DNA of 10,339 nucleotides from Candidatus Hydrothermarchaeota archaeon. Lineage in GTDB: Archaea; CAYFZR01. Every line of letters starts with the position of its first letter. Position 1 is the first letter of the stretch. A program made the translations under genes and the position numbers. Shown one piece after another: positions 1-10,339 of the stretch. The notes under the pieces were generated by a model. The model was given only the letters and a program-made list of their open reading frames with translations, ran no database searches and was not told the DNA's origin. Location of the stretch: positions 1 through 10,339 of the forward strand of contig JBHIEG010000044.1 of NCBI GenBank assembly GCA_046760505.1, read 5' to 3'.

Positions 1-59
1 CTTTCAAAATTACAGAAAAGGGAATTGTAGTCTTTCCGGAGGAAAGAGTCTTTGACTAA
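1..59 (+). CDS. C-terminal fragment of a KaiC/RAD55-like ATPase (partial, begins upstream of the window)
   Basis: Not in the ORF track. The frame from base 3 reads FKITEKGIVVFPEERVFD* (TAA at 57-59), nearly the same as the C-terminus of the KaiC-like protein at 9046..9849 (LKITDKGIVVFPEEKVFGA*). Confidence 0.85.
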   Translation, partial: FKITEKGIVVFPEERVFD

Positions 60-65
60 GAATAT

Positions 66-71
66 GGAGGT
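66..71 (+). promoter_or_regulatory. Shine-Dalgarno site GGAGGT for the TTG start at 78
   Basis: GGAGGT ends 6 nt before the TTG. Confidence 0.75.
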
Positions 72-77
72 CAATTC

Positions 78-794
78 TTGGAGAAGGTTAACACCGGGAT
101 AAAGGGTTTCGATGAAATCTTGGGAGGAGGTCTTCCAAGAGAGTCAAACATCCTGATAGTTGGCGGTCCTGGCACCGGTAAAACGATGTTTTGCCTTCAG
201 TACCTGTACAAAGGCGCCTATGATTATAATGAGCCCGGAATATACATATCATTGGAAGAAAGAGAAAAAGATCTTAAAAGAAATGTGGAATCATTTGGCT
301 GGGACCTTGATAGTCTCATTAATCAAGGAAAACTTGAGATAATGGATGTGAGCACCACGCTAGTAGATGAGTACGAGGGATCCGATATTTCTCTCAGGGT
401 CATAGACATAGGTTCTCTCATAAATATTATCTTCGAGAGAGTTAAAAGCTTAAAAGCTCAAAGAGTTGCGATCGACTCAATTCCCACTCTTTTCTTACAA
501 TACGATAATCTCTCTTCTGTTAGAAATAATATTTTCAGACTTTGCAATCTATTATTAACAATCGGCTGCACCACCCTTTTATGCTCTCAAGCCGGTATCG
601 GTCAAATTGGAAAGTTTGGAATTGAAGAGTACATTGCTCAAGGAGTAATCGTGCTGAATCTCCAGAGATCCGGTGATAAGCTTGTACGATCTCTTTATGT
701 TCGTAAGATGCGCGGATGTGACCACAGTATGTATGTACATCCCTTTGAGATCACTCCTGAAGAGGGAATCGTTCTGGAGAAGATCATAAGGTGA
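78..794 (+). CDS. Single-domain KaiC/RAD55 (RecA-superfamily) ATPase, 238 aa
   Basis: N-terminal TGIKGFDEILGGGLP, Walker A GGPGTGKT, SLEE catalytic glutamates, Walker B VAIDS, GIEEYIAQGVIVL, and RKMRG arginine-finger motif. TTG start with SD. Confidence 0.93.
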   Translation: MEKVNTGIKGFDEILGGGLPRESNILIVGGPGTGKTMFCLQYLYKGAYDYNEPGIYISLEEREKDLKRNVESFGWDLDSLINQGKLEIMDVSTTLVDEYEGSDISLRVIDIGSLINIIFERVKSLKAQRVAIDSIPTLFLQYDNLSSVRNNIFRLCNLLLTIGCTTLLCSQAGIGQIGKFGIEEYIAQGVIVLNLQRSGDKLVRSLYVRKMRGCDHSMYVHPFEITPEEGIVLEKIIR

Positions 795-798
795 GATT

Positions 799-1506
799 AT
801 GGGAAGATCACTTTCTTTAATTTCAATGAAAGGAGGCGTCGGCAAGACCTTTCTTACATTAAATCTAGGAGTAATTCTCTCAACCACTGGTAAAAATGTA
901 ACTATACTCGATGCGGACTTAAAAAAGCCTGATTTAGCATCTTTCTTAGACATAAAGGTTTCTACCTCCTTGCACGATGTTCTAAAAAACACAGCCTCCT
1001 TAAAAGATGCAATCTACGATGGTCCTAGCGGGGTTAAATTAGTCTGTGGATCTCAAATGCTAGAAAAAATATTTAATGCCAACTCTGAGCAGTTGAAGGA
1101 GGTCATCACAAATCTCCAATCTACATGCGATTATCTCTTAATTGATACTTCTTCCGGATTCGGAAGAGATACGATTTATTCGATTTCAGAATCAGATTTG
1201 AGCCTTTTAGTCGCGGTCCCTACGATTTCTTCCCTGTACGATTGCATTCGAGTAAACAAGATACTCAAGGATCTCGATTCGAGGCCGATAGGATTCGTCC
1301 TCAACAGATTCAAACGAACTGCAGGATCAACGTTCAATGAAAAGAGTATTAGAGAAATCTTAGAAATTCCTTTACTCGGCGTAGTCCCTGAAAACGAGGA
1401 TGTAACGATTGCAGAGGAGTTTGCAAAACCGGTGGTGACTCATCGTCCAAACTCTCCACCTTCACAGGCACTGGTGAAAATAGCTCAAGAATTATCGAGA
1501 TGGTAA
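799..1506 (+). CDS. minD: MinD/ParA-family ATPase (archaeal MinD-like), 235 aa
   Basis: Deviant Walker A SMKGGVGKT with signature Lys, DADL switch I, LIDTSSG switch II, VLNR and LLGVVPE motifs. AAGGTGA SD at 788-794 overlaps the upstream stop. Family-level call only. Confidence 0.9.
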   Translation: MGRSLSLISMKGGVGKTFLTLNLGVILSTTGKNVTILDADLKKPDLASFLDIKVSTSLHDVLKNTASLKDAIYDGPSGVKLVCGSQMLEKIFNANSEQLKEVITNLQSTCDYLLIDTSSGFGRDTIYSISESDLSLLVAVPTISSLYDCIRVNKILKDLDSRPIGFVLNRFKRTAGSTFNEKSIREILEIPLLGVVPENEDVTIAEEFAKPVVTHRPNSPPSQALVKIAQELSRW

Positions 1507-1507
1507 T

Positions 1508-3046
1508 ATGATTGAAAAATGGCTTTTTTCCTTGGAGTATGACTCCAAGGAACTTAAAGAGATGCCAGACGTCAAAGCCACGGACGTCTCCGGTGAAGTT
1601 TTATTCTCGTCAGGTGATGTCGAAATAGTCAAACAACCTAGGGATCCATTACCGAGATACATTGTAAAATCACCTGAGTTGAGTAAAAAAGAAAAAGAAA
1701 TGATGGAAGCGATATTTGAGAACTTCTTAAGCGATTCTCGTATTAACATAGATAAGATACCAGAAGAGAGGCTTGAAAAAGCAGTGAAAGAAGAAATAAA
1801 GAGAATTTATCTTGAACTTTACCCCGGGTCCCCAATAAACGAAACTATAGTCCATCAGATAATGAAAAAAACTATAGGATATGAGTTTCTGGACGATCTC
1901 CTGAGAGATGAAAACTTGGAAGAAGTAATGGTCAACGGAGCAGATAATAATGTATTCGTGCTCCATCGGAAGTTTGGAATGTGTGAAACTAATATAACAC
2001 CTCCCAATGATGATGCCATCAAAAGAATAATTGATAAAATCGCAAGGAGGGTAGGAAGGAAAATAGATCACGCGAATCCTTTATTGGACGCTCGACTTCC
2101 TGATGGTTCGAGGGTAAATGCTACCCTTCCTCTAGTAACCCTGAGAGGTCCTACCATTACAATAAGAAAATTTAAAGCCGATCCTTTAACCATAGTAAAC
2201 CTAATTAACTTTAACACGGTACCCCTTGATTTTGCTGCTTTTCTGTGGCTATGTGTTGATGGATTAGGTATCAGACCTGCAAACATTATCATATCCGGTG
2301 GTACGGGATCTGGTAAGACCTCCACCCTAAATTGCTTGGCCATGTTTATACCTGAAAACGAAAGGATAATCACCATCGAAGATACTGCGGAGCTGCAAAT
2401 CAGGCATCGGCATTGGATACAGATGGAGTCTAAGCCACCTAACATAGAGGGGCGCGGAGAGGTTAAAATGGATGCTCTTGTCAAGAACTGTCTTAGAATG
2501 AGACCTGACAGGATCATAGTTGGAGAGGTAAGAGGTGCTGAGGCAACAACCCTGTTTACAGCAATGAACACAGGTCATGACGGGTGTATGAGCACTTTGC
2601 ATGCAAATACAGCAAGAGAGACTATCACACGTTTGACCAATCCTCCAATGAATGTGCCGCAAATTATGATCCCTGCCCTAGACATCATATTGATGCAAAG
2701 CAGATTCAGACATCGTGAAATAGGCACTGTTCGCAGAATTACTGAAGTATCTGAAATTGCTGGAATTGAAGAGGGCAAAATACAGTTAAACACCATCTAC
2801 AAATACGATCCCATAACAGACACGTTAAAGGAAACTGGCGTTCCCAGTAGAGTAAGGATGCAACTTGCAGAAAGTTCTGGTTTCTCTGGTGCCGAGATAA
2901 ACAAGGAACAGAAGATAATGGAAATTGTTTTGAACTATATGGTGATTAGAGGTATAACCGATTTGGAAAGTGTTCGAAGCGTGGTAAGGGAATACTACAC
3001 TGACAGACACTCTTTAATCGAGAAAATTCAAAGAGAGATACGATGA
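1508..3046 (+). CDS. CpaF/TadA/VirB11-family type IV pilus / type II secretion ATPase, 512 aa
   Basis: LEEVMVNG, DARLPDGSRVNAT, ITIRKF, Walker A GGTGSGKT, Asp box IEDTAEL, Walker B RMRPDRIIVGEVRG, His box TGHDGCMSTLHAN. One nucleotide separates it from the minD stop. Confidence 0.95.
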   Translation: MIEKWLFSLEYDSKELKEMPDVKATDVSGEVLFSSGDVEIVKQPRDPLPRYIVKSPELSKKEKEMMEAIFENFLSDSRINIDKIPEERLEKAVKEEIKRIYLELYPGSPINETIVHQIMKKTIGYEFLDDLLRDENLEEVMVNGADNNVFVLHRKFGMCETNITPPNDDAIKRIIDKIARRVGRKIDHANPLLDARLPDGSRVNATLPLVTLRGPTITIRKFKADPLTIVNLINFNTVPLDFAAFLWLCVDGLGIRPANIIISGGTGSGKTSTLNCLAMFIPENERIITIEDTAELQIRHRHWIQMESKPPNIEGRGEVKMDALVKNCLRMRPDRIIVGEVRGAEATTLFTAMNTGHDGCMSTLHANTARETITRLTNPPMNVPQIMIPALDIILMQSRFRHREIGTVRRITEVSEIAGIEEGKIQLNTIYKYDPITDTLKETGVPSRVRMQLAESSGFSGAEINKEQKIMEIVLNYMVIRGITDLESVRSVVREYYTDRHSLIEKIQREIR

Positions 3047-3069
3047 CTCCCGATAACTCTAAATATAAA

Positions 3070-3546
3070 TTAGACTCTTAATCCGGGCTTGAGGAGGATT
3101 TCACATTCTTCTCCAAAAATCTTCAGTTCATGACGATAATCTTTATCGCAGGCTAATTCGATGGCAACACAGAAAGGAACTGCCCTGCCACACTGAATTG
3201 GAATGTTAGATTCTTTCATCCAAGTACAAGCCTGTCTGTAAGGACATTTGCCTCCCACTTTTATGTGTACAGTATCATTCTCTTTTTTAATCTCGAAGTC
3301 GTCTTTATCAAGAAGACCTTCCTTATCAAATATCTCTACATAGTCTCTACAAGCATTGGTAGGATCATCGGTAGGATCAAGTCTTAATCCTCTTTTTTTC
3401 AAGTAAATTTTCACTCCTTCCGACTCAACTAAATGAAAGTATAGTTTTAGGTTTCCAAGTTGTTTGCCTGCATTTGCAATGCCCCATATCCATGCATTCA
3501 TTACATTGAGCACTCCTTCAAGAGTTTTAACCATGGCCCTCACCAT
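3070..3546 (-). CDS. Cys-rich hypothetical protein, probable V4R-like fold (MetOD1-type), 158 aa
   Basis: Helical N-terminal half, then a beta-rich part with CPYRQAC...C...C and terminal CEI, resembling V4R-clan proteins. AAGGAG SD precedes the ATG. The fold call is inference. Confidence 0.6.
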   Translation of the reverse strand: MVRAMVKTLEGVLNVMNAWIWGIANAGKQLGNLKLYFHLVESEGVKIYLKKRGLRLDPTDDPTNACRDYVEIFDKEGLLDKDDFEIKKENDTVHIKVGGKCPYRQACTWMKESNIPIQCGRAVPFCVAIELACDKDYRHELKIFGEECEILLKPGLRV

Positions 3547-3601
3547 CTTTTTCTCCTTAAGTTTGTGTTGGAACTTCTCATCCTACTTCGCTAATAACGA
3601 A

Positions 3602-3895
3602 CTATACTGGCTTCAGTATATCGACTCTGGTGAGAAATGAAAATCCAAGCCAAAACGATACAGATGTGAATATGAATACCAATTCCAACTGCTCCATCAA
3701 ATCCACATAGATATCAAGCCACTCTATAGTCACGCAAAGCCGTAGTACTGTTAGCGCAATTAGTGCGGTTAACGCAAAAAACCATATCGGGCTTGCTATA
3801 TAAGTTTCTCTATAAATCATTGACGCATAAATTGCTGCTATCAATGATGCTGTGAAACCAATAAATTCTATTCCCGCGATAATAGTTATGTTCAT
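3602..3895 (-). CDS. Small integral membrane protein, about 3 TM helices, 97 aa
   Basis: Three hydrophobic stretches (about aa 5-27, 37-57, 70-88). ATGA overlap with the upstream gene at 3892-3895. Confidence 0.8.
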   Translation of the reverse strand: MNITIIAGIEFIGFTASLIAAIYASMIYRETYIASPIWFFALTALIALTVLRLCVTIEWLDIYVDLMEQLELVFIFTSVSFWLGFSFLTRVDILKPV

Positions 3896-4158
3896 TTTAT
3901 CTTCCTCATTTTTTTATGGGAGGTATAACATGCCATTGCGAATATTATACAGCCGATCATTGCGCTAAAATGTTCTAAAAAATTAAATCCCGTTTCCCAT
4001 ACAAAATCCTCAACTATTGTAAAAATACTTTCCAGTAAGAGAAAGGTATACCCGGCAGTTAACCATCTCCATTTTTTATCCGCCTTTACAGTCTGTATCA
4101 TAAAAATAAAACCGGTTGATACCATTGCTAAGGCGAGAACTTCAGCTATTTCCACCAT
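3892..4158 (-). CDS. Small integral membrane protein, about 3 TM helices, 88 aa
   Basis: Three hydrophobic stretches (about aa 4-21, 30-49, 58-78), a basic first loop and basic C-terminal tail. AGGTGA SD upstream of the ATG. Confidence 0.82.
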   Translation of the reverse strand: MVEIAEVLALAMVSTGFIFMIQTVKADKKWRWLTAGYTFLLLESIFTIVEDFVWETGFNFLEHFSAMIGCIIFAMACYTSHKKMRKIK

Positions 4159-4189
4159 TTGCCTTCACCTGTCCATGTTCGTCCGCAAA

Positions 4190-4678
4190 TCATTCGATGA
4201 GTTTTAATAAAGCAGCCAGTAACTCTTCTACACCCTCTGCTTCGGTTGCAACGGTTCCTATAACTGGAATTTCTTCTGAAAGATTCATTTGGTCTCTAAC
4301 CAACCAAGGTTTCAAGGCTCCGTGCATATCTTGTTTGTTAGCAGCCACTACAAAGGGAACTTTTCTTTTCAATTCTATTTTATCAAGAATTTCTAACGCC
4401 TCTTGAAAGCTATCGGGGTCAGTGCTATCTACCACAAGTATTATTCCATGGATTCCCATGGAAAGAATCTCATGCATAAATTCAAATTCCCTTCTGCTCG
4501 GAGTACCAAATAAACGCAGTTCTAAGGAGTCAATTTTCCTGTCACCATAGTCAAAACCAATTGTAGTACCTAAACGCTCAACATGTAGGACTTTCTTGGT
4601 TAAAGATTCTACTAAGGTTGATTTTCCCGATCTATAGGTGCCGATCACTATTATCTTTATATCTTGCTTCGATCTCAT
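4190..4678 (-). CDS. MglA-like (COG2229-type) small GTPase with aberrant G3 motif, 162 aa from ATG 4678
   Basis: G1 GTYRSGKS, G2 TTIGFDYG, G3 GTPSRREF (canonical GTPGQxRF), G4 NKQD, G5 TVAT. Start is uncertain: GTG 4717, ATG 4678, or fusion to the upstream V4R gene. Confidence 0.88.
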   Translation of the reverse strand: MRSKQDIKIIVIGTYRSGKSTLVESLTKKVLHVERLGTTIGFDYGDRKIDSLELRLFGTPSRREFEFMHEILSMGIHGIILVVDSTDPDSFQEALEILDKIELKRKVPFVVAANKQDMHGALKPWLVRDQMNLSEEIPVIGTVATEAEGVEELLAALLKLIE

Positions 4679-5222
4679 TTTTTTTAAATTTTCTAAATCT
4701 TTTAACCTCAATCTCACAGTGTGAATCTTTTATTGCTCTACATTTGTTTTCAATGCCGTCTAAGTCTGTTTCAAATGTCTCAATTGCAACGCCTGTGATT
4801 AACCCTCGGAGGATATTGTCAGCAGGATATTTAGTCTTTTGAGATGTCTCTTCCAAAAAATAATCTGCTTCAGGTGGATTTGAAGACCTAACGATTAGAT
4901 GTTTCTCGTCAATGCTCAGCTTCACTATATCCAACAAGCCCCATCCTGCACTTGTTAGATATCTCAAAACAGTCCTTAACAGCTCTTCTGGATCATCTAT
5001 TTTTTTTCCTAACACTGTACCATCTTTGAATTTTCTCGTTAAATACTTGCCATCTTCAATTCCTGCGCTGTACAACACTGCTGCTGCACCTCTTCCCATA
5101 ATTTTTTCCACTTCGGTACAGAGAGTTCCCAAGCCCCCGGTTGAAATCACTATCGATCTAATTCCACCGACTCTTATAACTCCGTTTTTGCTCTCTTCGA
5201 AATTTATTAATTTTTCGATCAT
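4632..5222 (-). CDS. Stand-alone V4R-domain protein, 196 aa (start revised to ATG 5222)
   Basis: GVIRVGGIRSIVI hairpin, GxGAAAVLYSAG helix, GWG, RGLITG, ENKC...HCEI. The 44-codon extension in the ORF track overlaps the Roadblock gene; ATG 5222 lies just after that gene's stop with an AGGCGA SD-like site. Confidence 0.88.
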   Translation of the reverse strand: MIEKLINFEESKNGVIRVGGIRSIVISTGGLGTLCTEVEKIMGRGAAAVLYSAGIEDGKYLTRKFKDGTVLGKKIDDPEELLRTVLRYLTSAGWGLLDIVKLSIDEKHLIVRSSNPPEADYFLEETSQKTKYPADNILRGLITGVAIETFETDLDGIENKCRAIKDSHCEIEVKRFRKFKKNEIEARYKDNSDRHL

Positions 5223-5230
5223 TTTATCGC

Positions 5231-5614
5231 CTATAACGCCTTTAGTATTTCTTCTACTCGCTTTGCAGTTCTTTCCATTTGAATTAGTACCAATCCAAGG
5301 TTTGCATCCTTTTCTACCAACGTTACAAGTAAAGCCTCTTCTCCCGCTCCACATGAAACTATCTTTCCCTGATCACATTCTATTACTGTCTGAGAAAATT
5401 CTCCTTGCTCAAGTTCCTGAGCAGCCATCTCGCTTGTTCCTACTATAGCAGCTGTCATAGCAGCTATCCTTCTTGGATCTACGCCACCGGGTAAATCGTG
5501 AGCAATGATTAAACCGTCTCTTCTCACGATTCCGACCGCTATAATATCTGATAGCTTCCGTAGATCCTTTATCGCACCTTTAAGTTTTACCTTAGGGTCT
5601 CCTACCATTTTCAT
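5231..5614 (-). CDS. Roadblock/LC7 (MglB-like) protein, 127 aa
   Basis: IIAVGIVRRDGLIIA, RIAAMTAAIVGTSEMAAQEL, ANLGLVL are typical Roadblock/MglB motifs. ATG 5614 overlaps the upstream stop as TGATG. Confidence 0.93.
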   Translation of the reverse strand: MKMVGDPKVKLKGAIKDLRKLSDIIAVGIVRRDGLIIAHDLPGGVDPRRIAAMTAAIVGTSEMAAQELEQGEFSQTVIECDQGKIVSCGAGEEALLVTLVEKDANLGLVLIQMERTAKRVEEILKAL

Positions 5615-7146
5615 CAAAACCACTTTTTAATCATAAACTCGCAAAAATCATCACCTTTTCCCTGACATTTTGGCTCTCTACAAACCAGTTCTTCTAGTCC
5701 CAATGCACACTCTGTAAAACCACTCAAATACCCCCTTAGAAAGTGACATACGGACGATTCGGCCCTTCCTTTATAGGGGGCTGTCTCGAAATTGTTCTTC
5801 ACTCTAAGGTCTACAATATTTTTCTCTTTGTCAACGTTTATTTTATCGAGGTCAAACCATGATATTTGGGAAAAGTGAGATTTATAAGCGTTAATTTTCT
5901 CTTCCTCTTTCATTTTACTCCATACTTCTAATAGATAACCGAAACTTCTTCTTCCGCTTTCATGACCCACGTTATACAAAACTCCCGCTGCTCCCGTGCC
6001 GAGAGTTTGAGTTAGTCCTTCATGTAAGGATTCCAGAAAACCTCTAATTTCTTCTGCTGTTTGTCTGAGTTTTTCTTTTGATGCTTTCAACTCCTTCTCT
6101 GCTCGCTTGCGTTCTGTAACATCTAATAAAGAGGCTACGCTCTTTTTTGTTCCGGGAATCATAGCAACAGTTAGAAAGATGTCTTTAATCCTACCATGTC
6201 TGTCAATAAAGCGGAATTCATAGTTTCTCGGCGCAGCATCCTCATCAATCCTTCGAAGACGGTGATACTCTTTCATTTTCTCCAGATCATCTTTCAGGAC
6301 AAATTCAGTCCAGCTCTTTTTACCTTCTATTTCCTCTCTTGAATATCCACTGAGCTCTTCAAATTGGGAGTTAACCATGGAGAGAGTCGTATCTTCTTCG
6401 ATGATCACCGTCGCCGTTCCAGTTGATTCAAAAATTGCGCGGTATTTTTCTTCGCTCTCACGCAACGCCTCTTCCGACAACTTGCGCTCGATGATTTCAG
6501 CCTGTAATATCTCATTGATTTTTTCAAGCTCTACGGTACGCTCCTGAACCCGTATTTCTAACTCCTCGTGAGCTTTCCGCAGTGCTTCTTCCGCCCGCTT
6601 GCGATCTCTCTCCTCTCTATCTCTTTGTAGTCTCGCATGTAGCACAGGAGCTATGTGAGTAGCAATGGTTTCCAACATCTTCTGGTCTTTCTCGGTATAG
6701 TCAGTAGCCTTATTGGCGACCGCGAGAATCCCGATGACATTTTCTTGATGAATTATTGGGACAACTAGAACTCTGAGAATAGGAATATGTCCTTCAGGTA
6801 CACGCAAAGGCTTGTTCGAACAGAGAGTCTTCTTTTCTATGAGAGCCCGGCCCCAGATGCCTCTCCATGCATCGCGGGGGAATACGATGTCCTTGTCGGG
6901 AACTTTGCACTTTTCCCAGATTTCTCTGGTCATGGAGGGGCAGACTAAGGCTCCATCTTCATCAATGTATCCGAAGATCCCGTACTTGCTTTCAACGACT
7001 TGCAGAATGACCTGCAACACTTCTCCGTACATTTCCTCGTCTGGAATAGTGAGAAAGATATTTGCGATCTGGTTCCTTATTGCTAGCTCTCGCTCAGATT
7101 CCAGCAACTGATCCGTCTGCTTCATGTTTTTCTCAATCCTTTTCAT
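5614..7146 (-). CDS. GAF - coiled coil/signalling helix - PAS/PAC - V4R sensor protein, 510 aa
   Basis: GAF (VPEGHIPILRVLVVPI...GILAVANK...YTEKD), helix with VQERT, PAS (EEKYRAIFE...VN..FEELSGYSREEIEGK), PAC end DVTERKRAE, V4R (GAAGVLYNVG...CHFLRGYLSG...EPKCQGKGDDFCEF). No H-box or HATPase domain. GGGGGT SD-like site upstream. Confidence 0.92.
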   Translation of the reverse strand: MKRIEKNMKQTDQLLESERELAIRNQIANIFLTIPDEEMYGEVLQVILQVVESKYGIFGYIDEDGALVCPSMTREIWEKCKVPDKDIVFPRDAWRGIWGRALIEKKTLCSNKPLRVPEGHIPILRVLVVPIIHQENVIGILAVANKATDYTEKDQKMLETIATHIAPVLHARLQRDREERDRKRAEEALRKAHEELEIRVQERTVELEKINEILQAEIIERKLSEEALRESEEKYRAIFESTGTATVIIEEDTTLSMVNSQFEELSGYSREEIEGKKSWTEFVLKDDLEKMKEYHRLRRIDEDAAPRNYEFRFIDRHGRIKDIFLTVAMIPGTKKSVASLLDVTERKRAEKELKASKEKLRQTAEEIRGFLESLHEGLTQTLGTGAAGVLYNVGHESGRRSFGYLLEVWSKMKEEEKINAYKSHFSQISWFDLDKINVDKEKNIVDLRVKNNFETAPYKGRAESSVCHFLRGYLSGFTECALGLEELVCREPKCQGKGDDFCEFMIKKWF

Positions 7147-7201
7147 TCTTTACCCCCGTCACTTCATTATTTTTTATTTTAGAGATTTTGGATGAATTTT
7201 G

Positions 7202-8332
7202 CTAGTCGATTTTCATTATCTCGTGAACCAGCCTCTGAAGCACCTCCTCAACACCTTTAGCTTGAGTGGCAACAGTTCCAATTACAGGGACATCAAGTCC
7301 TATTCTCTCAGTGATCTCCTCTATCGATAGGGCATTGGGTAAATCTTGTTTATTCGCTGCTATTACAAGGGGCTTATCTTCTTCAGCAAGTTTTATCATC
7401 TCTTTGGCCCTTTCAAAACTCTCTGGGTCCGTGCTGTCTACTACGAGGACTATCCCCGAGATATCTTTCGCGAAGATATTAAAAATGAATTCAAAACGTT
7501 CCTGGCCTGGAGTACCGAATATTTCAGCCTCGATTTCACTTATCTCCGTGTAACCATGATCGAATGCTATTGTGGTACCCATTCTATCGATGCTAATCGA
7601 GTTAGGACATAGTGCTCTTATAAAAGTAGATTTTCCTGAGTGATATGGTCCGGTAACCAAGATTTTTGGTATATAGGGTACCAATCCATATTTCTCCTTG
7701 AGAATATAGGGTATCCAGCTGGTTCCCGGGATTAGATCGGTTTGTTCTATCCTGAACATGTCAAACCGAATTCCTCCTTTGTAAAATGACTTAAACTCGA
7801 TTACTCCATCAAAAAATTTCTTTATTCTATTCATATCGTTTTGATTCAAGCTCCAATTAGAGAATTTATAAATAGGAGAAAAACCACGATCCTTTGCTAC
7901 CTTATTTGCTAATTGAATAAACTCATCAAGATCGATATCCAAGTCGATGAAGAACTCGAGCGAATTAAAAACGATTCTTCCATTTTCATTCTTGCTAACA
8001 ATCTCAGAGAGTGTTGACAAAAGTTCAGAGGGGTCTGATGGATCTACAGCATATTTTTCCTGGGAAGGCTGTTGCATGCGTGGAGATAAACAATCGATTA
8101 CTAGGAGGGAATCGGTTATTTTAACACCAAAGCGCTCAAAATTCTCTTTAACTCTGTTTGGCCATCGGTAAAAATCAAGATAAATACTGGGCTCATTGTT
8201 TTTAACTCCTTCAGCAATAAATTGTTCTGCGAAAAGAGTTTTTTCAGCAGGGCCGTCACTATATAACAAAAGAGAACAGGGTCTTGGTAAATCACCTATC
8301 CGCTCATCAAGAGCTCGAATGCCTATTCTCAT
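7202..8332 (-). CDS. Fusion of a degenerate KaiC/RAD55-like domain (N) and an MglA-like small GTPase (C), 376 aa
   Basis: N part: GIRALDERIGDLP, decayed Walker A SDGPAEKT, IDC, decayed Walker B IVFNS, FDGVIEF. C part (from about 7670): GPYHSGKS, TTIAFDHG, GTPGQERF, NKQD, TVAT. Confidence 0.9.
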   Translation of the reverse strand: MRIGIRALDERIGDLPRPCSLLLYSDGPAEKTLFAEQFIAEGVKNNEPSIYLDFYRWPNRVKENFERFGVKITDSLLVIDCLSPRMQQPSQEKYAVDPSDPSELLSTLSEIVSKNENGRIVFNSLEFFIDLDIDLDEFIQLANKVAKDRGFSPIYKFSNWSLNQNDMNRIKKFFDGVIEFKSFYKGGIRFDMFRIEQTDLIPGTSWIPYILKEKYGLVPYIPKILVTGPYHSGKSTFIRALCPNSISIDRMGTTIAFDHGYTEISEIEAEIFGTPGQERFEFIFNIFAKDISGIVLVVDSTDPESFERAKEMIKLAEEDKPLVIAANKQDLPNALSIEEITERIGLDVPVIGTVATQAKGVEEVLQRLVHEIMKID

Positions 8333-8333
8333 G

Positions 8334-9056
8334 TTATATCTCCATGACTATCCCATTATCCGTTATCTCGAATGGAATCCATGAGGTACTATGCTTTACC
8401 CCTTTTAGACTAAAAATGCGGAAAGCGCGCTTTATTCCACTTTCACTTTCGCTCAGCCTTAATTCAAAGATACCATCAGCCATGTACCTGAGAGTTTGAA
8501 CTGTACGTTCATCATGGACTCCTGATTGCAGTACGCATAATCCCGTCATGCCTGATCTTTTAACTCTCGCTGAAAGTATCTCAAAGAATTTTATTATCGA
8601 TTGGGAGCCTGTATCGATCATGAGGTTTGAAAGGCAATCAAATACTAGTCGAGCGTTCTTCAATCCTTGTCTTGCGTCTTCGATTGTTAGGCTAACCTCA
8701 CTCAGATTTGAGGGGCTGTCCACGTAATATTTGGATGTTCTTTTGGATGAAACACGCCAAGAATAGCAGTCAACGAATCTGATCATGTTTTTATCAATGT
8801 ATTGAGATATATCCCACCCGAAAGACCTCATACCTGCTTCTATCGAGTCTATCGGCTCGTCAGTATGCACATACACCGCTGGATATCCTTGAGATAGACC
8901 ATGATACAAGAATTGCTGACAAAAGACAGTCTTTCCTGAGCCAGGAGGGGCTAAGAGCAAAATGAATAACCCTCTGGGCGGATCCCCTTCGATCAGATTA
9001 TCTACATGGGGGAATATAAGTGGTTTTTTATCCTTTCTTGCGTGTTTAAGCGCCAA
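8334..9056 (-). CDS. KaiC/RAD55-like ATPase, partly degenerate, 240 aa (start revised to TTG 9056)
   Basis: Walker A APPGSGKT, HTDE in place of the EE motif, VDCYS, Walker B LVFDC, MADGIFEL, FSLKG in place of KMRG. In-frame TTG at 9056-9054 has GGAGG (9066-9070) 9 nt upstream. Confidence 0.88.
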   Translation of the reverse strand: MALKHARKDKKPLIFPHVDNLIEGDPPRGLFILLLAPPGSGKTVFCQQFLYHGLSQGYPAVYVHTDEPIDSIEAGMRSFGWDISQYIDKNMIRFVDCYSWRVSSKRTSKYYVDSPSNLSEVSLTIEDARQGLKNARLVFDCLSNLMIDTGSQSIIKFFEILSARVKRSGMTGLCVLQSGVHDERTVQTLRYMADGIFELRLSESESGIKRAFRIFSLKGVKHSTSWIPFEITDNGIVMEI

Positions 9057-9849
9057 ACACCTTTTCCTCCGGAAAGACAACTATCCCTTTATCGGTGATT
9101 TTTAAAGGAAATAGACCTTCTCTAAATTTCATTCCTCTCATTTTGAGCACTTCGATGGCACGCATGCGTTTGTCGTTATGCCTAAAATTGTAAAGCACTA
9201 TGACTCCTTCTGTCATGAATTCTTCTATGCCAAAACGAGAGATCTTATCGCTCCCATAGGGCATTTCAGTGGTTACTAAAGTAGTACATCCAAGATCCTC
9301 GAGTAAATTAAACAAGCCTAGCAACTCCTGCCTTATTATAAAATCATCACTTATCTGAAGTTCCAGGGACGAGAGAGAGTCAATAACGATCCTCTTTGCT
9401 CTTGTTTTCTTTACTTTTTCTGTTATAATCTCAGTAACCGTATCTATATGGAACGGTTCACTGACGGTAAAAACAGACTTTGGTGCTCCAAGAGCCTCTG
9501 CAATAAGGGATCCATCGGGCTGAGTCTCTTTTTCAACCTGATATTGTTTTTGAGGTAATGGTGTTTTTCTCTTGGGTATCAGGCTCAACAAACCTAATTT
9601 GCCCATTCCTTCCAATTTTTCAAGGTCCCAACCAAAAGTCTTCATGTTCCTCTTAATTTTCTCAATTCTCTCTTCAAAAGTAACATATACGCCGTTTTCA
9701 CCTGAATTTATTCCAGCAATTAGAAACTGAACGCAGAATATGCTCTTGCCCGACCCTGGACCGCCGGATATGAGTATAATAGATTTTTCTGGAATGCCTC
9801 CATCAAGGATTTCATCTAACCCATCTATACCTGTGGATACCTTTTTCAT
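9046..9849 (-). CDS. Single-domain KaiC/RAD55-like ATPase with internal insertion, 267 aa
   Basis: STGIDGLDEILDGGIP, Walker A GGPGSGKS, TFEE, Walker B IVIDS, GIEEFMTEGVIVL, KMRG. Confidence 0.94.
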   Translation of the reverse strand: MKKVSTGIDGLDEILDGGIPEKSIILISGGPGSGKSIFCVQFLIAGINSGENGVYVTFEERIEKIKRNMKTFGWDLEKLEGMGKLGLLSLIPKRKTPLPQKQYQVEKETQPDGSLIAEALGAPKSVFTVSEPFHIDTVTEIITEKVKKTRAKRIVIDSLSSLELQISDDFIIRQELLGLFNLLEDLGCTTLVTTEMPYGSDKISRFGIEEFMTEGVIVLYNFRHNDKRMRAIEVLKMRGMKFREGLFPLKITDKGIVVFPEEKVFGA

Positions 9850-9876
9850 AGTCTTTGCCTGATTTCAGTATTTTGA

Positions 9877-9884
9877 AATTTATA
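9877..9884 (-). promoter_or_regulatory. Candidate archaeal TATA box (TATAAATT) for the KaiC-GTPase-V4R gene run
   Basis: Lies in the longest intergenic gap (73 bp), about 30 nt upstream of ATG 9849, which has no strong SD. Consistent with a short-leader transcript. No clear BRE. Confidence 0.4.
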
Positions 9885-9922
9885 GGTTATGAAGCTTGTG
9901 GGTAAATCGATAAAGATAACCT

Positions 9923-10339
9923 CTAATTTTCTAAAATTCGTAGTTCGGTTTCCAAAAGAGCCAACTCCTTTTTGTCCAAAGCCTCAAAGTCTAATGGAAC
10001 TATAAGGTTTGTATTTCTTTTAGAGACCCTGTCACGTTGGATTTGGAGAAATCTGAGCACTGATGTAAAGCCAATGTTTGTAATCAGATATTCCAAGCCA
10101 TCCAGCAGAATTATGGGGCCCTGACATGCTGCATGGGTTATAAAGCCACTAATTGCCATTGAAATCTCGTGTAGATTGAGTCCGACCGTCATTTCATCCT
10201 TGATCTTCATCTCAGTAAGCCAAAGGATAGGTGTTTTCTCTAGTCCATATGTTTTCCTCACCTTATTTGGCTTGGTCCTTGTAATAACTAAACCACATCT
10301 TCCAGAGGTAACATAATCAAAGAAAACGCCGTAAGCCTT
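9923..10339 (-). CDS. DUF835-like (inactive KaiC-fold) domain protein, partial, begins beyond the window
   Basis: The frame is open to the window edge: KAYGVFFDYVTSGRCGLVITRTKPNKVRKTYGLEKTPILWLT...IILLDGLEYLI...FTSVLRFL...LIVPLDFEALDKKELALLETE, matching DUF835 signatures as I recall them. The track start at 10261 is an internal GTG. Confidence 0.88.
   Translation of the reverse strand, partial: KAYGVFFDYVTSGRCGLVITRTKPNKVRKTYGLEKTPILWLTEMKIKDEMTVGLNLHEISMAISGFITHAACQGPIILLDGLEYLITNIGFTSVLRFLQIQRDRVSKRNTNLIVPLDFEALDKKELALLETELRILEN

Follow-up and report, generated by a model that had tools for sequence, protein, structure and literature searches.

A candidate sensor-rich version of an archaeal KaiC/GTPase/Roadblock switch beside a pilus-type ATPase operon in a Candidatus Hydrothermarchaeota archaeon

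Introduction

Do the signaling genes packed onto one contig of a Candidatus Hydrothermarchaeota archaeon (GenBank assembly GCA_046760505.1, contig JBHIEG010000044.1, 10,339 nucleotides; hereafter the window) form a single pathway, or do they belong to separate units that happen to be neighbors? The initial annotation described a kinase-free hub, in which a Roadblock-GTPase pair and KaiC rings relay GAF, PAS, V4R and membrane inputs to a MinD-positioned pilus ATPase, with MglA/MglB steering type IV pili in Myxococcus as the analog. Here, we examine the gene content of the window, the conservation of its parts across archaea and the linkage between its two strands.

Results

Organization of the window

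The window contains two convergent, tightly packed operons. Unit A (3–3046, + strand) encodes KaiC, an archaeal MinD and a type IV pilus/archaellum-family ATPase, and unit B (10339 down to 3070, - strand) carries a core trio of KaiC-like partner, KaiC::GTPase fusion and Roadblock, together with sensor and membrane genes. Intergenic distances in unit B range from -86 to +73 nt, in agreement with a tight operon, and the genes encode switches and sensors, as described initially. As the genes converge and the stop codons of the two units lie 23 nt apart, the units are not co-transcribed. The junction is spanned by contigs of four DNA runs from one study, which shows that the juxtaposition is not an assembly chimera. 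An extra T is present behind position 9968, in the DUF835 gene, in the contigs of three of these four runs. Both contig ends show repeats or branch points and cut genes, namely the DUF835 gene and the upstream KaiC gene.

Profile annotation of the ORFs (Pfam and NCBIfam) recovered all parts of the system listed previously, including six KaiC-fold units (3–59, 78–794, 9046–9849, 8334–9080, the N-terminal domain of 7202–8332 and DUF835 at 9923–10339), two small GTPase domains (4190–4717 and the C-terminal half of 7202–8332; Arf/Ras models, 57–63 bits), one Roadblock, GAF and PAS domains within a single protein, and MinD. The Pfam models HisKA, HATPase_c, receiver and HTH did not match any of the 14 ORFs. 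Because the contig ends cut genes, this absence is valid for the 10.3 kb only, and in the paralogous locus on contig C6 the KaiC genes have a receiver and a MEDS-PAS histidine kinase as neighbors; the term kinase-free thus describes the ORFs of the window and is unproven for the system.

Unit A encodes MinD and a pilus-family ATPase

Only the 3′ end of the first gene is present (3–59, + strand; the last 18 codons and the stop), which translates to FKITEKGIVVFPEERVFD followed by the stop. Read by eye, 15 of these 18 residues are identical to the C-terminus of the KaiC encoded at 9046–9849, and the KaiC gene at positions 1–705 of contig C8 lacks exactly this tail. The segment is probably the tail of the gene cut at the start of C8, a join that we infer. 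The first complete gene (78–794, + strand) encodes a single-domain KaiC-like ATPase of 238 aa (PF06745, 246.8 bits) with the Walker A motif GGPGTGKT and an EE pair, and scores under the ArlH and KaiC equivalog cut-offs (ArlH, 59.9 bits; cut-off 215). It is followed by an archaeal MinD/FleN-type ATPase of 235 aa (799–1506, + strand; TIGR01969, 213.4 bits; cut-off 201.75) with a KGGVGKT motif, which is also matched by the CbiA and ParA models of Pfam. The last gene (1508–3046, + strand) encodes a type IV pilus/archaellum-family secretion ATPase of 512 aa (T2SSE, PF00437, 173.9 bits). The FlaI/ArlI model (306.7 bits, cut-off 550) scores above TadA (256.3 bits, cut-off 373), and both remain under their cut-offs. 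Its nearest homologs are merely 50–55% identical.

No membrane platform gene or pilin is encoded in the window. Among five close paralogous loci of this genome, three have a KaiC gene within 5 kb of T2SSE. An earlier survey of archaeal pilus loci describes KaiC-family and FleN/MinD ATPases as well as the Roadblock arCOG02603 (Makarova, Koonin and Albers, 2016, PMC4858521). With two KaiC genes followed by MinD and a pilus ATPase, unit A matches an operon type known from catalogs of archaeal type IV pilus systems, in which the KaiC-like and MinD-like ATPases are proposed to regulate the motor ATPase or to position it.

KaiC-fold and GTPase genes of unit B

The gene running off the contig (9923–10339, - strand) encodes a C-terminal DUF835 domain (PF05763, 99.3 bits), which Galperin et al. 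(2018) classify with the inactivated KaiC domains; for a paralog on contig C69, the open frame spans 534 aa. The next gene encodes a KaiC-like ATPase of 267 aa (9046–9849, - strand; PF06745, 233.7 bits) with GGPGSGKS, an EE pair and an insert of approximately 30 aa, followed by the KaiC-like partner of 248 aa (8334–9080, - strand; PF06745, 137.9 bits; DUF7504, 43.9 bits), in which the P-loop is intact (APPGSGKT).

The adjacent gene (7202–8332, - strand) encodes a fusion of an inactivated KaiC domain and an MglA-type GTPase (376 aa; KaiC, 55.5 bits; Arf, 56.9 bits). Alignment of the KaiC half shows SDGPAEKT in the Walker A region and loss of the EE pair; the GTPase half has G1 (GPYHSGKS), G2 (TT), G3 (FGTPGQERF) and G4 (NKQD). 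In a profile search with this GTPase domain, Arf/Arl/Rab chains come closer than solved MglA, which is not within the best 60 of 648 matches. The genome has a second fusion locus, on C6, and a tree places the two fusions in different clades.

The stand-alone small GTPase (4190–4717, - strand; 175 aa, or 162 aa from the ATG at 4678; Arf, 62.9 bits) has intact G1 (GTYRSGKS) and G4 (NKQD) motifs and a degenerate G3, with FGTPSRREF replacing GTPGQ. In a motif survey, GTPGQ was present in 38 of 41 relatives and GTPSR in none. The protein is on a long branch in the tree, where it groups with its closest stand-alone paralog in the genome (97/96 support, long branches), encoded on contig C10 by a gene overlapping the 3′ end of an FtsZ gene.

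Roadblock, sensor and membrane genes of unit B

Between the fusion and the Roadblock lies a gene for a sensor protein of 510 aa (5614–7146, - strand) with GAF (GAF_2, 70 bits), PAS (models at 26–38 bits; TIGR00229, 90.2 bits) and a C-terminal V4R domain (45.4 bits, above the cut-off of 31), and without an enzymatic output domain. The Roadblock/LC7 protein of the MglB/CvnB family (5231–5623, - strand; 130 aa; PF03259, 61.1 bits) is 48–59% identical to both Roadblocks beside the fusion in archaeal locus L015, and its profile matches in the PDB include CvnB5 (3leq, E 1.7e-14) and MglB chains.

Up to three V4R folds were claimed. One is that of the sensor, and another is the 196-aa protein at 4632–5222 (- strand), with its start taken at an ATG 8 nt past the Roadblock stop. 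Pfam V4R gives only 20 bits for the latter, and BLASTP relates it to the V4R end of the sensor (26% identity, E 7e-7). Foldseek with its AlphaFold model (pLDDT 79.3) retrieves the V4R sensor domains of MopR/PoxR (TM 0.66–0.70, E 2e-10) and Bet3/TRAPPC3 chains, including Thorarchaeota TRAPPC3 (TM 0.53–0.57, E 2e-5). The modeled likeness to bacterial phenol-sensor domains suggests that the protein may bind a ligand but points to no particular ligand or partner. The third candidate, a Cys-rich protein of 158 aa encoded by the last gene of unit B (3070–3546, - strand), has no Pfam or NCBIfam match; structural look-alikes in the Atlas (TM 0.64–0.85) and a weak hhalign match to V4R (probability 25%) indicate that its fold is probably V4R/ATC-hydrolase/RdxA_C-like. 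Its homologs adjoin the fusion and the Roadblock in loci L015 and L028.

Two small membrane proteins were previously described as having three transmembrane segments each. A simple hydropathy scan agrees for the 97-aa protein (3602–3895, - strand), for which no homolog was found in the genome or the 30 archaeal loci described below, and finds two clear segments, possibly three, in the 88-aa protein (3892–4158, - strand). The latter gene overlaps its neighbor by 4 nt, and its low-confidence Atlas model (pTM 0.29) is shaped like the N-terminal membrane modules of sensor kinases. The two proteins share no significant similarity.

The core trio recurs across archaea

The fusion is present in 6 of the 40 relatives searched and at another 29 archaeal loci spread over many phyla. 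These 29 loci were analyzed together with L043, which has the GTPase half only. A Roadblock gene lies within 2 kb and on the same strand in 26 of the 30 loci, as does a KaiC-like gene (26/30), and both are found together near the fusion in 22. An exhaustive search yielded 218 representatives with E ≤ 1e-30; among the best 150 of these, 96 are fusion-sized (340–430 aa), and at least 88 of the 96 lack a Walker A motif in the first 90 residues. For the KaiC-like partner, a canonical GxxxxGK[ST] is present at just 18 of 32 loci, so its ATP turnover is not essential everywhere.

V4R-type genes are recurrent add-ons to the trio: they lie beside the core in 6 of 30 loci, in L023 between Roadblock and fusion, and relative G016 has one further V4R-type gene. 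Relatives of the 158-aa protein occur in 2 of 30. The GAF-PAS-V4R sensor, the second GTPase with its degenerate G3 and the two small membrane proteins are local additions.

Linkage of unit B to the pilus ATPase

Homologs of MinD, T2SSE, T2SSF or pilin were found at none of the 30 other archaeal fusion loci (approximately 364 kb of flank; 10 loci have at least 5 kb on both sides). None of the six fusion-bearing relatives has any of these homologs near the fusion, or T2SSE in range on the same contig, and KaiC adjoins none of the 19 nearest T2SSE loci in the relatives. The locus is missing from the sister species, which is the one other species of the lineage, and so are both fusions and both adjacent T2SSE genes. 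The placement of unit B beside a pilus-motor ATPase operon is thus not seen in other lineages. Within this genome, T2SSE lies 4.2 kb from the fusion locus of the window and 2.2 kb from that on C6, where an opposite-strand gene separates the fusion unit from the pilus unit and the region ends at a tRNA-Arg. With 7 T2SSE matches in 2.17 Mb and random placement assumed, each adjacency within 5 kb would arise by chance with a probability of approximately 3%. The separateness of the units rests on the missing linkage elsewhere, and this genome holds two such juxtapositions; we consider it doubtful that unit B controls unit A.

Discussion

We consider it likely that the window holds two neighboring, separately transcribed units, and that unit B is the local sensor-rich version of an ancient archaeal GTPase/KaiC/Roadblock switch. 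What we observed directly is which genes are present, how they pack into operons, the status of their motifs, their conservation and the continuity of the assembly; every protein contact and the direction of signaling given below are inferred. The dead KaiC domain would dock the GTPase onto a ring made with the KaiC-like partner(s), and docking could couple the ATP or phosphorylation state of the ring to the state of the GTPase. A Roadblock dimer would set the GTP/GDP state, as MglB does for MglA, and the V4R, GAF and PAS proteins may bias the switch by binding small ligands. The second GTPase, with its ruined switch II motif, might serve as a non-hydrolyzing regulatory subunit or as a competitor for the Roadblock, and the two small membrane proteins might tether or feed the module at the membrane.

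Archaeal KaiC-like ATPases have reportedly been proposed as signaling hubs by Makarova, Galperin and Koonin (mBio, 2017). Such hubs reportedly share with our locus the clustering of KaiC and inactivated-KaiC genes (DUF835, DUF7504, MEDS-like) with sensor domains, and the whole genome (31 KaiC matches versus only 3 receiver matches) is KaiC-rich and receiver-poor, which fits the hub proposal. For MglA/MglB (groups 2–5, among them archaeal group 4), Wuichet and Sogaard-Andersen (2015, PMC4316618) describe a Ras-like GTPase with G3 GTPGQ and TT in G2 and, for groups 2–5, a Roadblock/LC7 gene within four genes of the GTPase, all shared here; that survey centered on single-domain proteins below 240 aa and mentions Actinobacterial conservons (PMC4316618). 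The Asp-Gly pair of the Roadblock (RDG) is likewise shared. Unlike in MglA/MglB, a dead KaiC domain is joined to the conserved GTPase, a KaiC-like partner accompanies it, and the second GTPase lacks the G3 Gly and Gln. Conservons (CvnA-D) comprise a sensor with a kinase-like domain, a Roadblock, a DUF742 middle protein and a GTPase. Unit B shares with them the order sensor, Roadblock, small middle protein and GTPase and the profile match to CvnB5, but its sensor has no kinase-like domain, its middle protein is V4R rather than DUF742, and the KaiC scaffold is extra. The survey of regulatory ATPases in archaeal type IV pili (KaiC-family, FleN/MinD, ArlH-ArlI; PMC4858521) shows KaiC-like and MinD-like genes directly upstream of a T2SSE-family ATPase, as in unit A, whereas the window has no TadC/ArlJ platform or pilin gene, its KaiC is not ArlH and its ATPase falls under the FlaI cut-off.

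A complete pathway ending at a MinD-positioned pilus ATPase, as first proposed, appears unlikely to us. In its favor, T2SSE lies near both fusion loci, the fusions belong to different clades, chance adjacency is low, and both fusions and both T2SSE genes are missing from the sister species; published work also notes Roadblock genes in pilus loci (Makarova et al., 2016, PMC4858521), positioning of the motility machinery by Haloferax MinD4, and stimulation of pilus-dependent motility by Myxococcus MglA-GTP. This is outweighed by the convergent arrangement in the window and the opposite-strand gene on C6, by the lack of a platform or pilin gene, and by the absence of linkage in the 30 loci, the six relatives and the 19 T2SSE loci. 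Both loci, moreover, lie in variable DNA missing from the sister species, where accessory genes cluster for reasons other than function.

It is improbable that unit B is a prokaryotic forerunner of the eukaryotic Roadblock/longin and Bet3 GTPase platforms, with V4R and Roadblock acting as GTPase exchange factor. TRAPP core, Ragulator-Rag and Asgard Roadblock/TRAPPC3, as covered by Tran et al. (2024, PMC10933270), share a Roadblock fold, a V4R/Bet3-type fold and small GTPases with unit B, including two GTPase paralogs of which one is apparently non-hydrolyzing. The consecutive, overlapping Roadblock, V4R and GTPase genes (5623 down to 4190), the six V4R-bearing loci with L023 among them, and the Bet3/TRAPPC3 matches would agree with this, and the same paper stresses that such genes lie outside operons in Asgard MK-D1. 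The V4R, however, is closer to bacterial ligand sensors, there is no longin domain, and 24 of 30 loci have no V4R. Still less probable is a role in cell division or shape rather than surface filaments, to which the MinD gene and the C10 paralog overlapping FtsZ would point: MinD of the window shares its operon with a pilus-type ATPase rather than genes of division, SepF has another MinD paralog near it (contig C25), and Pfam found no FtsZ, SepF or CdvB in the window. That a mobile element carries the cluster as cargo, or that it serves as an anti-virus defense system, as its absence from the sister species and the repeats or branch points at both contig ends might suggest, we regard as very improbable, given that PADLOC matches are weak and at P-loop level (≤31 bits), the plasmid and phage collections searched gave no match, Pfam found no integrase/transposase domain in the window, and its composition is inside the genome range (GC 0.402 versus 0.383 ± 0.013; tetranucleotide distance at the 86th percentile).

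No description of a KaiC::GTPase fusion with a Roadblock was found in the literature searched, which did not include Makarova, Galperin and Koonin (2017). On the reading of two separately transcribed units, the KaiC partner, the fusion of dead KaiC and GTPase, and the Roadblock constitute a widespread, unstudied archaeal switch, of which the window carries a sensor-rich version.

Organization and Integrity of the Contig

The window holds two gene runs, with domains assigned by Pfam and NCBIfam. On the forward strand (unit A) the final 18 codons of a gene for a KaiC-like protein (3–59) are followed by genes for a KaiC-like ATPase (78–794), an archaeal MinD (799–1506) and a T2SSE-family ATPase (1508–3046), with intergenic gaps of 18, 4, and 1 nt. 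Unit B is encoded on the reverse strand and converges on unit A, with 23 nt between the stop codons. In order of descending coordinates, it comprises a DUF835-domain gene running off the contig (9923–10339), a KaiC gene (9046–9849), a KaiC/DUF7504-like gene (8334–9080), a fusion of a dead KaiC domain to a GTPase (7202–8332), a GAF-PAS-V4R gene (5614–7146), a Roadblock gene (5231–5623), a V4R gene (4632–5222), a small GTPase gene (4190–4717, alternative start 4678), two small membrane proteins (3892–4158 and 3602–3895) and a 158-aa Cys-rich protein (3070–3546). Most adjacent genes in unit B overlap or lie 8–73 nt apart. No match to known RNA families was found in the window with Rfam, and scans for bacterial promoters and terminators, models that are not relevant to an archaeon, scored at or below the shuffled expectation.

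The window is the entire contig C44 of a 2.17 Mb genome bin of 142 contigs; in our genome set its phylum-level group consists only of this genome and a second species from that genus. The composition of the contig is inside the range of the bin, with a GC content of 0.402 (bin 0.383 ± 0.013) and a tetranucleotide distance at the 86th percentile among 156 chunks of the bin. Contigs from four DNA sequencing runs of one study, two of which are possibly the source data, span positions 26–9558 or 26–10328 unbroken. As single contigs from all four runs cross the boundary of units A and B, the junction is real, and these bridging contigs rule out a chimeric assembly. A plasmid or phage origin was rejected, as the plasmid and phage collections gave no match, and a defense system was rejected with PADLOC matches of at most 31 bits.

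At the ends of the window (1–59 and 10299–10339) the contigs of all four runs break or branch, and a 48-nt stretch (8–55), encoding a conserved KaiC C-terminus, has approximately twofold depth and different continuations in other contigs. The branching and doubled depth suggest either paralogous repeats or strains that lack the island. Near the 3′ end of the DUF835 gene (9960–9975), contigs of three of the four runs (X1, X3, and X4) carry an extra T after position 9968, in a run of five T, that would frameshift the last ~16 codons; with the gene as it stands in the window, the Pfam model is matched through its final position.

KaiC-Fold Units and Kinase Content

The initial annotation counted six KaiC-fold units, which is correct provided that the fragment at 3–59 is included. 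This fragment is probably the missing end of a KaiC gene truncated at the start of contig C8 of the same genome, which lacks precisely the tail encoded at 3–59; the join itself we infer. Three units pass the PF06745 cut-off with an intact Walker A motif: 78–794 (GGPGTGKT) and 9046–9849 (GGPGSGKS), both with an EE pair, and 8334–9080 (P-loop APPGSGKT). The N-terminal domain of the fusion also passes the PF06745 score, with a degenerate Walker A site (SDGPAEKT) and the acidic pair gone. Bona fide circadian KaiC has two tandem RecA-like domains in ~500 aa and was rejected as an identity for the units in the window, which are single-domain proteins of 238–267 aa; scores against the KaiC equivalog NF006799 (212 and 198 bits) are below its cut-off of 408. 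ArlH/FlaH was likewise rejected (NF052589, 59.9 bits vs. 215), and the window contains no ArlJ/T2SSF gene.

Classical two-component systems are scarce in archaea, which have many uncharacterized KaiC homologs and small GTPases. A 2017 proposal by Makarova and coworkers reportedly casts KaiC-like ATPases as archaeal signaling hubs. In this genome, matches to the receiver domain number 3, against 31 for KaiC, and none of the 14 ORFs of the window has a Pfam match to a histidine kinase or receiver. The term kinase-free holds for these 10.3 kb, from which kinase, receiver and HTH domains are absent, and does not extend beyond them, because both contig ends cut genes, DUF835 occurs fused to receiver and PAS domains in known proteins (Galperin et al., 2018), and a second fusion locus of this genome, on contig C6, is neighbored by a receiver and a kinase.

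A Fusion–Roadblock–KaiC Core Recurs in Archaea

The initial annotation proposed a check of neighborhood conservation, and the core formed by the fusion, Roadblock and a KaiC-like partner indeed recurs in archaea beyond this genome. Full-length matches to the fusion were obtained in 6 of 40 relatives searched, in addition to the second copy on C6. Scanning a single genome per species yielded 29 further loci with both halves of the fusion and one (L043) with the GTPase half only. The 29 belong to Methanobacteriota MAGs, Aenigmatarchaeota, Methanocellales, Methanosarcinales/ANME-2, Methanoperedens, Archaeoglobaceae, Hecatellales, Altiarchaeota, Woesearchaeota, Nanohaloarchaea, Parvarchaeota, and Methanobacterium. 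On the same strand and within 2 kb of the fusion, a Roadblock gene is found in 26 of the 30 loci, a KaiC-like gene in 26 and both in 22; two of the four Roadblock-less loci are truncated by a contig end. A canonical P-loop is present in the KaiC-like partner of 18/32 loci, and in the others an acidic residue replaces the Ser/Thr.

Searched exhaustively with a profile, 1.84 billion representatives yielded 218 proteins at E ≤ 1e-30. Among the best 150 of these, 96 are of fusion size (340–430 aa), and at most 8 of the 96 show the Walker A pattern [AG]xxxxGK[ST] in their first 90 residues. None of 60 PDB matches is a chain spanning both halves of the fusion. In 50 Chloroflexota loci (Anaerolineae and related, recruited by GTPase motifs), tblastn detected no V4R-like gene and no pilus ATPase; the same method found Roadblock in two, and one weak match each for MinD, KaiC, and the GAF-PAS-V4R sensor, a set of matches that we regard as uninformative. 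We found no description of the fusion–Roadblock–KaiC trio, or of KaiC with V4R, in a literature search whose incomplete coverage makes this no proof of absence. The same literature yielded nothing pertinent on the PDB structures nearest to the Roadblock protein.

GTPases and Roadblock

The GTPases were compared with MglA groups 2–5, which have a G3 motif GTPGQ, a Thr-Thr pair in G2 without an intrinsic Arg finger, a Roadblock/MglB gene at most four genes away and a single domain of under 240 aa (Wuichet 2015, PMC4316618). In the fused GTPase domain G1, G2 (TT; MGTTIAF), G3 (FGTPGQERF), and G4 (NKQD) are all intact. The stand-alone GTPase retains G1, G4, and the Thr-Thr pair (LGTTIGF), and its G3 reads FGTPSRREF in place of GTPGQ; it therefore lacks the G3 Gly and the catalytic Gln. 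A survey of 41 related GTPase domains gave GTPGQ in 38 and GTPSR in none. The Roadblock gene lies one gene from each GTPase gene, within the MglA spacing. The stand-alone protein (175 aa) is of MglA size, whereas the fusion has two domains in 376 aa, so that the GTPase–Roadblock pair shares the sequence and coupling traits of groups 2–5 but not the single-domain trait.

Maximum-likelihood analysis places the stand-alone GTPase, on a long branch, together with its stand-alone counterparts from contig C10 of this genome and from the sister species (support 97/96), and the fused domain clusters with that of locus L015. In a profile search, among the best 60 of 648 matches, the GTPase domain is closer to Arf/Arl/Rab chains than to solved MglA. 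The Roadblock protein belongs to the Roadblock/LC7 family (PF03259, 61.1 bits) with profile matches to archaeal Roadblock structures, CvnB5 and MglB; against the MglB equivalog NF052242 it scores 28.2 bits, below the cut-off of 200.

By a simple pattern, GTPGQ occurs in 86 of the best 150 of the 218 representatives, and several fusion-sized members have other G3 residues; judged from this motif, hydrolysis-dead GTPase domains may recur inside the fusion family. On C10 (L002, 7155–8718) a small GTPase gene of MglA type, which encodes 171 aa with an intact GTPGQ, shares the 14 nt at its start with a gene of the FtsZ family (353 aa); the sister species has a near-identical GTPase.

V4R and Other Sensor Proteins

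V4R membership (PF02830) was judged by a Pfam score above the cut-off together with a C-terminal Cys pair, and the C-terminus of the GAF-PAS-V4R protein qualifies (45.4 bits vs. 31). The protein encoded at 4632–5222 scores 20 bits, under the cut-off, and its V4R assignment is backed by its fold: the model (pLDDT 79.3) is nearest to the V4R domains with which MopR, PoxR, and DmpR sense phenol (TM 0.66–0.70, E ~1e-10) and more remote from Bet3/TRAPPC3 chains (TM 0.53–0.57, E 2e-5 to 1e-4). With a profile built here, V4R-type ORFs were detected near the fusion in 6 of the 30 loci: L020 (three), L022, L023, where the gene sits between Roadblock and the fusion, L025, L026, and L032. In a relative (G016) a V4R-type gene is immediately upstream of the fusion. 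A tandem duplication is seen in the Halobacteriota MAG locus L020 (9285–15833), ordered DUF7504-fusion-Roadblock-V4R-V4R-Roadblock-Roadblock-fusion-Roadblock-V4R.

The putative fold of the 158-aa protein is read from its place in the Atlas, among ATC-hydrolase, RdxA_C, MJ0207, and V4R-type clusters (TM 0.64–0.85); its alignment to V4R is a weak hhalign match (probability 25%), and a search for homologous proteins returned only itself. In L015 and L028, homologs of it lie beside the genes for Roadblock and the fusion. No counterpart of the GAF-PAS-V4R protein, of the second GTPase or of either membrane protein was detected in the 30 loci, and all four are therefore read as local additions; the two membrane proteins show no detectable paralogy to each other.

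MinD and the Pilus-Family ATPase

The MinD protein scores 213.4 bits against TIGR01969 (cut-off 201.75) and has the deviant Walker A motif KGGVGKT, as expected of archaeal MinD. The ATPase encoded at 1508–3046 belongs to the broader T2SSE family (173.9 bits); the ArlI/FlaI (306.7 vs. 550) and TadA/CpaF (256.3 vs. 373.15) equivalogs were rejected. The genomes and metagenomes searched contain no homolog of it above 55% identity, and a metagenome scan gave two loci at 49–50% identity, both with tandem ATPases and neither with KaiC or MinD.

The complete pathway from the sensors to a MinD-positioned pilus ATPase, proposed in the initial annotation, is not supported by a conserved link: the linkage is seen in 0 of 36 cases elsewhere (30 loci and 6 relatives). 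In ~364 kb of DNA around the fusion in these 30 loci, 10 of them with 5 kb or more on each side, tblastn with the copies of the window and others of the genome as queries detected no MinD, T2SSE, T2SSF or pilin gene. There is no T2SSE match near the fusion in the six fusion-bearing relatives. Of 19 T2SSE loci, the nearest ones found in relatives, none has a KaiC gene within ±1.5 kb, and one has a MinD gene start at the edge of that interval. The sister species has no DNA syntenic with the window, no ortholog of its MinD and no full-length fusion.

The evidence on the other side comes from this genome. Contig C6 has the order pilin-PIN-T2SSF-T2SSF-T2SSE, an opposite-strand AAA gene, then a 114-aa ORF-Roadblock-fusion-DUF7504; two KaiC genes, a GvpD-like KaiC, a receiver and a MEDS-PAS histidine kinase lie farther along. 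The C6 fusion belongs to another clade than that of the window, and the sister species lacks the whole 18-kb region (L001, 412–17768) apart from a terminal tRNA-Arg. The region looks like a tRNA-adjacent variable island, with a pilus locus and a second fusion–Roadblock module. On contig C5 (L122, 4511–8192), a KaiC gene and a TackOD1/HTH regulator are directly upstream of T2SSE and T2SSF on one strand, and a KaiC gene is found within 5 kb in three of five loci of close T2SSE paralogs of this genome. This is consistent with the association of archaeal pilus loci with KaiC-family, FleN/MinD, and Roadblock genes described by Makarova, Koonin and Albers (2016, PMC4858521). The two adjacencies, both in variable DNA of a single genome, are not enough to offset the absence in all 36 cases elsewhere; functional coupling of unit B to MinD and the pilus ATPase appears rather unlikely.

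Discussion

With conservons (CvnA-D), unit B shares the Roadblock and GTPase parts, but it lacks the CvnA kinase-like sensor and CvnC, with no match to HATPase_c or DUF742. To a TRAPP-like platform, in which a Bet3-fold protein sits on a longin/Roadblock dimer with GEF activity, there is here only a resemblance of fold (TM 0.53–0.57). The Roadblock, V4R, and GTPase genes are translationally coupled in the window and recur beside the fusion in several archaeal phyla. We give little credence to the far-reaching reading in which a Roadblock dimer and a V4R protein (Bet3 fold) would jointly form a ligand-gated exchange or activation platform that sets the state of two GTPases, of which one is active and the other hydrolysis-dead, with the whole assembly displayed on a KaiC ring; such a platform would parallel TRAPP/Ragulator-Rag in a prokaryote and, in this lineage, be wired to a pilus motor.

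To the conserved core the window adds the richest sensor set among the loci seen, a natural GTPase paralog predicted to be hydrolysis-dead and, in the pilus ATPase, a possible output of unit B, which the window does not establish. The compact operon unites a GTPase, the Roadblock protein that likely regulates it, a KaiC scaffold and candidate sensors of ligands, and thereby offers a defined set of proteins for studying their cross-talk and whether the control of GTPases by Roadblock and V4R proteins predates eukaryotes.

Follow-up and report, generated by a model that had tools for sequence, protein, structure and literature searches.

Gene content of the window

The window, meaning the whole 10.3-kb stretch of DNA analysed here (10,339 nucleotides), is a complete contig from a metagenome-assembled genome of 142 contigs. 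Its reverse strand carries a KaiC/Roadblock operon with two GTPases, both of which are, as judged by their sequences, MglA-family GTPases of the GTPGQ type. From the contig end inwards, the genes on this strand encode an incomplete DUF835 protein (9923-10339; Pfam DUF835, 2e-28), KaiC-like ATPases of 267 amino acids (9046-9849; Pfam KaiC, 2.3e-69) and 248 amino acids (8334-9080; Pfam KaiC, 4.6e-40), and a 376-amino-acid fusion (7202-8332) of a degenerate KaiC-like domain (residues 2-128; Pfam KaiC, 6.7e-15) and a canonical MglA-family GTPase (residues 223-371; Pfam Arf, 2.4e-15). The Walker A of the fused KaiC-like domain is degenerate, reading SDGPAEKT. These are followed by a GAF-PAS-V4R sensor-type protein of 510 amino acids (5614-7146; Pfam GAF_2, 2.9e-19; PAS_3, 2.3e-9; V4R, 8.7e-12), a Roadblock/LC7 (MglB-type) protein of 130 amino acids (5231-5623; Pfam Robl_LC7, 8.7e-17) and a V4R-domain protein of 196 amino acids starting from the ATG at 5222 (4632-5222), whose Pfam V4R match (E 5.5e-4) lies under the curated cut-off. 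The 3' end of this last gene overlaps the start of the second GTPase gene (4190-4717), a stand-alone MglA-family copy that is tightly packed in the operon and is called the variant here. The Roadblock is the only one in the window, and is encoded on the same strand two genes upstream of the variant.

Directly downstream of the variant are two small hydrophobic proteins of 88 amino acids (3892-4158) and 97 amino acids (3602-3895), neither with a Pfam family above cut-off, and then a Cys-motif protein of 158 amino acids (3070-3546, also on the reverse strand). The Cys-motif protein has no Pfam match and is predicted to adopt a V4R/TRAPPC3-like fold (model pLDDT 86), with Foldseek matches to Thor TRAPPC3 (7yh3; TMq 0.61) and MopR (0.52-0.53) at E about 3e-3; its homologues fill the slot following the Roadblocks in the operons of relatives. 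A divergent gene set on the forward strand encodes a KaiC (78-794; Pfam KaiC, 2.3e-73), a MinD/ParA-type ATPase (799-1506; Pfam CbiA, 3.3e-20) and a T2SSE/type IV pilus-type secretion ATPase (1508-3046; Pfam T2SSE, 5.3e-51).

The layout resembles that of the actinobacterial conservon (CvnA-D, Mfp), an operon likewise composed of a sensor, a Roadblock, an accessory protein and one small GTPase of the MglA family (PMC4316618). The conservon sensor is a histidine kinase, whereas that of the window is the GAF-PAS-V4R protein, and the window V4R protein occupies the place of the conservon DUF742/CvnC. The KaiC ATPases and the second GTPase are additional to the conservon plan. The GTPases also differ, with NxFD at G4 and DAR at G5 in CvnD (MglA group 2; PMC4316618) and NKQD and TVATEA in the variant.

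The variant G3 motif and its family context

The variant can be read as 175 amino acids from a GTG at 4717 or as 162 amino acids from an ATG at 4678, the form held in database record P0001, and matches Pfam Arf (3.5e-17) and Ras (3.7e-13). Its translation contains LRLFGTPSRREFEFM, in which the G3/switch II motif GTPSRREF (G71-F78) falls exactly at 4484-4507 on the reverse strand; Ser74 occupies the Gly site, Arg75 the Gln site and Glu77 the site of the conserved Arg. The fusion protein, which includes IFGTPGQERFEFI, has the canonical G3 motif GTPGQERF at 7493-7516 and a GTT G2. Both G3 motifs were thus found in the translated ORFs as originally predicted, as were the intact G1, G2, G4 and G5 of the variant. 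G1 is a P-loop of sequence GTYRSGKS (residues 26-33; 4619-4642, reverse strand), with G26, G31 and K32 invariant across 78 aligned sequences. G2 is GTT (in ERLGTTIGFD), G4 is NKQD (residues 127-130; 4328-4339, reverse strand) and G5 reads TVATEA, with its Ala present.

MglA groups 2-5 are described as having GTPGQ at G3, a G2 Thr replacing the Arg finger, and genes near Roadblock genes (Wuichet and Sogaard-Andersen 2014, PMC4316618). The variant agrees with these groups, and especially with archaeal group 4, in its G2 Thr-Thr, with Thr where the Arg finger would stand, in its G4 NKxD and in having a Roadblock within four genes (PMC4316618). Its G4 matches the [NT]KxD of groups 1, 4 and 5, and it has the single Ras-like G domain of the family, both by Pfam and in its model. 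However, the GTPGQ by which groups 2-5 are defined in that report, and which the fusion carries, is broken in the variant at both the Gly and the Gln. In an alignment to Arl8/Arl10 chains, S74 and R75 fall at the positions of the Gly and Gln of DxxGQ, and the first G3 residue is Thr, as opposed to Asp in the Arf-family DxxGQ.

The original prediction held that all of the changed codons differ from those of the fusion at several bases. This is correct for AGA/CAG, AGG/GAA and GAA/CGT, with three differences each, but the Ser codon AGC is a single base from the Gly codon GGC. A sequencing error, which had been called unlikely on the codon argument, is instead excluded by the identity of the variant gene in contigs from four metagenome runs. 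These contigs each span 3000-8400 in one piece, at a word depth of 22-41, and differ from the window at two positions (4864 and 7911), with none inside the variant gene and with identical G3 codons; the four runs come from one study, possibly the window's own source. When the variant G3 is set against the paralogue on contig C10, 7 of 11 bases match if the DNA register is shifted, as compared with 2 of 12 in frame (counted by eye). A compensated frameshift as the origin of the motif is speculation, as 11 bases are too short for such an argument.

The G domains of the variant and the fusion are 47% identical (71/151 residues; E 2e-44), and the claim that they are similar stands to that extent. 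The motifs cited in support of a close relationship are found family-wide and do not mark special closeness: among 216 aligned domains, the VVDSTD motif retains its D in 213, its S in 184 and its T in 157, and the AANKQD motif its N in 208, K in 204, Q in 188 and D in 201. A recent tandem duplication of the fusion G domain as the origin of the variant was rejected (p-AU 0.022; log-likelihood difference 24.2), and on this phylogenetic evidence the variant and the fusion GTPase are not sisters.

At G3, the same 216 relatives have Gly in 204, Gln in 168 and the conserved Arg in 164. The Gln is missing from every one of the 11 domains in which the Gly has been replaced, which fits loss of the Gly solely where the Gln is absent too. 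Ser is found at the Gly site in 5/216 domains. The four cases besides the variant include proteins with damaged G1 or G4 motifs, namely P0110 (NKQT), P0158 (NHTG) and P0159 (a G1 without Lys).

Gln-less second GTPases in related operons

No relative of the variant above 50% identity was detected among 5.8 billion proteins (word-indexed search), among 1.84 billion cluster representatives (exhaustive search) or in 60 other genomes, and there was none among 327 pattern matches in JGI metagenome contigs. The variant is a singleton at both 90% and 50% clustering, and the whole locus is missing from the one other genome available for the phylum, which belongs to the same genus (2 genomes in all). 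These searches recovered the exact variant, with its Ser in place of the Gly, from no further genome.

An order-level search detected a stand-alone GTPase with the G3 pattern xPG[KR]x[DEA]F in 5 of 79 genomes. These GTPases form a Gln-less clade, defined here by ten members (P0068, P0006, P0107 and P0214-P0220), which is monophyletic with support of 100/99 in a tree built without the G3 columns. In all five genomes, which are of the Methanomassiliicoccales type, a GTPGQERF fusion is encoded 0.9-1.3 kb upstream of the Gln-less GTPase, in the order KaiC, GTPGQ fusion, Roadblock, Roadblock and stand-alone GTPase (the Roadblock pair being seen in the loci examined). The Gln site is Arg in four members of the clade and Lys in six. 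None of the ten has the conserved Arg, whose place is taken by Asp, Glu or Ala (an acidic residue in seven), and the G3 Gly is kept in 10/10, along with a G2 of Ser-Ser or Thr-Ser. For the closest pair within the clade, dN/dS is 0.09 at a dS of 1.35, and by this measure the clade is under purifying selection.

The variant shares with this clade its slot, which follows a KaiC-like/GTPGQ fusion and one or more Roadblock genes, as well as the basic Gln site (R75), the acidic Arg site (E77) and an Arg in G1. Each of these three characters is rare among the 216 aligned domains (G1 Arg in 9, Arg or Lys at the Gln site in 9, and Asp or Glu at the Arg site in 4), and they are combined in the variant and P0006 only. 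In contrast, Ser74 and the Thr-Thr G2 set the variant apart from the Gly and Ser-Ser/Thr-Ser of the clade, and the genes preceding it encode a Roadblock and a V4R protein rather than two Roadblocks. Identity to clade members is 35-42% (39-40% by BLAST to L054/L055), and the window Roadblock shares 48-56% identity with those encoded in L054/L055.

Tree comparisons permit the variant to be grouped either with the Gln-less clade (p-AU 0.36; log-likelihood difference 2.4) or with a canonical Asgard-type clade (p-AU 0.22; log-likelihood difference 8.8), and common ancestry with the Gln-less clade is a candidate placement. With G3 masked, it scores 195.0 bits against the HMM of the Asgard-type clade and 164.8 against that of the Gln-less clade. 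The two loci examined for its nearest Asgard-type relatives (the P0002 group, in one Freyarchaeum-type genome) have no Roadblock or KaiC match within about 8 kb at E <=1e-4, and the Asgard-type clade thus gives no operon analogy.

Because five other genomes have a Gln-less second GTPase at this operon position, the pairing of a canonical and a Gln-less GTPase is, on these gene comparisons, a recurring design, in which only the Gly-to-Ser change is unique to the window. Recurrence in the same operon slot also supports a selected role for the Gln-less partner. Whether the variant G3 recurs under purifying selection had been posed as a check on the original prediction, and the answer is divided: a Gln-less second GTPase does so recur, judging by the dN/dS of the clade pair, and the Ser form was not found again in the databases and genomes searched.

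Predicted structure, proposed function and alternatives

The AF2 model of the variant has a pLDDT of 90.1 (68-75 in the N-terminal helix, residues 5-15). Its best Foldseek match is the MglA of 3T12 (TM 0.80; rmsd 2.2), with Arf/Arl chains at TM 0.76-0.78. Proteins of the Arf family, the best Pfam match, are also marked by an amphipathic helix at the N-terminus and an interswitch toggle. A complex model of the variant with two Roadblock copies, GTP and Mg scored 0.89, as compared with 0.01 for the best of three controls; the mark applied to this score is reached by 58/80 solved complexes and 2/110 mismatched pairs, in a calibration that did not use own alignments and ligands as this job did. 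Contact agreement between runs was at least 84%, and partner pLDDT at least 88. The modelled Roadblock interface comprises residues 70, 73, 75, 77-78, 80-81 and 84-85 of the variant. The passing score may represent recall of MglA-MglB structures that have already been solved (3T12, 3T1Q).

The modelled 2:1 Roadblock:GTPase assembly recalls MglA-MglB of Thermus thermophilus and Myxococcus xanthus (3T12, 3T1Q), in which a Ras-like G domain likewise meets a Roadblock/LC7 dimer, and the variant is also like MglA in having a G3 that begins with Thr and not Asp. Unlike MglA, it has no Arg finger beside the G2 Thr (GTT) and reads GTPSR in place of TVPGQ, and it is an archaeal protein whose KaiC/V4R operon also encodes another GTPase. 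In MglA, the Q82A substitution abolishes both intrinsic and MglB-stimulated hydrolysis and leaves MglB binding wild-type-like (PMC3199381). Ras G60A takes up state 1, as T35S does, and its GTPase activity is drastically impaired (PMC4867591).

By these analogies, and from the motifs and the complex model, we give modest preference to the view that the variant is a functional second GTPase of the KaiC/Roadblock operon that binds nucleotide and Roadblock, and that hydrolyses and switches poorly. It would retain guanine-nucleotide binding and dock onto the Roadblock dimer, having lost the catalytic glutamine (Arg75) and the gamma-phosphate-sensing glycine (Ser74). With both residues lost, poor GTP hydrolysis and a poor switch II response to GTP versus GDP would be expected. 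The variant would then serve alongside the canonical fused GTPase as a regulatory subunit that is long-lived and nearly constitutive, possibly by occupying the single Roadblock dimer of the operon. The original prediction is partly supported: its hydrolysis-deficient reading gains from the MglA and Ras analogies, the lack of decay, the complex model and the recurrence of Gln-less partners, and against it stand the failure to find the exact variant in any other genome searched and the non-sister relationship of the pair.

The term pseudoGTPase implies a biochemically shown loss of nucleotide binding and/or hydrolysis, and pseudoGTPases and hydrolysis-dead small GTPases include Rnd and RhoH. Like such proteins (and like Ras G60A and Q61 mutants), the variant combines a G fold and intact nucleotide-binding motifs with altered catalytic and switch II residues; it differs in being of the prokaryotic MglA type and in having a Roadblock as partner, and the comparison is one of motifs.

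It is also conceivable, if unlikely, that the variant is an active GTPase with a non-canonical mechanism, in which the Arg or Lys at the Gln site acts as an in-built finger, and the Roadblock, V4R or another partner positions the water, much as RapGAP supplies a water-positioning residue to Rap in trans (PMC3199381). The positive charge would have shifted from the conserved Arg of GQxRF to the Gln site of SRREF (G[KR]x[DE]F in the clade), consistent with a basic Gln site and a replaced Arg in all ten members of a clade under purifying selection, and R75 lies within the modelled Roadblock interface. The catalytic mechanism of MglA groups 2-5, in which the MglA Arg finger is missing, is stated to be unknown in the cited account (PMC4316618). 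However, the variant also lacks the G3 Gly that is kept throughout the Gln-less clade, GTPase activity is impaired in Ras G60A (PMC4867591), and no candidate for a trans-supplied residue was identified.

Somewhat less probable is that the variant is a lineage-specific, recently crippled or drifting copy, produced by a single-base GGC to AGC change in a dispensable accessory gene and with no special role. Its singleton status, the absence of the entire locus from the same-genus genome and the rarity of Ser at the Gly site, where other cases include damaged G1 or G4 motifs, would all be in keeping with this. Yet the frame is open, with G1, G2, G4 and G5 perfect, and 23 of 24 columns conserved at >=80% are retained, the sole miss being G74S; as many conserved columns or more are missed by 57 of 77 relatives. 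The end branch is of ordinary length (0.57-0.69, with medians of 0.38-0.54), the gene is tightly packed and overlaps the upstream V4R gene, and there is no polymorphism within it across the four samples. By these measures the gene is intact and without decay, and of the two signs proposed as evidence against a functional variant, uniqueness to this genome and decay, only the uniqueness of the Ser form was observed. A sequencing, assembly or binning artefact is scarcely credible, despite the estimated contamination of 5.67% in the 142-contig assembly from which the contig comes, given the same G3 codons in contigs from four runs (of one study, which may include the source) and a GTPase pairing that is independent of binning because both genes share one contig.

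The position of this Gln-less and also Gly-less GTPase beside a canonical paralogue and one Roadblock makes it a natural experiment on which residues drive hydrolysis and switching, within a family that, as small GTPases with Roadblock partners, lies at the prokaryotic root of eukaryotic Ras-superfamily switching. Canonical and Gln-less GTPases are paired in two archaeal lineages that are far apart, which points to an asymmetry by design, comparable to septin pseudo-subunits or asymmetric Rag dimers, within the little-studied archaeal KaiC signalling hubs. Our literature searches retrieved no description of Gln-less archaeal MglA-type GTPases or of a two-GTPase KaiC operon. The Rag heterodimer with Ragulator joins two GTPases with Roadblock-fold modules (PMC10933270), as the window proteins may also do. 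In the window the G and Roadblock domains are separate polypeptides, unlike those described for Rag/Ragulator (PMC10933270). V4R belongs to the TRAPPC3/Bet3 superfamily, which extends the comparison. A more speculative and rather doubtful proposal is that the operon encodes a split Rag/Ragulator- or TRAPP-like assembly, in which KaiC is in control and both MglA-type GTPases use common Roadblock and V4R (TRAPPC3-fold) modules. Its second GTPase would be either an obligatory subunit, nucleotide-locked and non-hydrolysing, or one whose Arg/Lys finger has been relocated in cis. Such an assembly would determine the state of the canonical GTPase and thereby control the adjacent type IV pilus-type ATPase. 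Were this so, non-Asgard archaea would already own asymmetric two-GTPase switches with a dedicated pseudo-subunit, and a relocated finger would be a new catalytic arrangement. Loci for the type IV pilus and the archaellum have repeatedly been connected with archaeal KaiC signalling hubs (PMC4858521).

Operon and switch II of the variant GTPase

The window is a complete contig (C44) of 10,339 bases, which is about 10 kb in all four sample assemblies and belongs to an archaeal metagenome-assembled genome (MAG) of 2.17 Mb in 142 contigs. The genes on its minus strand are separated by short gaps or overlap, and encode, in order, a DUF835 protein (from 9923), two KaiC proteins (9046-9849 and 8334-9080), a 376-aa fusion of a degenerate KaiC-like domain and a GTPase (7202-8332), a GAF-PAS-V4R protein (5614-7146), a Roadblock protein (5231-5623), a V4R protein (4632-5222) and the 175-aa variant GTPase (4190-4717), all assigned with Pfam, followed by ORFs for two small hydrophobic proteins and a 158-aa protein (3070-3546). 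A divergent plus-strand gene set (78-3046) encodes KaiC, a MinD-type ATPase and a T2SSE/type IV pilus-type ATPase.

Both G domains fall into the Arf/Ras superfamily in Pfam, and are 47% identical over 151 residues. Re-translation of both ORFs recovers the contrasting switch II pair of the original prediction: the variant reads LFGTPSRREFEFM, with GTPSRREF at 4484-4507 (minus strand), and the C-terminal G domain of the fused paralogue reads IFGTPGQERFEFI, with GTPGQERF at 7493-7516 (minus strand). The remaining variant motifs are intact, as had been claimed (G1 GTYRSGKS, G2 GTT, G4 NKQD, G5 Ala), and in alignments with Arl8/Arl10 chains, S74 and R75 take the positions of the DxxGQ Gly and Gln. 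The shared VVDSTD and AANKQD motifs had been read as a sign of special closeness, a reading that fails, as both are family-wide in an alignment of 216 G domains taken from two database searches. The statement that every changed codon differs at several bases is correct for three codons (three bases each) but not for Ser, where AGC and GGC differ at one. A sequencing error is nonetheless unlikely, as predicted: contigs from four vent-metagenome runs show no difference in the variant gene, each spanning 3000-8400 in one piece at a depth of 22-41, and all come from one study that may be the window's source. Across the 5.4 kb compared there are only two differences, both protein-changing: 4864 T>G (D120A in the V4R protein) and 7911 A>G (L141S in the fusion's KaiC-like portion).

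The codons at 4487-4498 (minus strand; AGC AGA AGG GAA) were also compared by eye with those of a paralogue on contig C10 of the same genome (GGA CAG GAA AGA), and match at 7 of 11 bases in a one-base-shifted register and at 2 of 12 in frame. A deletion with a compensating insertion could have altered Gln, Glu and Arg together, in a stretch too short to test this. The top match in a PDB sequence search, the engineered mini-G protein miniGq (9uan_B), has DVGAQR, so that Ala stands at this Gly site too; the resemblance is probably accidental, due to local similarity.

Modelled with AF2 (pLDDT 90.1), the variant is closest to Thermus thermophilus MglA in its MglB complex (3T12; TM-score 0.80), with Arf/Arl chains at 0.76-0.78. 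According to Wuichet and Sogaard-Andersen (2014, PMC4316618), the MglA family is defined through coupling to Roadblock/MglB genes, groups 2-5 share the G3 sequence GTPGQ and a G2 Thr that replaces the Arg finger, and group 4 is archaeal. The fused paralogue matches the criteria for groups 2-5 exactly; the variant matches all but G3.

Pairing of canonical and Gln-less GTPases

Judging from gene content and sequence divergence, the pairing of a canonical with a Gln-less GTPase around Roadblock proteins is a recurring, selected arrangement, since it recurs in the operons of relatives and the closest Gln-less pair has a dN/dS of 0.09 (at a dS of 1.35, near saturation; dS is saturated in more distant pairs). 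A profile search that started from the variant plus three relatives with Arg yielded ten clusters with xPG[KR]x[DEA]F at G3 and VER[LFM]G[ST]S at G2, which are monophyletic with the G3 columns dropped (support 100/99). The gene context comes from two Methanomassiliicoccales MAG loci (L054 and L055) and a metagenome contig cut upstream (L134), and has the order KaiC, fusion (GTPGQERF), Roadblock, Roadblock, Gln-less GTPase, KaiC, TPR-KaiC. An order-level search detected the Gln-less GTPase in 5 of 79 genomes, in all five of them 0.9-1.3 kb downstream of the fused GTPase. The window fusion and Roadblock protein are 42-45% and 48-56% identical, respectively, to their Methanomassiliicoccales counterparts. 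The literature searched yielded no account of Gln-less MglA-type GTPases from archaea or of their pairing with canonical ones. This conserved pairing is a more valuable lead than the Ser variant, which, as a single-genome feature, is by itself a small curiosity.

The fusion architecture (about 380-410 aa) is widespread in archaea (loci L004-L012, L017, L054 and L055). Its KaiC-like domain (residues 1-220) has a degenerate Walker A, SDGPAEKT in the window and SETIAEKR in L055; inactivated KaiC domains have been termed iKaiC (Galperin et al. 2018, PMC5847659). A Roadblock gene adjoins all nine full-length fused loci of one search, and the fusion and at least one Roadblock match are adjacent in all 32 fetched loci of the Methanomassiliicoccales-type order. 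The slot after the two Roadblock genes, held by the Gln-less GTPase in five genomes, is instead occupied by a homologue of the window 158-aa protein in 13 of these 32 loci (L222, L223, L229, L231, L232, L235-L241 and L243). The 158-aa protein has no Pfam match and four conserved cysteines (C101, C107, C119 and C148). It is predicted to adopt a V4R/TRAPPC3/H-NOX-like fold (model pLDDT 86), with matches to Thor TRAPPC3 (7yh3, TMq 0.61) and MopR (0.52-0.53) at a Foldseek E of only about 3e-3. V4R belongs to the TRAPPC3/Bet3 fold family, which has been discussed for Asgard archaea (PMC10933270).

Placement and conservation of the variant

The fused G domains, nearly all with GTPGQE, form a well-supported clade, and the variant is placed among the stand-alone GTPases. 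A topology in which it was constrained to group as sister of the fused domain from the window (represented by P0067, identical to the window protein) was rejected (p-AU 0.022), and the phylogeny therefore indicates that the window pair is not a recent duplication. Whether the variant belongs to the Gln-less clade is less clear-cut. It occupies the same operon slot, and only the variant and one clade member (P0006) combine three rare characters: Arg in G1 (9/216), Arg/Lys at the Gln site (9/216) and Asp/Glu at the Arg site of GQxRF (4/216). A joint clade costs just 2.4 log-likelihood units (p-AU 0.36). However, the variant has Thr-Thr in G2, lacks the G3 Gly kept in all ten members, and is 39-40% identical to them, no closer than to fused domains. 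Clade HMMs with G3 masked favour the canonical Asgard-type clade (195.0 vs 164.8 bits), a placement that is likewise not rejected (p-AU 0.22); two loci of that clade showed no Roadblock or KaiC neighbours within about 8 kb. By sequence and position, then, the variant shares its switch II signature and operon slot with the Gln-less partner, through descent or convergence, and adds a Gly-to-Ser change of its own.

The Gly site is far stricter than the Gln site. Gly is found in 204 of the 216 domains and Ser in five, and the 11 domains with another residue there all lack Gln as well; 168 domains have Gln and 164 have the Arg of GQxRF, and whole clades carry Leu, Met, His or Arg/Lys in place of Gln. 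The other four Ser-bearing domains include copies with damaged G1 or G4. Among a further 196 domains (193 fetched loci), Ser occurs only in the window (PSRRE) and in a 397-aa fused protein of another genome (PSHKR; L017, G053:C1). The latter, a member of the fused clade, has degenerated independently: its G3 is GTPSHKRF and its G4 reads SNHTG instead of NKQD, so guanine specificity has probably been lost too. A Roadblock gene still adjoins it.

The variant matches 23 of the 24 columns that are at least 80% conserved across 77 relatives, G74S being the sole exception, and 57 of those relatives have at least as many mismatches. At 0.57-0.69, its end branch is close to the medians (0.38-0.54). 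It is a singleton at 90% and 50% clustering, and its nearest protein, from the Jordarchaeaceae/Freyarchaeota group, is 50% identical. The original prediction was to fall if the variant were both unique to this genome and decaying; it is unique, but signs of decay are absent, and thus only half of that combination was found.

Predicted role and genomic setting

By analogy with characterised GTPases and from the complex model, the most likely role of the variant is that of a long-lived subunit with bound nucleotide, able to sit on the operon's single Roadblock dimer. Its intact G1, G2, G4 and G5 would allow guanine-nucleotide and Mg binding. In MglA, Q82A is reported to abolish intrinsic and MglB-stimulated hydrolysis with wild-type-like MglB binding (PMC3199381). 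Ras Gly60 and Thr35 are described as hydrogen-bonding the gamma-phosphate, and G60A, like T35S, as favouring state 1, in which GTPase activity is severely reduced (PMC4867591). Modelling supports the predicted Roadblock binding: a complex of the variant, GTP, Mg and two copies of the Roadblock protein reached a score of 0.89 (best control 0.01), in a job that differed from the tool's calibration in using custom alignments and including ligands. Of the solved complexes, 58 of 80 came up to that mark, as did 2 of 110 mismatched pairs. Runs agreed in at least 84% of contacts, with partner pLDDT of at least 88, and the interface includes switch II residues 73, 75, 77-78, 80-81 and 84-85. Because MglA-MglB has already been solved, the pass may reflect that known structure. 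The main rival, in which the relocated positive charge takes part in catalysis, is plausible for the Gln-less clade, where Arg/Lys is conserved at the Gln site, but less plausible for this variant, which additionally lacks the G3 Gly.

As a long-lived subunit on the Roadblock dimer, the variant would act as a modulator of its canonical fused counterpart in a KaiC hub, with input via the GAF-PAS-V4R and V4R proteins and output possibly directed at the type IV pilus-type ATPase encoded nearby. Archaeal type IV pilus loci are described as having KaiC, MinD-type and Roadblock genes as companions (PMC4858521). The layout resembles that of the actinobacterial conservon (sensor, Roadblock, accessory protein, GTPase; PMC4316618), but the window has other sensor and accessory modules, as well as KaiC ATPases and a second GTPase.

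The collection searched includes only two genomes of this phylum. In the second, of the same genus (G001), neither window GTPase nor a syntenic locus was found, and the best match to the window type IV ATPase is only 53-54% identical. It also lacks the second fused GTPase of the window's genome (contig C6), keeping only an orthologue of the stand-alone GTPGQ copy on C10. Cassettes of KaiC, Roadblock and GTPase genes thus seem to be accessory content that varies. Each of the two KaiC-like/GTPase-Roadblock cassettes in the window's genome has a type IV pilus/archaellum-type secretion ATPase next to it, which recalls the control of type IV pilus ATPases by MglA/SofG described in Myxococcus (PMC4316618). 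The window ATPase is accompanied by MinD and KaiC; that on C6 (L042) is 37% identical to it and lies about 2 kb from the Roadblock gene.
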